From: Longimicrobiales bacterium
GTDB lineage: Bacteria; Gemmatimonadota; Gemmatimonadetes; Longimicrobiales; Gaopeijiaceae
Length of the DNA: 64,000 bases
Assembly (NCBI GenBank): GCA_965204735.1
Contig: OZ242008.1
Span: 3,616,001-3,680,000 of the forward strand
Direction of reading: 5' to 3'
Shown: one piece after another, positions 1 through 64,000 of the stretch
How the letters are laid out: each line of letters starts with the position of its first letter
Position numbering within the stretch: the stretch's first letter is position 1
Made by a program: the position numbers and the translations under genes
Notes under the pieces: generated by a model
Seen by the model: the letters and a program-made list of their open reading frames with translations, nothing else
What the model was told of the DNA's origin: nothing
Database searches by the model: none

Positions 1-124
1 CCTGGGTGGCGGTCGAGTCTTGTCGTGTGGCTCCGCTCACCAGTATGGCCGCTACGGCACCGTACATGACGGCCACGGACGCAAGTAGAACGACTGGGAG
101 ATGGGAGTTGGTTCGGGAAGTCAT
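1..124 (-). CDS. 5' part of a secreted or membrane protein running off the window edge (MTSRTNSHLPVVLLASVAVMYGAVAAILVSG...)
   Basis: ATG at 124 with AGGAG upstream; hydrophobic N-terminus; open to base 1. Not in the ORF track. Confidence 0.55.
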   Translation of the reverse strand, partial: MTSRTNSHLPVVLLASVAVMYGAVAAILVSGATRQDSTATQ

Positions 125-204
125 GTGACGGGCGCTCCTGGCCGGGGGGTCTTGGATTGGATATGGGTGGAGTGTGAGAGAAGCTATGCTGCTACCATTA
201 TCGG

Positions 205-258
205 GCACCGGAGCAATTCCAAACACGCCAGTTTCGGCCTGCACTGCGCCAAACTTGG
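205..258 (-). promoter_or_regulatory. Conserved upstream motif, copy 1 (degenerate)
   Basis: gcaccgg...acacgccagtttcggcctgcactgcg aligns with the copies at 2163, 7370, 13633 and 17702. Confidence 0.5.
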
Positions 259-399
259 CCTCCTCGCCGCAGAAGAAAGTAGGCGACGGCGATGAAGTTC
301 TCGGTGCGGTACTCGCGGGCCCGGAGCTACATGGCCTCCAGTATCCCCCGTTGCTGATCCGGAAGCGGAACCAGGCCAAAGATGCCTGCCGCGTGCGCC

Positions 400-700
400 G
401 CTCACCGACGCTTCCTCGCACCATTGTTCGAGATGCGCTTCTGCAGGACTAGCGGCAGCTTCCAGAACTCCTGGAACACCAGCTTCAGCTGGTACACCCG
501 CGCCGTCTCCAGGGCGATCCGCACGGGTCCGGCAGCTCGTCCCGGCCACGCCTGCTGGCTGGAAACGTCTCGCGCCCCCTTCAGATACGCCGGCGACATG
601 TTCATACGCAGCTCCTTGATCTGCTCCCGTGCTGCCGCCGTGTGCCTCCAGGCCCTCCATGAACTCGCCCAGCAGCGCAATGCGGTCGTCGTAGACGCTC
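400..700 (-). pseudogene. ISL3-family transposase fragment
   Basis: Split-frame motifs EQIKELRMNMSPAYLKGA (ISL3 DMSPAY) and TARVYQLKLVFQEFW; boundaries approximate. Confidence 0.65.
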
Positions 701-759
701 CCGTCAGCACACGGCCAACCATCCGCGGCAGCCGCTCGCGCGGCATAACTGTCGCAGCA

Positions 760-985
760 CCTTGCCCTCCGTCCCGACCCGATCCACGTTGCGGCGAGCG
801 ACTACAGCGGCCACGAAGGCGAGGTACGCCTCCACCGACTCGACTCCCCCGAGCCCCTGAGCATCAGCGCGCCGTCCAGCGTCGCTTGAAGTGGTCGGGG
901 CTGCCCTCGACCACGCCGTTCTTGTGGGTCCGGCCCCGTTTGTTCCGCGTCGGCGTCATCCCGTAGTGGGCGCACAGCGCCCCGC
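760..985 (-). pseudogene. IS21 (subtype B) istA internal fragment
   Basis: Minus strand reads ALCAHYGMTPTRNKRGRTHKNGVVEG..HFKRR / LDGALMLRGS, matching the IstA core motif. Confidence 0.6.
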
Positions 986-988
986 AGT

Positions 989-1080
989 GCCGAGTACGCC
1001 AAGACCGCGGAAGCGGCGTCACGCCGAGACCGGATCGTGGCGCAACTGGTGGACTTGAAGATGCCAGGCGCGCCCGAGGT
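989..1080 (+). pseudogene. IS21 (subtype A-like) istA/istB junction fragment
   Basis: gccgagtacgccaagaccgcggaagcggcgtc...gaccggatcg...gacttgaagatgcc resembles 9412-9510. Confidence 0.65.
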
Positions 1081-1092
1081 GGAGCCGGGCCG

Positions 1093-1200
1093 CGCCAAGC
1101 GCATTTGCTTGGCCAGCCGGTCCTGGGCCGTACCGAACATCCGCTCGACCCGACCCTTCGCCTGTGGCGAGGTTCGCCAGGATCACCTCAATGCCCAGTA
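1093..1200 (-). pseudogene. ISNCY/IS481-like transposase fragment
   Basis: Reads SPQAKGRVERMFGTAQDRLAKQMRLA. Confidence 0.65.
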
Positions 1201-1249
1201 ATCGAGTTCTGCCGTGCCAAGAGTCACAGCTACTACCGACGTGACCGAG

Positions 1250-1804
1250 CTACTCAGTCGTGTCGGGACACTGGGCGAGCGTATTGACGGCGACGGCGTA
1301 CCGGCCAGTATCCGCCTCCAATGCACCGGCTACTACCTTATAGGATCCAGTAGCAAGCGCGGTGAAACAAATCCAGGAATCTAAGCCATCACCACTGTCG
1401 TCGTCGGTCAGTGCGTATGCGTCCTCACCACGTGCGACTACCACCCTCCTGATCGAAGGCCCTACCACATATAGATAGGGATCGAAGTCGGTCGAGCGAA
1501 GCGACACGGAGTAGTTGTGCCCGGCCACTCCCTCGAAGTGCCATGCTGACACTCGGCGACCGGTACGTACCAGGTGGTTGGTCACCTGGAGCTGGCTTTC
1601 TACTGTGTCACCGATAGCGAGTTCGCCACTGGATTCCAGCAGTGACAGGATTGACGGATCTCTTTGTCCGATGGGATCGTCACCACCACTAGACGTACAC
1701 ATTGCCGATCCTGTAACCGCAAGGACCACTGCTACGCGGACGAGCCCATTTCTCACGACCGTCCATCTGCCGGGGAGAGTCCACCGGTCATCAGTCATTG
1801 TCAC
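1250..1804 (-). CDS. Putative lipoprotein with PPC (pre-peptidase C-terminal)-like domain
   Basis: Hydrophobic signal ending SAMC; motifs STDFDPYLYVVGP, LTDDDSGDGLDS, TGRYAVAV. Confidence 0.7.
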   Translation of the reverse strand: MTMTDDRWTLPGRWTVVRNGLVRVAVVLAVTGSAMCTSSGGDDPIGQRDPSILSLLESSGELAIGDTVESQLQVTNHLVRTGRRVSAWHFEGVAGHNYSVSLRSTDFDPYLYVVGPSIRRVVVARGEDAYALTDDDSGDGLDSWICFTALATGSYKVVAGALEADTGRYAVAVNTLAQCPDTTE

Positions 1805-2103
1805 TCCTTCCCTTTGGCTGACGGAAAGAGGTTCAATCTAGTATGGCCATGGCCACGGGCTGGCCAAGAGGATACGCGCATAGCGACGTTATTGTTGGTA
1901 GAGGGCTCTGCAGGAGACTGGATCCAACGATCCTTGCCGAACGGGACCCACGGGATCGCCAAGCCCACGGCCTCGACTTGGCGAATTTCCTCATTTGTGG
2001 TATCGATCGGCTCTTCAGGTGTCGGGATGAGATCACCTAGTAGGGCCGCGTCGGCCCATGCCGCGGCACTGATCGGGATGTGGATAATTGTCGCTGTCGT
2101 CAT
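1801..2103 (-). CDS. Hypothetical protein
   Basis: ATG at 2103 with GGAG upstream; its stop overlaps the next start (ATGA). No family recognised. Confidence 0.45.
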   Translation of the reverse strand: MTTATIIHIPISAAAWADAALLGDLIPTPEEPIDTTNEEIRQVEAVGLAIPWVPFGKDRWIQSPAEPSTNNNVAMRVSSWPARGHGHTRLNLFPSAKGKE

Positions 2104-2162
2104 TGTTGATTCTTGATCTCCCATTTGAGGCAGTCAGGAAGGTGTGGCGATGATTCAGTGTA

Positions 2163-2216
2163 GCACCGCCCCGTCGACCGATATACTCCAGTTTTCGCCC
2201 GCCCTGCGACGATTCC
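2163..2216 (-). promoter_or_regulatory. Conserved upstream motif, copy 2
   Basis: gcaccgccccgtcgaccgatatactccagttttcgcccgccctgcgacgattcc; core ~80 nt upstream of ATG 2103. Confidence 0.6.
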
Positions 2217-2335
2217 TGCCGACGTCTAACTTAAGGTCGGTCTAGGACTGCTTTGGCGGATGCTCTGGCCCCGATACGACGAGCGGCAAACTCTTGGTCC
2301 GATCCCTTTTCTCTGTCTCCAGAACCGTCGTTGCG

Positions 2336-3410
2336 GTAGAGCGACAATCAGGACGAGACACCGGCGACAATCAGGATGAGACGTCCGGGATCGTGACAGG
2401 AACGATGTCAGCGGAGGTGGAACGGGTTAAGACGAGGGGGTTGGGCATGGGGCAAGCGGGGGCCGCGGAGCAGGCTTCCGCACGAGCGCCGGCACCGGGA
2501 GTTGCGAGTCGGAGGCGTTGTGTGAGCGAGCCCGGGCACCGATCAGGTGGTCGGTCGTCGGCGCGGGCGTTGGGCCGGGCAGCCGGGCGGCTACTTCTTG
2601 TCGTCGGCTCCGGCGGCGTTGGCGGCGCGTTCGAAGGCGGCTTGTCGGCGATAGCTCTCGCCTTCGGGCGTGAGGATGTGGGCGTGGTGGACAAGACGGT
2701 CGACGGTGGCGATCGTCATGGCCTTGTCGGCGAAAGATGCGCTCCCCAGGCGGCTCGGACAGTCCGGGCAGGCGGTCGAAGTCGAAGTTGTCGAGCGTCT
2801 TGCCGGGCGGCAGCTTGGCCTCGGCGCGGTGGCACTCGAAGCGTCGGCGCGCCCGGTCGGCGAACGGCCGCCACATGTCCTTCATGGTGGGCATGCGCAG
2901 TTCCTTGAGCATGCGGTCCACCTCGGCGTCGTCCACGACGAAGGGCTGCTTGGGGCTCATCGAGCGTCTCCTTCCTGATGGCGGGCGGCGCCGTCGGGGG
3001 CCGGTCCTTCGGCGGGGCCGTCGCCGTTGCGGGCACCGCCACGCGCTCGAACCACCCGCCCAGCGGGTCCAGCCGCCTGCTCCCGCGCGGCTTCTGCTTC
3101 TCCGACGGCAGGCGAGGGTCCACCTCCAGCCTGTACCCCGTCGCCCTGCTAACCCTGCCTTCGCCGCCGCCGTCTCGACGGCAAGCCCGTCGTCCTTCCG
3201 GTACCTCATGTACTGCCTCGCCTGGCCATCGTTCACGTGCCGGCCCGCCATCAGCGCTCCTCCTCGTTGGGGAAGACACTGATGTAGCTGGACCTCGTTC
3301 CACGATCACCGACGGCCGGCCTCCAGACGACAGGAACGAGCCCGCGCCCGAACCCCTTGACCTCACATCACAGCCGACTCCGGCAGTCTCAACTTGGTTG
3401 TCGTTCGACA
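2336..3410 (-). mobile_element. Internally deleted IS21 element (subtype B) retaining both ends
   Basis: IstA N-terminus MAGRHVNDGQARQYMRY..ETAAAKAG; IstB pieces MLKELRMPTM and KLPPGKTLDNFDF; left end TGTCGAACGACAACCAAG (minus) at 3410; duplicated gcgacaatcagga at the other end. Confidence 0.75.
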
Positions 3411-3414
3411 TTGC

Positions 3415-4182
3415 GTGGGCTGGAGGACGGTCTACCACTCGATCGAGACCGGCCAGCTCGACCGCGAACTCGACGCCGAGCCCGTGCGGTACGGACCTCG
3501 GCGACGGGCGCCGTCGAAGATGGACCCCTACAAGGCGGTCATCGACGATCGGCTGGCCACGTACCCGAAGCTCTCGGCGACCCGGCTGTACCGGGAGGTG
3601 CGGGAGTCGGGCTACGACGGGAGCTACAGCCAGGTCAAGCGATACGTGCGCGGGGTTCATCCTGGTGCCGACCCGGCGCCGGAGCGGCGGTTCGAGACGC
3701 CGCCGGGCCAATCAGGGTCGGGTGGACTTCGCCGACTTCGTGCTGCCGTGGGGCAAGCGCTACGCGCTGGTGGCCGTCCTGGGCTACTCGCGGATGCTGT
3801 GGCTCCAGTACTACGAGCGGCAGACGATGGAAACGGTGGTGCGCGGTCTGAGATGGTGGATTCGTGTTCTTCGGAGGCGTCGAGCGGGACGACGGTTCTG
3901 GAGACGGAGGGAAGAGGTGTGACCAAGAGTTGGGGCCAGGGCCTCGCCACCATGAACGCCGTCGCGGCGTGGATGGATCATGCTGGCGCTGCAAGCCGCA
4001 GGAACTCCGGCCCCCGGCACCGTCGGCATGACCGCCCGAGACCGCACGCCTGGGTCCGTCCCGTCACCACACGCCGGGGCTGGAGCTCGCCCGGCCACGC
4101 ACTCTTGGGGACCCGACTCCGGTCGCTCCGCTCCCTACGTTCGGGTCCCCAAGAGTGTGCAATTTTTCGATGGCCGTTGACA
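3415..4182 (+). mobile_element. Deleted IS21 (subtype A) copy: 5' istA fused to the right end
   Basis: Near-identical to about 8510-8965, then jumps to about 10230-10538; ends gtgtgcaatttttcgatggccgttgaca. Confidence 0.85.
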
Positions 4183-4232
4183 GCGGTTGAGCCGCCCGCT
4201 ACAAGCGAGCCTCGGTCGGTCGAATTCCCAGA

Positions 4233-5049
4233 CTACGACCGTTCGGCTACCCATGTCACAAACGCATCCGTCACACGCGCTGGCTCCCGACCCGCGACGG
4301 CCAGCGTGCATCCCACGAGCCTTGCAGCTAGCCTCTCCAGAGTGCGCCGCTCGACCTTGCCCTCCCGGCAAATGAGGGACCACGACTTCGTGGTGCGATG
4401 GGGAACCGCCCACAGCAGGATGGTCCATCCGAGGAATTCCTTGAGCCCGCACCGGATGGGTAAGTCGGCTTTCCAGTAGCGACTAAGGGTGGCGGGCGAG
4501 AGGAAGACTTGACGAGAAAGCATCTTGACACTAACAGGGGGGGGGGGGGGGATTATTATTGTTACTACTATTACTACTACTACTAGAAGATCGACCAGCA
4601 TCAAGCCCACAAGCCATCCTCAATGCCCTTTCAACCGCTGGTCTCGGCTTCGCGGTGGTGAGAATCCGATTGGCTAGCAACTGAAGTGGATCGTTGTGCC
4701 ATCCGGCTCTCCGAAGCCCGGGCAGAAGTTGGTCGCGAACCTCCTCCGCCCACACTACCTGGAACCACGAGCGATTCAACGAACGCAGCCGCTGTAGCCG
4801 CTCAAGAGACAACGGTGTGACAACCACACAAGACGGATCGCCAACCGAGGAACCGACCAGGGTTCGCAACCGGGTAGCCTCCCGGATTGTGTAGTCCGGC
4901 GTATAGTAGACCAGAGCTTCCGCCTCCGCCACGGTTGCGTTGAAGTCGTTCCAGCTCTCGGCCCACGACACTTCGACGCCCAACAGCGAAGATCGCAATC
5001 GGTCCAGCATTACTGGACACTTGCAGTGTACGGCGATTCTACTACCCAC
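4233..5049 (-). pseudogene. AraC-like/HTH regulator split by a frameshift at a 15-C tract
   Basis: ORF 4531-5049 ends PPPPPC*; another frame continues PPPPPVSVKMLSRQVFLSPATLSRYWK..VERRTLERL (two HTH-like segments). Confidence 0.55.
4537..4585. repeat. G15 homopolymer followed by ATT/ACT trinucleotide microsatellite
   Basis: ggggggggggggggg attattattgttactactattactactactacta. Confidence 0.95.
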
Positions 5050-5081
5050 GTCGTGCCTGTGCGCGTCCTAGTTGATCGACT

Positions 5082-6650
5082 TCAGGGCAACTGCACCACA
5101 TGCCCGATGACGATCGGTTGTCTGTACATGTCTGTGCCAATCACTTGCCCTTCCGCGGTAATTCCATATGTCGGCCCTAGGCGAATAACGTATAGCCACG
5201 CAAACCGAGGATCGTTCGAAGACACTCTTTCGCCAACCTCTCTGACATCACCGCCGTACGTACCTCGGCCCATAATCCGTCCTTCATGTGTAACAAAATA
5301 TTCGTTCGGATCCGAATAGAACACGACCTGCCAGGCGAAATCATCACTGACTTCCTCGTTTGCGATCTCGCCACCTGGTGCTGGTATTGGCAATCGACGG
5401 CGCGTCGACGGCGTCTGTTGTTTCTGACTAACCTGCGAACTCAGGCTGAGCTCATACTTACCCCACTCCCCATCTGTATATGGCCTGATCAGAAGTCGAT
5501 GGCGATCGGATTGGTCAAAGCGAACCGTAACTTTTGAATTTGTTCCTGATCCGCTGTCGTCATCCGAGGCCATCGGCTTGTTGTCCATATTTGGGCCGAA
5601 TATGACCAAATACGTGTCAAAGTCATCCGACGACGCAGATACCGTCAGAACTTCGCCCGCTGATGCTCTGTACCACCACTCGTCATACGAGCGGTTCTGG
5701 TCGTCGCGCTGATCCGTCGCTGTAAGCTCACCGACATTTCGTCCCAATTGCGCAGTTTCGGGATCTGAGGACGGCCGTGAGCGGCTTTCGCTTTCACTAC
5801 TACGCCCATCCTTTTCTGCCAGCTCTGTCGCCTCAATCCATCCGTTGGTGACGGCTGCGACCCGGGCTCGACGACCCGGGTGGGTATCGGAGCCAGCGTC
5901 TGGAAAGAGATTGAACACCGCGACTGCCTCTTCCATGCTTGCACCCATGCGAGACAGCGTGAAACCCGAGAACTTATCGGCCTCAAGCTCCGTTGGTGGA
6001 CGGCTTCCGCCCGGTATCAGCGTGTGTCCCATAACGTGATGACCTACCTCATGTGCTAGCACTGCCACCATTGACCAATCTGTATCAGTCCGATCCCGAA
6101 TCTGTTGCATGAACCTCTGGTTGTACAGAATCATGCGTCTGCTTCCTTCCTGATAGGCCACTGCGTTCGGGATACTTGCTGCATGTAGTTCAAAAGGCAA
6201 CCTAGCCGAGCCCATTCCGACGTGACGCAACATATCGCGCAACACGCCCCTCGCTTCGTCATCAGATGAGAATGTGTAGACCTCATGACCCAGAGAACCC
6301 TGGCCTGTATATAGACAGTAGCTACCGTCCTTGAGATGAAGCAACTCTTGAGCCGTTGCGGCACTACTGTTTCCTAAAATCGGCAAGATGCACATGGACC
6401 GTGCAAGCCCAGTTATCAGGCGAAATTTGCGAACTAAGTCGGTGCTGCGGGTCGAGGCTCGGCCTGACACGGTGACGAGCGGGGCGGGACTTGGACCTGC
6501 CGCGAGATGCGCCAGCGGGCGTAGTAGACCGGTGGATGAGCGAGCGCATCGACGACGCGCAGGAGCCACACGGGGTCGCCATTTCATGGCCGAACTTGCT
6601 TGTCTATGAGGGGCCATTGCAATACCGATCATCAGGACAGTGGACAGCAC
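5082..6650 (-). CDS. M48-like zinc metallopeptidase with PPC domain (true start may be near 6394)
   Basis: PNAVA, VAVLAHEVGHH (HEXXH), ELEADKFSG, THP; PPC motifs SSDDFDTYLVI and DDDSGSGTNS. Confidence 0.8.
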   Translation of the reverse strand: MLSTVLMIGIAMAPHRQASSAMKWRPRVAPARRRCARSSTGLLRPLAHLAAGPSPAPLVTVSGRASTRSTDLVRKFRLITGLARSMCILPILGNSSAATAQELLHLKDGSYCLYTGQGSLGHEVYTFSSDDEARGVLRDMLRHVGMGSARLPFELHAASIPNAVAYQEGSRRMILYNQRFMQQIRDRTDTDWSMVAVLAHEVGHHVMGHTLIPGGSRPPTELEADKFSGFTLSRMGASMEEAVAVFNLFPDAGSDTHPGRRARVAAVTNGWIEATELAEKDGRSSESESRSRPSSDPETAQLGRNVGELTATDQRDDQNRSYDEWWYRASAGEVLTVSASSDDFDTYLVIFGPNMDNKPMASDDDSGSGTNSKVTVRFDQSDRHRLLIRPYTDGEWGKYELSLSSQVSQKQQTPSTRRRLPIPAPGGEIANEEVSDDFAWQVVFYSDPNEYFVTHEGRIMGRGTYGGDVREVGERVSSNDPRFAWLYVIRLGPTYGITAEGQVIGTDMYRQPIVIGHVVQLP

Positions 6651-6672
6651 TCACTCTATTTGTGTCTCCTCG

Positions 6673-7308
6673 TCATGGAATTGGAAAGGTGCAAACTGCA
6701 CTATTGTTCTCCGATACCCTGCAAACCTTGAGGGCATGGGTCACTCTTCCACTACGTGCTACGGCGTTATTGTCGACTGCCCCAAGGATGCAGGAGGACC
6801 AGCCATCGGCAGCTTCCTCTGCGCAGAGGGGGCCATTCGACAGACGCCGGGTTGCGCCTACTGGAATCTCAACCTCGGCTGTACTAGTGAAGTAGCGTGA
6901 GGAACCAACCGCGTAGTATAGGCCGACACGGGCAATGGTGCCGTAGTCACAGTTGTTGGTATAAGCCTGATCGTATAGGATGTATACGAATTCACCCTCG
7001 TCATCAACGAATACGCGGGAGAAGTGCCAACCGAAATCCTGGACAGTCGTGCATTGTACAGGGGCGATGGAAGAAGGCGGGGTCAGTGCCTCGTCGATTT
7101 CGTCGCACCCTGCAGGTGCCAGGACGGCGGCCAAGGAAACAAGCAGGAAGCTGGTAGGGGCCAGTCGGTTGGGATGGTTCGCCGTGGCAGGGCTCTGGCC
7201 CCAGGCCACCCATCGGGAGGGGCAGAACAGGGCGACCAGGTGCCGGAACAGTGCCTGTAGGGTGGCGCGGAACGTCGAGGGAGTCGAGGAGTCGGTTCGG
7301 GAGGTCAT
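6673..7308 (-). CDS. Hypothetical putative lipoprotein, Cys-containing
   Basis: AGGAG RBS; LLVSLAAVLAPAGC lipobox-like segment. Confidence 0.6.
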   Translation of the reverse strand: MTSRTDSSTPSTFRATLQALFRHLVALFCPSRWVAWGQSPATANHPNRLAPTSFLLVSLAAVLAPAGCDEIDEALTPPSSIAPVQCTTVQDFGWHFSRVFVDDEGEFVYILYDQAYTNNCDYGTIARVGLYYAVGSSRYFTSTAEVEIPVGATRRLSNGPLCAEEAADGWSSCILGAVDNNAVARSGRVTHALKVCRVSENNSAVCTFPIP

Positions 7309-7369
7309 GGCGGGCTCCTGATCTGGGAATGGAGTGAGGAAGGAAGTTGTTGGTGAGTGAGTGAGTATC

Positions 7370-7424
7370 GCGCCGCCGTGTCGGCCAAACTACGGCATTT
7401 TCTGCTCGCACTGCGACGATTTGG
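7370..7424 (-). promoter_or_regulatory. Conserved upstream motif, copy 3
   Basis: gcgccgccgtgtcggccaaactacggcattttctgctcgcactgcgacgatttgg aligns ungapped to copy 2. Confidence 0.6.
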
Positions 7425-7443
7425 AACTGTGCTGCGACACCAT

Positions 7444-8271
7444 CTCGAGCGTCTTGACCGACGGCAGACGGGCTCGACCGCATCGCCGTCGCCAGCCGAC
7501 GGCTGTTGCGCAACGCGATCTGCGCCGCCAGCAGATCCTCGATCGCTTCGGCCGCCGTCGCAGCGCCGCCATCCACCCGGGCCAGCACGTCGGCAAGAGC
7601 TTCGAGCGCGCCCGGCATCTTCAAGCCCGCCAGCATCTCCGCGATCCGGTCTCTGCGCGACACCGCCTTCACGACGCCGCCTCCGGGACTGCCCGACTCC
7701 GGCGCGCCGCCTGCCGAGCCGCGACCGGGACGACCGAGCGATAGGGCCGTCCCGCCAACGGCAGGAGCCGACCCCGCTCGTGCTCGAAGCGGACCACGGG
7801 ACGCTGCTTCAACGTGCCGTGAACGCGAACGTTGGCCACCGTGTCCAGCCAGCGGCGTGCACGAGCGTTCAGATCGTCGTCGGACGAACTCCCGACCGTA
7901 GAAGAAGCTGCTGCGGACGTAGTTGATCGGACGCTCGACCTTCCTCTTCGTCTTCGCCCGACCCGCCCTGCACGCCCGGATGCGGAAGCCCCAGTGCGCG
8001 CTGAACCGCAGGAACTCCCGGTTCTCCAGCAGCCGACCGCCCTCGGCGCGTCGGTCGCCCACGACGACCGCCCGCATCTGGTCGAAGAGCAGCTCGGCGG
8101 GCACGCCTCCGAAGAACGCGAACGCTCCCTTCAGACCCCGCACCACCGTCTCCATCGTCTGCCGCTCGTAGTACTGGAGCCACAGCATCCACGAGTAGCC
8201 CAGCACCACCACCAGCGCGTAGCGCTTGCCCCACGGCAGCACGAAGTCGGCGAAGTCCACCTGACCCCTGA
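7444..8271 (-). mobile_element. IS21-A inverted copy, 3' half (istA remainder and truncated istB)
   Basis: Reverse complement of about 8800-9672, with frameshifts. Confidence 0.9.
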
Positions 8272-8418
8272 TGTTACCGGCCACTGAAAATTGCACACTT
8301 CTGGCCGTCGAAAATTGCACACTTCTGGCTCCTGACGAAGCGGTGGCGCGAGCCCCTTGGGCTGCCGTCCGCACGGATCAAGTACGGTGCGTCTTCATCC
8401 CAAGCCGGAGGAGACGCG

Positions 8419-9447
8419 ATGTTCAGGAGGGAGAAGCGAGTGCTGCTGCGACACTATCTCGACCAGGGGGTGCCGAAGGCGGAGATCGCCCGCCGCGTCG
8501 GCGTGAGCCGGAGGACGGTCTACCACTGGATCGAGACCGGCCAGCTCGACCGCGAACTCGACGCCGAGCCCGTGCGGTACGGACCTCGGCGACGGGCGCC
8601 GTCGAAGCTGGACCCCTACAAGGCGGTCATCGACGATCGGCTGGCCACGTACCCGAAGCTCTCGGCGACCCGGCTGTACCGGGAGGTGCGGGAGTCGGGC
8701 TACGACGGGAGCTACAGCCAGGTCAAGCGGTACGTGCGGGGGGTTCGTCCTGGTGCCGAGCCGGCGCCGGAGCGGCGGTTCGAGACGCCGCCGGGCCATC
8801 AGGGCCAGGTGGACTTCGCCGACTTCGTGCTGCCGTGGGGCAAGCGCTACGCGCTGGTGGTGGTGCTGGGCTACTCGCGGATGCTGTGGCTCCAGTACTA
8901 CGAGCGGCAGACGATGGAGACGGTGGTCCGGGGTCTGGAGGGAGCGTTCGCGTTCTTCGGAGGCGTGCCCGCCGAGCTGCTCTTCGACCAGATGCGGGCG
9001 GTCGTCGTGGGCGACCGACGCGCCGAGGGCGGTCGGCTGCTGGAGAACCGGGAGTTCCTGCGGTTCAGCGCGCACTGGGGCTTCCGCATCCGGGCGTGCA
9101 GGGCGGGTCGGGCGAAGACGAAGGGGAAGGTCGAGCGTCCGATCAGCTACGTCCGCAGCAGCTTCTTCTACGGTCGGGAGTTCGTCTCCGACGACGATCT
9201 GAACGCTCGTGCACGCCGCTGGCTGGACACGGTGGCCAACGTGCGCGTTCACGGCACGTTGAAGCAGCGTCCCGTGGTCCGCTTCGAGGACGAGCGGGGC
9301 TGGCTCCTGCCGTTGGCGCAACGGCCCTACCGCTCGGTCGTCCCGGTCGCGGCTCGGCAGGCGGCGCCGGAGTCGGGCGGTCCCGTCGTGGCGGTGGAGC
9401 GGCGGTCGCTGGCCGAGTACGCGAAGATCGCGGAGGCGGCGTCGTGA
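8419..9447 (+). CDS. istA: IS21 transposase IstA
   Basis: N-terminal HTH, RFETPPGHQGQVDF, LLFDQM, KTKGKVER. Confidence 0.95.
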   Translation: MFRREKRVLLRHYLDQGVPKAEIARRVGVSRRTVYHWIETGQLDRELDAEPVRYGPRRRAPSKLDPYKAVIDDRLATYPKLSATRLYREVRESGYDGSYSQVKRYVRGVRPGAEPAPERRFETPPGHQGQVDFADFVLPWGKRYALVVVLGYSRMLWLQYYERQTMETVVRGLEGAFAFFGGVPAELLFDQMRAVVVGDRRAEGGRLLENREFLRFSAHWGFRIRACRAGRAKTKGKVERPISYVRSSFFYGREFVSDDDLNARARRWLDTVANVRVHGTLKQRPVVRFEDERGWLLPLAQRPYRSVVPVAARQAAPESGGPVVAVERRSLAEYAKIAEAAS

Positions 9448-10256
9448 AGCCGGTGTCGCGCAGAGACCGGATCGCGGAGATGCTGGCGGACTTGAAGATG
9501 CCGGGCGCGCTCGAAGCTCTTGCCGACGTGCTGGCCCGCGTGGACGGCGGCGCTGCGACGGCGGCCGAAGCGATCGAGGAGCTGCTGGCGGCGCAGATCG
9601 CGTTGCGCAACAGCCGTCGGCTGGCGACGGCGATGCGGTCGAGCCGTCTGCCGGCGGTCAAGACGCTCGAGGAGTACGACTTCGCGTTCCAGCCGTCGGT
9701 GAAGCGGGAGCAGATCGCGTCGCTGCACGAACTGGGGTTCGTGGCGCGCAAGGAGAACGTCGTGTTCCTGGGCCCGCCGGGCGTGGGCAAGACGCACTTG
9801 GCGATCAGCTTGGCCGTCGCGGCGGCGCAGGGCGGTCGGCGGATCTACTACGGCACGCTCTCCGACCTGGTGGAGTCGCTGGAGGAGGCTCAGGCGGCCG
9901 GCCGCCTCAAGCAGCGGCTGAAGACGCTGACGCACCCGTCGCTGCTGGTGGTCGACGAGATCGGCTACTTGCCGGTGAGCCGGAGCGGGGCGACGCTGTT
10001 CTTCCAGCTGATCGCCCGGCGCTACGAGCACGCCTCGACGGTGGTCACGTCGAACAAGGGGTTCGAGGAGTGGGGACGGATCCTGGGCGACGAGGTGATG
10101 GCGGCGGCGCTGCTGGACCGACTGCTGCACCGGTGCCACATCGTCAACATCCGAGGCAACAGCTGGCGGACGCGACACCATGCGGCCGAGCTGGCCAAGG
10201 CGCTGGAGGGTCAGCCGTCGGACGACGGTTCCGGAGACGGAGGGAGGGGATCGTGA
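9444..10256 (+). CDS. istB: IS21 helper ATPase IstB
   Basis: GTGA overlap with istA; GPPGVGKTHLA, LLVVDEIGY, TSNK, ALLDRLLH. Confidence 0.95.
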   Translation: MKPVSRRDRIAEMLADLKMPGALEALADVLARVDGGAATAAEAIEELLAAQIALRNSRRLATAMRSSRLPAVKTLEEYDFAFQPSVKREQIASLHELGFVARKENVVFLGPPGVGKTHLAISLAVAAAQGGRRIYYGTLSDLVESLEEAQAAGRLKQRLKTLTHPSLLVVDEIGYLPVSRSGATLFFQLIARRYEHASTVVTSNKGFEEWGRILGDEVMAAALLDRLLHRCHIVNIRGNSWRTRHHAAELAKALEGQPSDDGSGDGGRGS

Positions 10257-10538
10257 CCAAGAGATGGGGCCAGGGCCTCGCCACCATGAACGCCGTCGCG
10301 GCGTGGACGATCATGCTGGTGCTTCATGCCGCAGGAACTCCGGCCCCCGGCGCCGTCGGCATGACCGACCGAGACCGCGCGCCTGGGTCCGTCCCGTCAC
10401 CACGCGCCGGGGTTGGAGCCCGCCCGGCCACGCACTCTTGGGGACCCGATTCCGGTCGCTCCGCTCCCTACGTTCGGGTCCCCAAGAGTGTGCAATTTTC
10501 GACGGCCAAGAGTGTGCAATTTTCGATGGCCGCTGACA

Positions 10539-11046
10539 CCTGATGGTCCGGCGGCGTCTCGAACCGCCGCTCCGGCTCCGGCTCGGCACCAGGACGAACC
10601 CCGCGCACGTACCGCTTGACCTGGCTGTAGCTCCCGTCGTAGCCCGACTCCCGCACCTCCCGGTACAACCGGGTCGCCGAGAGCTTCGGGTACGTGGCCG
10701 GCCGCTCGTCGATGACCGCCTTGTAGGGGTCCAGCTTCGACGGCGCCCGTCGCCGAGGTCCGTACCGCACGGGCTCGGCGTCGAGTTCGCGGTCGAGCTG
10801 ACCGGTCTCGATCCAGTGGTAGACCGTCCTCCGGCTCACGCCGACGCGGCGGGCGATCTCCGCCTTCGGCACCCCCTGGTCGAGATAGTGTCGCAGCAGC
10901 ACTCGCTTCTCCCTTCTGAACATCGCGTCTCATCCGGCTTGGGATGAAGACGCAGCGTACTCGATCCACGCGGAGGGCAGCCCAAGGGGTTCGCGCCACC
11001 GCTTCGTCAGGAGCCAGAAGTGTGCAATCTTCAGTGGCCGGTAACA
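10539..11046 (-). mobile_element. IS21-A inverted copy, 5' half with left end
   Basis: MFRREKR.. istA start at 10923; left end cagtggccggtaaca at 11046. Confidence 0.9.
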
Positions 11047-11975
11047 CCGGGCGCTCGAAGCTCTTGCCGACGTGCTGGCCCGCGTGGACGGCGGCGCTGC
11101 GACGGCGGCCGAAGCGATCGAGGAGCTGCTGGCGGCGCAGGTCGCGTTGCGCAACAGCCGTCGGCTGGCCACGGCGATGCGGTCGAGCCGTCTGCCGGCG
11201 GTCAAGACGCCCGAGGAGTACGACTTCGCGTTCCAGCCGTCGGTGAAAGCGGGAGCAGATCGCGTCGCTGCACGAACTGGGGTTCGTGGCGCGCAAGGAG
11301 AACATCGTGTTCCTGGGCCCGCCGGGCGTGGGCAAAAGACGCACCTGGCGATCAGTTTGGCCGTCGCGGCGGCGCAGGGCGGTCGGCGGATCTACCACGA
11401 CACGCTCTCCGACCTGGTGGAGTCGCTGGAGGAGGCTCAGGCGGCCGGCCGCCTCAAGCAGCGGCTCAAGACGCTGACGCACCCGTCGTTGCTGGTGGTC
11501 GACGAGATCGGCTACTTGCCGGTGAGCCGGAGCGGGGCGACGGCGTTCTTCCAGCTGATCGCCCGGCGCTACGAGCACGCCTCGACGGTGGTCACGTCGA
11601 ACAAGGGGTTCGAGGAGTGGGACGGATCCTGGGCGACGAGGTGATGGCGGCGGCGCTGCTGGGACCGACTGCTGCACCGGTGCCACATGGTCAACATCCG
11701 AGGCAACAGCTGGCACGCCCGATAACCCATGCGGCCGAGCTGGAGACGGAGGGAGGGGATCGTGACCAAGAGTTGGGCCAGGACCTCGCCACCATGAACG
11801 CCGTCGCCGCGTGGACGATCATGCTGGCACTGCATGCCGCAGGAACTCCGGCCCCCCGCACCGTGGGCACGACCGACCGAGACCGCACGCCTGGGTCCGT
11901 CCCGTCACCACGCGCCGGGGATGGAGCCCGCCTGGACATCCACTCTTCGGGGCCGATTTCGGTCGCTCCGCTCCG
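11047..11975 (+). pseudogene. Degenerate istB and right-side region of a further IS21-A copy
   Basis: Similar to about 9501-10465 with several indels. Confidence 0.85.
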
Positions 11976-12141
11976 CACCTTGCTCTGGCGCCGCGACCGG
12001 CGCACGCTCCAGATTAGGCGCGACGACGACGAGCCGCGTAGCGACGCGGCATCCTCGGACGACCCGGCTCCAGACCTTCTTCCAAGCCCCGTCACAGCCA
12101 GCCGGCGAGCCTATATATACACGACTCGCCACATCGCGAAG

Positions 12142-13566
12142 TCAGTTTGGGACCACCAGCTGCAAGGAACCATTGGGATCTCGCACGTTTTCCCCACCAA
12201 TAACGATCTCTAGTCCGGCCGAGTGGCTACGGGCATCCAGGTTAGCGCAGGCCGGAGTGCCCGGATTTTGCGAGTCCCTTGACGCCCGACCCAGAGTAGC
12301 CTGGGTCAGGGCTTGCCAGGTGTTGTTGATCAACGCCATCGACCGTCGAATAGCCGCACTCCTTACCTCTTGGGCAAGGCAGTGGACACTACGGTAACCG
12401 AAGTCCTCCACGAACATGGTGAATCCGGTCATCCGGGTCCGTCTGGCAAACCATAGCGTCCCGACAAAGCGACGCTCTCGAGCCGTAATATCGGTCACGT
12501 GCAACGTCATCGCGCTCCCCCCGTTCACTTCTCGCTCAGTCACCTCAAAGCGGTATGTCGATCCAACGCTCCATGGGTAGTTTAGTTCGCATTTTCGACC
12601 TGTGCCTTCGCCCCCAAAGCCTGTGCATATGACCCCTTCTCCTGATTCAATGACTTCGGCACCACCCACTCCGGGGACATCCCAGACCGAGAACTGCAGT
12701 TGTCTGTCGTAACGCGACCCGGCGCGTTGTAAACCGGCGTACCCGCCGTCCCAATTGATTGCAGCGTAGTACGTACGGGGGGGCTCGGTCAGCGGCGTGA
12801 TGTCAATCGAATACGCGGCACTCCGCCCTTGGTGGTTCATCCGGATGTTAAGAGCCCCGGCAGGGTTAGAAACCGGAATAGTGGAAGTGGTGTTGACCTC
12901 CCTTGTCAGGCTCGCCATGGTGTCAACCATCAATCTGAGAAGTCCGTCCCCAGGCCAGCCCGCGACCCAGGAAGCCCTGATCATACCCATCGCGTCCGTT
13001 GTCCCCTCAGAGGGGAACACCCAGCCCGATTGTCTGTCGGTCGTCCACCGGTAACTCATCCCCGCGATCGGAGCTCCACTTCCATCGGCAACCGTGGCGA
13101 CGATAGGGTCGGGACCCTGTTTGCCGGCTTCTGCAACGACATGCCCGGTAGCCACAACCACCGATGCAGGCTTCTGCGATACCGTGAGTTGCGCACCGCC
13201 AGACACGGATCCGACCCCGGCCATGATCGTCGTGTGGCCGTTACCCGTGGCAGTTGCGAGCCCGGTCGCGTTCACCACGGCTACCGACGGACTACTACTA
13301 GACCACGTCACCGACGCTCCCTGAACGGCCTGTCCGGCCGCGTCGCGGACTTCGGCTGTGAATTGCTGAGCCGCTCCCAAGAAATCGAGTTCGGCCGTAC
13401 CAGGAGCCACAACTACCGACGTGACGACCGGTTCGGGAGTTTCCGGTTCGGGAGTTTCCGGTTCGGGAGTCGTTCCAGAATTGCCACAGCCAACCGTGGC
13501 CACGGTAGTCAGGATCGTGACGCCCCATGCTACGGCGCTGATCAGGGTGCGGGTGACTGTCGTCAT
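12142..13566 (-). CDS. Lipoprotein with Ig-like domains and DUF3472/DUF5077-like domain
   Basis: Start ATG 13566; TVATVGC lipobox; VTWSSSSPSVAVV (Big_2-like); TYYAAINWDGGYAGLQ, FSVWD, FGGEGTG. Confidence 0.75.
   Translation of the reverse strand: MTTVTRTLISAVAWGVTILTTVATVGCGNSGTTPEPETPEPETPEPVVTSVVVAPGTAELDFLGAAQQFTAEVRDAAGQAVQGASVTWSSSSPSVAVVNATGLATATGNGHTTIMAGVGSVSGGAQLTVSQKPASVVVATGHVVAEAGKQGPDPIVATVADGSGAPIAGMSYRWTTDRQSGWVFPSEGTTDAMGMIRASWVAGWPGDGLLRLMVDTMASLTREVNTTSTIPVSNPAGALNIRMNHQGRSAAYSIDITPLTEPPRTYYAAINWDGGYAGLQRAGSRYDRQLQFSVWDVPGVGGAEVIESGEGVICTGFGGEGTGRKCELNYPWSVGSTYRFEVTEREVNGGSAMTLHVTDITARERRFVGTLWFARRTRMTGFTMFVEDFGYRSVHCLAQEVRSAAIRRSMALINNTWQALTQATLGRASRDSQNPGTPACANLDARSHSAGLEIVIGGENVRDPNGSLQLVVPN
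13428..13470. repeat. 15-bp tandem repeat, about x3, encoding (TPEPE)n linker
   Basis: ccggttcgggagttt repeated. Confidence 0.9.
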
Positions 13567-13632
13567 TTTGCAGCTGGACTCCCGGCGTTGGGGAAGTTGG
13601 GTTGCGGCTATATGAATGATTGATTGATTGTC

Positions 13633-13688
13633 GCACCGCCGTCCGGCTCGAGGATACTCCAGTTTCGGCCCACACCGCGACGTTTTGG
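13633..13688 (-). promoter_or_regulatory. Conserved upstream motif, copy 4
   Basis: gcaccgccgtccggctcgaggatactccagtttcggcccacaccgcgacgttttgg; minus strand has -10-like TATCCT. Confidence 0.6.
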
Positions 13689-13724
13689 GCGTTATTGCTG
13701 CCACGAAATCCCGCCGGCTGGTCA

Positions 13725-16700
13725 CTACCGCCGCGGAAGGCCCCTGCGGACCACCACGCCGCCGTCCCCCAGCCGGACTGCGCCGGCACCTCTCTCTGGC
13801 CAGTCTCTCACGATGCTTCGCACGCGGCCCGTGGACTCGTCGACCAGCATTGCCGCACGGCCTCCGGCGTCCCGGTCCACCGAGGTCGTTCCCTCCGGTC
13901 CGGAAAGTTCGATGCGGTCCAACGCGTCGGTCCACTCCTCTTCAAAGGGTAAGGCGAACAAGAAACTCGCCCCGCCGTGGTCGATCGGGTCCGGGGAGAA
14001 GTCGAGTCGGAAGAGCGTTGTGCCGCTTTCTGCCACGCCTGTCAGGCGATAGGGACCAGGGCGGGCTGGCAACTTTATAGGCGCCTCCATTGCGAACGCA
14101 GGTTCCATTCGCAACGAGCCGTCTCGAACGCCGCCCCAGAGCAACAGCATCTGACGAGACTCCCCCGCGGCGGGACGTGACGACGCCGGGAGCCGTGCGG
14201 GCAGATCGAGTCGGTAGCGCATGGCCTTCTTGAAGTTATAGTCGCTGATCCATTTAGGCCAACAATAGGACATCACTTCCTTGTAGGCGGTAGAAGACAC
14301 GATGCCAACTGGTACATCGTCAAACGACAACCGCGGCGTGGGATCGCGCTGGTAGCTGTAGCCGAACGTACCGATGGAGCCGTCAGAGTACGGAAACGCC
14401 GGGTCCACGCCGGACGGATCTCCACACGGGGCGTGAGGCAAGCTCAGGTTGTGGCCGAGTTCATGCGCGAAGGTACTATGGCCAAAAGGACCCCCGCCGT
14501 CTGAGTCAAAGACATTGGTGACGGCTGTGTATCCAGGGAGATGTGCAACGCCGGCCCATTTCCAATCTTCCTGGTTTGATACGACACTGGGACGGGCCCA
14601 GAGGGCATGATAGTATTCATCTGTACCGTCGGCTTCCAAGAACCTGAGCATGGCGATTTCGTCCACCATATCGAAAAGACCGTTGTCCGCTTGATCGGAT
14701 CGCGTCACGTAAGGCTCCCGGACCCGAATCCGCAGATCGCCGATCGGCAACATGTTGCGGACGTACCACATGAGGCCGGTCGCGTCGTGGTGTGCCAAGT
14801 CCTGCGCGAACTCCGTTACCTTGGAATTGTGGGCTCCGTTGGGGTCAGACGCGAAGTGGACAGGTACAAGAGTCATTTCCAAAGGCGGCAACCGGCTCAC
14901 CCAGACTCGATGGCGCTCGGTCGCCGGGAACCGGCTGGTGCTTCCCGCCCCTTGTGGCACGACTCCTTCTGGATCCAGTTCCACGACAATATTGAGGCCA
15001 GGTTGGATCACCGACCCGGGAATCGTAGCACTATACGAGTGATCCATGCGCCCTTCCTCCACCTGCGTCGGCAAGACTTTCGGGGGATTCATCCGAACCT
15101 CGTGAACCTGTTCGCCTCCCAAGTAGAAAGTCACAACTGCCCAGGGTTTGTACGAAGTGGGAAGATCGCTGGTCCCGAAGACTCGAAGCAGAGCTTGCCG
15201 TCCCGCTACCAATCGAACCGTTCCGCGATGATTCTGTGCCGCCTGCACCAGGTAGACGACCGGAAGGTCCAACCTCACATCTGGAGGGTTAGCGAGGACG
15301 AGGGGCAAATCGGCACGGGTTTCGAGCCCATAGTATGCCGTATCGGGCAAGCTCGGCGTGGCAACGATCTCTACGAAGCGGGACCCCGAGCCGTCCGGCG
15401 TAACAGTGAGGCCCCCGCTTGCAGTGCTGCCGGCCTGAACTTCAACGACGCTGTCGGACAGCAAACCTCCCTCGGCCCGCAGTTGTACGGCCATGGGAAA
15501 GGGGGCCCCCGCCTCCACAGTGGCAACCACGGTGGCAGGTCCCGGGGCCAACGGATCCTCAGCATCGATGCGAGTCACGCCTACATCTAGAGGAAACGGT
15601 GCACCGGGATTCCACCTCAGGTCCAGGTAGGCCAGCTGGGACAGTCCCGTGAAGACCCCGGCCGGCAGCGACGACAACCGGTTGCCCCTTAGGTTCAGCC
15701 AACGCAGCTGGGACAGCCCTGTAAAGACCCCGTCCGGCAAAGACGACAACTCGTTGCCATCCAGGTACAGCGAACGCAGCTGGGACAGCCCTGCGAAGAC
15801 CTCGGCCGGCAAAGACGACAACTCGTTGCCCCACAGACCCAGCGACGACAGCTGGGACAGCCCCCCGAAGACCCCGTCCGGCAAAGACGACAACCGGTTG
15901 ACCCCCAGATTCAGCCCCGACAGCTGGGACAGCCCTGCGAAGACCCCGTGCGGCAAAGACGACAACCGGTTGCCCCCCAGACTCAGCCACGACAGCTGGG
16001 ACAACCTTGCGAAAACCCCGTCCGGCAAAGACGACAACTCGTTGTCTCGCAAGACTAGGCCCTGCAGATTGGCAAGGTTTGTGAAGTCGGCACGCTGGAG
16101 AACTTCAATCGGTACGACATGCTGGTCGCCAGCACGCAGAAACTCCTTGCGGCCTGGCTCGAATCTGGGCATGTCGGGTACCCCGGGCTCCGCCAAGCTC
16201 TGCTCCGGCTGCGGTCCAGCCAAGTCCAGCCATGTTACTCGGCCGAGGTCGAATGCCGTTGGCGACGTGCAGTCGATCGATTCCACCTGCGCCATGATCT
16301 CGGCCCGCACCCGGGGGGTTCGGTCGCACACTCCTTCTTCGATGGTGACGACCACTGTTGCCGAGGTGCCGACCTCGTAGGCGTCATCCGGCGAGGGCAA
16401 CACGGCGACCGTGAACGTCTCCCGAGGGGACTCGATCTCCTCGTCGTCGTTGATCGCAACCTGGAGTTCGACGCTCGTCGCTCCCCCCGGGACGGGCAGG
16501 CCGCCTCCCTTTCCCAGGTCGTGGTCCTGGTCGTCGGCGTCGGCGGACTCCGGGTCCGAGTCGGCTCCGACTGCGTAGTGCACCACGATGGCCGAGTCGG
16601 GAGCAGGACCCTCGCGGACGATCATGACATGCAACGTCACGACGTCACCTTCCCGACCCGACGCACTGGCTTCTTCGATAGACACCACGGGCAATGGCGG

Positions 16701-17669
16701 CAACCCCGTGGCCATGATCTCGGCCGGCACCGCATCGCCGACCGACGCCACCAGGACCTGCTCCCCGATTCCGTCTCCGAGAGTCCACACCGTGTGCGCT
16801 GACCCTGCCGAGTCGCTCGCGACCGTCGCCGGCTCCGCCGTTCCGTGCCCCTCGCCGGGCGTGAAGGTCACTGTCGCGCCCTCCACCGGCGAACCGCCCG
16901 CATCCACCAGCCTCACCAAGATCGGTTGCGGCAACGCACGGCCGACTCTTGCCCGCTGGTTCGCTCCCTCAAGCAGCTCTACGGCCGCGACCGTCTCTTC
17001 CGGCGTGAGCGCTGTCGCTCCGATCTCGGCCGACGGTCCAGCGGCCACCGACGCCGTCAGTGTTTGGCCACCGGCGACCGATCCAAGCGTCCAGACAGTG
17101 GTTGCCGAGCCCGCCGAGTCGCTCGCAATCGTCGCCGGCTCCGCCGTTCCGTGCCCTTCGCCGGGCGTGAAGGTCACCGTCGCGCCCTCCACTGGCGAAC
17201 CGCCCGCATCCGTCACGCGCACCTGCACTGGCTCGGCCAGCGTGCGTCCCGCTCTGGCCCGCTGGTCTGCTCCCGATGTGGGGCTCACTTCGGCTGGAAC
17301 CTGCGCCACGGTCACCGACGCGGTGTCGGTCAGGCTTTGGAACGAAGCGGTAACAGTGGCCTGGCCGTTGCCCACTGCGGTGACGCCGCCGTCAGCATCA
17401 ATCGAGAAGACGTTTGGGTCGTTGCCCGACCAGCTGACTGTGCCAGCGTACGCCGCGCCGTACTGGTCCAAGATTGCCGCCGTAAACGTTGCCGTCTCGC
17501 CAAGATACGTGAACGCCGCCGCCGCCGGCGACACGGAGAGCGACGCCGGAACGGGCGGGTCCGGGGGTTCTGGAGGCGTGGCCGAGTCTCCGCACGCGAG
17601 TAATGCGGCTGCAACCGCAACCAAAGCTCCAGGCAGCGGGCGTCGAGGGAGCGAAGAGTTGGTGTTCAT
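13725..17669 (-). CDS. Large lipoprotein: Ig-like repeats, Calx-beta-like, leucine-rich repeats, M66-like metallopeptidase
   Basis: LLAC lipobox; duplicated Ig module; LRR LxxLxLxxNxLSSLPxGVF; FAHELGHNLSLPHAPCG; EVMSYC..WISDY. Confidence 0.85.
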   Translation of the reverse strand: MNTNSSLPRRPLPGALVAVAAALLACGDSATPPEPPDPPVPASLSVSPAAAAFTYLGETATFTAAILDQYGAAYAGTVSWSGNDPNVFSIDADGGVTAVGNGQATVTASFQSLTDTASVTVAQVPAEVSPTSGADQRARAGRTLAEPVQVRVTDAGGSPVEGATVTFTPGEGHGTAEPATIASDSAGSATTVWTLGSVAGGQTLTASVAAGPSAEIGATALTPEETVAAVELLEGANQRARVGRALPQPILVRLVDAGGSPVEGATVTFTPGEGHGTAEPATVASDSAGSAHTVWTLGDGIGEQVLVASVGDAVPAEIMATGLPPLPVVSIEEASASGREGDVVTLHVMIVREGPAPDSAIVVHYAVGADSDPESADADDQDHDLGKGGGLPVPGGATSVELQVAINDDEEIESPRETFTVAVLPSPDDAYEVGTSATVVVTIEEGVCDRTPRVRAEIMAQVESIDCTSPTAFDLGRVTWLDLAGPQPEQSLAEPGVPDMPRFEPGRKEFLRAGDQHVVPIEVLQRADFTNLANLQGLVLRDNELSSLPDGVFARLSQLSWLSLGGNRLSSLPHGVFAGLSQLSGLNLGVNRLSSLPDGVFGGLSQLSSLGLWGNELSSLPAEVFAGLSQLRSLYLDGNELSSLPDGVFTGLSQLRWLNLRGNRLSSLPAGVFTGLSQLAYLDLRWNPGAPFPLDVGVTRIDAEDPLAPGPATVVATVEAGAPFPMAVQLRAEGGLLSDSVVEVQAGSTASGGLTVTPDGSGSRFVEIVATPSLPDTAYYGLETRADLPLVLANPPDVRLDLPVVYLVQAAQNHRGTVRLVAGRQALLRVFGTSDLPTSYKPWAVVTFYLGGEQVHEVRMNPPKVLPTQVEEGRMDHSYSATIPGSVIQPGLNIVVELDPEGVVPQGAGSTSRFPATERHRVWVSRLPPLEMTLVPVHFASDPNGAHNSKVTEFAQDLAHHDATGLMWYVRNMLPIGDLRIRVREPYVTRSDQADNGLFDMVDEIAMLRFLEADGTDEYYHALWARPSVVSNQEDWKWAGVAHLPGYTAVTNVFDSDGGGPFGHSTFAHELGHNLSLPHAPCGDPSGVDPAFPYSDGSIGTFGYSYQRDPTPRLSFDDVPVGIVSSTAYKEVMSYCWPKWISDYNFKKAMRYRLDLPARLPASSRPAAGESRQMLLLWGGVRDGSLRMEPAFAMEAPIKLPARPGPYRLTGVAESGTTLFRLDFSPDPIDHGGASFLFALPFEEEWTDALDRIELSGPEGTTSVDRDAGGRAAMLVDESTGRVRSIVRDWPERGAGAVRLGDGGVVVRRGLPRR
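15610..16075 (-). repeat. 72-bp tandem repeats encoding 24-aa LRRs (six full plus a partial)
   Basis: cagctgggacagccc..gaagacccc..cggcaaagacgacaac recurs every 72 nt. Confidence 0.95.
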
Positions 17670-17701
17670 GCCGAGAATAGTAGCCGCGTCTATCGCCGCA
17701 G

Positions 17702-17738
17702 GCTATACGTCAGAGTTAGGCCGTATTGCGTCGGTTCC
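17702..17738 (-). promoter_or_regulatory. Conserved upstream motif, copy 5
   Basis: gctatacgtcagagttaggccgtattgcgtcggttcc aligns ungapped to 2180-2216. Confidence 0.5.
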
Positions 17739-17785
17739 TCTTCCTGACGCTGGAACGGATGGCGCCGTGGCCGAAGCTCGCGCCC

Positions 17786-18529
17786 CTACTCGACATTCGC
17801 CAGACGCGTCATGAGCGCGTCGAGTGGCATCGCCGTCGTGTGCTCGGAGAGCGGGTACGCGACATCGCCCGAATGGACCACGAACCGCTCGGCCACGCCG
17901 AGGTCGGTCGCGGCGAGCTCGAAGCCCTTGCTGGTCTTTCGCACGGCGCCCCGCTTGACTTCGACCGCCCAGAGCCTTTGGTCGGGCAGCAGCAGCAACA
18001 GGTCGATCTCCGCGCCGGCGCGAGTGCGGTAGAACCAAGCGTCGGTTCCAAAGGGCGCGACCGCAAGCAGGTTTTCGATTGCGAAGCCCTCCCAGCTGGG
18101 GCCGGCGCCGACTTCCTGGGCGTCCAAGCCCGGCAGCTCGTAGCAGACCAGACGTCCGGCCAGCGACTCGGCGGACTGGTTCAGCAACGCCCGCGACGCC
18201 GAGCCGAGCAAGAGAAAGTGCCGGGTCCGCCGCCCCGCTCGGCGTCGCAAGTCGATCTGGCCCCGCAGGACGTCGAAGAGCCCAGGCATCCGCTGCACTT
18301 CGTCGAGGACCGTCAGGGCTCCGGCGTGGTGCGCGAGGTAGCGCGCCGGGTCCACGAGCCGGGCGGCCTGGGCGGGATCCTCCAGGTCCAGGTAGGCGCT
18401 CCCGGGAACCGTGTCGGCGATCTGCTGCGCCAGGGTGGTCTTGCCGATCTGACGAGGTCCCAAGATGACGACGGCAGGCGCCTCGTCGAGGCTGCGGACC
18501 ACGCGAGCTTGGTGTCGTCGCGGAATCAT
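17786..18529 (-). pseudogene. AAA_14/DUF4143 ATPase with in-frame internal deletion
   Basis: GPRQIGKTT, LDEVQR, LGSAS, ESLAGR run directly into SWEGFAIE..FYRTRAGAEIDL..AVEVK; the central region is absent. Confidence 0.7.
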
Positions 18530-18603
18530 CCTTGCAAATTACACGACAGATGTTCGATCAGCAAGGACAAATCGTCCGGCGCACGCCGCCGGGAAGGGGG
18601 CCG

Positions 18604-20220
18604 TCAGCCGCCCGAGGCGTGTTCCCCGGATTCGGCTCCGAAGACGCCGCCGCCACGCACCAGGGCGCGGCCTGCCAGCGCCGTCGTGGCTTCTCCGTCC
18701 CGGATCGCGAACACGCCGTTGACCAGGACGTGCACGGTCCCGCGAGAGTACTGGTGAGGGTTCTCGTAGGTGGCCATGTCCTGGAGCGAGGCCAAGTCCA
18801 GCACCGCGACGTCGGCGGCGTAGCCCGGACGCAGGTAGCCCCGGTCGGTCCAACCCAGGAAGTCGGCGGCCAAGCCCGTCATCGAGCGGATCGAGTGGGG
18901 CAGCGTGATCAGCGCTTCGTCCAGCACAAGGTCGCGAATCTTCTTGGTGAAGGAGCCGAATGCGCGGGGGTGGGTGACGGGGCGCGCCGGCCCCGGGTCC
19001 CGGCCGTCGGTGCACGTCATAATCCATTCGAGCTGGGCCAAGTAGCGCACGTTTTCGATGTCGTAGAGGCCCAGGTTCATGACGGCGGCGTTGCCCTCGC
19101 GGAGGATCCGGCGGGCGGCCTCGGGAGCGTCCGTGCCCCATCCGTCGGCGACCTGCCGAAGCGTCTTGCCGTTGAGCTCCGGGCGCGGGTCGGCGAAGAG
19201 GAGCCGGTCCGCACCGCCGCGAATCGCCAGCATTTCGCGGGTCTGGGCGTCCAGCAGCGCCAGCGTGTCCGGGTCGTCGAAGCGCCGGACCATGGCGCTG
19301 TCGCCTCCGTCCACCGCCCATCCGGGCACCGTGTAGGAGCGCAGGTTCGACTGGGTGGCGGTGTAGGAGTGATGCGCGCCAGCGACTTCGACGCCCCTGG
19401 CCCGTGCCGCCTCGATCAGCGCCGCGCCTTCCGGGGCGCGTCCATAGTTGTGCGCGCCCTGGGCGTTGAAGTGGCTGAAGATCACCTTCGTGCCGGCCTC
19501 TTCGCCGATGCGGATCCCCTCGGCGATCGACTTCAGGTACCCGAAGGGCGGGTAGGCGGCGCCCAAGTCGCGGTCGTGGGTGTCGTAGATCGCACCGGGG
19601 TACTGGGCCGCGACCCGGTTCAGCTCGATCACCTCCTCGGTCTCGGCGTAGTTGCCCGGCAGGTAGAACAGCCCGGACGACAGGCCGTAGGCGCCCTCGT
19701 CCATCCCTTGGCGGACCAGCTCGCGCATCTGGTCCAGCTCGTCGGCGCGAGGCGCCCGGTCCGCCATTCCCATGACCTGCCGGCGCACCCAGTTGTGACC
19801 GACGAACATGAAGGCGTTCACGCCGATTCCGTCTGTGGTCCATGCGCCCAGCTGCCGAGCCACGTCGGCCCCGCCGCCGTCCATTCCCAGCGCCACGCTC
19901 GTGATCCCCTGGAAGAGGAACGCCCGCGCGTCGCGCCCGTGGTCCGCTCCCAGCTCCGCGTGGGAGTGCATGTCGACGAAGCCGGGCGCCACCACCAGCC
20001 CGACCGCGTCCACCGTGTCCAGCGCCGCGACCCCTCCGGCCATGGCGTCGCCCACGAAGCTGATCCTGTCTCCCGCGACCGCCACGTCCGCCGTCACGGC
20101 ATCGGCTCCCGTCCCGTCCAGAACGGCACCGCCCAGGATCAGGACGTCGGCAGGACGGGGGGCCGGGGAGCAGGCGGCGGCCAGGGAGGCCAGAACCACA
20201 AGGGGAAGACCCCTATGCAT
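18604..20220 (-). CDS. N-acyl-D-amino-acid deacylase family amidohydrolase (lipoprotein)
   Basis: LAAAC; APGFVDMHSH, GLSSGLFYLPG, HPRAFGSF, DRGYLRPGYAADV. Confidence 0.9.
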   Translation of the reverse strand: MHRGLPLVVLASLAAACSPAPRPADVLILGGAVLDGTGADAVTADVAVAGDRISFVGDAMAGGVAALDTVDAVGLVVAPGFVDMHSHAELGADHGRDARAFLFQGITSVALGMDGGGADVARQLGAWTTDGIGVNAFMFVGHNWVRRQVMGMADRAPRADELDQMRELVRQGMDEGAYGLSSGLFYLPGNYAETEEVIELNRVAAQYPGAIYDTHDRDLGAAYPPFGYLKSIAEGIRIGEEAGTKVIFSHFNAQGAHNYGRAPEGAALIEAARARGVEVAGAHHSYTATQSNLRSYTVPGWAVDGGDSAMVRRFDDPDTLALLDAQTREMLAIRGGADRLLFADPRPELNGKTLRQVADGWGTDAPEAARRILREGNAAVMNLGLYDIENVRYLAQLEWIMTCTDGRDPGPARPVTHPRAFGSFTKKIRDLVLDEALITLPHSIRSMTGLAADFLGWTDRGYLRPGYAADVAVLDLASLQDMATYENPHQYSRGTVHVLVNGVFAIRDGEATTALAGRALVRGGGVFGAESGEHASGG

Positions 20221-20244
20221 CGGTCGGTTCGGCGCCCGCAACGC

Positions 20245-20940
20245 TCAACCCTCCGGGTGCCGCAAGTCCACGACCAGCCTGGGCTCGCCCCTCATCTCCA
20301 GCATCCGGTACTCGGTGTCGGCGGCCATGCCCAGCAGCCACCGGACGGTCCCGTCGGCGTCGCACGTCTGCACCGCCGCCGTCAGCACCGACATGCCTGG
20401 GGAGAGGTCGCGGTCCGCCACCAGCGCGCGGCCGCCGGCACCGGCCGTCGCGCCGGTAAGCTCCACCGCCAAGTGGGCAGGCGTGTCGGTCCCGGCCCCG
20501 GCGCCGTCGCAGCCGCCTCCGTCCTCGGTTCCCAGCGCCAGGCGGTACGCGGGCACGTAGTCGCCTTCGAAGGAGAAGATCACCCGGTCGAATCCGTCCA
20601 GCGCTTCGGTCGAAACGCCCGCCAGGCGGACCGTCTCGTCGGGCGCGGCGGAGTTGGTCACGCGGTTCCGGGTCCAGAAGGTGTTGATGCCGATCTCCGA
20701 CGGGTCCAGGTCGCCGTAGTCGGCTTCGCCGAGCGCCTCCATGGGACTCTCGGTGGAGACGAGGGGGTCGGGCGTCGGCTCGGGGGCGTCGGCGCCGTCG
20801 CCGCATCCGAACCCAGAGACGACGAGGCTCAGGACGACCAGCGCCGGAAGCGGGACCGCATGGGCCCGCAGCCGCGAAGGCCGAGAACGGCCGGATGCTT
20901 CGGTCAAAGATGCGTCACGCAACTTGCTCTCCTTTTTCAC
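20245..20940 (-). CDS. Putative lipoprotein with AMIN-like domain
   Basis: GTGA overlap with the sufS stop; SGFGC; GFDRVIFSFEG, PRLVVDL. Confidence 0.7.
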   Translation of the reverse strand: MKKESKLRDASLTEASGRSRPSRLRAHAVPLPALVVLSLVVSGFGCGDGADAPEPTPDPLVSTESPMEALGEADYGDLDPSEIGINTFWTRNRVTNSAAPDETVRLAGVSTEALDGFDRVIFSFEGDYVPAYRLALGTEDGGGCDGAGAGTDTPAHLAVELTGATAGAGGRALVADRDLSPGMSVLTAAVQTCDADGTVRWLLGMAADTEYRMLEMRGEPRLVVDLRHPEG

Positions 20941-22211
20941 TCCAGCAGCATCTCTCTGGCCCGCTGCACGCCGTCGGCGAGGCGGGCCGCTTCTTCGATC
21001 GTGTTGTACAGGTAGAACGACGCCCGAACGGTCGCCGTGAGACCGTAGCGGTCCACCGCCAGCTGGGCGCAGTGGTGGCCCGCCCGCACGGCGACCCCCT
21101 CGGCGTCCAGGAGCGTGGCCACGTCCTGGGCGGAGGTCCCCTCGATCACGAAGGGCACGACCCCGGCCCGCTCGCCGCCCCGAACCGGCCCGAGGATCCG
21201 CATCCCCTCCACCTGGGAGAGCGCCGCGACCGCTGCCGTTGCCAGCGCCGCCTCGTGGGCGTGCACGGCGTCCAGCCCCACGCCTTCCAGGTACTCCACC
21301 GCCGCGGCCATCCCGACCGCCCCGGCGACGTTGGGAGTGCCGGCTTCGAACTTGTGGGGAACCTCGGCCCACGTGCTGTGGTCCCGGTGCACCCGTTCGA
21401 TCATCTCGCCGCCTCCCTGGTAGGGCGGCATCTCCTCCAAAAGCTCGCGGCGCGCCCACAGCCCGCCGACCCCCGTCGGTCCGCACATCTTGTGGCCGGA
21501 GAAGGCGTAGGCGTCGCAGCCCAGCGACGGCACGTCCAACGGCAGGTGCGGCGCTCCCTGGGCGCCGTCCAGCACGAACGCCGCGCCGGACCGCTCCCGC
21601 ACCATCCGCCCAATCTCGGTCACCGGGTTGATCGTCCCCAGCGCGTTGGAGACGTGGGAGAGGGCCACCACCTTGGTCCGAGCCCCCAGCATCTCCGCCA
21701 GCTGGTCCAGCTCCAGCCGTCCGTCGTCGGTCAGCCCCACGTGCCGCAGCTTCGCTCCCGACCGGGCCGCCAGAAGCTGCCAGGGCACCAAGTTCGAGTG
21801 GTGCTCCATCTCGGAGACGACGATCTCGTCCCCCGCGCCGACCCGAGCTTGCCCAAGCGAGAACGCCAGCAAGTTGAGCGACTCGCTGGTCCCTCGGGTC
21901 CACACCACTTCGTCGGCGGCCGCGTTCAGCCAGCGGGCGACCCGATCCCGGGCGCCTTCGTAGGCTTCCGTCGCCCGGCGCGCCAGCTCGTGCACGCCCC
22001 GATGCACGTTGGCGTGGTCCCGGCAGTAATAGGCGCCGATCGCCTCCACGACCTGCCGCGGCTTCTGAGACGACGCTGCGTTGTCCAGGTAGACCAGCGG
22101 CTTGCCCATGACCGTCTGGTCGAGTATGGGGAAGTCCCGGCGGACGGCGGCCACGTCGAAGGGCGACGAAGCGACGGGGCCGACGCCGCTGCCGGCCGCG
22201 GGCCCGCTCAC
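20937..22211 (-). CDS. sufS: Cysteine desulfurase SufS
   Basis: LVYLDNAASSQKP, NVHRGVH, FSGHKMCGPTG, RAGHHCA. Confidence 0.95.
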   Translation of the reverse strand: MSGPAAGSGVGPVASSPFDVAAVRRDFPILDQTVMGKPLVYLDNAASSQKPRQVVEAIGAYYCRDHANVHRGVHELARRATEAYEGARDRVARWLNAAADEVVWTRGTSESLNLLAFSLGQARVGAGDEIVVSEMEHHSNLVPWQLLAARSGAKLRHVGLTDDGRLELDQLAEMLGARTKVVALSHVSNALGTINPVTEIGRMVRERSGAAFVLDGAQGAPHLPLDVPSLGCDAYAFSGHKMCGPTGVGGLWARRELLEEMPPYQGGGEMIERVHRDHSTWAEVPHKFEAGTPNVAGAVGMAAAVEYLEGVGLDAVHAHEAALATAAVAALSQVEGMRILGPVRGGERAGVVPFVIEGTSAQDVATLLDAEGVAVRAGHHCAQLAVDRYGLTATVRASFYLYNTIEEAARLADGVQRAREMLLE

Positions 22212-22228
22212 TCGGCTCGCCCCGTCCG

Positions 22229-22268
22229 GCGCGGTCCCGAACCAAGCGCGGTCCCGAACCAAGCGCGG
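22229..22268. repeat. 17-bp direct tandem repeat, intergenic
   Basis: gcgcggtcccgaaccaa x2 plus gcgcgg. Confidence 0.85.
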
Positions 22269-22277
22269 GCACACGTC

Positions 22278-22634
22278 CTACCCCAGCCGAAGGTACACCT
22301 CGCCATCCACCAGCTCGGCGTCGTAGGCGCGCACCGGCCGCACCGCCGGCAAGCGGGTCGCGCGCCCGGTGCGCACGTCGAACGTCGCCCCGTGAAAGGC
22401 GCACTCGAGCTCGCAGCCCTCCAGCTCTCCCGACGACAGGGGAAAGTCCTGGTGGGAGCATCGGTCCTCCAGCGCGTAGAAGCTTCCGTCCACGTTGGCC
22501 AGCACGATCCTCGCGCCCTTTGCGCCCACGGCCTTGATCTCGCCGGGAGGCACGTGGTCCGCGGCCGCCACCCGGGTCCAGCCGTCGCCCGGCGGACCAT
22601 CGCCCCCGTCGGAGGTGCCAGCTCCGTCAGACAT
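22278..22634 (-). CDS. Rieske-type [2Fe-2S] ferredoxin
   Basis: CSH...CAFH, FDVRTG. Confidence 0.93.
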   Translation of the reverse strand: MSDGAGTSDGGDGPPGDGWTRVAAADHVPPGEIKAVGAKGARIVLANVDGSFYALEDRCSHQDFPLSSGELEGCELECAFHGATFDVRTGRATRLPAVRPVRAYDAELVDGEVYLRLG

Positions 22635-24060
22635 GCCGCAGCTTGGCCTCGATCGCCCTCGTCACCTTCTCGGCGACGCCGCCCAGCGGCAGCTTCAAGA
22701 GGACCTCGCCCAGGAACCCCAGCACCACCAGGCGCTCGGCCTGTTCCCGCGCCAGCCCTCGGCTCATCAGGTAGAAGAGGGCCTCGGCGTCCAGCTGGCC
22801 CACCGTGGCGCCGTGGGAGCAGCGAACGTCGTCGGCGCCGATCTCCAAGTTGGGCAGCGAAGTGGCCACCGCCTGGTCCGACAGCACCAGGTTGCGGTTC
22901 GTCTGGTAGGCGTCGGTGCCCTGGGCGCCCTTGTGGACCCGGATGATCCCCCGGAAGACGCCCCGCGCGCGCCCGTCCAGCGCGCCCTTGTAGAGGAGGT
23001 CGCTGTGGGCGTTCGGCGCAACGTGGTCCTGGCTGGTGTTGAAGTCGAAGTGCTGGTCGTCGTCGCCGAAGTAGAGGCCCAGCATGTCGCTGTTGGCGCC
23101 GGGTCCCAGCAGCCGGGCGTTCAAGTCCACCCGCCCCACGGAGCCGCCCAGGGCGACGTTCAGTGTGTCCAGCGTCGAGTCCCGCTCCGCCAGCGTCCGC
23201 TGGTTGGCCAAGTAGAAGCCGCCGCGGCCCAGCTGCTGGAGCGACACGTACTGGACCTGGGCGCCCTGCCGGGCGAAGACCTCCACCGCCGTGGCGACCA
23301 GGGCCGTGCCTTCCTCGAAGTCGGGCGAGAGCGCCTCGTCCACGAACGAGACCCGGCTCCCTTCCTCCGCCACCAGCAGAACCCGGGTCACCGCCGCCGT
23401 ACCGGGGCGCGAGACCCAGCGGCTCAGCCGGATCGGGCGGTCCAGGGCGACGCCCCGAGGCACCCGCAGGAAGACGCCGTCGGTCCAGAGGGCGGCGTTC
23501 AGCGCTGGAAACTTCCCGTCGGAGGCGGGCACGGCCTCGGTGGCCAGCAGCGGCTCCACGCCTTCGTCCCCGTCTTGGGCGGCTTGGCGAAGGGACTTGA
23601 GGACCACGCCCCGAGCCGCCGCCTCGTCGTCCAGCTCCACGGCGACCACCGAGCCGTCCAGGAGCCCGATCCTTCCGGCAAGGCGCTCCCGGCCCCGGTC
23701 CATGGCGGTCCGCAGGGGGCTGGGAAGCGCGCTTGCGCTGGCCAAGGCGCTTCCTCCGCCCGCCGGTCCCTCGTCGCCTGCTCCTGCGTCCCCCGAAAGG
23801 GCCAGCGCAAGCTCTTCCAAAGGCAGCATCCGCGCCACGTCGGTGTACCGCCACTCCTCCGATCGCGTCGAGGGCATCGGCGCTGCTTCGTAGAGCTCCC
23901 ACGCCTCCTCCCGGCGCGCCCGGAGCCATTGCGGGTCTCCGGCGCCCGCTTCGCGCACTGCGGCAGCGGCAACAGCCGTCGCCCGCCTCCCGCGGGAGGC
24001 CCGGGACGCTTCCGACTCCAGGCACTCCTCCTCTCGAACCGCCGTCGCGTTGCTCGCCAT
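22627..24060 (-). CDS. sufD: Fe-S assembly protein SufD
   Basis: EEWRYT, GVFRGII, PNLEIGADDVRCSHGATVGQLD, FYLMSRG. Confidence 0.95.
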   Translation of the reverse strand: MASNATAVREEECLESEASRASRGRRATAVAAAAVREAGAGDPQWLRARREEAWELYEAAPMPSTRSEEWRYTDVARMLPLEELALALSGDAGAGDEGPAGGGSALASASALPSPLRTAMDRGRERLAGRIGLLDGSVVAVELDDEAAARGVVLKSLRQAAQDGDEGVEPLLATEAVPASDGKFPALNAALWTDGVFLRVPRGVALDRPIRLSRWVSRPGTAAVTRVLLVAEEGSRVSFVDEALSPDFEEGTALVATAVEVFARQGAQVQYVSLQQLGRGGFYLANQRTLAERDSTLDTLNVALGGSVGRVDLNARLLGPGANSDMLGLYFGDDDQHFDFNTSQDHVAPNAHSDLLYKGALDGRARGVFRGIIRVHKGAQGTDAYQTNRNLVLSDQAVATSLPNLEIGADDVRCSHGATVGQLDAEALFYLMSRGLAREQAERLVVLGFLGEVLLKLPLGGVAEKVTRAIEAKLRHV

Positions 24061-24065
24061 CTGCG

Positions 24066-25481
24066 CTACCCGACGCTCCCTTCCATCTCCAGCTCGATCA
24101 GCCGGTTGAGCTCGACGGCGTACTCGAGCGGCAGCTCCTTGGCGATCGGCTCGATGAACCCGCGCACGATCAGCGCCATCGCCTCCGCCTCGTCCATCCC
24201 CCGGCTCATCAGGTAGAAGAGCTGCTCGTCGCCCACCTTGGAGACCGTGGCCTCGTGGCCCACCGTGGCGCTCTTCTCGTCGATCTCGATGTAGGGGAAG
24301 GTGTCGGTCCGGGACGTCTCGTTGATGAGGAGCGCGTCGCACTCCACGTTGGAGCGCGCTTGCCGGGCGCCGTCGTAGACCTTGCACAGGCCTCGGTACG
24401 AGGAGCGCCCGGTCCCCTTGGAGATCGACTTCGACACGATGCTGGACGACGTGTTCGGCGCCACGTGGATCACCTTGCCCCCGGTGTCCTGGTGCTGCCC
24501 GTCGCCTGCGTAGGCGATCGACAGGATGTCGCCGTGGGCGCCTTCGCCCACCAGGAAGCACGACGGGTACTTCATCGTCAGCTTCGACCCCAGGTTTCCG
24601 TCCAGCCACTCCATGTGCGCTCCCTCGTGCACCAGCGCCCGCTGGGTCACCAGGTTGTACATGTTGTTGGACCAGTTCTGGATCGTCGTGTAGCGGAAGT
24701 AGGCGTTGGGCTCCACCACGATCTCGATCACGCCCGAGTGGAAGGAGTCGGTGGAGTAGACCGGCGCCGTGCATCCTTCGATGTAGTGCGCCCGCGACCC
24801 TTCGCCGGCGATGATCAGCGTCCGCTCGAACTGGCCCAGCCGCTCCTGGTTGACCCGGAAGTACGCCTGCAGCGGCGTGTCCAGCTGCACCCCCGGCGGT
24901 ATGTAGACGAAGGACCCGCCGGACCAGACCGCCGAGTTGAGGGCCGCGAACTTGTTGTCGGCGGCGGGAATGACGGTCCCGAAGTGCTTGCGGAAGAGCT
25001 CGGGGTGGTTCTTCAGCCCGTCCTCGATGGAGTCGAAGATCACGCCCTTGGACTCCCACTCCTCCTTCAGCGAGTGGTAGACCATCTCGGAGTCGTACTG
25101 GGCGCCCACTCCGGCCAGGATCTTGCGCTCGGCCTCGGGTATGCCGAGCCGCTCGAAGGTCTCCTTGATGTTGTCGGGCACGTCGTCCCAGGAGCGCTCC
25201 ATCTTCTCCTGGGGCTTCACGTAGAAGTAGGTCTGGGCCAGCGTCTCCTGAAGCTCCGAGAGGTCGCCGCCCCAGCCGGGCATCGGCTTCGCTTCGTAGA
25301 CCTTCAGCGCCTTGAGGCGGGAAGCCAGCATCCACTCGGGCTCTTCCTTGCGGCCCGAGATCTGGCGGACGATTTCGTCGTCCAGGCCCGGTCGCGTGCG
25401 GAACACCGGCTTGGAGTCGGTGACGAACCCGAACTTGTAGTCGTCGAGTCCCAGGCCGTGAACGACTTCGTTCTGGGGCAT
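24066..25481 (-). CDS. sufB: Fe-S assembly protein SufB
   Basis: [39 protein letters not shown]. Confidence 0.97.
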
Positions 25482-25504
25482 TGCTTCTCTCCTTTCGTCT
25501 TTCG

Positions 25505-26278
<774 letters not shown>

Positions 26279-26445
26279 TTGCAAGAAGTCTCCGAATCGG
26301 AATACGATTTGGGCCGTGGGCCGAGCGACGGGCCGCGGCGTCGGGCCTGAAGCGGCCCCCCAGCAGACCCGGCAAGTTACCCTCTACCGGTATGGGGGTC
26401 AACGCCTCTCGGACCGCCATCTTCGCCTGGAAGCGGGGCAACTCC

Positions 26446-27309
26446 ATGTCGGACAAGGACTTCGGCCCAGCGACGATCGGACCTCTCGGCCCGCGGCCCT
26501 GGCTGGTGCTGGGCGGCGGCGGGGTCAAGGGGCTTGCGCACGTGGGCGTGTGGCGGCGGATGGAGGAGGCCGGAGTCTCGGTCGCCGGGATCGTGGGCTG
26601 CTCGATCGGCGCCGTCGTGGGCGCCTGCATTGCCGCTGGAATGGACCCCGCCGAGATGTCCCGGGTGGCTCTCGGGCTCCGGCGCTCCGACATCATCCGG
26701 CTGAACCGCCGCGCCGCCTGGATCAGCGGCATCAAGGCGGTGAGCGTCTTCCGGGGCGACGCGCTGCGCGACTACGTCGAGGGCATCGTCCCCGCCCGGG
26801 AGTGGTCGGATCTGCGCCTGCCCTTGCTGGTGAACGCCGTGGACCTGGACACCGGTCGGACTGTGTGGTTCGGCCCAGGCGCCCGGACCGACGTGTCGTT
26901 GGTGGACGCGCTGTACGCCTCCGCCGCCCTGCCGGTGCTGTACCCGCCCCTTGAACACGACGGCTCCTTCTACGTGGACGGTGGGCTGGATCAGGTGGTG
27001 CCGGTGGACCGCGCAGTGGCGGCGGGCGCCTCGGGCGTGGTGGCCGTGGACGTGGTGGGAACGGGCCGATGGACCGGGGCCGACGTTGTGCGGGAGGGGA
27101 TGGTGGCAATTCACCAGCGCGCGATGGGGATCATGATCCGCAACCGTCGCCGCACCCTGGAGTCGCTGTGGGGCGCCACCCCGACGATCCACGTCGAGCC
27201 CAACCTGGAGGGCTACGGGACGTTCGACTTCGGCGCGGTTCCGTACTTCCTGGAGGAGGGGTACCGAGCGGCGGGGGAGGGGCTGGGGTGGGGCGCTTCC
27301 GGCCGGTAG
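26446..27309 (+). CDS. Patatin-like phospholipase
   Basis: GGGGVKG, GCSIG, YVDGG. Confidence 0.92.
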
Positions 27310-27489
27310 GAGCCCAGCGATGGACCGGCGATACTCGGTGCCGGTTGCCACTTCCAGGGGGCTTCCGAGCCGCAACCAAGTGGAGACCGGTCGTTCCGCA
27401 GCACCCACTGGCGACCTTGGACACTGGTGTCGGCACGGGATTGGCGTTAGCCTACGGTAGGCCAACCACCTCATCGGGAGACCCAAGCC

Positions 27490-28002
27490 ATGACGTTCCA
27501 CGAACTGTTCCTCGCCTTTTTCCGGCGCGTAACCGCCACGGCAGCCTTCCTCCTCGACCGGATGGACCCGGAGGGGATCAACACCCGAAGAGCAACCGTC
27601 GTACTGCCCCTGGTGGTAGTTTTCGCCGGTAGCACATTCCTCTCGGCATCCCCGGCCACAGTAGTGGACGACACGTCGCGGGGGTGCGACGACCACCACG
27701 TGTCCGACGCTGGCAACGAAGCTGGCGACGAGTGCGGAACATCGGCAACCCGAGTGCCCGATCCCGTCGGCACGACATCCGGGCCTGCGTCTACAACCAA
27801 TATTGTGCCGTTGCTGCTAGCGCCAGCGGATGGCACGCTGCCTTGTACAGATGCTTCGGCGACCGGCCGAGCACCGTTGCTACATCCTTGCCTCAGAGCC
27901 GCAGAGGTTGCTCAATGGGCGTGCGAGAGGTTTGGCTACGGAAGTAGGTCCTGTTTAGCTGCTCTAGGTGTTTTTCTGTTTGTCTGCGGCCTATACTATT
28001 AA
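27490..28002 (+). CDS. Hypothetical exported Cys-rich protein
   Basis: GGAG RBS; hydrophobic stretch VVLPLVVVFAG; C-terminal C-x10-C-x9-C-x10-C. Confidence 0.55.
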   Translation: MTFHELFLAFFRRVTATAAFLLDRMDPEGINTRRATVVLPLVVVFAGSTFLSASPATVVDDTSRGCDDHHVSDAGNEAGDECGTSATRVPDPVGTTSGPASTTNIVPLLLAPADGTLPCTDASATGRAPLLHPCLRAAEVAQWACERFGYGSRSCLAALGVFLFVCGLYY

Positions 28003-28047
28003 GTGGGCAGAACCCACAAAGTCCCAGCCTAGCCTAAGCCGCCTAAA

Positions 28048-29379
28048 GTGGCCGGTGCTCGGACGGGACGCTTGCTAGCCGTAGCCACGCGATGGACTCA
28101 TTCGCAATTCGGTCGAAGTGGCTCCGAGAGGGTAGATCTGGTTTCGACCGCCCTCGTGGTCGCTCTAGTCGGCATTGCCTCCATGGCTAACAATCTGCGC
28201 GCCCAGGAGCAGTTGCCCAGCCAAGACCGGCATCTGATTGCGGACTTTGAGGAATTGTACCGTGTCGGCGCGCCCGATGTTCTTCTCAGCGACATCCGCA
28301 CGACCGAGTTTGCACACGACGGCACACTTTATCTTCTGGACGCGCTATCCGTGTCCGACGTGCAGCTCATGGCGGTCAGTGATGACGGCAAGTCCGTGCG
28401 CACAATTGGCCAACCTGGAGGCGGTCCAGGCGAGTTTAGGGGCATTCCTCATTTTAGCCCACTGTCGGATGGACGACTAGCGGTATTCGACCCAGGACAC
28501 AATGCATATCATATATTTTCCTCCGAAGGCGTACTCGACGGCATGGTTGACGCAGGTGGCGTTGGGCCGGCGGCTAGCTTTGGCAGCATGGCGCGCTCCA
28601 TCCGTCCAGACCGCCTAGGAACTGGTTTTCTGATGGTGAGCCCGGTCACTTGGGATACGTCCGGCGAAGAGTGGACTGTCGACAGCCGAGACAGGACAAT
28701 CGCACGCATACGACTAAACGGACCCGGCGGTGTCGAGACCGACACTGTCCTGTCCGCATGGACTCCACCCTACAGCAATTCCGAACTCGACATTGGAGGA
28801 CAAACGCTCACCATTAGAGGCGGTCTTCTCTTTGAGCCGCAACTTCACTTTGACGCCTTGGCCGGCGGCGACATCGTGTATGTTGAGTCGGCTGCCTATG
28901 AAGTCAAGGTTGCTAATCGGGACGGACGCCTCCTACGCATCATCCGCAGACCGTTTAGAGCTCAACCTGTAACGGACGAGATTCGCGAGGCTGTGAAGGA
29001 GCAGCAGATTCGCAGCTTCAATGCCGAGGTGGGCGGATCAGAGTTCTTTGGGGCGGAGCAGCTTTCCGATCTACTGACGTTCTATCACGAGATTCCTGTC
29101 GTGGAAGGCCTGAAGGCCGGATGGTCAAAAGCGATCTGGGTGCAACGTCGGCATCCTGATGTCCTGTGGAGGCCTGTCAATTCCCGAAACGACGAGGAGT
29201 ACCCTCCCGGGCCCGTCGACGTTCTATCGTTGGATGGAGAATACATCGGAACCTTCGCATCCGACGAGATGACGATGCCCTTGGCACTTGGCCCCGACGG
29301 CTTGGTGGCCACTGCGGAGTACGACGCCTTCGGCGTGCCGACCCTGGTGGTAAAGCGGCTGCCCCAGGCGCTTCGCTGA
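28048..29379 (+). CDS. Six-bladed beta-propeller (NHL/TolB-like) secreted protein
   Basis: DGTLYLLD, IGQPGGGPGEF, GRLAVFD, DVLSLDGEYIG; start uncertain. Confidence 0.85.
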   Translation: MAGARTGRLLAVATRWTHSQFGRSGSERVDLVSTALVVALVGIASMANNLRAQEQLPSQDRHLIADFEELYRVGAPDVLLSDIRTTEFAHDGTLYLLDALSVSDVQLMAVSDDGKSVRTIGQPGGGPGEFRGIPHFSPLSDGRLAVFDPGHNAYHIFSSEGVLDGMVDAGGVGPAASFGSMARSIRPDRLGTGFLMVSPVTWDTSGEEWTVDSRDRTIARIRLNGPGGVETDTVLSAWTPPYSNSELDIGGQTLTIRGGLLFEPQLHFDALAGGDIVYVESAAYEVKVANRDGRLLRIIRRPFRAQPVTDEIREAVKEQQIRSFNAEVGGSEFFGAEQLSDLLTFYHEIPVVEGLKAGWSKAIWVQRRHPDVLWRPVNSRNDEEYPPGPVDVLSLDGEYIGTFASDEMTMPLALGPDGLVATAEYDAFGVPTLVVKRLPQALR

Positions 29380-29385
29380 ACGGTC

Positions 29386-29409
29386 CGTCAAGCGACAACC
29401 AGTTGAGAT
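29386..29409 (+). mobile_element. Solo IS21 subtype-B terminus relic
   Basis: cgtcaagcgacaaccagttgaga resembles the end tgtcgaacgacaaccaagttgaga (reverse complement at 3387-3410). Confidence 0.5.
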
Positions 29410-29489
29410 GGTAGACGACGACTCGGGCCGGCGACGCGATCACGGGCACGGCTGTATGGAGTCCGTTTAATTCTATATGTGCAAGGAGC

Positions 29490-30881
29490 TTATACCCATG
29501 GCGGCGGGAGACCGGGCGGTGGAGGGCCGGGGGGCGGCATTGGCTTGGGAAGCGTAATGCCGCTTATGTCGAACGGATCGAACGACAATCCATAAGCCAC
29601 AGCAAGCCTGTGCCAGCAAGCATCGTCGATCGCTAGCGCCTCCAGGTCATGGGGCCGGGGCAGCGGCACTTGGCGGATCGCAAACTTCCATTCCATCTGC
29701 TCAAAATGTCTGGCTACATCCATGTACAGTTTATAGGTTGCGCCACCGCCCACGAGAAACAACCGACCTGGCCACCGCAAGCTGAACGTGCCTGTTTTGC
29801 GAATTGTCTTTCCGACGGCGTACACGATTCGACGGTGAAACGGCTCAACGATATCCCTAAGCTCCGCTAGCGAGATGCCGCACTCTTTGGCGATTCGCGC
29901 CTCCGACGGCAAATGTCTGAAGGGCGGCAATGCAAGGTCGTGATTGGAGCCCATGCGTATCCAATCTCCCAGATACCGCATGCCAAGTGGCCTTACGGTG
30001 CTTGCCCAAATCGGGACCTCGACATCTGGAGACAGCACTTGAAACACAGTTATGTCCAGAGTTCCACCGCCCACATCCACCAAAACGTGCACGCCCTCCT
30101 GACGCTGCTTGGACTTCTCGTAGCTGGCCACCTGTGCAACGATCTCCGGGAAAACGTTGATCCGGTCCGATCCGTTCTCGATCTCGCCTTGCAGCGCTTG
30201 CCTGCATCGGTCAAGTGTCAGCGGGCTATCGGTTCCGTCCGATCTCATTTCCTCCGCCAAGCCCCAAGCCACTTCGGCACTGCGACGATAAGCGTCCACC
30301 AAGCCCCTTACGCCTTCCGATCCACCGCCGTAGCTCTCCGTGGGGACGCCCAAGTTCACCAGCCAGTCCAAGCGTCCGATCAGCAGGCTGCCCTCCGACT
30401 CGTCGACCTTCTTCTGGACCTGCCTGAACAACAACGCCAAGAAGGCAGTCAACGGGAGCCGCACGCGCTCGTCGGTCTTGCCGTCGATCAACGGCCTCTT
30501 GATGTCGTCGTAGCACTCACTCGCGCCGTCGTGCACTCCCAGGCGGCACTCGCCGCTTGGCATGACAGTCACGGCCGTGGGCAGCAGATGGGGGTTGTCC
30601 TCGCCTCCAGGCGCATTGAACGAGACCGCCACACGTCGACCTCGCATCGAGACGACGACCTTCGACAGCGACGTCCCCACATCCACCCCCATCACCAGCT
30701 GCTGCTCCCGTTCTCCGCCCGAGACGGCGTGCCCGGTCCCGCTTCTGCCGGACGGTCGCGAGCCAAGCCCCGACGAGCTCTCCGTCTTCGGCTTCCGCTG
30801 CGTTGTGGCGGGAGGGTGCTTGTTCTGCCTCGCCGCCCGACCGGGCCGGAGCCAACCCGTCAGCCGCTCGAAGAAACCCAT
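29490..30881 (-). CDS. Actin/Hsp70-fold ATPase-like protein
   Basis: Phosphate-1 GVDVGTSLSKV, VNLGVP, FPE, phosphate-2 LVDVGGGTLD, adenosine LVGGGA. Confidence 0.8.
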   Translation of the reverse strand: MGFFERLTGWLRPGRAARQNKHPPATTQRKPKTESSSGLGSRPSGRSGTGHAVSGGEREQQLVMGVDVGTSLSKVVVSMRGRRVAVSFNAPGGEDNPHLLPTAVTVMPSGECRLGVHDGASECYDDIKRPLIDGKTDERVRLPLTAFLALLFRQVQKKVDESEGSLLIGRLDWLVNLGVPTESYGGGSEGVRGLVDAYRRSAEVAWGLAEEMRSDGTDSPLTLDRCRQALQGEIENGSDRINVFPEIVAQVASYEKSKQRQEGVHVLVDVGGGTLDITVFQVLSPDVEVPIWASTVRPLGMRYLGDWIRMGSNHDLALPPFRHLPSEARIAKECGISLAELRDIVEPFHRRIVYAVGKTIRKTGTFSLRWPGRLFLVGGGATYKLYMDVARHFEQMEWKFAIRQVPLPRPHDLEALAIDDACWHRLAVAYGLSFDPFDISGITLPKPMPPPGPPPPGLPPPWV

Positions 30882-30882
30882 G

Positions 30883-33800
30883 CTAATAACGAGCTCTCCC
30901 GTTCGCTTCCACGCGAATTACACCGACGCACATCTCTTCCCAATGCGACCTGAACTTTCGTTTCGACTCGCGCTGCGCGACTTCTGTGTCCCGCCGCCGT
31001 TCTACCTCACGGATCCTTCCCTCAGTCGCTCGAACCAAACCCGTTCTCCCGTGGTCCTGGTGTTTCTGGAGCACTTCCTGCAGACGAGCAAGCTGGCGGG
31101 CTGCCCGTCGCTCGAGGGTCGTCACTTGCAAGTCGATGCGGTCGTCGTTGCCGTTCTTGCGGTCATTGTGCACGCGGCCATAGTCCTCTTCCAGTTTCGC
31201 CTGACACCTGTCGATGACGTCGCACGCCCGCTCCCGATCCACGTCGAACTCGGCCGAGTGCCAATTCACGCCATGCTGCCTGCCTGCATGTACCAGCTTC
31301 CACGATTGCCCGGCGGATAGTATGTCTCCGTCGCCCATGCAAGCTGATCGCGCACGAAGTTCGTCAACTGGTCGCCCGCCTCCAAAGCGCCAACGCCTCA
31401 AAGCGAATGCGTAATCGCCAGCTGGCCATCGGTCGTCGAGGTGATCAGTGTGTAGCTGAAGCGCCACTAGGGGACAGAATTCTCCCGAATTCGGCTTGAG
31501 TTGGCTGCCGATGAAGCGAATGAAGGGATGAAACTGAGTGATGCGCTCCCTGCGCTGAGATGGATGCTCGATTTTGTGCGAAAACACGTATTCTTGCAGA
31601 CGTCCTTCCGTCAAGCTTGTGCCTGTGGGCAACCGTTCGTCCTGGATGTACTGGGCCAAGTCCACTCGGAGCCTCGGCGGCAGCGCGATCTCCACGCACA
31701 ACGGCTCACTGGGGTCCACTCGGAACTCAAACGGCTCTCCGGCATGCCGGTCGAGGTAGTCGCCGGCATAGACCTTGAGGTCGTGACTGGTGATTCGCCG
31801 CTTGAAGTCGTGAGCTGCCCTCACTTCACGCAAGACGATTTCCTCGAGTGCAACCAGATGGATTGCTTGCCTCTCGAGATCATCTTTCTGTTTGCGTAGG
31901 TTTGCGACGGCCACCGCCGTCTGCTCGATTCGCTTTTTCTCTTTTTCTTTGGTGAATTCTTGACGCATCAGGTCTCCTGCGAGCTCTCGCACCTGCTTGC
32001 CAAGGATGACTTCCATGCCGCCGATGGACCGCTTGAAGATGTCGATCTTCTCAAGAAGCACAGTGTATATACGGTCGTCGATGGTATCTCCGTACACCAT
32101 GTTGACGATCTGGACCTTGGACGACGCTTGCCCAATCCGATCGACTCGGCCGATCCTCTGTTCTATCCGCATGGGGTTCCATGGAAGGTCGTAGTTGACT
32201 ATGCATCGAGAGAACTGCAAGTCGACTCCCTCGCTGGCCACCTCGGAAGTCAAGAGGACCTTGGTGTCGGCAGAGCGTCTAAATCTGTCTATGGCACGTT
32301 GCTTGTTCTCCGCCAAGCCTCCGTGGAGTACTTGGCTGGCAACGCGCCTTTCCGCCAGCCGCTGGGAGAGGTACTCCAGCGTCGCCTTGAAGTAGGAAAA
32401 CACGATCACTTTGTCGCCGGGGTAGTCGGTCCTATACTCAAGCAACCAATCGCAAAACGTCGTGAACTTGGTATCGGCATCTCTTAGCAAGCGATAATCG
32501 AATCCCCTCAAGTCCGCCGCGATGTGGTGCATCAGCGGCCGGACCGGCACTTTGGACTCGTCTCCTTCGCCGCTGTCGGCTTCAGAGGCCAGCAGCGCCA
32601 CCTTGTCGTCGGAGAGATCACTGGACCAGACTTTGGCCGCGGCATACATGCAGCTCGACATAAGGCGCTGGGGCATGGCAAGCAGGAAGCCTGCCCCTAC
32701 GTCCTTGCCCATAGCATAGCGACGAATGGACGTTGTCACCTTGCGGTAGAACTCCTCCTCGACACCGCCCGGGGGCATCTCGACCACGAGACAGCTGACG
32801 TCGCGCTCAACTCGAAGCTCCTGCACTTCCCGCTTGCGGGTCCGGGAAACGACGTGCCGTAGAAGGTTCGTCTTGTCGATGCGGCTGGCGAGTTCGACAC
32901 GGACCGCCGGGTCGGCAAGCGATTCTTTCTCGACCGAGTCGATGATGCCGCGAAGACGGCGGTTGCCGTGCAGGAGGTCGTGCCCGCCGGCCAGTCGAAG
33001 GGCTTCGACAACCTTGGCTTTCGTCGGTTGCGATTCCATGACCAGACCCCGGGCACGGATCAGTGGCTCGTTTGCCTCAAGCACCGCGGGGAAGACTTCA
33101 GACGACGAAAACGTATCGGGATCCAGCAAGCGAAGCAGGTGGAAGAGATCGTCCTCCTTGTTGTTGACTGGAGTAGCCGACAGGAGGACGACATGTTCGC
33201 TGACGTCCCGGAGGAGCGTACCAATGCGTGCGCTCTGCGTTCCCGGGTTTCGGAGGTAGTGGGCCTCGTCGATCACCAATAGGTCGATGATGTTGCTGCG
33301 ACCGGCACGCTCCTCGAGAAAACGCGCCAACCGGGCGGCAGGAGAGGCGACGGCTGGGTCTTCGTACAGCTTGGGCGGGCGAACTCCCTGGATGCTACAG
33401 ACGAGAGCCTGGGACTCTATGGCTCGATACCTGGGAGCCGACAGTTCCTTGAGCAGCCCTTCAGCGTCTACTTGTCGACTGGAGACGCCGAATTTGTTGC
33501 CGAGCTCGAGCTCCCACTTGTCGCGGAGCGTGGCGGGGCAGACGACCACAAGCCGGCGCGCGTCGGATCGGGCGCGAAGCTCGGTCCAGATCAAGCCAGC
33601 CTCGATCGTCTTGCCGAGCCCAACCTCGTCGGCGATGAGGATCCCGTTCGAGGGAGACGCCAGAAACGTCAGTACCGGCTTGTACTGGTAAGGCAAGAAG
33701 TCGATGTTCGTGGCGTCCATGCTGTATACCAGATCGCGGACATTGCCGGCGATCTGGCAGAACGTGATGTTCCGCCGAAGCTCCGAGTGTCCGCAGAAAC

Positions 33801-34011
33801 GACCCTCCCACAAGAGCGTGCAGGGATCCGGCGGATCTTCGGGCCCACATCGCAGCTCGTACTCTGGACGCCAGTCTACTGTGCTGTCGTCCCACCGCAC
33901 TTGCCACATGTCGTACTCGGTGTCATCCAGCCGTCGTCGACGAGGCCCCTTGACGATCACGCCTCGGCGGCTCGGGTCGTATTCGAGTTCAACGACGAGC
34001 CCGATGTGCAC
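30883..34011 (-). CDS. SNF2/RapA-like helicase
   Basis: GTG start with GGGGAG RBS; ILIADEVGLGKT, IDEAH, LSATP, SEGVDLQ, NYDLPWNPMRIEQRIGRVDRIGQ. Confidence 0.92.
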   Translation of the reverse strand: MHIGLVVELEYDPSRRGVIVKGPRRRRLDDTEYDMWQVRWDDSTVDWRPEYELRCGPEDPPDPCTLLWEGRFCGHSELRRNITFCQIAGNVRDLVYSMDATNIDFLPYQYKPVLTFLASPSNGILIADEVGLGKTIEAGLIWTELRARSDARRLVVVCPATLRDKWELELGNKFGVSSRQVDAEGLLKELSAPRYRAIESQALVCSIQGVRPPKLYEDPAVASPAARLARFLEERAGRSNIIDLLVIDEAHYLRNPGTQSARIGTLLRDVSEHVVLLSATPVNNKEDDLFHLLRLLDPDTFSSSEVFPAVLEANEPLIRARGLVMESQPTKAKVVEALRLAGGHDLLHGNRRLRGIIDSVEKESLADPAVRVELASRIDKTNLLRHVVSRTRKREVQELRVERDVSCLVVEMPPGGVEEEFYRKVTTSIRRYAMGKDVGAGFLLAMPQRLMSSCMYAAAKVWSSDLSDDKVALLASEADSGEGDESKVPVRPLMHHIAADLRGFDYRLLRDADTKFTTFCDWLLEYRTDYPGDKVIVFSYFKATLEYLSQRLAERRVASQVLHGGLAENKQRAIDRFRRSADTKVLLTSEVASEGVDLQFSRCIVNYDLPWNPMRIEQRIGRVDRIGQASSKVQIVNMVYGDTIDDRIYTVLLEKIDIFKRSIGGMEVILGKQVRELAGDLMRQEFTKEKEKKRIEQTAVAVANLRKQKDDLERQAIHLVALEEIVLREVRAAHDFKRRITSHDLKVYAGDYLDRHAGEPFEFRVDPSEPLCVEIALPPRLRVDLAQYIQDERLPTGTSLTEGRLQEYVFSHKIEHPSQRRERITQFHPFIRFIGSQLKPNSGEFCPLVALQLHTDHLDDRWPAGDYAFALRRWRFGGGRPVDELRARSACMGDGDILSAGQSWKLVHAGRQHGVNWHSAEFDVDRERACDVIDRCQAKLEEDYGRVHNDRKNGNDDRIDLQVTTLERRAARQLARLQEVLQKHQDHGRTGLVRATEGRIREVERRRDTEVAQRESKRKFRSHWEEMCVGVIRVEANGRARY

Positions 34012-34042
34012 GGCGGCTCCCCTCTTGGCTAGCGGCGCCAGC

Positions 34043-35689
34043 TCAGAACACCGGCGCCCAAATCCAAGTGTCGGACCTGGCCCACGCCTTCTCGAACCGA
34101 GCCTTGGCCTCGTCCGCAACCTCGTCCTTCCCCTGCGCCCGCAACGCCGTCTCCAGCCCGAAGAGCGACCAGCCGTTGTGGGGATGGTCCTCCAGCGCCG
34201 CCTCAAACACGGCCTCCGCCTCGGCCCAGCGCTCGGTCTCCAGCAGCAGGTTGCCCAGCCAGTGGCGGGCCGAGAAGTTGAGGGGCTCGGGCTCGTCGTA
34301 GCGCAGGCCGTCCTCGGTCTCGATCGCTGCCTCCAGCGCCGCTGCCGCCTCGTCGGTCTTGCCCTCGTGGCGCAGGAGCTCGCCTTCCAGGATGCCGGCG
34401 ACCACGCCCAGCAGGTCCGCGGCCGAGTGCCCCCGGAAGGTCTCGCTCTCGGGCGTGTCCTCGGCGGCCTGCCGGACGCGCTCCAGGTACACGGACGCCC
34501 TTCCCGGCTCGTCGGTCCGCAGGTAGGCGTACCCCCGGCTGAAGTCCCAGAAGCCGCGCTGGATGCCGCCGTCGGGCGGGTCGTCCATCTCCAGGATCTC
34601 GTCGAAGCGGCCGAAGCGCAGCAGCGCCATCGCCTCGTAGAACGCGCCGCCGGGCACGATCTTGCCGTAGTCCTTGGCGGCCTGCACGGCGACGGCGCCC
34701 TGCCCGTCCATCGACGCCGCGAAGAGGAGCATGTGCAGGTTGTGGGACGGGTAGATCGCCCACGCCCGGTCAACGTTCGCCCGCAGGTCGGTGTGCCACG
34801 CGGCGGTGTTGGCCTCGACGGCGTCGCCCCAGCGCCCGACCCGGTTGTAGGTGTGGGACGGCATGTGCTGGATGTGGCTGGCGCCCGGGATCGACCGGCC
34901 CAGGTGGTCGGCGCACGCCTCCGCCTTGCCGGGCTCGACGGTGGGCTCGGTGGCGTGGACATACAGGTGGCACGCCCCGGGATGCTCGATGCTCCGCTTC
35001 AGCACCGCCTCCAGCACCGCGTGTATCTTCTTGACCGCCGGCTTGTCCTTGTCCCACCGGCCCCGCCTGGGCTCGAGCAGCATCAGCGACTCGCCGTAGA
35101 GCGTGCCCACGTCCAGGTCCTGGGGGAAGCGCTCCCACACGTCGGCCATCGCCCGGGCGTAGACCGAGTCCAGGGACTTCCGCACGGCCTCGTCCTGCTC
35201 CTCCACGTAGCGGACAGCCATCGCCTCGATCAGCGCCTTCTCGACGTCGCTGGCCCGGCCCTTGTCGGCAAGCTCCTTCGCCATCCGGACGTTCTCGTAG
35301 GCCCGGGGCGCGTCGTCGGGACCCATTCCCCCGTTCAGGTACGGTCCCCACGCCCACGCCTCGCCCCAGAAGCACATTGCGCAGCCCGGGTCTTCCCTCT
35401 GGGCTTGGCGGAACGAGCGCGCCGCCCGCAGCGGCGTGAAGGCGTACATCATCTGGAGCCCCTGGTCGAAGTACTCCTGGGCTCGGCGGGATTCGGTGGT
35501 GATGGGACGGGTCAGGGGTCCCAGCGCGTCGGCGTAGTGCTTCGCCTCCTCGTCGAAGCCCGCCGGGTACTCGGCCTGGTGACCGTTGCCCTGGGCAAGC
35601 GCCGGGGCCGGAAGGGCGGAGAGGGCCGCGAACGCCACGGCCAGAGCGACGACGGCGGCGCGGCAACGCCGGGAACAGGCAGGATCCAT
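34043..35689 (-). CDS. Secreted TPR-containing protein
   Basis: Signal peptide; AQEYFDQGL, HPGACHLYVH, HIQHMPSHTY; C-terminal TPR. Confidence 0.85.
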   Translation of the reverse strand: MDPACSRRCRAAVVALAVAFAALSALPAPALAQGNGHQAEYPAGFDEEAKHYADALGPLTRPITTESRRAQEYFDQGLQMMYAFTPLRAARSFRQAQREDPGCAMCFWGEAWAWGPYLNGGMGPDDAPRAYENVRMAKELADKGRASDVEKALIEAMAVRYVEEQDEAVRKSLDSVYARAMADVWERFPQDLDVGTLYGESLMLLEPRRGRWDKDKPAVKKIHAVLEAVLKRSIEHPGACHLYVHATEPTVEPGKAEACADHLGRSIPGASHIQHMPSHTYNRVGRWGDAVEANTAAWHTDLRANVDRAWAIYPSHNLHMLLFAASMDGQGAVAVQAAKDYGKIVPGGAFYEAMALLRFGRFDEILEMDDPPDGGIQRGFWDFSRGYAYLRTDEPGRASVYLERVRQAAEDTPESETFRGHSAADLLGVVAGILEGELLRHEGKTDEAAAALEAAIETEDGLRYDEPEPLNFSARHWLGNLLLETERWAEAEAVFEAALEDHPHNGWSLFGLETALRAQGKDEVADEAKARFEKAWARSDTWIWAPVF

Positions 35690-35925
35690 GTGGTCGATTC
35701 GTCCTTGTTAGCTTGTCGGGTGGCGATGGGTTTGCCGGCGGACGAAGGTTCTCGCTGGGGTTGCGCAACCGTCCGCTCAAGGGGCAATGTGCGACGCGGG
35801 CCGGGCGGACGCCAGGGTTCCACCTCCGAGTCGTCCCATCCAGCTATTGCCCCGCCCGTGGACTGGACGGCGGAGGTCGTCCGCCGCAAGCCGGACTTCC
35901 CGCGACGAGCACGACCGGAGGGAGA

Positions 35926-36480
35926 TTGCTGCCCGAGCTGGAGCGAGAGCTGCTGAAGAAGTGCCAGGCCGGCGACGCGCGCTTCTACGAGCCGATCGTC
36001 CGGGCGTACGAACCGGCCGGGCTGCGGATCGCCCTGGGCATGATGGGAAACCACGAGGACGCGCAGGACGTCCTCCAGGAAGCCTTCGTGAAGACTTGGC
36101 AGACGCTGCACCGCTTCGACCTGAACCGCAGCTTCGGTCCCTGGTTCTTCCAGATACTGCGGAACCATTGCCGGGACGCCCTGCGGAGCCGAAAGGCCCG
36201 GTTCAGCCGAGAGGCCCTGGGCGAGCAGCTGGAGACCGTGCCGTCGAACCCGGAGCACGGACCGGAGCGCCGCCTGGAACGCCGCCTCGCCAAGGAGAGG
36301 CTGTGGACGGCCCTGGAGAAGCTCAGCGAGGACCACCGGGAGATCATCGTGCTCAAGGAGCTGGAAGGCTTCCGCTACGGCGAGATCGCCGGGATACTCA
36401 GGATTCCCGAAGGGACGGTGGCCAGCCGCCTCTTCCATGCCCGCCAGGCCTTGGCCGAGGCGCTCCTGGAGACGCCATGA
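35926..36480 (+). CDS. ECF RNA polymerase sigma factor
   Basis: DAQDVLQEAF, FGPWFFQILRN, YGEIAGILRIPEGTVASRLFHAR. Confidence 0.93.
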   Translation: MLPELERELLKKCQAGDARFYEPIVRAYEPAGLRIALGMMGNHEDAQDVLQEAFVKTWQTLHRFDLNRSFGPWFFQILRNHCRDALRSRKARFSREALGEQLETVPSNPEHGPERRLERRLAKERLWTALEKLSEDHREIIVLKELEGFRYGEIAGILRIPEGTVASRLFHARQALAEALLETP

Positions 36481-36890
36481 CGGACCACGAGCAGCTCATG
36501 CGCTTCCTGGACGGGGAAGCCGCGCCCGAAGAGAGGAGTTCCGTCGAAAGCTCCCTGAAGGAATCAAGCGAGCTTCGGCGGGAGCTGGCCGTCTACCAGT
36601 CGATCAAGGACGGGTTCAGCGACATGACGTTCGTCCCCTGGGACGAGGGTTCGACATGGGGCCGCGTTCGGAAGCGGCTCTCCGTGCCCGTGGGGTGGAT
36701 CCTGACCGGGTCGGGGCTGGCGGCCTGGATCGGCTACGGCCTATGGGTCTTCCTCACGTCGCCCACGAGCGTCCTGGTCAGGCTCGCCACCGGGGGAGTG
36801 GTCATCGGCGTCCTGGTCCTGCTGGCGAACGTGATCTGGGACCGTTGCCGCGAGTACCGCACCGATCCCTACCGGCACGTGCATCGGTGA
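36477..36890 (+). CDS. Putative membrane anti-sigma factor
   Basis: ATGA overlap; LMRFLDGE N-terminus; two TM segments. Confidence 0.75.
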   Translation: MTDHEQLMRFLDGEAAPEERSSVESSLKESSELRRELAVYQSIKDGFSDMTFVPWDEGSTWGRVRKRLSVPVGWILTGSGLAAWIGYGLWVFLTSPTSVLVRLATGGVVIGVLVLLANVIWDRCREYRTDPYRHVHR

Positions 36891-37222
36891 TCCTCGCGAC
36901 GACCGAATCCGTCGCGGGCCGTCGCGTCGCGCGCACGCTGGGGCTTGTGCGCGGCAGCTCGATCCGGGCGCGACACGTGGGCCGGGACCTTGTCGCGGGG
37001 CTGCGCAACTTGGCCGGCGGCGAGCTTCACGAGTACACCAAGCTGCTGGCCGAGGCCCGGGAGCAGGCCATCGACCGGATGATCGCCGAGGCCGAAGCCA
37101 TGGGAGCCGACGGCGTCCTCGCCATCCGCTTCCAGTCCGCGGAAGTCAGCCGCGGCGCCGCCGAGATGGTCTGCTACGGAACGGCCGTCGAGCTGGAAGC
37201 CGTCGGGACGGTTGCCTTGTAG
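36887..37222 (+). CDS. YbjQ/UPF0145 family protein
   Basis: LGLVRGS, GGELHEYTKLLAEAREQA, YGTAV. Confidence 0.92.
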   Translation: MILATTESVAGRRVARTLGLVRGSSIRARHVGRDLVAGLRNLAGGELHEYTKLLAEAREQAIDRMIAEAEAMGADGVLAIRFQSAEVSRGAAEMVCYGTAVELEAVGTVAL

Positions 37223-37298
37223 ATTGGTCGGCGGAAAAGCGACCGGGGATCGAACCCCGAACCCCCCATCGGACTCCTGAAGCCAAAGGCGACTCCAA

Positions 37299-38486
37299 AT
37301 GACCAGCAGGACTTCCACTCTCGCCCTCGCCGCCCTCTTCGCGGGAGCCGCGTCCGCCCTCGTCGGTCCGCCGGCGGTCCGGCCCGCCCAGGGCCAGTCG
37401 GACGCTATGCGTTCCACCTACCACGACTATCGCGTGGTCACCGTCGCGGACGGCCTCAATCAGCCGTGGTCGATCGCCTTTCTCCCGGGGGGAGACATGC
37501 TGGTGACCGAGCGCCCGGGCCGGCTTCGGATCGTGCGAGACGGTGTCCTCCTCCCCTCGCCCGTCCCCGGCGTTCCCGAGGTGCTCGCAAGGGGCCAGGG
37601 CGGGATGCTCGAGGTCCTGCCCCACCCGGAGTTCGCATCGAACCGCCTCGTCTACCTGAGCTACTCGAAGCCGATCGGCAACGGCAACGAGGCGACCACC
37701 GCCGTCGTCCGAGGCACGCTCGAGAACGACCACTTCACCCAGACCGACATGATCTTCGAGGCGGTCTCCCAGGGCGGGGGCCACTTCGGCTGCAAGCTCG
37801 CGTTCGACGCCGACGGGTATCTCTGGCTGACCGTCGGCGACCGCCAGGCGCCGCCCCAGGGCGACCTCCACGCACACCCGGCCCAGGACCTCTCGAACCA
37901 TCACGGCGTCGTCGTTCGGCTCCACGACGACGGGCGCGTGCCCGAAGACAATCCTTTCGTGGGCGTGGTCGACGCCCGCCCCGAGACGTGGAGCTACGGC
38001 CACCGCAACCCCCAGGGGCTGGCGATCCACCCGGAGACGGGCGCCCCCTGGATCACCGAGCACGGACCCCAGGGCGGCGACGAGGTGAACAGGCCCGAAG
38101 CGGGCAAGAACTACGGCTGGCCGGTGATCGGCTACGGCGTCAACTACGGCACCGGTTCCGCCATCCACGCGACGACCCACGCCGACGGGATGGAGCAGCC
38201 CCTGCACGTGTGGGTGCCGTCGATCGGCGCTTCGGGGCTGGTGTTCTACACGGGCGACAAGTTTCCCGAGTGGCGGGGCAGCCTCTTCGCCGGCGGCCTC
38301 CGCGGCCAGCGCCTGGAGCGGTTCACCGTGGAAGGCGGCCGGGTCACTGCGGTGGAGACCCTGATGCGGGGCATGGGACGGATCCGGGACGTGCGCCAGG
38401 GACCCGACGGCTACATCTACGTGGCGATCGTCGGGCGGGCGGACGGTGAAGAAACGCCGATTGTGCGGCTGGAGCCGGCGGGGTAG
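37299..38486 (+). CDS. PQQ-dependent sugar dehydrogenase (GSDH/YliI-like), copy 1
   Basis: PWSIAFLP, LVTERPGRL, HFG, SYGHRNPQG, EHGPQGGDEVN, RIRDV. Confidence 0.92.
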   Translation: MTSRTSTLALAALFAGAASALVGPPAVRPAQGQSDAMRSTYHDYRVVTVADGLNQPWSIAFLPGGDMLVTERPGRLRIVRDGVLLPSPVPGVPEVLARGQGGMLEVLPHPEFASNRLVYLSYSKPIGNGNEATTAVVRGTLENDHFTQTDMIFEAVSQGGGHFGCKLAFDADGYLWLTVGDRQAPPQGDLHAHPAQDLSNHHGVVVRLHDDGRVPEDNPFVGVVDARPETWSYGHRNPQGLAIHPETGAPWITEHGPQGGDEVNRPEAGKNYGWPVIGYGVNYGTGSAIHATTHADGMEQPLHVWVPSIGASGLVFYTGDKFPEWRGSLFAGGLRGQRLERFTVEGGRVTAVETLMRGMGRIRDVRQGPDGYIYVAIVGRADGEETPIVRLEPAG

Positions 38487-38658
38487 GAATGGCCCCGAGC
38501 AGACGCCTCGGGTTCGGGCCGGGCTTGTCCCGACGACCTGGGCCGCGGCGTCCACTCGGTCTCCCGCAAGCCGGGTCGACGACAAACTTCCGGCGGACGC
38601 CCAGCCTCGCCGGCCCGCCCGCCCGAGTCGGCCTTCCACCCGCCCGAATCGGCTTGAA

Positions 38659-39954
38659 GTGACGCGGGGTTCGTCTCCATGCCGTCCTGCCACGCTCGCC
38701 GCAGTCGCGGCCGTCCTTCTCCAGCTGCCGACGTCGGGGCTGGCCGCCCAGCCCCTCTCCGGCGACCAGTTGGAGCCCAGGCGTTCCGCCTACCACGACT
38801 ACCGGTTGGTCCCGGTCGCGGACGGGTTCGTTCAGCCGTGGTCGATCGCCTTTCTCCCGGGGGGCGACATGCTGGTGACCGAGCGTGCCGGCCGGCTTCG
38901 GATCGTCCGAGACGGCGTTCTCCTGCCGCGCCCCGTCCCCGGCGTTCCCGAGGTGTTCGCGGTCCAGCACGGTGGGATGTTCGACGTCCTTCCCCACCCG
39001 AACTTCGCAACGAACCGCCTCGTCTACTTGAGCTACGCGAAGCCGGTGGGCGACGGGAGCAAGGGGATCACGGCCGTCGTTCGAGGCACGCTCGAGAACG
39101 ACCGCTTCATCCAGACCGACAAGATATTCGAAGCAGTCTCTCGTGCATCGAGGTGGGGGTTCGGGGGGAAGCTCGCCTTCGACGCCGACGGCTATCTGTG
39201 GCTGACCGTCGGCGACCATCTGTCCCAGGACGACCCGCTGTCCCAGATTTGGGGCAACCTCCGCGCGCACCCGGCCCAGGACCTGTCGGACCACCAAGGC
39301 GTCGTCGTTCGGCTTCACGACGACGGGCGCGTGCCCGACGACAATCCCTTCGTGGGCAAGAGCGGCGCCCCCCCGAAGAGATGGAGCGTCCTCGACCAAG
39401 TTGTTCGCGGCCCGCCCCGAGCGGCCCGCCCCGAGACGTGGAGCTACGGCCACCGCAACCCCCAGGGGCTGGCGATCCACCCGGAGACGGGCGCTCCCTG
39501 GATCACCGAACACGGACCCAAGGGCGGCGACGAGGTGAACAGGCCCGAAGCGGGCAAGAACTACGGCTGGCCGGTGATCGGCTACGGCGTCAACTACGAC
39601 TTCAACTCCATCCACGCGTCGACCCACGCCGACGGGATGGAGCAGCCCCTGCACGTATGGGTGCCGTCGATCGCTCCTTCCGGGCTTGCGTTCTACACGG
39701 GCGACAAGTTCCCCGAGTGGCGGGGCAACCTCTTCGCCGGCGGCCTCTACGGCCAGTGCCTGGAGCGGTTCACCGTGGAAGGCGGCCGGATCACGGCGGT
39801 GGAGACCCTGATGCAGGGCGTGGGACGGGTCCGGGACGTGCGCCAGGGCCCCGACGGTTACATCTACGTGGCGATCGTCGGTTGGGTGGCAGGCGAAAGA
39901 ACGCCGATTGTGCGGCTGGAACCGGCGGGGGCGGGGCTGGGGCCGGCGGGGTAG
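38659..39954 (+). CDS. PQQ-dependent sugar dehydrogenase paralogue, copy 2
   Basis: Long near-identical DNA blocks shared with copy 1; start approximate. Confidence 0.88.
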   Translation: MTRGSSPCRPATLAAVAAVLLQLPTSGLAAQPLSGDQLEPRRSAYHDYRLVPVADGFVQPWSIAFLPGGDMLVTERAGRLRIVRDGVLLPRPVPGVPEVFAVQHGGMFDVLPHPNFATNRLVYLSYAKPVGDGSKGITAVVRGTLENDRFIQTDKIFEAVSRASRWGFGGKLAFDADGYLWLTVGDHLSQDDPLSQIWGNLRAHPAQDLSDHQGVVVRLHDDGRVPDDNPFVGKSGAPPKRWSVLDQVVRGPPRAARPETWSYGHRNPQGLAIHPETGAPWITEHGPKGGDEVNRPEAGKNYGWPVIGYGVNYDFNSIHASTHADGMEQPLHVWVPSIAPSGLAFYTGDKFPEWRGNLFAGGLYGQCLERFTVEGGRITAVETLMQGVGRVRDVRQGPDGYIYVAIVGWVAGERTPIVRLEPAGAGLGPAG

Positions 39955-40042
39955 GCGGGCGGGACGCCGAGGCGCGCCTCCCGCTGGTCCTCACGTGCTG
40001 CGTGGCGTCATGCAGGCGCTGTCGGACCGCGTCGGCCGGCTC

Positions 40043-40840
40043 TCACGCCGACGCTTCAGATCCTTTCGGCGCCGTCGCGGGTTCGCTGCTCCCGGCAGCC
40101 GTGCGTTCGACCTTGGCCGCGTAGTTCCGCGCCTCGTACCCCATCGACCGCACCAGCCGCGCTTCGTGGGCGTCCAAGGTGGTTCGGCCGAAGACCGTGC
40201 GGAGCGCCCGCATCACGCTCTGCGGCTTGCGGGCCTTGAAGAACTCGATCCGCGCAAGGCCCGCCTCCAGCGCTCCGTACATCTCCTCCAGCTCGGCTGC
40301 GGTGGCCGGCCCCAGGGAGCGCTTGCCGGTCGGCATGGCGTCGGCGTCCCCGTCGCGCGCCAAGAGCAGCTCGTACGCGACCAGCAGCGCCGCCTGGGCC
40401 AAGTTCAGGGAGGCGTGGCCCGGAGCGGTGGGCACGACCAGCACGTCGTGGCAGCGGTCCAGGTCCTCGTTGGAAAGCCCCCGGTCCTCTCGCCCGAAGA
40501 CCAGCGCCACGTCCCCCTTGCAAGCCCGTCGCAGGATGCGGGGGGCCAGCTCCCGAGGCCGATGGTAGTTGCGCCGGGCCGTCCGGGGGCGGGCGGAGGC
40601 GCCCACGACGTAGGTGGCGTCGGCCAGCGCCTCGTCGAGCGTCGCGGCCCGGCAGATGCGGTCCACGATCCGGTGGGTGCGGTGGGCGATTCCGGTGATC
40701 CGCCACGAGTCGAACTCGGCCGGGTCCACCAAGGTGAGCCGCTCCAGCCCCATGTTGGCCATCGCCCTGACCACCCCCGCCACGTTCACCACGTCCTGGG
40801 GCTGGTGCAGGACGACGCGGACGCGCTCCGTCGCCGTCAC
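40043..40840 (-). CDS. trmJ: TrmJ/LasT-family SPOUT RNA methyltransferase
   Basis: NVAGVVRAMANMG, ALVFGREDRGLSNEDL, SLNLAQA. Confidence 0.85.
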   Translation of the reverse strand: MTATERVRVVLHQPQDVVNVAGVVRAMANMGLERLTLVDPAEFDSWRITGIAHRTHRIVDRICRAATLDEALADATYVVGASARPRTARRNYHRPRELAPRILRRACKGDVALVFGREDRGLSNEDLDRCHDVLVVPTAPGHASLNLAQAALLVAYELLLARDGDADAMPTGKRSLGPATAAELEEMYGALEAGLARIEFFKARKPQSVMRALRTVFGRTTLDAHEARLVRSMGYEARNYAAKVERTAAGSSEPATAPKGSEASA

Positions 40841-42096
40841 GGCTCCGAGTCCACTGTCGGCTGCACCAGCCGCGCCGACACGAACGTCCCCGCCAGGACC
40901 AGCGCGGCGGCCGCCAAGTAGGGCAGTGCGTGGCCCACGTCGAAGAGGCTCCCGGCAACGAGCGGCCCGACCACGCGGGCGAGCGAACCCACGCTCTGTC
41001 CGACCCCCAGCACCGCTCCCTGGCGCTCCGGGTGCGCGGCCCGGGAAAGGAGGCCCAGCACGCTGGGGATCGCGCCCCCGTAGCCGATGCCGATCAGCGC
41101 CAGCCCCGCCAGCAGCGCCCCGGGCGACGGGGACCAGCCCACCGCCAGCAGCCCAAGCACGAAGGGCGCCGCGCTCCCCAGCAGGAGGAGCCGCTCCCCG
41201 GTGCGGGGCGCGACCCGCCGCACCAGCCCCCCTTGCACGACCGCCGAGACCACGCCCAGCAACGCGAAGAGCAGTCCGGCGTGCCGCGCCCCCATTCCGA
41301 AGCGCTCCAGCGCCAAGAGGGAGAGGGTCGGCTGAAGGGCCGAGAACCCCATGGTGATGCACAGGTAGCCGGCCAGCACGAGGCGGATCTGCCGGGACGC
41401 CGCCGCGTCCCGCAGGGCGGCACCCAGAGAGAAGGGGGGCGTCGGCGCCGCCGAGCCTTCCTTGCGGGCACGGGACTCGGGGAGCCACGCCAGCGCCGCC
41501 AGCGCGTTGGCCAGGCAGAGCCCGGCGGCGGCGTAGCCCGGCGCGGCGGGGGAGCCCGGCGACACGCCCGCCAGGAAGGCGCCCAGCGCGGGGCCGATCA
41601 CGAAGCCGAGGCCGAACGCCGCGCCGATCAGCCCCATGTTGCCGGCCCGCCGGGACGGATGCGTCACGTCCGCGATGTACGCCTGGGCCACGGGAATGGT
41701 CGAGCCGCCGATTCCGCCCACGATCCGGGAGGCGAAGAGCATGGCCAGCGAGTCCGCCTGGGCGAACACCACGTAGGCGGCGCTGCTCCCCAGCAGCCCG
41801 AGAAACAGCACGGGCCGCCGTCCGACCCGGTCCGAGATGCGCCCCCACAACGGCGCCATCCCCAGCTGCACCAGCGAGTAGACGGCCACCAGGAGCCCGA
41901 CCTGCGCTCCGCCGGCGCCGAAGCCCTGGGCGTAGATCGGCAGGAGGGGCAGGACGATGCCGAAGCCGACCAGATCGACCAGCACCGCCAAGAAGAGAAG
42001 GCCCAGCCGGCGGCGGTCCTGGGGGCTCGGGGTCGTCTTGGGCTCCGGGGAAGTGCCGGGCGGGCCGCCGGTTCGGCTAGGCGTCCCTGTCCTCAA
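40837..42096 (-). CDS. MFS transporter, TetA/DHA1-like
   Basis: DLVGFGIVLPLLP, GRISDRVGRRPV, AYIAD, GFVIGPALG. Confidence 0.92.
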   Translation of the reverse strand: MRTGTPSRTGGPPGTSPEPKTTPSPQDRRRLGLLFLAVLVDLVGFGIVLPLLPIYAQGFGAGGAQVGLLVAVYSLVQLGMAPLWGRISDRVGRRPVLFLGLLGSSAAYVVFAQADSLAMLFASRIVGGIGGSTIPVAQAYIADVTHPSRRAGNMGLIGAAFGLGFVIGPALGAFLAGVSPGSPAAPGYAAAGLCLANALAALAWLPESRARKEGSAAPTPPFSLGAALRDAAASRQIRLVLAGYLCITMGFSALQPTLSLLALERFGMGARHAGLLFALLGVVSAVVQGGLVRRVAPRTGERLLLLGSAAPFVLGLLAVGWSPSPGALLAGLALIGIGYGGAIPSVLGLLSRAAHPERQGAVLGVGQSVGSLARVVGPLVAGSLFDVGHALPYLAAAALVLAGTFVSARLVQPTVDSEP

Positions 42097-42256
42097 CGTC
42101 CTCGGAATCGCTCTCCCGGCCGGCTTGGATCGATCCCTTGAAGTTGCGGATCCCGGACCCCAGTCCCCGCGCGATCTCGGGAATGCGCTTGGCGCCGAAG
42201 ACCAGCACGAGGACCGCGAGCACGAATACGATCTCGCCTACGCCTAGCGAAGGCAC
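42077..42256 (-). CDS. tatA: Twin-arginine translocase TatA/TatE subunit (59 aa, absent from the ORF track)
   Basis: MPSLGVGEIVFVLAVLVLVFGAKRIPEIARGLGSGIRNFKGS; GGGGAG RBS. Confidence 0.93.
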   Translation of the reverse strand: MPSLGVGEIVFVLAVLVLVFGAKRIPEIARGLGSGIRNFKGSIQAGRESDSEDVEDRDA

Positions 42257-42328
42257 GGCTCTCCCCTTCCGCCGTCCAAGGAGCGGGCCGCGGGGAAGGC
42301 GGCGAAGGCGCCGGCGGCTCCCCTTCCG

Positions 42329-43492
42329 CTATCCACGGAGCAGGTCCTTCGCGATCGTCTGGAGCTGCATGTTGTCGGTCCCCTCGTAGATCGTGCCGAT
42401 CTTGGAGTCCCGGTAGTACTTCTCCACCGGGTACTCGCGGGTGAAGCCGTAGCCCCCATGCAGGTCGAGACACAGCGACGACACCTCTTGGGCGGTCCGG
42501 GCGGCGAAGAGCTTGGCCATCGCCGCCTCCCGCAGAAAGCGCGCGCCCTGGTCCTTGAGTCGGGCGGCGTTGTACACCATGAGGCGCGCCGCTTCGATCT
42601 TGGCGGCCATCTCGGCCAACTGGAACTGCACCCCCTGGAAGGACGCGATCGGGTGGCCGAACTGCTCCCGCTCCCGCACGTACTGCAGCGTGTGGTCGAA
42701 GGCGCCCTGGGCAAGACCCACCATCTGGGCGCCGATCCCGATGCGCCCTTCGTTCAGGGTCTCGATCGCCACCTTGTACCCCCTTCCCACCTCGCCCAGC
42801 ACGTTCTCGTCGGGCACCCGCACGTGGTCCATCACCAGCTCGGTGGTCGACGACGCGCGAATCCCCAGCTTGTCCTCGCGCTTGCCCACGGCGAAGCCGG
42901 GCATCTCCCGCTCGACAAGGAACGCGGTGATCCCCTTGTAGCCGCGCTCCGGCGCGACGTTGGCGAAGACGATGAAGAGCCCGGCCTCTCCGCCGTTGGT
43001 GATCCACATCTTGGCGCCGTTCAGGACCCACTCCTTCCCGTCGCGCTCGGCCCTCGCCGCCAAGGCGAAGGCGTCGGAGCCGCTCCCGGCCTCGGAGAGG
43101 GCGTAGGCGCCGACCGTGCCCTCGGCCAGGCGCGGCAGGTAGCGGCTGTTCTGGTCCGGGGTCGCCCACCGGAGCAGGGCGTTCGCCACCAGCGTGTTCT
43201 GCACGTCCACCAGCACCGCCACGGAAGGGTCGACCCGGGAAAGTTCCTCCACCACCAGGGTGGCGGTGAAGAACGAGCTCTCGGCGCCCCCGTACTGCTG
43301 GGGTATCTCGATCCCCATGATCCCCAGCTCGAAGAGCATCGAGATCAGCTCGGAATCGATCTCGTGGGCCGCGTCCATGCCGGCCACGCGGGGGGCGATC
43401 TCCGACTCGGCAAAGTCGCGAACGGCGTCGCGGAACATGACCTCTTCCTCGGTGAGGACGGTCAAGGCGGTGTGTTCGGCCAGCGCAGCCAC
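42329..43492 (-). CDS. Acyl-CoA dehydrogenase (short/branched-chain type)
   Basis: [45 protein letters not shown]. Confidence 0.95.
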
Positions 43493-43545
43493 GGCGTCTC
43501 CTTGCAAACGGGCTTCGGGTCTCGAATCTAACCTGCCGAGCCGGG

Positions 43546-43578
43546 TTGACGCATCCGCTCCCCGCGACTTTATATATT
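43546..43578 (+). promoter_or_regulatory. Possible sigma70 promoter for gcvH-gcvP
   Basis: TTGACG followed by AT-rich tttatatatt; spacing imperfect. Confidence 0.35.
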
Positions 43579-43648
43579 CCCCCGCTTGGAGCACTTTCCA
43601 CGGACACCCAGGACAGCTTCCACGGAACACCCATCAGCGGAGAGGGCG

Positions 43649-44038
43649 ATGTCCCACATTCCCGAAGGACTGCGGTACACCACGGAGCACGAGTATCTCA
43701 AGGAAGCCGACGAGGAAGGCGTCTTCTTCGTTGGGGTCACCGACTACGCCCAGAGCGAGCTGGGCGACGTGGTGTACGTGGAGCTCCCCGAGCCGGGCAA
43801 CACCTTCGCCGCCATGGAGACCTTCGGGACGATCGAGGCCGTCAAGGCCGTCGCCGACCTGTACTGCCCCCTCGCCGGCGAGGTGGTGGCCGTCAACGCG
43901 GGGCTCGACGACGACCCCGCAGCGGTCAACTCGGACCCCTACGGCGAGGGGTGGATGATCAAGCTTCGGCTGGAGCGCCCCTCGGAAGTCGAGGAGCTGA
44001 TGGACGAGGCCGCCTACGAGGTGCACGTCAGCGAATAG
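43649..44038 (+). CDS. gcvH: Glycine cleavage system H protein
   Basis: [24 protein letters not shown] (lipoyl Lys), DPYGEGW. Confidence 0.97.
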
Positions 44039-44058
44039 GGACTCCGTCCGAAAGCGCC

Positions 44059-46941
44059 ATGTCCACGCCCGCAAGCCACCCGCCCGACTTCCTGGGCCGC
44101 CACTTGGGCCCCAGCCCCGACGACGTGCGGCAGATGCTCAAGGTCGTCGGCCACGAGAGCCTGGACGGACTGGTCAAGGAGACCATTCCCGCGTCCATCC
44201 GCCTGGAACGGCCCCTGCGGCTGCCCGACGCGGCGCCCGAGGCCGAGCTGATCGAGCGCCTGCGGGAGATCGCGTCGGAGAACCAGCGCTGGCGCAGCTA
44301 CATCGGCATGGGCTATTCGGGGACGATCGTTCCAGGAGTGATCCAGCGGAACATCTTGGAGAACCCGGGCTGGTACACCCAGTACACCCCGTATCAGGCC
44401 GAGATCTCCCAGGGCCGGCTGGAGGCCCTCCTCAACTTCCAGACCGCCGTGATCGACCTGACCGGCATGGACATCGCCAACGCCTCGCTGCTGGACGAAG
44501 CGACCGCCGCGGCGGAAGCGATGTGCATGCTCCACGGCGGCGGGCGAAAGCGCGGGGGAGACGTCTTTCTCGTGGCCGACGACTGCCATCCGCAGACGAT
44601 CGGCGTCGTCGCTACCCGGGCGGAGCCCCTCGGGATCGAGGTGCGGGTCGGCCCCAGCGCCGAGTTCGCCTTCGACGACGCCGTCTTCGGGGCGCTGGTC
44701 CAGTACCCGGCCACCGACGGCGGCGTGCACGACTACCGGGATCTGTGCGCCGCGGCCCACGAAGTCGGCGCGAAGGTGGTTGCGGCGGCGGACTTGATGG
44801 CGCTGGCCCTCCTGACGCCTCCCGGCGAGTTCGGCGCCGACGTGGCCGTGGGGAACACGCAGCGCTTCGGCGTGCCGATGGGGTACGGCGGCCCTCACGC
44901 CGCCTACTTGGCCGCCCGGGAAGAGTTCAAGCGCCGGCTGCCGGGTCGGATCATCGGCGTCTCCACCGACCGTCACGGCGCCCCGGCCCTCCGGATGGCC
45001 CTCCAGACCCGGGAGCAGCACATCCGCCGGGAGAAGGCCACGTCCAACATCTGCACGGCCCAGGTGCTGCTGGCGGTGATGGCGGGGATGTACGCAGTCT
45101 ACCACGGCCCCGAGGGCGTGCGCCGGATCGCCCGGCGGATCCGCAAGCAGACGGCGACGCTGGCCCTCGCGCTGGACAAGAAGGGCCACGAGCTCGTCCA
45201 CGACATCTACTTCGACACACTGAGGGTTCGGCCCGCCTGCAAGCCGGCGCTCGTGCTGGCCGCCGCCCGGGAGGCGCGGATCAACCTGCGCGAGTTCGGC
45301 GACGGCACGATCGGCGTCGCCCTCGACGAGACCGTCGCGCCGTCGGACCTGGACGACCTGATCGGGGTGTTCGGGGCCGTGGGCTCCGCCGTCCAGCTGG
45401 CCGGCTTCTTCGAGCCCGCCGAGTATCCAGAGCCCTTCGCCCGAAGCAGCGGCTACCTGGAGCACCCCGTCTTCCGCTCCCACCGCTCCGAGACGGAGAT
45501 GCTCCGGTACATCCACCGCCTCGAGTCCCGGGACCTGTCCCTCAACACCAGCATGATCCCCCTGGGGTCGTGCACCATGAAGCTCAACGCCACGACCCAG
45601 ATGACGCCCGTCACGTGGCCCGAGTTCGGCGGCCTTCACCCCTTCGCGCCGCCGGAGCAGGCCAAGGGGTACGCCCGCATCGTGGCCGACCTGAAGGAGT
45701 GGCTGGCCGAGATCAGCGGGTTGCCGGCCGTCTCCCTTCAGCCCAACTCCGGCGCCCAAGGCGAGTACGCGGGGCTCCTGGCGATCCGGGGCCGGCACCG
45801 GGCGCTGGGCCAGCCGGAGCGGGACGTTTGCCTGATCCCGTCGTCGGCCCACGGCACCAACCCCGCCAGCGCCGTGATGGCGGGCATGAAGGTCGTCGTG
45901 GTGGGATGCGACGCGCGGGGCAACGTGGACGTGGAGGACATGGAGGCGAAGGCCGCCGAGCACGCGGACCGCCTTGCCGCCGTGATGATCACCTACCCGT
46001 CCACCCACGGCGTCTTCGAGGCCCGGATCCGCGAGCTCTGCGAGGTCGTCCACCGCCACGGCGGCTACGTGTACCTGGACGGCGCCAACCTGAACGCCCA
46101 GGTGGGACTCTGCCGACCCGGCGACTACGGCGCCGACGTGATCCACATCAACCTCCACAAGACCTTCGCCATCCCCCACGGGGGCGGCGGCCCGGGGATG
46201 GGTCCGATCTGCGCAACGGAGGAGCTCGCGCCCTACCTGCCCGGTCACCCAACGACGCCGAGCAGCGGCGCGGTCGGGACGGGACCGGTGTCGGCGGCGC
46301 CCTGGGGCAGCGCGAGCATCCTTCTCATCTCCTGGGCGTACATCGCCCTGCTGGGCCGGGAGGGCGTGACGCAGGCAACCCGGGTGGCCATTCTCGCGGC
46401 CAACTACATGGCCGAGAGGCTCGACGCCCACTTCGACATCCTCTACTGGTGGGGGCACGGCAGCGGCCGGGTGGCCCACGAGTTCATCGTCGACCTGCGG
46501 GCGATCCGAAAGGCGACGGGGATCACCGAGGAGGACGTGGCCAAGCGCCTCATGGACTACGGCTTCCACGCCCCCACGATGGCCTTCCCGGTGCCGGGAA
46601 CGATCATGATCGAGCCCACCGAGAGCGAGTCCAAGGCCGAGATGGACCGCTTCTGCGACGCCCTCGTCTCCATCAAGGCCGAGATCGAGCAGGTGGAGCT
46701 GGGGCTTCAGGACAAGCAGGACAACGTGCTCAAGAACGCCCCCCACACCGCCCTGGCCGTCGCCGACGACGAGTGGACCCACGGCTACGGCCGCCGGCAG
46801 GCCGCGTTCCCTGCGCCATGGCTGCTGGAGCACAAGTTCTGGCCTTTCGTGGGTCGGGTGGACAACGCCCACGGGGACCGCAACTTGGTGTGCGCCTGCC
46901 CGCCCGTCGAGAGCTACCAGACCGAACCCGCCAGCGGCTAG
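44059..46941 (+). CDS. gcvP: Glycine dehydrogenase (decarboxylating)
   Basis: [41 protein letters not shown]. Confidence 0.98.
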
Positions 46942-47001
46942 CCCCGACCGCCGAAGCCGAACCGTGCGCCGAGCCTTCCCCAGGAAAGAGAGCCCATCGC
47001 C

Positions 47002-47688
47002 TTGGCCACCCTAGCGTTCCACGGCCACTCCACGTTCACGTTGGAGACCGAAGACGGAGTCCGCTTCGTCGTCGATCCGTTCTTCGAGGACAGCCCCGTC
47101 TCCGAGATCGAGCGCGCCGACGCCGGTCCGCTGGACTTCGTGTTCTGCACGCACGGCCACGCCGACCACTTCGCCGACGCCCTGCCCCTGGCCCAGGAGA
47201 CCGGAGCGACGCTGGTCTCCACCTTCGAGATCGTCGGCTTCGCCCAGGAGCAGGGGCTGGAGAACGTGCACCCCATGCACATCGGCGGGGGATGGGAGTT
47301 CCCCTTCGGGCGGGTCAAGATGACGCCGGCGCTTCACGGCGGGCAGGTGCACGGCGACGAGTCGGGCCGCTTCACCACGGTTCCGGGCGGGTTCCTCTTC
47401 CACGTGGACGGGAAACGGATCTACCACGCCGGCGACACGGCGCTGACGACGGACATGCGGCTCCTGCGGGGCCAAGTGGACGTGGCGCTTCTTCCCATCG
47501 GCGACAACTTCACCATGGGGCCGGAGGACGCGGCGCGGGCCGTCGAGTTCGTCGAACCGGAGGTCGTGGTGCCGATCCACTACGGCACTTGGCCGATGAT
47601 CGAGCAGGACCCGGAGCGGTTCCGCGACCTGGTGGGGGAGCGCGCGCAGCTTCGCGTCATGAGTCCGGGAGACGAATTCGCTCTCTGA
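47002..47688 (+). CDS. Metal-dependent hydrolase, UPF0173 / MBL fold
   Basis: THGHADH, YHAGDT, LPIGDNFTM, PIHY. Confidence 0.92.
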   Translation: MATLAFHGHSTFTLETEDGVRFVVDPFFEDSPVSEIERADAGPLDFVFCTHGHADHFADALPLAQETGATLVSTFEIVGFAQEQGLENVHPMHIGGGWEFPFGRVKMTPALHGGQVHGDESGRFTTVPGGFLFHVDGKRIYHAGDTALTTDMRLLRGQVDVALLPIGDNFTMGPEDAARAVEFVEPEVVVPIHYGTWPMIEQDPERFRDLVGERAQLRVMSPGDEFAL

Positions 47689-47745
47689 CGACATGGCCTC
47701 GTCCGGCAACCTTGGTCCTCTTCTGTCCGCGACCTCGCTTCCCAA

Positions 47746-48588
47746 GTGACCGGGATTCGATGGCGGGTGCTCGTGGACCCGCCTGCATCGGGGGCGGCCA
47801 ACATGGCGCGGGACCACGCCTTGGCCGAGAGGTGCGCGCCGGGGATGGGAACCGTGCGCTTCTACCGCTGGGATCCGCCCACGCTCTCCTTCGGCCGCAA
47901 CGAGCCGGTCACGGTGGGCTACCGGGAGATCCTGCGCGGCCGCCGGGAGCTGGGCGTGGTGCGCCGGCCCACGGGGGGACGGGCGGTGATCCACGACGGG
48001 GAGCTCACCTACAGCATCGTCTTCCCGGCGCGGGCGCTGGGCGGGGTGCGCGAGGCGTACGCCAAGGTCAACCAGGGGTTGGTCCGCGGGCTGCGGGCGC
48101 TGGGCGTGGACGCCCGAAGCGAGGAGGGCGGAGGCGCGGTCCCGGCCCCCAATGCGGGCCCCTGCTTCGCGGGACCCGTGGCCGGGGAAGTCGTGGTGGC
48201 GAAGCGGAAGCTGGTGGGAAGCGCGCAGGCGCGGATCGGAGGCGCCGTCCTTCAGCACGGTTCCATCCTGCTGGCCGCGGACCAGGGTCCTCTGCTGGCC
48301 CTGGAGAGGCGAGAGCGCAATGGGAACACCCCGACCGCGGGCCGGGACGCCGGTCGATCCGCCGATCCCCTGCGGGATCCGTCGGCCCGCGCGTTGCGGC
48401 CCGTCACGCTGGGCGAAGTGCTGCGCGCCGTGCCTCCCTGGGAGGAGTTGGTGGGGGCGCTGCGGACCGGTTTCGAGCAGATGCTCGGAGGGGCGTGGGA
48501 GACGGGCGCGCTGAGCCGCGACGAAGCCGCCCTGGCGGCGGGACTGGAAACGCGCTACGCTTCCCGAGAGTGGACATGGCGGCGCTGA
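47746..48588 (+). CDS. Lipoate-protein ligase / LipM-like octanoyltransferase
   Basis: NMARD, VRRPTGGRAVIH, KLVGSAQ, LQHGS. Confidence 0.9.
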   Translation: MTGIRWRVLVDPPASGAANMARDHALAERCAPGMGTVRFYRWDPPTLSFGRNEPVTVGYREILRGRRELGVVRRPTGGRAVIHDGELTYSIVFPARALGGVREAYAKVNQGLVRGLRALGVDARSEEGGGAVPAPNAGPCFAGPVAGEVVVAKRKLVGSAQARIGGAVLQHGSILLAADQGPLLALERRERNGNTPTAGRDAGRSADPLRDPSARALRPVTLGEVLRAVPPWEELVGALRTGFEQMLGGAWETGALSRDEAALAAGLETRYASREWTWRR

Positions 48589-48663
48589 GTCGTTCGGGGG
48601 ACTTTCCCGAAGAGGCCCGGCCCGCCATTTTCCATGCTTGCCGCAAGGAAACCAGCGTCGAGG

Positions 48664-48692
48664 TTGACGGCCCCGCAGGCGGGGTTCATTAT
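48664..48692 (+). promoter_or_regulatory. Putative sigma70 promoter
   Basis: TTGACG-N17-CATTAT upstream of the ExbB/TolQ gene. Confidence 0.5.
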
Positions 48693-48796
48693 GGCAAGCC
48701 TTGCAGAGCGGCCCGTCGGGGCCGACAATCCGCAGTCGCGCCATGGAGCGCGGCCGATTCCAACCATCTGCCCAGGACCGAAAGCGGGAGGTTCCT

Positions 48797-49507
48797 TTGA
48801 CCAGCGCGACGACGACTCTCTACGGAGCCATGCTCCAGCTCCCGGGCGTGGAAGGCCCGGACCTCACCTTCACGGAGCAGATGGCCCAAGCGTGGACGGA
48901 CGCCGGGATCATGCGCTGGCCTCTCGGCCTGTGTCTCCTGGTGGGGATCCTCGTCATCATCTGGAAGTTCTTCGACCTGCTCTCCAAGAGCGGGAGCACG
49001 AGGAAGATCCTCCGAGAGGTCGACGAGCTCCTCTCCCAGCAGCAGGTCAAGGAGGCGCTCGAGGTCACTCGCGAGTCCAACTCGCCGGCGGCGAACATCC
49101 TCTACGCGGGTCTGGAGCGGCAGGACGAGGGGACGGATCGGGTCATGAAGGCCATCGAGAACCAGGGCCTCATCGAGCTCAGCAAGCTCGAGAGCGGACT
49201 GGTCGTGCTCTCCACGATCATGACCGTGGCGCCGCTGCTGGGGTTCCTCGGAACGGTGCTCGGGATGATCGAGGCGTTCCAGGCGATCGAGCTCGCCGGC
49301 GAGGTGGACGCGCAGACGGTGGCCTCGGGGATCAAGGTCGCCCTCACCACCACGGCCGCTGGCTTGGCCATCGCGATTCCAGTGAGCATCGGCCACAACT
49401 ACTTCGTGTCTCGGATCGACCACCTGGTGATCGACATGGAGGAGTCGGCGCAGAAGATGATCGACGCTCTCTTCGCCATGAAGACGGGCCGGGCCGTCGG
49501 AGGCTGA
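48797..49507 (+). CDS. MotA/TolQ/ExbB proton channel protein
   Basis: APLLGFLGTVLGMIEAF, GIKVALTTTAAGLAIAIP; GGAGG RBS. Confidence 0.93.
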   Translation: MTSATTTLYGAMLQLPGVEGPDLTFTEQMAQAWTDAGIMRWPLGLCLLVGILVIIWKFFDLLSKSGSTRKILREVDELLSQQQVKEALEVTRESNSPAANILYAGLERQDEGTDRVMKAIENQGLIELSKLESGLVVLSTIMTVAPLLGFLGTVLGMIEAFQAIELAGEVDAQTVASGIKVALTTTAAGLAIAIPVSIGHNYFVSRIDHLVIDMEESAQKMIDALFAMKTGRAVGG

Positions 49508-49516
49508 TCGCCGCCG

Positions 49517-52054
49517 TTGAAGCCTGACGGGGCTCGCGGCCGGGGTTCCTCCGGCCTCTACAAGGGGGGCCGCGCCTTTCGGGGGCGCGGCTCCCCTTGC
49601 CGTTTGGCGACGCTGTGGGCGGCGCTGGTCGTCGCTTCCCCGGCGGCGGCGGGCGTCGCTTCGTCGGCCTCGGCGACGGCGGTCGTTGCTTCCCCGGCGC
49701 CAGTGGCGATCGTCGCTTCCTCGGCCTCGGCGGCGATCGCTTTTCCGGCATCGGCAGCCGCGCCCCAGTCCTCCGTGCCCGGCTCCGTATGGCGCGACTT
49801 GGCCGCAGGCAGGCACTGGCGGGCGAGCTTGGCGCTGGAGGACCACTTGGCGCCGCTGGCGTCCGCCTCCGTCGAGGACCGTCTCGTGCTGGCGGAGGCG
49901 CAGGCCGGGTGGCGGAACTGGTCGGGCGCCGTGGAGGCGCTGACGGCGGGCCGCCCCGACACGGCCCACGCTCCGCCACGCTACTGGTACGTCTTGGGGA
50001 CGGCGCTGGAAGCGGCCGGGAACGCCGAAGGAGCGGCCGGCGCGCTGCGGCGGTTCGTGGCGGCGGAGGAGGAGGGGGGCCGCGGGGGCTTGGGCGCCCG
50101 CTCCGAGGGGGTGGCCGCCCGCTCCCGCTTGGTGCGGATGGAGGCTGGTCGGGCGTCGCCGGCCGCCACGGTGGAGGCGGTGGCCGAGCTGCGCGGGCTG
50201 TCGCCGGTGGTGGCGGGCTGGACGGCGCTGGAGGCGGCCCGCGCGCTGGCCGAGTCCGGCGAGGCCGAAGCCGTGTGGGGACTGCTGGCGCTGACCGGCG
50301 ACGACGTGGTGCGGAACCGGGGTTGGCGGCTGGAAGCCGACGCCTGGGCCGCCCAGGGAGACACGGCCCGGGCGCTGGCCGCGCTGGACGCCGTGGCGCC
50401 GGCCGGGAAGGACGCCGACGGCGCCGGGGACGGCTCGCCGCCCCGAACTGCCGTCCTGGCGCTGGAGTGGCGGTATCGGCTGGCCCTGGGCGACACCACC
50501 CGAGCCGTCTCGGCGATGCGCGACATCTTGTCCCTTGCCACCCGGGGCGCCGACGCCACCGAAGCGGCCCTCGCCCTTTGGAGGCTGGACGCCGTCGGGG
50601 CCGATCCGGACGCCTACCGCCAGGTGGCCCGGGCGTTGGGGAACGGTCGCGAATACGGCTCGGCCGTGCGGGCGTGGGAGGCTGCGCAGGGGGCGGGCGC
50701 CGTGCTGGCCGAGTCGGAGCGGATGTCCCTGGCCCGCGCCTACAACGGGAGCCGAAACCGAGACGCCGCAGTCGCCCTTTACCGGGAGCTCTCGGTGTCC
50801 TCCGACCCCGAGACGGCTGCCCGAGCGCTGCGCGCATGGGCCGACGTTCGCCGCGTGCAGGGGCGCCACGGCGACATGCGCATCTTGGAGGGCCGCTTGG
50901 TCGAACGCTATCCGGCCCACCCCGGGGCGGTGGACGTGGTCTTCTTCGCCGGCGACGACCACCACGACGGCGGCCGTCTGGCCGAGGCGGTGGACCATTA
51001 CCGGCAGGTCGTGTCGATGTCGTCGGGGGCGGACCGGGCGGGACTGGCCCGGATGCGGTGGGCCCAGATACACCTTTCCCTAGGCGATCCTGGAGCCGCG
51101 GCCGAGGTGTTCCGCGGGTATCTGGAGGAGTTCCCCAACGGCCGACGGTGGGAGGAGGCTGCGTTCTGGGGGGCCCAGGCCGGGGAGGCGGCGGGAGATT
51201 CGGTCTCGTGGGCCACTGCCGCGCTGGCCCGCCTGGGCAGGGACAGCCCGTTGTCCTACTACGCGCTGCTGGCGGCCGAGGCCGGGGGCGGGGCGTTCGC
51301 GGCCGCTCTGCCGGAGGGGTCGCCGGCGCCCGCGCCCGAGGGGCGGCTGCGCGAGGCGCTGGAGCTGCTCGCGCTGCTCGAGGAGGCCGGGCTGGACGAA
51401 GGCGCCGCCGTCCATGCGGCTTCGGTGGTGCGCGCCGCCCGCGCCGCCGAAGACTCGGACGACTTGCTCCTGGGGCTGGCGGTCGCGCTGAACGAGCGCG
51501 GGCGCACCCGGCACGGGATCGAGCTGGGGTGGGAGCTGCATCGGCGGGGCCGTCCGTGGGACCGGACGCTGGCGCGGGTCGTGTTCCCCTTCCCCCATCG
51601 GGACCTTGTGACGGCCAGGGCGGAGGAGCTGGGACTGGACCCGTACTTGGTGGCGGGGCTGATCCGGCAGGAGAGCGCGTTCGCTCCGGCTGTCGTGTCG
51701 TCGGCGGGAGCCGTCGGCCTCATGCAGGTCTTGCCCGCCACCGGGAACGAGCTGGCGCGACGGGTGGGACCCCGAGGCTTCCGCGCCGACTTCCTGGAGA
51801 CGCCGGAGCTGAACGTCCACCTGGGAACCACGTACTTGGCGCGTCTGATGGAGCGCTACGAGGGCGACGTGCCGCTGGCGCTGTCGGCCTACAACGCCGG
51901 CCCCACCCGAGCCAACCGCTGGCGGCGCTTCCCCGAAGCAGCCGACCCGTTGCGCTTCACCGAGCGCATCCCCTTCGCCGAAACCCGCGCCTACGTAAAG
52001 AACGTGACGCGGAACCGGGCGCTGTACCGGCGGCTGTACGGGGGCGGGGAGTAG
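49517..52054 (+). CDS. Soluble lytic transglycosylase with TPR region
   Basis: IRQESAF, GAVGLMQV, AYNAGP, IPFAETRAYVKNV. Confidence 0.92.
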   Translation: MKPDGARGRGSSGLYKGGRAFRGRGSPCRLATLWAALVVASPAAAGVASSASATAVVASPAPVAIVASSASAAIAFPASAAAPQSSVPGSVWRDLAAGRHWRASLALEDHLAPLASASVEDRLVLAEAQAGWRNWSGAVEALTAGRPDTAHAPPRYWYVLGTALEAAGNAEGAAGALRRFVAAEEEGGRGGLGARSEGVAARSRLVRMEAGRASPAATVEAVAELRGLSPVVAGWTALEAARALAESGEAEAVWGLLALTGDDVVRNRGWRLEADAWAAQGDTARALAALDAVAPAGKDADGAGDGSPPRTAVLALEWRYRLALGDTTRAVSAMRDILSLATRGADATEAALALWRLDAVGADPDAYRQVARALGNGREYGSAVRAWEAAQGAGAVLAESERMSLARAYNGSRNRDAAVALYRELSVSSDPETAARALRAWADVRRVQGRHGDMRILEGRLVERYPAHPGAVDVVFFAGDDHHDGGRLAEAVDHYRQVVSMSSGADRAGLARMRWAQIHLSLGDPGAAAEVFRGYLEEFPNGRRWEEAAFWGAQAGEAAGDSVSWATAALARLGRDSPLSYYALLAAEAGGGAFAAALPEGSPAPAPEGRLREALELLALLEEAGLDEGAAVHAASVVRAARAAEDSDDLLLGLAVALNERGRTRHGIELGWELHRRGRPWDRTLARVVFPFPHRDLVTARAEELGLDPYLVAGLIRQESAFAPAVVSSAGAVGLMQVLPATGNELARRVGPRGFRADFLETPELNVHLGTTYLARLMERYEGDVPLALSAYNAGPTRANRWRRFPEAADPLRFTERIPFAETRAYVKNVTRNRALYRRLYGGGE

Positions 52055-52149
52055 GTCCGGGGCTGCGGCACGGATCACCACGGCCCTTTCCAGGCTAGGA
52101 AACACCCGCCACCCAAGGCCGTTGCCAGTTAGGTTAGATACGGCCGCTC

Positions 52150-52201
52150 CCGGCAGTCTCGTCTTGATTGTCGCTCGATCTCGCCGTGGTTGTCGCTTCA
52201 C
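52150..52201 (-). mobile_element. Solo IS21 subtype-B terminus relic with doubled repeat
   Basis: ccggcagtctcgtcttgattgtcgctc..tctcgccgtggttgtcgct resembles 3380-3410 and the reverse complement of 2336-2383. Confidence 0.6.
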
Positions 52202-52334
52202 GTCCCCGTAATGACGACCGACTTGCCACGTATGATGCCGCATCGGATGTCGAGGTCGACGTTACCACCACGAGGCTCTCCAGCAGTGCGTCTCCCCAAG
52301 CCCGGAACCCACAAAGAAGCAAGGATCTCAGAAA

Positions 52335-52946
52335 ATGAGCAACCGCCGTACGTCTGACGCTCCCGGCCTGTCGTTCCACGATGCGGTCCAACCCTTCCTG
52401 CGGGCTTGTCCAGGACCGGACTTGGCGATGAAGGGCCTCCGCATGGTCGCCTTCCAGCCTGTGCACGGTATCTGGCCGCCGCTTCCGAAGGTGACGGACC
52501 AAGTGCCATGCATCAGCGGGAGGACGGGCCGTTTCTCGGCGCCGGAACTCCGTCTCGGCGAGCCCGTCACTCCTCCCCACCGAGAGGAAGGAGGACGTCT
52601 GCGGAACGTAAAGGAGGTGGCAAGGGCGTTGCACTGCAGTCCACAGCACCTCGCCCGATTGGCCCATGCGCGAGGATACTCATACTCGCTGGCAGTGCGC
52701 TGGATTCGGTTCCTGCTGGGAGTCGAGCTGAAGAGCCAGAACTGCGGTGGAAAAACGATCGCCAAGCGGCTCGGAATGTCGGGGCCGGAAGGCTGGACTC
52801 GGTTTGTCGTTCGGGTAGTCGGGCGGTCCCCCAAGCAACTCCCCAACCTGACGATCGAAACATGGGCGCGGGAGGGCATGTCGCGGGTCTTCCTTGCACC
52901 GATCCAGGCCCCAAAACCACTTCCCAGTAACCTGACTGACCAATAA
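52335..52946 (+). CDS. AraC-like double-HTH transcriptional regulator
   Basis: NVKEVARALHCSPQHLARL..WIRFL..TIAKRLGMS..WTRFVVRVVGRSP; N-terminus uncertain. Confidence 0.7.
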   Translation: MSNRRTSDAPGLSFHDAVQPFLRACPGPDLAMKGLRMVAFQPVHGIWPPLPKVTDQVPCISGRTGRFSAPELRLGEPVTPPHREEGGRLRNVKEVARALHCSPQHLARLAHARGYSYSLAVRWIRFLLGVELKSQNCGGKTIAKRLGMSGPEGWTRFVVRVVGRSPKQLPNLTIETWAREGMSRVFLAPIQAPKPLPSNLTDQ

Positions 52947-53071
52947 CCCGGTACTGGTCCAGTCCTCGTCTCTATACGGAGCCATCCACCAAATCCCGGT
53001 CTCGCGACAACGCCGAGCATCGAGGTTCGCACCAGCCCCCGGGCCTTGCTTCGCGTCCACGCCGACTTCGC

Positions 53072-53560
53072 TCAGGCCTCGTCTGGGCAGTTCCAGGGAC
53101 CCGGTTCACCAAGCATGCTTTCCAGACATTCGTCGCTTTCTGATTCTTCGTCCGGGTTGGCGCCTCCTCCACCACTACTGTCGTTCTCGGCCTCCTGATA
53201 GTAGAGCGATGTCGTGCAGACTTCCCACCAGAGCCAGCCAGCGCACGTCTCGTACTCCCAGCACAAGGCATCCCAGCCACCGCCGCAGCCTGCCGGCTGC
53301 GCCCACGCTGGCTGGAAAGCCGTGTCCTCTATGGCCTTGATCAGCGACATCGCAGCCAATATCCCCAGCCCAGCTCGGGTTAGGCCGTCTGCTACGACGG
53401 GCGAGACCCGCTTGTGGCCGAGTAACCTCAGGATCCGGTGTGCTGGCGAAATGTCGGCCGCGAATGCCTCTCCGCCTTTGCGTGCTTGGCGATCGTTGAC
53501 TCGGAGGGTGACGCCGACCAGGACAACAGCCGCTACGCCCAGGATGATCAGAACGGACAT
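53072..53560 (-). CDS. Exported Cys-rich peptide precursor A
   Basis: GGGGAG RBS; two hydrophobic segments; AWA-Q then CGGGWDALCWEYETCAGWLWWEVCTTSLYYQE; acidic tail with two more Cys. Confidence 0.7.
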   Translation of the reverse strand: MSVLIILGVAAVVLVGVTLRVNDRQARKGGEAFAADISPAHRILRLLGHKRVSPVVADGLTRAGLGILAAMSLIKAIEDTAFQPAWAQPAGCGGGWDALCWEYETCAGWLWWEVCTTSLYYQEAENDSSGGGGANPDEESESDECLESMLGEPGPWNCPDEA

Positions 53561-53685
53561 GATTCTCCCCTTGTTGATGAGTATGCCTTATGAACTCGGG
53601 CAACGTGATCACCCGACCGCGGTACGTCTGATGACGATCCGGATTCCAGCCACTTGGAACACGCTCCGCCAGGACATCGGCAAGA

Positions 53686-53934
53686 TCATGATCGCTCCTG
53701 AAAGAAATAGTGTCGCGTCTTGCACGACCGGTTCATCCACAGGAAGTCTATCCCCGTGCAGACCTTGATCGTCATGCAGGTCGGCGGCGTTTCGCCGCCG
53801 CAGACACCCGGCGGGTGATGCTGTGCTGCGATCGGCGACACGCGGAACTCCGTTGCCGCCACGGCGATAATCGCCAGTGCAGCTAGCCCGCGCGCCAGCT
53901 TCGAGACTGTGTTTCGCCCGCAGTTCTTCTTCAT
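53686..53934 (-). CDS. Secreted Cys-rich peptide precursor B (82 aa)
   Basis: ATGA overlap with the upstream stop; basic then hydrophobic signal, IAA-Q, CGGETPPTCMTIKVCTGIDFLWMNRSCKTRHYFFQE. Confidence 0.72.
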   Translation of the reverse strand: MKKNCGRNTVSKLARGLAALAIIAVAATEFRVSPIAAQHHPPGVCGGETPPTCMTIKVCTGIDFLWMNRSCKTRHYFFQERS

Positions 53935-54974
53935 GAGCCTTCTCTCCTGAGTTGAAGGGCAACCACTGTTGGGTACAAACCCGACTCGTCTCCAGAAACT
54001 AGGAACACCTTGTCGTTCCCGGACACGGCGACCGAGGTGGTTCTCCAAGGAAGCAGCTGTGATCCCACATACCGACCCGTTGCAACCTCGTACTTGTCGA
54101 GTACGCGCCGACGCGCTCGCGTAGTGCCGCCGGGAAGCACCAGCAAGGTGTCGTGCTTCACGGCAAGTGAATAGACCGAGCGCGTGGCTCGAGCTGTGAA
54201 GCCGGTGACGGTCGTCCCCCGCGTCGGAGAATGCGACATGACTTCGGGAAAGTCGACATGCTCCACATAGGGATAGTGTCCGGCCACGGAATCGTATTTC
54301 ATTACAAAAAATCCGTTGCCTAGCTGGAAGCCGAACACCCACCTGTCGGCCGCACCTGCCGTCTTGCCGGACCATTGCATGGAATGCATTCGGCGGAAAC
54401 CGTCCCAGGGCACTGACAACGGCGTCACGACTTCTGTCTCGGGCTGAAACAGCAACCACGGAACCGGGCCGTTGTTGCTCAAGACTACTTCACCGCTCGA
54501 GAGTTCGACCACATCCGTGATAAATCCAAAGGAATCGTCGCTGATCGCCCGTTCATGGACCAACGTGCCAGCTGGCGAAAGGTAGGCCAGCCGCCGATTC
54601 CCCGAATCGGCTATGACTACGCCGCCTAGTCGCCACGAAGTCATCGCGCGGGCGTTCTTGAGCTCTCCTGGACCTTCGCCCTGTTGTCCCCACGACCAGT
54701 CAATCGTCCCGGAAGCAGAGAACTTGCTGATCGTCTGCAGCGTGTAGTCGAGCACGTAGACGCCACCGTCTTCGGCCGCGACCAGCGCGCCCGGACTGGC
54801 CAGCACGGTGTCGTCGGCGCCGCCGTAGGCCCAAAGCGTGTCGTACCTGATCCCCTGCACGGATCGTTCTCCCGCGCCTTCCGAGAACAACGACATGACG
54901 GGATACGCTCTCTGGTCGCCGCACGCCCCGAGGAGTGAAGTCGCGACGAGAACAGGCCCCATGGCACGCCACAT
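53931..54974 (-). CDS. Six-bladed beta-propeller lipoprotein
   Basis: LLGAC lipobox; GGVYVLD, WGQQGEGPGEL, IADSGNRR, LDKY..TGRYVGS. Confidence 0.85.
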   Translation of the reverse strand: MWRAMGPVLVATSLLGACGDQRAYPVMSLFSEGAGERSVQGIRYDTLWAYGGADDTVLASPGALVAAEDGGVYVLDYTLQTISKFSASGTIDWSWGQQGEGPGELKNARAMTSWRLGGVVIADSGNRRLAYLSPAGTLVHERAISDDSFGFITDVVELSSGEVVLSNNGPVPWLLFQPETEVVTPLSVPWDGFRRMHSMQWSGKTAGAADRWVFGFQLGNGFFVMKYDSVAGHYPYVEHVDFPEVMSHSPTRGTTVTGFTARATRSVYSLAVKHDTLLVLPGGTTRARRRVLDKYEVATGRYVGSQLLPWRTTSVAVSGNDKVFLVSGDESGLYPTVVALQLRREGS

Positions 54975-55526
54975 TTACTCAGCCCTCCTCTGGGCACCCA
55001 ACCGTGCGGCCAGTTGGGACAGATCGGCGCTTTGCGACAACGTGGACGATACGTGCTCCACAAAGAGCACTCGACCGTCGTCGCCTACGCCGACCACAAC
55101 CGGTGTTCCAGTCCATGCCGCGAACCCGGCAACCTCTCGCCACCGAACAGACTCATGGGTAAACCGGACGTTGGCCCGGTCCATAACTCTTTTTAGCGCG
55201 CTCTCCGAAGAACCGTCTGCGACGACCAGCCCCAACACCGCGACTCCGGTCTCCTTAAGGCGTTGCGCCAGCCTGCCGACGGATTCCAGCGTCTCCGCAC
55301 ACTCCGCCACTGTAGACACGACCATGATCCCACCGCCTCGATTCGCCATCATCTCCAGCCGGCCGGTGAAGTCGTTGGCCGCACTGTTCTCTGTCCAGGA
55401 CGTCGCCATGAACAGGCTGCACGCCACCGTCAGCGTCCCCGCGTACCAATGCTGCTTGGTCCAGTACCAGCACTCAGCAGACAGTTGGCGCACCGCTCCT
55501 CCGGTCCTTCCGGCTGTGACTCCCAT
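54975..55526 (-). CDS. Putative thioredoxin-fold membrane-anchored protein
   Basis: GGAGG RBS; TM segment; strand then VAECAE helix; TPVVVGVGDDGRV C-terminal motif; only one Cys at the CxxC position. Confidence 0.5.
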   Translation of the reverse strand: MGVTAGRTGGAVRQLSAECWYWTKQHWYAGTLTVACSLFMATSWTENSAANDFTGRLEMMANRGGGIMVVSTVAECAETLESVGRLAQRLKETGVAVLGLVVADGSSESALKRVMDRANVRFTHESVRWREVAGFAAWTGTPVVVGVGDDGRVLFVEHVSSTLSQSADLSQLAARLGAQRRAE

Positions 55527-55703
55527 TCGGTCCCTCCGCAGGTGGCAGCCCCTTCGGCCGTCCGATACGACGAGCCGGATTCTCGAGGCCACGGGACAAG
55601 TATCGTCGAGCTGCAACCGGACCGCTACCTCCGTTCTTGCTCTATTGCGGCGTAGATTTGCTTTTTTCGCACATGGCCCGGAGCCTGCCCGGTCCCGAGC
55701 AGG

Positions 55704-57386
55704 TTATCCTTGCCCTCCTTCCAAGATGCCGTCCTGCGCGCCGGTCATCTCCCAGCGGACCAGGACGGTCGGGATCACGCCGGACGCGAAGAACGTGTCG
55801 AAGAAGCGCTGCACGGTGAAGGCGTCGCCTTCCTGGACTGCCCACTCGCCCATGAGCTCCTCGATCTGGACCTTGCCGGTCAGGTAGCTGGTTCCGTAGC
55901 CGGGCTGCTGCAGGTAGAGGTGCTGCTCGTTGCGCACCAGCGCGGCGTCGGGAAGCCACCCCCGGGGAGTCCAGCGAACGGAGTGGGCGACGGCCTGCTC
56001 CATGTCGAAGACGCCGCCGTGGAGGTAGAGGCCGCTCAAGGCGCGCGCCGCGCGCTGGGCCAGCATGATCCATACGAGCTCCCGCGACCGCGGCTTCCCG
56101 GCGAAGAGGCCGGCGTGCATCGCCATCTCCTCCATCCCCGTGGCCAGTCCTTCGGACCGCGCGTCCCAGATGTTGTAGAGCGACGGCACGCGGCGCACTA
56201 GGCTGGAGTGGGGCGACTCGACCATCGTCGCCAGCTCGATCCAGTGGTGCAGATGCGTGCGCATCACGACCGGGTCCCGGTAGTTGACCTCGCTGAAGAA
56301 GTTGCGGATCTCGCCAGGGGCGACGGGCGCGAAGGTCCCGTTCTTCGCCCGCAGGGCCGGGGCCATGTACGGCTCGACGCTCTGGATGTTCTGCTCCTCC
56401 AGAAAGCGCATGTACTCGTCCACCGCGTCGTTCAGCCGCTGGTCGTACTCCTGCGCGGTGGCGATGCGGTCCAGCCGAGGCAGGTCGCGGTTGCGGTGTT
56501 CCTCCAGGCGAAGCGACGAGTGGGCGCGAGCCAGCTCCCGTCGCATCAGCGTGACCTGTTCCTCCCACGAATAGGGGACCAGATGCACGTTCCGCATGTA
56601 CCACGTGTAGTTGTCCCGCCCAACTCCCGACGGACCGGTCTTCAAGTCCGCCCGAGCTTCGATCCAGTCGTGGAACTCCAGCGTCGCCGTTCGGGCCGTC
56701 GCGATCGCCGCGTCCAAGGCGTCGCTGGTCCCCGCCACCCGCTCGGCAAGGTCGTCCAGGTCGGCGGCTTGCCGGCGGAAGGAACGGAGCCCGGCAACCC
56801 AGAGGTCGTGGGCGTTGCCGGTCAAGTTGGTCCGGGCCTGCTCCAGAAGGACCGGGACGGCGCCGATGCGCTCGGCCAGCTCGCCGGCGGCATCGCCCGA
56901 CAGGGGGTAGTCGTACTGCCACAGGTCGATCCAGCCGTGAACGACGGGTCCCTCGTGGGCCGGCACGTCGCTCTGGGCGGAGTAGATCATGACGTAGAAC
57001 GCGGGGTTGCGCTCCCAAGGCCGACGAACCCGGTGGTCGAAGTCGAGGCCGTTCATCTCCGCCCGCACCAGGTGCCAGTCGATCTGCTGGGCAACGGACC
57101 ATCCGCTCCGGTCGAAGGCGTCGAGGCGCGCGCGCCAAGCCGGAAGGGCGTCGTACTGGGCCGCCATCGCGTCCGCCGAGTAGTCGGGCGCCCCGTCCAC
57201 GAAGTCAGGGGACTCGAACTCGCGCCACGCCGCAAAGAAAGGCGCGAGGTCGTCGAAGCCGGCGGGAGCGGCAGCCGGCAGGGCGCTCTCCGGACCGTCT
57301 GCCGGACCGCAGGCAACCAGGGCGCCGGCGACGAGAACGGCCAGCTTGGAGAAGGGCGTCGGGCTGGCAGGTTGAAGCAAGCTCAT
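55704..57386 (-). CDS. DUF885-like lipoprotein
   Basis: LVAC lipobox; SEGLATGMEE, QPGYGTSYLTGKVQI, FFDTFFASGVIP. Confidence 0.78.
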   Translation of the reverse strand: MSLLQPASPTPFSKLAVLVAGALVACGPADGPESALPAAAPAGFDDLAPFFAAWREFESPDFVDGAPDYSADAMAAQYDALPAWRARLDAFDRSGWSVAQQIDWHLVRAEMNGLDFDHRVRRPWERNPAFYVMIYSAQSDVPAHEGPVVHGWIDLWQYDYPLSGDAAGELAERIGAVPVLLEQARTNLTGNAHDLWVAGLRSFRRQAADLDDLAERVAGTSDALDAAIATARTATLEFHDWIEARADLKTGPSGVGRDNYTWYMRNVHLVPYSWEEQVTLMRRELARAHSSLRLEEHRNRDLPRLDRIATAQEYDQRLNDAVDEYMRFLEEQNIQSVEPYMAPALRAKNGTFAPVAPGEIRNFFSEVNYRDPVVMRTHLHHWIELATMVESPHSSLVRRVPSLYNIWDARSEGLATGMEEMAMHAGLFAGKPRSRELVWIMLAQRAARALSGLYLHGGVFDMEQAVAHSVRWTPRGWLPDAALVRNEQHLYLQQPGYGTSYLTGKVQIEELMGEWAVQEGDAFTVQRFFDTFFASGVIPTVLVRWEMTGAQDGILEGGQG

Positions 57387-57427
57387 GGTCGGTCCTGTCG
57401 ATGAGAAGTGTCCCCCGGGGTGGGGCA

Positions 57428-59368
57428 TCAGTCGTCGGCGCCCGGTCCCGGCGTCGCGACCTCCGGCGGCAGCCCTTCGCTGACCGTCACGTCGGCGCCG
57501 CCGTCCAGGAAGCCGGCCAAGGCGGGCCGCTCGTTCGTCCAGTCGCGGAGGATCGCGCGCACGCGGCCGGTGGTCCTGTCCGTGACGACGGCCACGGGCG
57601 CCGCGCCCGAGGCTTCAAGCGCGAAGAAGCCGTCGGGACCCGAGAGCGCCACTTGGGCCAGCGCCCCGTCCTGGACCGGATCGTAGGGAACGGCGAAGAA
57701 GAAGCGTCCGGGGCCGAACTCCACCGGGGTGGGCGAGAAGCTGAAGGAGAAGCGCCGTTCCCCGCTTGCGCCCCAGCCCTCCAGCCTGAAAGGGCCGTCC
57801 TCCGTGGGCAGCGTCGGAACCATCTCCATCAAGAACGCGGGTTCCAGGTGCAGCTCTCCGCCGCCGGCGCTTCCGCGCAGGACCAAGCTCTTGGCCCTCC
57901 ACGTCGCGCCGTCGCCCAGGGCGACCTGGCGCCGGTCGCGAACGGCGCCGCCCTCGGGGAGTTGCGTGGAGTGTCGGTCCGTTGGTGCGGACGCCTCCGT
58001 CTCCAGGCGGTAGCGCATCGCCTTGCTGAAGTGGTAGTCGCTCACCCAGCTGGGGTAGCAGTAGCCCATCACGTCCTTGTACAGGAAGGGATCGACCAGC
58101 CGGCTGCTCTGGAAGTCGTAGCCCCATGCGCCTATGCGGCCCCCGTCGTAGGGGTACCCCTGGTCGGGGGCGGTGGCGCCTCCGCAGGGAGCATGGTGAA
58201 GTCCGAAGTTGTGGCCGAGCTCGTGGGCCAACGTCGCGCCGTTGGGTTCGCCCACGCTCACCCTGAACCCGCCGATGTAGCCCAGTCCGGTCCAGCTGGC
58301 CCCAGGAGGAGGCGAGACGGCGCCGTAGTAGTAGCCTCGCTCGCCTTCGCGCTTGTGAAGGAAAGTCAGGTCGCCCAGCAGCTTGCCCCATCCGGCGCCC
58401 GAGGTCAGGTCCACCGAAGTGGTGAAGGGCTCTCGAACCCGAACGCCCAGCTCGCCGACCGGAAGCGCGGACCGAGTCAGGTAGAGGTGGTCGGTGTCGG
58501 GCCCGATGTCGTGGGTCCAGGCAAGCACGAGCGAGTTGGAGTCGGACTCGACCAAGACGGGCACCACGGTCAGTTCCAGTCTGGGCAGGACGCGCACGTC
58601 CAGCTCGGTCCGACCGCGATCCGGCAGCCGCAGCGTGCTCCCCGGCGCCATCGGCACCGAGCCGTCGCGGTTGAGCTCCACGACCATCGCCAACCCGGGC
58701 TGCAGAAGTTCGCCCGGAACGAGGGCGTTGTACGACCGATCGAGGCGGCCTTCCTCCACGTAGTCGGGCAGAACGTCCGACTCGGAGTGCATGACGACGT
58801 CGTGGACCAGTCGGTCGCCCTCCCAGAAGAGGGCGTGGACCTGCGGCCGGTAGAAGCTGACTTGGTTGCCCGTCACGAACACGCGGAGCATCGCTTGCCG
58901 GCCGGCGATCAGCGGCACGACGCCGTTGCCCTGCTGGATGCCCTGGGTCAGATGAACGACCGGCGCGTTCAAGACCAGGCGGGGCGGGTTGATGCGCAGG
59001 CGGGCGCGGGCGGAAAGGCCCGACGCGGACACGGACACGTAGGCGTCGGCGCCCCGAAGAGCTTCCGCTCGCCCCTCCGGCGACACCCGCAGAGACGCCT
59101 CGGCCGAGGAGGACCACACCGGACGCGCCCAGGCTGGCGGCGGCCGGATCGAGTCGCCGTTCTGGTCGCGCACCACCAGCCGGTAGGCGACCACGTCGCC
59201 GACGGCGACCAGCGTGTCGGCCGGATAGAGGTCCAGCGAAGCCGGCGTCTTCTCGGGCACGAAGGCCAAGTCGGCGCAGCCGCCGGTCGTCGCCAGGGCC
59301 AGCCCCACCACGGAGAGCGTCCGAACGCGGGTCGAAGGACCGGAAGCCGCTCGAAGGGAGAGAGCCAT
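57428..59368 (-). CDS. M66-like metallopeptidase lipoprotein with Ig-like domain
   Basis: TGGC lipobox; LAHELGHNFGLHHAPCG; DVMGYC..WVSDYHF. Confidence 0.85.
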   Translation of the reverse strand: MALSLRAASGPSTRVRTLSVVGLALATTGGCADLAFVPEKTPASLDLYPADTLVAVGDVVAYRLVVRDQNGDSIRPPPAWARPVWSSSAEASLRVSPEGRAEALRGADAYVSVSASGLSARARLRINPPRLVLNAPVVHLTQGIQQGNGVVPLIAGRQAMLRVFVTGNQVSFYRPQVHALFWEGDRLVHDVVMHSESDVLPDYVEEGRLDRSYNALVPGELLQPGLAMVVELNRDGSVPMAPGSTLRLPDRGRTELDVRVLPRLELTVVPVLVESDSNSLVLAWTHDIGPDTDHLYLTRSALPVGELGVRVREPFTTSVDLTSGAGWGKLLGDLTFLHKREGERGYYYGAVSPPPGASWTGLGYIGGFRVSVGEPNGATLAHELGHNFGLHHAPCGGATAPDQGYPYDGGRIGAWGYDFQSSRLVDPFLYKDVMGYCYPSWVSDYHFSKAMRYRLETEASAPTDRHSTQLPEGGAVRDRRQVALGDGATWRAKSLVLRGSAGGGELHLEPAFLMEMVPTLPTEDGPFRLEGWGASGERRFSFSFSPTPVEFGPGRFFFAVPYDPVQDGALAQVALSGPDGFFALEASGAAPVAVVTDRTTGRVRAILRDWTNERPALAGFLDGGADVTVSEGLPPEVATPGPGADD

Positions 59369-59393
59369 TCGATTCCGCTGAGCGCCCGCTCGT

Positions 59394-60029
59394 TCAGCTC
59401 CCGCCGATCCGCACGCCGACTCCCACGTCCAGGGCCAGCGCGATCGCCCGGTCCGAGTCCGTCGCCGAGTTGGCCGTCATCCAGCGGTAGGACAAGCCGG
59501 GCATGAAGCGCATCCGCCCCTGGCCGACGGTGAGCCCTGCGGCGCCCAGCACACCCAGGCCCAGACTCGGCGCGTCGCCTCCCGTGCCGGCGCTGGTGGC
59601 GCCGACGAGGACGCCCAGCCGCAGCCACGGGCCCCCGCTTCCCCACTCGGCGCCCACGGCAGCGTGGTTCCCGACCACGGTGATCTCCTGATCCTTGCAG
59701 TACCCGTCTTCGCAGCCGAAGGCGGTTCGGTAGTACCCCGCGAAGAGGGCGATGCGCGGCCACATCTGCCGCCTGACGCTCAGGTCGAAGGACAGCGCGG
59801 GCGAGATGTCCAGGGCCGCCGCCGAGCCCGAGTGGCTTCCGACCGTCAGCCCGGACCGAAGCTCGGCCTGGGTCTGGGCGGCTGCGGGAGCGGACCAAAG
59901 GAAGACGGCGCCCGGCAGGAGGAGCGCGCCGATCGCGGCCGCGCTCATGGAACCGCGGCTGCGGAGAGGCAATCCGGCCCTGGCCCGGAGGATCGCGCCA
60001 AAGGCGCCCGGGCGTCCCGTGCGAGTCAT
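59394..60029 (-). CDS. Small outer-membrane beta-barrel-like protein
   Basis: Signal ending AAAQ; alternating strands; FGCEDGYC loop; C-terminal LDVGVGVRI. Confidence 0.65.
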   Translation of the reverse strand: MTRTGRPGAFGAILRARAGLPLRSRGSMSAAAIGALLLPGAVFLWSAPAAAQTQAELRSGLTVGSHSGSAAALDISPALSFDLSVRRQMWPRIALFAGYYRTAFGCEDGYCKDQEITVVGNHAAVGAEWGSGGPWLRLGVLVGATSAGTGGDAPSLGLGVLGAAGLTVGQGRMRFMPGLSYRWMTANSATDSDRAIALALDVGVGVRIGGS

Positions 60030-61840
60030 CGTCCGCCTCCCGGCAAGCCGTAGCTGACCAGCACCTCCACGTCCTGCGCCAGGAGGGCCGACGCGCCCGT
60101 CCAGTTCCTCGCCATCGCCCGCACCTGCCCGTCGCTTCGGTTGCGAATGATGGCCATGGGAGTCGATCCCGACGCCTCCATGACCGCTTCGCCTTCGGGG
60201 CCCGACAGAACGACCCGCTCCAGCGCGCCGTCCCGATCCAAGTCGTACGGAACGGCGACGACGAACTGACGGCCGCCGTGCTCCACCGTGCCGGGCTCGA
60301 AGGGAAACGAGAACGTCTGCCGCCCGCCGTCGCCGAAGCCCTCCAGCCGGTAGCGACCGTCCGCCTGGGGCGAACTCGGCTCGGCGTCGACCATGAACGC
60401 AGGGTCGAGCCGAAGCTCTCCGTCGTCGGCGCTGCCCCACAGCAGGAGCGTGCTCTCGGCCACGGTCCCGGCCGCCGACCGCTGCGGCGGAGCCTCTGCT
60501 TCCAGTCGGTGGTCGAACGCCTTTTGGAAGTGGTAGTCGCTCACCCAGCTTGGGTTGCAGTAGCCCATCAAGTCCTTGTACTGGGACGGGTGCACGAGCT
60601 TGCGGCCTCTGAAGTCGTAGCCCCACACGCCAATGTCGCCGCCGTCGTGGGGATAGCGGGCGTCGGGCGAGCCGGCGCGGCCGCAGGGCGCATGGAGGAG
60701 TCCCATGTTGTGGCCGAGCTCGTGCGCGAAGGTGTTGTCCGACGGTCGGCCCACGCTGACGGGCCAGCCGATCCAGCCCAGCCCGCCCCAAGCCGATCTC
60801 GGAGGCAGCGCCACCACGCCGTAGTAGTAGCCGTTTTCGCCCTCGATCTTCCACATGGCCGTGATCTCCTGCAGGAACTCTCTCCATCCGCTCTGCGTGG
60901 TGAGGTCGGCCGACGTGGTGTAGGGGTCGTGGACCGCCACCCTCATGTCGCCGATGGGCAGCAACGCGCGGGCGACTTCCATGTGGCGGCTTTCGGCCGT
61001 CATGCCCCGGGTCCAGTTGAAGACCGTTCGGTCCGGCGCCGACGCCACGAGCACGGGAACGATCGTCTGCTCCAGCGCCGGCAGCGCCCTCACGTCCAGA
61101 CGGGCCTTCCCCTGGGCGGGCACGCGGAGCTGGCTTCCCGCCAAGAGCGGCACCACGCCCTCCGGGTCCAGGTCCACGACCATCTCCACGCCCGGCTGCA
61201 GGACCCACCCCGGGACGACGGCGTTGAAGCTGCGGTCCAGCCGATCTTCCTCCACTTCCATGGGGACGAACGCGCCGGAGGGCTCCATCGTCGCGACATG
61301 AACGGCTTCTTGGCCGTGGTAGAAGGTTGCCTGCGCCCCGGGCCTGTAGAAGCTGGTCTCGTGGCCGGTCATGAACACCCGCAACAGGGCGCGTCGGCCG
61401 GCCACGAGGGGCACGCTCCCCTGTGCGTTCTGGGCGCCCTGGGTCAAGTAGACGGACGGAGCGGACAGGGCGACGCCGACGGGGTTGGCGCGCAGCCGCG
61501 TCCACGCCTCCAGGCCGGCGAGCTTCGCGGTCAGGTCGACGTAGCCGCCCCGAAGAGCCGTGGCGCGGCCGTCCCGCTCGACGGTCAACGCACCCGAGTC
61601 CGACAGGCTCCACACGGGCCGGGCCCACGACGGCGGCCCGGCCATGGGGTTGCCGTCCTGGTCCTCGACCGCGACTCGGATGCCAACCACGCCCCCGACG
61701 GTCACCAAGGTGTCGAAGGGGGCCAAGGAGAGGGACGACGGTATCTGGTCGGACTGCGTGGCCAACTCCGCGCAGCCGACGGCGAGGAGCGCGACCGGCG
61801 CCAGCCGCGACGCCCGCGGCTTGCACGAAAGGTCTGTCAT
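60026..61840 (-). CDS. M66-like metallopeptidase lipoprotein with Ig-like domain, paralogue
   Basis: AVGC lipobox; FAHELGHNMGLLHAPCG; DLMGYC..WVSDYHF. Confidence 0.85.
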   Translation of the reverse strand: MTDLSCKPRASRLAPVALLAVGCAELATQSDQIPSSLSLAPFDTLVTVGGVVGIRVAVEDQDGNPMAGPPSWARPVWSLSDSGALTVERDGRATALRGGYVDLTAKLAGLEAWTRLRANPVGVALSAPSVYLTQGAQNAQGSVPLVAGRRALLRVFMTGHETSFYRPGAQATFYHGQEAVHVATMEPSGAFVPMEVEEDRLDRSFNAVVPGWVLQPGVEMVVDLDPEGVVPLLAGSQLRVPAQGKARLDVRALPALEQTIVPVLVASAPDRTVFNWTRGMTAESRHMEVARALLPIGDMRVAVHDPYTTSADLTTQSGWREFLQEITAMWKIEGENGYYYGVVALPPRSAWGGLGWIGWPVSVGRPSDNTFAHELGHNMGLLHAPCGRAGSPDARYPHDGGDIGVWGYDFRGRKLVHPSQYKDLMGYCNPSWVSDYHFQKAFDHRLEAEAPPQRSAAGTVAESTLLLWGSADDGELRLDPAFMVDAEPSSPQADGRYRLEGFGDGGRQTFSFPFEPGTVEHGGRQFVVAVPYDLDRDGALERVVLSGPEGEAVMEASGSTPMAIIRNRSDGQVRAMARNWTGASALLAQDVEVLVSYGLPGGGR

Positions 61841-61895
61841 CCGGCAAGGATAACCCCCGGCGGACCTGCGGCGCGACCTGCCGGCGGACCGCACT

Positions 61896-62648
61896 TTAGT
61901 CGAACTCCCGGATCTTGATGTTGCGGAACCACACCGGGTCGCCGTGGTCCTGCAAGCCCACATGCCCCCGCCGGGCCCTGCCGTAGCGCGGCCACTCGGC
62001 GAACTTGGTCTTGGCGACCGCCGCTTCCCACTCGGGGGACCAGAGCTCGTAGGCCACCGCCCTCGCGCCGTTCAGCCAGTGCTCCACGTGGGCGCCGCTC
62101 ACCACGATTCGGACGCGGTTCCATTCGCCCACGGGGCGCACGACGTGGTTCAGCGGCTCGTGGAGGGCGTAGTTGGACCCCGCCGACGTCTTGGGGCTCT
62201 TGCCGTCGGCGTGGCCGTCGTCGTCGAGTATCTGCATCTCGGGGCCGCTCCAGTACGGCGCGCGTTCCTCCTCCGTGACGCGGTAGAAGATCCCGCTGTT
62301 GCCGCCGGGCCCGATCTTCCACTCCAGCGACAGCTCGAAGTCCCCGAACCGCTCGGCCGTGATCAAGTCCCCGCCGCCCCCGCTGCTCGCCCGAGGCGCG
62401 AAGGCCAGGACCCCGCCTTCCGCCGACCATCCGGCCGGAACGCTCTGCCGCCGGTAGCCCCGCCACCCGTCGAGGGACTCGCCGTCAAAGAGAAGCCGCC
62501 AGCCCTCCGCCTCCTCCGCGGGGGTCAAGCGGTTGGTAACCGGCTCCTGGCCGGGAGCCGCGCCGAAGCTCCACGCTGCGGCGACGCAGGCCAGCGGCAA
62601 GGCGAGCCGCCAACAGCGCGTCGGAGAGGGGGCAGGCATCGAAGACAT
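61896..62648 (-). CDS. DUF1080 (3-keto-disaccharide hydrolase) protein
   Basis: GWRLLFDGESLDGW, GNSGIFY, EMQILD, LQDHG..VWFRNIKI. Confidence 0.92.
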   Translation of the reverse strand: MSSMPAPSPTRCWRLALPLACVAAAWSFGAAPGQEPVTNRLTPAEEAEGWRLLFDGESLDGWRGYRRQSVPAGWSAEGGVLAFAPRASSGGGGDLITAERFGDFELSLEWKIGPGGNSGIFYRVTEEERAPYWSGPEMQILDDDGHADGKSPKTSAGSNYALHEPLNHVVRPVGEWNRVRIVVSGAHVEHWLNGARAVAYELWSPEWEAAVAKTKFAEWPRYGRARRGHVGLQDHGDPVWFRNIKIREFD

Positions 62649-62673
62649 GGCGGGCGGAGCGCCTCCTCCTGGT

Positions 62674-63681
62674 TCAGCGCGGACGGTGGTGGAACGCGGC
62701 GTCGAAAGCCGCCGGCGACGGCGCAAAGGCCATTCGGCTCACGAACCGCCGGGCCTCCGCCGCCCCTTCTTCCCGGTCCATTCCCGGGTCCTCCCACTCC
62801 ACCGAGAGCGGTCCCGCGTACCCCACTTGGTTGAGAGCCCGGACGACTGCTTCGAAGTCTACGCGCCCGCGGCCCGGAGAGCGAAAGTCCCAGAAGCGGC
62901 GCGGGTCGCCGAACTCGGTGTGGCCGCCGAAGACGCCTGCGTCGGTCGGGCGGGAGGACCACCAGGCGTCCTTGACGTGGACATGGAAGATTCGGTCGCC
63001 GAAGCGCGAGACGAAGCGTTCGTAGTCCACGCCTTGATAGGCCAGGTGGCTCGGGTCGTAGTTGAAGCCGAAGGCCGGGTGCCGCTTCACGGCTTCCAGG
63101 GCGCGCTCGGCCGTGGCGACGTCGAAGGCGACTTCGGTGGGGTGGACCTCCAGCGCGAAGCGTACGCCTTCCTGGGCGAAGACGTCCAGAACGGGGGTCC
63201 ACGCTGCCGCGAACGCCTGGTACCCGTCGTCGATCCACTTGGCCGGCACCGGGGGAAAGGAGTAGAGGAGGTGCCAAATGGGACTTCCGGTGAAGCCGTT
63301 CACCACCGCGACCCCCAGGCGGGCGGCGGCCCTGGCCGTGTCCTCCATCTCCCGCGCTGCGCGGCGACGGACCCCGGCGGGCTCGCCGTCGCCCCAGACC
63401 CTCTCGGGAAGAATCGCCCTGTGCCGCTCGTCGATCCGGTCGCAGACAGCCTGCCCCGCCAAGTGGTTGCTGATCGCCCAGACCTGGAGACCATGGCGCT
63501 CCAGCCGCCCCCGCACTTCGTCGCAGTACGCGGGCTCGTCCAGCGCCGCCGCCACGTCGAAGTGGTCTCCCCAGCACGCCAGCTCGAGTCCGTCGTACCC
63601 CCAGGCGGCGGCCTTGCCTGCAAGCTCGTCGAGCGGCATGTCGGCCCACTGGCCGGTGAAGAGCGTGATCGGCCGACTCAT
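62674..63681 (-). CDS. Sugar phosphate isomerase/epimerase (TIM barrel)
   Basis: [33 protein letters not shown]. Confidence 0.92.
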
Positions 63682-63757
63682 GGGCATGGCTCCGAAAATC
63701 CGGGGGCGCCGGTCTGCAGGATCGGCCAGGGGCAAGCGCTGCGATCGTCGCTCGACG

Positions 63758-64000
63758 CTACCGTTCCGCGTCTCCCCTTTCGTCCGTCTCCTCGCGCTTC
63801 GCCTTCTCCGCCGCGAACTGCTCGTCCGTCAGGTACGTGACGTCGACCCAGGCGTGGGCCATTTCGTCCACCGTGCGGTCGCCCCAGCCGACCCACTGGG
63901 TGTGGTCGGGGTTGTTGGGGTTGTCCGGGGTGTTGTCGTGCCAAGCGGTGATCACCAGCGTGGTGCCGGCGGGGAGGAGGGGCGCGGCGTGGTCGGCGTA
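63758..64000 (-). CDS. C-terminus of a copper type II monooxygenase-like protein (partial)
   Basis: [32 protein letters not shown]. Confidence 0.7.

Follow-up and report, generated by a model that had tools for sequence, protein, structure and literature searches.

The locus

The window, i.e. the whole stretch of 64,000 nucleotides analysed, originates from a marine bacterium and includes a low-GC island with five ORFs (Table 1), all of them at the positions given in the first-pass annotation.

Table 1. Genes and other features of the locus, numbered from the first nucleotide of the window.
Feature	Position	Strand	Remarks
Thioredoxin-like gene	54975..55529	-	ATG behind GGAGG; 184 aa
Propeller lipoprotein gene	53931..54974	-	347 aa, lipobox Cys18
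Precursor B gene	53686..53934	-	82 aa
Precursor A gene	53072..53560	-	162 aa
AraC-like HTH gene	52335..52946	+	203 aa; HTH_18 match under cut-off
Low-GC island	52150..55620		Flanked by genes for a soluble lytic transglycosylase and a DUF885 protein

The tightly coupled minus-strand operon that had been proposed was confirmed, with the genes in the order thioredoxin-like protein, propeller, precursor B and precursor A. The stop codon of the thioredoxin-like gene directly adjoins the ATG of the propeller gene, the propeller stop codon and the ATG of precursor B overlap as ATGA, and a 125-bp gap separates precursor B from precursor A. Precursor B, as had been noted, is hidden within a longer ORF, being an in-frame part of a GTG-started frame of 257 aa (54459-53686). 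The island was also correctly described as lower in GC than its flanks: its GC content is 0.618 versus 0.693 on average in the genome (sd 0.033), and GC3 is 0.69-0.77 in the island versus 0.88-0.89 in three flanking genes. Equally low GC is found in 2.9% of 1193 equal windows of the genome. Neither a promoter-like site nor meaningful repeats were found at the locus, and there are 3 terminator-like sites versus 2.3 expected. Within the island, there is no gene for an exporter or transporter, or for a modifying enzyme such as a radical SAM, LanM or YcaO protein.

The AraC-like protein, previously counted as the regulator of the system, matches HTH_18 at E 6e-6 with 26.9 bits, below the cut-off of 33.6. 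Its gene is convergent with the operon and lies outside it, and such a gene is found near 3/25 cassettes among the GTDB loci described below. It is an occasional companion of the cassette and not a core part. An AraC-like gene also adjoins a lone propeller gene at G000 C1:195013-195640.

The peptide family

Precursor B has a predicted Sec leader (residues 1-37) followed by a mature core with C45, C53, C59 and C71. Precursor A has a long two-part leader (residues 1-87), a core with C92, C100, C106 and C115, and an acidic tail that adds C145 and C158, giving six Cys residues in the predicted mature form. The cores, CGGGWDALC-WEYET-C-AGWLWWEV-C-TTSLYYQE in A and CGGETPPTC-MTIKV-C-TGIDFLWMNRS-C-KTRHYFFQE in B, read as originally reported. 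Leaders were assessed by eye and by alignment; those of the family end in A-x-A-like sites, and the A-x-A/Q site ascribed to both precursors is exact in A and reads I-A-A/Q in B.

Homologues with the Cys framework were recovered by the profile search that had been suggested as a check. The family comprises 281 clusters at 50% identity, counted without taxon assignment, and has the framework C-x6/7-C-x5-C-(hydrophobic loop)-C-xTxYxY. The C3-C4 loop has 3-22 residues and is aromatic in 122/148 cases, the cores range from neutral to acidic, with a mean charge of -0.9, and up to five different peptides are arrayed per GTDB locus. In the 4.14-Mb genome, A and B are the sole ORFs that match the peptide profile at E≤0.05, and the pooled dN/dS of orthologous cores is 0.35; hence, the peptide ORFs are more than chance. 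Positive selection on the cores was searched for and not found, with dN/dS above 1 in only one of 14 core pairs.

No credible family for the peptides was found in Pfam or NCBIfam (best E 0.0025, scattered), and comparison of the peptide profile with solved chains gave nothing credible (four matches with E≥0.11, in the leader region only). When the peptide alignment was used in a word-based search, eight proteins were retrieved, none of them named, and the ESM Atlas leads for precursor B, from Acidobacteriota and Eiseniibacteriota clusters, scored below 0.9. The Y-x-Y stem is loosely reminiscent of the BamA β-signal, from which mimicry might be imagined; no literature bearing on this idea was found in open PMC and bioRxiv.

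The thioredoxin-fold protein

The thioredoxin-like gene is predicted to encode a membrane-anchored thioredoxin-fold protein of TlpA/ResA/CcmG type (model pLDDT 88.9, helix 12-63), and comparison of the model with solved structures gave a top Z of 11.3 (rmsd 3.0, 121 aligned). The fold, the N-terminal membrane anchor and the cis-Pro motif (T142-P143, kept in 90% or more of members) are shared with the TlpA, ResA and CcmG thiol-disulfide oxidoreductases. However, those enzymes have a CxxC active site, and CxxC is absent from this position in the query and 36 homologues. Instead, a single invariant Cys (Cys77, in a [DE]C motif) is present in 37/37 aligned members, and we take it to align with the second Cys of CxxC. 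As this Cys is the only invariant one and falls at that position, the alignment rules out that the protein is a dithiol oxidase or isomerase of the standard kind. Thus, the predicted fold was borne out, and the disulfide-forming or isomerising role assigned with it was not. The protein has no credible family in Pfam or NCBIfam, and ESM Atlas gave unnamed or AhpC/Redoxin clusters at 0.91-0.93.

The propeller lipoprotein

In accordance with its earlier assignment, the lipoprotein is modelled as a six-bladed NHL-type β-propeller with four-stranded blades (pLDDT 90), which matches Brat NHL (1q7f) with Z 25.9 and rmsd 2.9 over 265 aligned residues. The subfamily carries a specific hairpin insert with a P-Y-x-E-H-x-x-F-P motif. 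The insert includes H239, the sole conserved His (69%) in 49 non-redundant propeller homologues. Conserved Asp, Asn and Arg residues in these homologues, as located in the alignment, are mostly in repeat motifs, and a conserved metal or catalytic set, such as the central-channel metal ligands of propeller enzymes of the PAL, SMP-30 or paraoxonase type, is not evident in the alignment. The window propeller does not match PF17170 (DUF5128), a profile with 26 matches elsewhere in the genome; matches of PF17170 to propeller homologues are all under cut-off (1/29 at E 0.005; two at E 0.001-0.009). On this sequence comparison, the propeller is a distant relative of DUF5128. The genome includes 50 propeller-like ORFs.

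Distribution of the cassette

The 75 GTDB propeller loci include 25 with both peptide and thioredoxin-like genes, 42 with neither, 5 with the thioredoxin-like gene only and 3 with peptide genes only. Gain or loss of the peptide genes goes along with that of the thioredoxin-like gene. All of the peptide matches (51) and thioredoxin-like matches (33) at these loci lie on the propeller strand, and the thioredoxin-like gene nearly always immediately precedes the propeller gene. The neighbourhood expected from the first-pass annotation was likewise recovered when only the peptide was used as query: among the 20 best new loci, 16 have a thioredoxin-like gene and 14 also the propeller subfamily, and thus all three genes. 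No other gene family was found to track the cassette among the 25 loci, where neighbour clusters are unannotated. Occurrence is patchy (35-37 of 401 genomes of the phylum), and the full cassette is also present in other families of the order and class (f2, f3, f4, f5, f7). The closest relatives are in sponge metagenomes (contigs of run X5, cassette in two pieces, ~96-97% identity).

A second cassette in the same genome again combines thioredoxin-like and peptide genes, and the propeller is not repeated. Its two 3-Cys peptides were assigned to the family by position and motif only (hhalign probability 16%; local HMM E 0.02 and 1.1). Genomes G413 (92% complete) and G511 (90%) have peptide and thioredoxin-like genes with no propeller match at E≤1e-5, and a small membrane protein is in place of the propeller. 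At 5 loci, the propeller is fused to a membrane domain.

Lone propellers are full length in 32/42 cases. In a quick tree of 80 rows, which excludes 13/75 GTDB loci with short or broken propellers, the cassette label undergoes at least 7 changes on starred branches. The pooled dN/dS is 0.27 for 8 orphan propeller pairs versus 0.23 for 7 cassette pairs. Lone propellers thus arise repeatedly and stay under purifying selection. Nine genomes (96-100% complete) were picked for having a propeller and no peptide match; 6/9 gave no peptide match at E≤0.05 and 8/9 no strong thioredoxin-like match. G028, selected as 'peptide-free', holds a divergent family-like peptide elsewhere in the genome, which indicates that peptides in trans can be missed. 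Lone propellers would suit a binder, whether for protection or as a receptor, better than a maturase. Among the three roles offered earlier, i.e. maturase, receptor and immunity factor, that of maturase appears the weakest, since no conserved metal or catalytic set is seen and intact copies persist without peptide genes.

Comparison with known systems

In Bacteroidota, NVEALA peptides (PF14055) adjoin DUF5128 six-bladed propeller lipoproteins (PF17170). As at the locus studied, a small exported Cys peptide is found with a thioredoxin-fold protein and a lipoprotein that forms a six-bladed propeller. However, the Cys framework is different, the leader here is a plain Sec-type one, and the NVEALA/DUF5128 thioredoxin-like protein has CxxC, whereas that encoded here has one Cys. 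None of 46 peptides matched PF14055 at E≤0.1, and a PF14055 search of the source genome, run without a positive control, was blank. The NVEALA system is uncharacterised, with no mention by name in open PMC and bioRxiv.

In the mau cluster, MauB is a propeller and MauA a disulfide-rich small subunit. The cluster resembles the locus in combining a propeller, a thioredoxin-fold helper and a small exported Cys/Trp-rich chain. MauE and MauG are absent from the island, MauD has CxxC, and MADH, with six disulfides, differs from the cores studied, which have two and in which Trp is not invariant (10.64898/2026.03.05.709764). The bacteroidetocins, class IIf bacteriocins, are similar as four-Cys peptides of ~42 residues with a dedicated thiol oxidoreductase and, in some loci, a membrane protein. 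Their leader is of the double-glycine type and they use an ABC peptidase-transporter, in contrast to the Sec-type leader and lack of a transporter here, and they are described with neither a propeller nor an immunity gene (PMC6671954). SOQ1 and NHLRC2 share both folds in the same order, and SOQ1 is membrane-anchored (PMC6107167; 10.1101/2024.11.01.621559); in them the domains are fused and carry CCINC/CxxC, whereas here the genes are separate, the motif is absent and identity is 11-13%. Bacterial NHLRC2 homologues had no conserved neighbours according to PMC6107167, unlike the thioredoxin-like and propeller pair studied, which has peptide genes.

The double-glycine leader and ABC peptidase-transporter of class II bacteriocins are not found at the locus, nor is the co-located modifying enzyme of enzymatically modified RiPPs in the island. 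Hence, the former label 'RiPP-like' applies in the loose sense of predicted disulfide-bonded peptides and not in that of enzymatic modification. No description of a peptide-thioredoxin-propeller system was found among main texts in open PMC and bioRxiv, the peptides have no credible Pfam or NCBIfam match, and no described family fits, in line with the view that the system is undescribed. The sequence data support an unnamed, conserved module of predicted secreted four-Cys peptides, a thioredoxin-fold protein and an NHL propeller.

Proposed function

The explanation that we favour, with somewhat less than even confidence, is that the three-gene cassette serves in conflict between related bacteria by producing disulfide hairpin peptides that are exported through Sec. 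Each precursor would be exported by Sec and cut by signal peptidase I, and the 35-45 residue core would form a β-hairpin held together by C1-C2 and C3-C4 disulfides. The T-x-Y-x-Y stem of this hairpin would be constant and its hydrophobic tip, in many cases rich in Trp/Phe, variable. Oxidising power probably comes from the general DsbA/VKOR pair of the genome. At the inner membrane, the one-Cys thioredoxin-fold protein may act specifically on the peptides, either as a chaperone or by shuffling their disulfides. The tip would engage a protein in the membrane or envelope of cells nearby, and the propeller lipoprotein, or the small membrane protein in some lineages, would bind the peptide and protect the cell. 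Protective binding would explain why lone propellers are kept by non-producers. Orphan immunity genes are a described pattern (PMC8406203), and bacteroidetocins are a precedent for a peptide toxin that has four Cys and is accompanied by a thiol oxidoreductase of its own (PMC6671954).

Joint gain and loss, lone propellers, peptide arrays with aromatic loops and patchy low-GC occurrence speak for conflict. Against it are the lack of any sign of a sequence-level arms race in the cores, a core charge unlike that of typical membrane-lytic peptides, and the presence of one propeller for up to four unlike peptides. As G413 and G511 have no propeller match, the propeller does not qualify as an obligate immunity factor; with no export route across the outer membrane encoded, the peptides may remain periplasmic; and with so many propeller-like ORFs in the genome, lone propellers may have other uses.

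Several of these observations would also be expected if the peptides were secreted cues for signalling or kin recognition, with the propeller or small membrane protein as receptor or scavenger, lone propellers as eavesdroppers and AraC-like genes as output. The same orphan propeller pattern fits this, and the purifying rather than positive selection on the cores, their neutral charge, the propeller-membrane domain fusions, and the AraC-like genes by three cassettes and the lone propeller mentioned above are all consistent with it. Yet no kinase, anti-sigma factor or TonB-dependent receptor is prominent among the recurring neighbours, whose clusters are unannotated, and 22/25 cassettes lack the AraC-like gene. 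We regard signalling as somewhat unlikely. Also unlikely is a split SOQ1/NHLRC2-like folding or redox platform with the peptides as substrates or small envelope redox subunits (cf. MauD/MauB/MauA). The propeller model does match SOQ1 (7djk, Z 20.9) and NHLRC2 (6gc1, Z 20.3), as does the thioredoxin-like model (Z 10.3 and 9.5, respectively), the two genes are almost always directly adjacent, no exporter is encoded, and NHLRC2 has a conserved cleft between both domains (PMC6107167). However, SOQ1/NHLRC2 are no closer to either protein than are other members of the respective fold, the CxxC seen in SOQ1, NHLRC2 and MauD is absent, propellers remain intact where both partners are lacking, and variable peptide arrays are ill-suited to a fixed subunit.

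The sponge origin of the closest relatives, and the listing of NHL proteins among the eukaryotic-like proteins of sponge symbionts, could point to peptides that act on an animal host, with the propeller as a eukaryotic-like protein; the full cassette in families outside this symbiont family makes this improbable. Structural hairpins, i.e. surface layer, amyloid or filament subunits assembled on the propeller as a platform, would suit the Thr/Tyr-rich strand, hydrophobic tip and lack of an enzyme motif, but are hardly probable given that the genes are island-borne and patchily distributed, that arrays are mixed and that propellers also occur alone.

Beyond the favoured role in conflict, we consider, more tentatively, that the locus may represent the Gemmatimonadota branch of an undescribed cross-phylum peptide class. 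This would comprise Sec-exported T-x-Y-x-Y hairpins with a swappable hydrophobic tip (hundreds of variants), a one-Cys thioredoxin-like chaperone, and a propeller lipoprotein reader kept by non-producers for protection or eavesdropping. If so, the class would amount to a natural library of stapled hairpins that act as ligands of cognate receptors, and it would govern competition or the recognition of kin in microbiomes, those of sponges included.

Three unnamed families from a mostly uncultured phylum are defined, namely the peptide, the one-Cys thioredoxin-like protein and the propeller subfamily, plus an optional membrane protein. The cassette also offers a clear-cut test case for the combination of peptide, propeller and thioredoxin genes, for which no functional study was found in open PMC and bioRxiv. 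The predicted mature cores, with disulfides as the sole modification, should be directly synthesisable and assayable, and so large a natural hairpin set with candidate receptors may interest microbial ecologists and be of value as a scaffold. The locus may, in addition, give a clue to the ligands of the many DUF5128-like propeller lipoproteins in these bacteria.

Genomic setting of the cassette

All five ORFs proposed by the first-pass annotation lie where they had been placed (see table), including precursor B, described as hidden in a longer spurious ORF. The low GC content noted for the island was also confirmed (0.618 versus 0.693, sd 0.033, for the genome), and falls within the lowest 2.9% of 1193 windows. 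The window corresponds to positions 3616001–3680000 of contig C1 in its genome (G000). Longimicrobiales MAGs are the nearest named relatives, and contigs from a sponge metagenome run span the cassette in two pieces with ~96–97% identity; no RNA run covering the region was listed. At 57428–59368 and 60026–61963 the window encodes two paralogous lipoproteins in tandem, each with a Peptidase_M66-like metalloprotease domain.

Features of the cassette (window positions) and its optional fourth component (locus positions)
Feature	Position	Strand	Remark
Thioredoxin-like gene	55529–54975	minus	ORF, first in run
Propeller gene	54974–53931	minus	ORF, second in run
Precursor B	53934–53686	minus	ATGA overlap with propeller gene; inside longer 257-aa ORF
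Precursor A	53560–53072	minus	ORF, last in run
AraC-like gene	52335–52946	plus	convergent with minus-strand run
Small membrane protein	L169:6883–7386; L166:6967–7437		separate or replacing propeller
Small membrane protein	L157, L159, L161, L163, L164		fused to propeller

The peptide family

Scanning 82 loci with the motif gave 19 candidate peptides, 18 on the propeller strand (locus L025 is stored minus-strand), and the set was enlarged from these with an iterated profile. The Cys framework claimed for A and B is shared across a 46-row alignment, in which the first two Cys (C1, C2) are invariant and the last two (C3, C4) occur in at least 90% of rows. This alignment retrieved 281 clusters at E≤0.001 from 1.84 billion representatives; 149 of the best 150 are 64–162 aa long. 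Among the 148 of these 150 that fit the four-Cys pattern, where selection by profile biases conservation figures upward, spacings are 6–8 for C1–C2, 5 for C2–C3 (136/148) and most often 8 for C3–C4 (79/148, range 3–22). The C3–C4 loop (tip) includes an aromatic residue in 122, Tyr occupies C4+6 in 89% and Thr C4+2 in 58%, and core charge averages -0.9. The four-Cys peptides are a large, real family. Neither a Pfam or NCBIfam family nor a solved structure matched it. Between orthologous pairs, dN/dS was 0.35 in cores and 0.42 in leaders; hence the peptides are coding and conserved.

We infer C1–C2 and C3–C4 disulfides, because in reduced members (L024, L057 and the two peptides in L001) C3 and C4 are missing as a pair while C1 and C2 remain, and because only the C3–C4 loop differs in length. 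A six-Cys variant with an extra Cys pair within the loop was observed at L165:6013–6273, L170:6050–6328 and L171:3614–10478, where distant propellers adjoin and a thioredoxin-like gene is absent.

Co-occurrence across genomes

The 75 GTDB propeller loci comprise 25 with both a peptide and a thioredoxin-like gene, 42 with neither, and 5 and 3 with one of the two; all 51 peptide and all 33 thioredoxin-like matches share the propeller strand. When the loci without a peptide match were rescanned less strictly, a few more (L058, L093) proved to carry divergent Cys peptides. With 14 candidates scored per genome, the peptide profile matches at least 35 of 401 Gemmatimonadota genomes, or at least 37 when the profile is enlarged; the matching genomes belong to five families. 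The propeller subfamily is present in 42 of the same 401. The best 20 new peptide-seeded loci include 14 with all three genes, the neighbourhood anticipated earlier, two with peptide and thioredoxin-like genes only, three in which the six-Cys variant adjoins a distant propeller, and one at a contig end. Six weaker loci include one with all three genes and two with family-like peptides alone. These counts include kin and are not independent, hence no P-value is given.

An optional fourth part, seen at 10 of the 26 loci reached from the peptide, is an unnamed small membrane protein for which a periplasmic hairpin is predicted and no Pfam match was obtained. It forms a fusion with the propeller in five of these loci, is separate in three and takes the propeller's place in two; it was not found in G000. 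The AraC-like gene proposed as regulator is present, but it is convergent, and homologues adjoin only 3 of 25 cassettes. Neighbour clustering, with noisy and unannotated clusters, revealed no other family tracking the cassette. One orphan propeller (L095) comes from a record titled Gammaproteobacteria; it groups within the Longimicrobiales copies, whose neighbours it shares, and its contig is possibly mis-binned.

The thioredoxin-like and propeller proteins

The modelled thioredoxin-like protein (pLDDT 88.9; top Z 11.3) has a TlpA/ResA/CcmG-type fold preceded by a long helix at the N terminus. A role as disulfide oxidase or isomerase fares worse. All 37 alignment rows share one invariant Cys, set in a [DE]C motif, and this residue aligns with the second Cys of the thioredoxin and DsbE motifs; for this reason, the protein is not a standard dithiol catalyst. 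A DsbA-like gene adjoining a VKOR-like gene, recognised by motif at G000 C1:3227761–3229017, could be the source of oxidation. In another cassette, a DsbA-like CxxC protein gene directly follows the propeller gene (L173:1158–1799).

The propeller was modelled with six NHL-type blades (pLDDT 90; Z 25.9 to Brat and 21.7 to PAL, Foldseek concordant), in agreement with its first assignment. The lipobox Cys is kept in 90% of 49 non-redundant homologues, family-specific residues include R37, D55, R109 and Y236-x-E238-H239, and no metal-ligand set is evident.

Lone propellers, at loci lacking the other two genes, are full length in 32 of 42 cases and arise repeatedly (on a quick tree the cassette label has to change at least seven times). 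They are under purifying selection (dN/dS 0.27 for eight lone pairs, 0.23 for seven cassette pairs). Of nine near-complete genomes picked for a propeller and no peptide match, six lack a peptide match at E≤0.05 and eight a strong thioredoxin-like match; the three weak peptide matches are other small Cys peptides, one family-like. Small secreted Cys peptides distant from known cassettes occur at L180, L182 and L183 (G028, G184 and G163), L180 fitting the four-Cys pattern loosely.

Intact, selected and recurrent lone propellers, and genomes without peptide or strong thioredoxin-like matches, suggest that the thioredoxin-like protein goes with peptide production and that the propeller is useful without peptides. 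Of the roles first offered for the propeller, a protective binder or receptor would therefore fit better than a maturase. Orphan immunity genes have been described elsewhere (PMC8406203). Against strict immunity, G413 and G511 both encode peptides and a thioredoxin-like protein but gave no propeller match, peptide cores show no positive selection, and G000 has 50 propeller-like ORFs, of which three others adjoin unrelated Cys peptides.

Relation to known systems and possible function

The closest arrangement is the NVEALA and DUF5128 neighbourhood of Bacteroidota. PF14055 did not match the peptides, and 'NVEALA' is absent from the literature searched. Bacteroidetocins likewise combine a four-Cys peptide with a thiol oxidoreductase but, as described in PMC6671954, have a double-glycine leader and an ABC transporter, without a propeller.

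The cassette and its peptides are real and conserved. Searches of open PMC and bioRxiv literature found no description of the system, and as first thought no named system was recognised. Within the range of these searches, the peptide family and the cassette are undescribed and new, and belong to a broad kind in which secreted disulfide peptides are accompanied by a dedicated thiol protein.

Our leading, tentative reading is an interbacterial conflict system. Peptides would be exported via Sec and their disulfide folding chaperoned, the hydrophobic tip would act on the envelope of a neighbour cell, and the propeller or small membrane protein would give protection. Signalling by the peptides is rather unlikely. 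Slightly less likely still is a split SOQ1/NHLRC2- or mau-like envelope complex. SOQ1 and NHLRC2 have the same two folds as the cassette pair, but fused and retaining a CxxC-type motif (PMC6107167; 10.1101/2024.11.01.621559); MauD, with partner MauE, likewise has CxxC (10.64898/2026.03.05.709764), in contrast to the one invariant Cys here. A host-directed role and a structural role of the peptides both seem improbable.

Further loci in the genome

A second cassette in G000 (C1:1970070–1972695; L001:14001–16714) encodes, in order, thioredoxin-like protein, propeller, peptide, thioredoxin-like protein and peptide. Its three-Cys peptides seemingly retain C1 and C2 without C3 and C4, and carry a further Cys upstream. 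Three lone close propellers occur besides both cassettes. Of 27 ORFs that are candidates for small secreted Cys peptides, five, A and B included, have a propeller on the same strand less than 1.5 kb away. Small secreted Cys-rich ORFs outside the peptide family lie <1 kb from distant propeller genes at C1:896497–896859, 1869444–1870499 and 1871609–1872094. A further locus (L002, C1:194408–200514), in which no peptide was found, has an ECF sigma factor-like gene, a short AraC-like gene, a close propeller paralogue, other propeller-like genes and a membrane protein gene. Four scattered near-identical lipoproteins of 163–164 aa (C1:798584, 2989797, 3494824 and 3495591) belong to no tested family. 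Paired small secreted hydrophobic Cys-containing ORFs at C1:908770–909521 and 215799–219534 are bacteriocin-like by eye.
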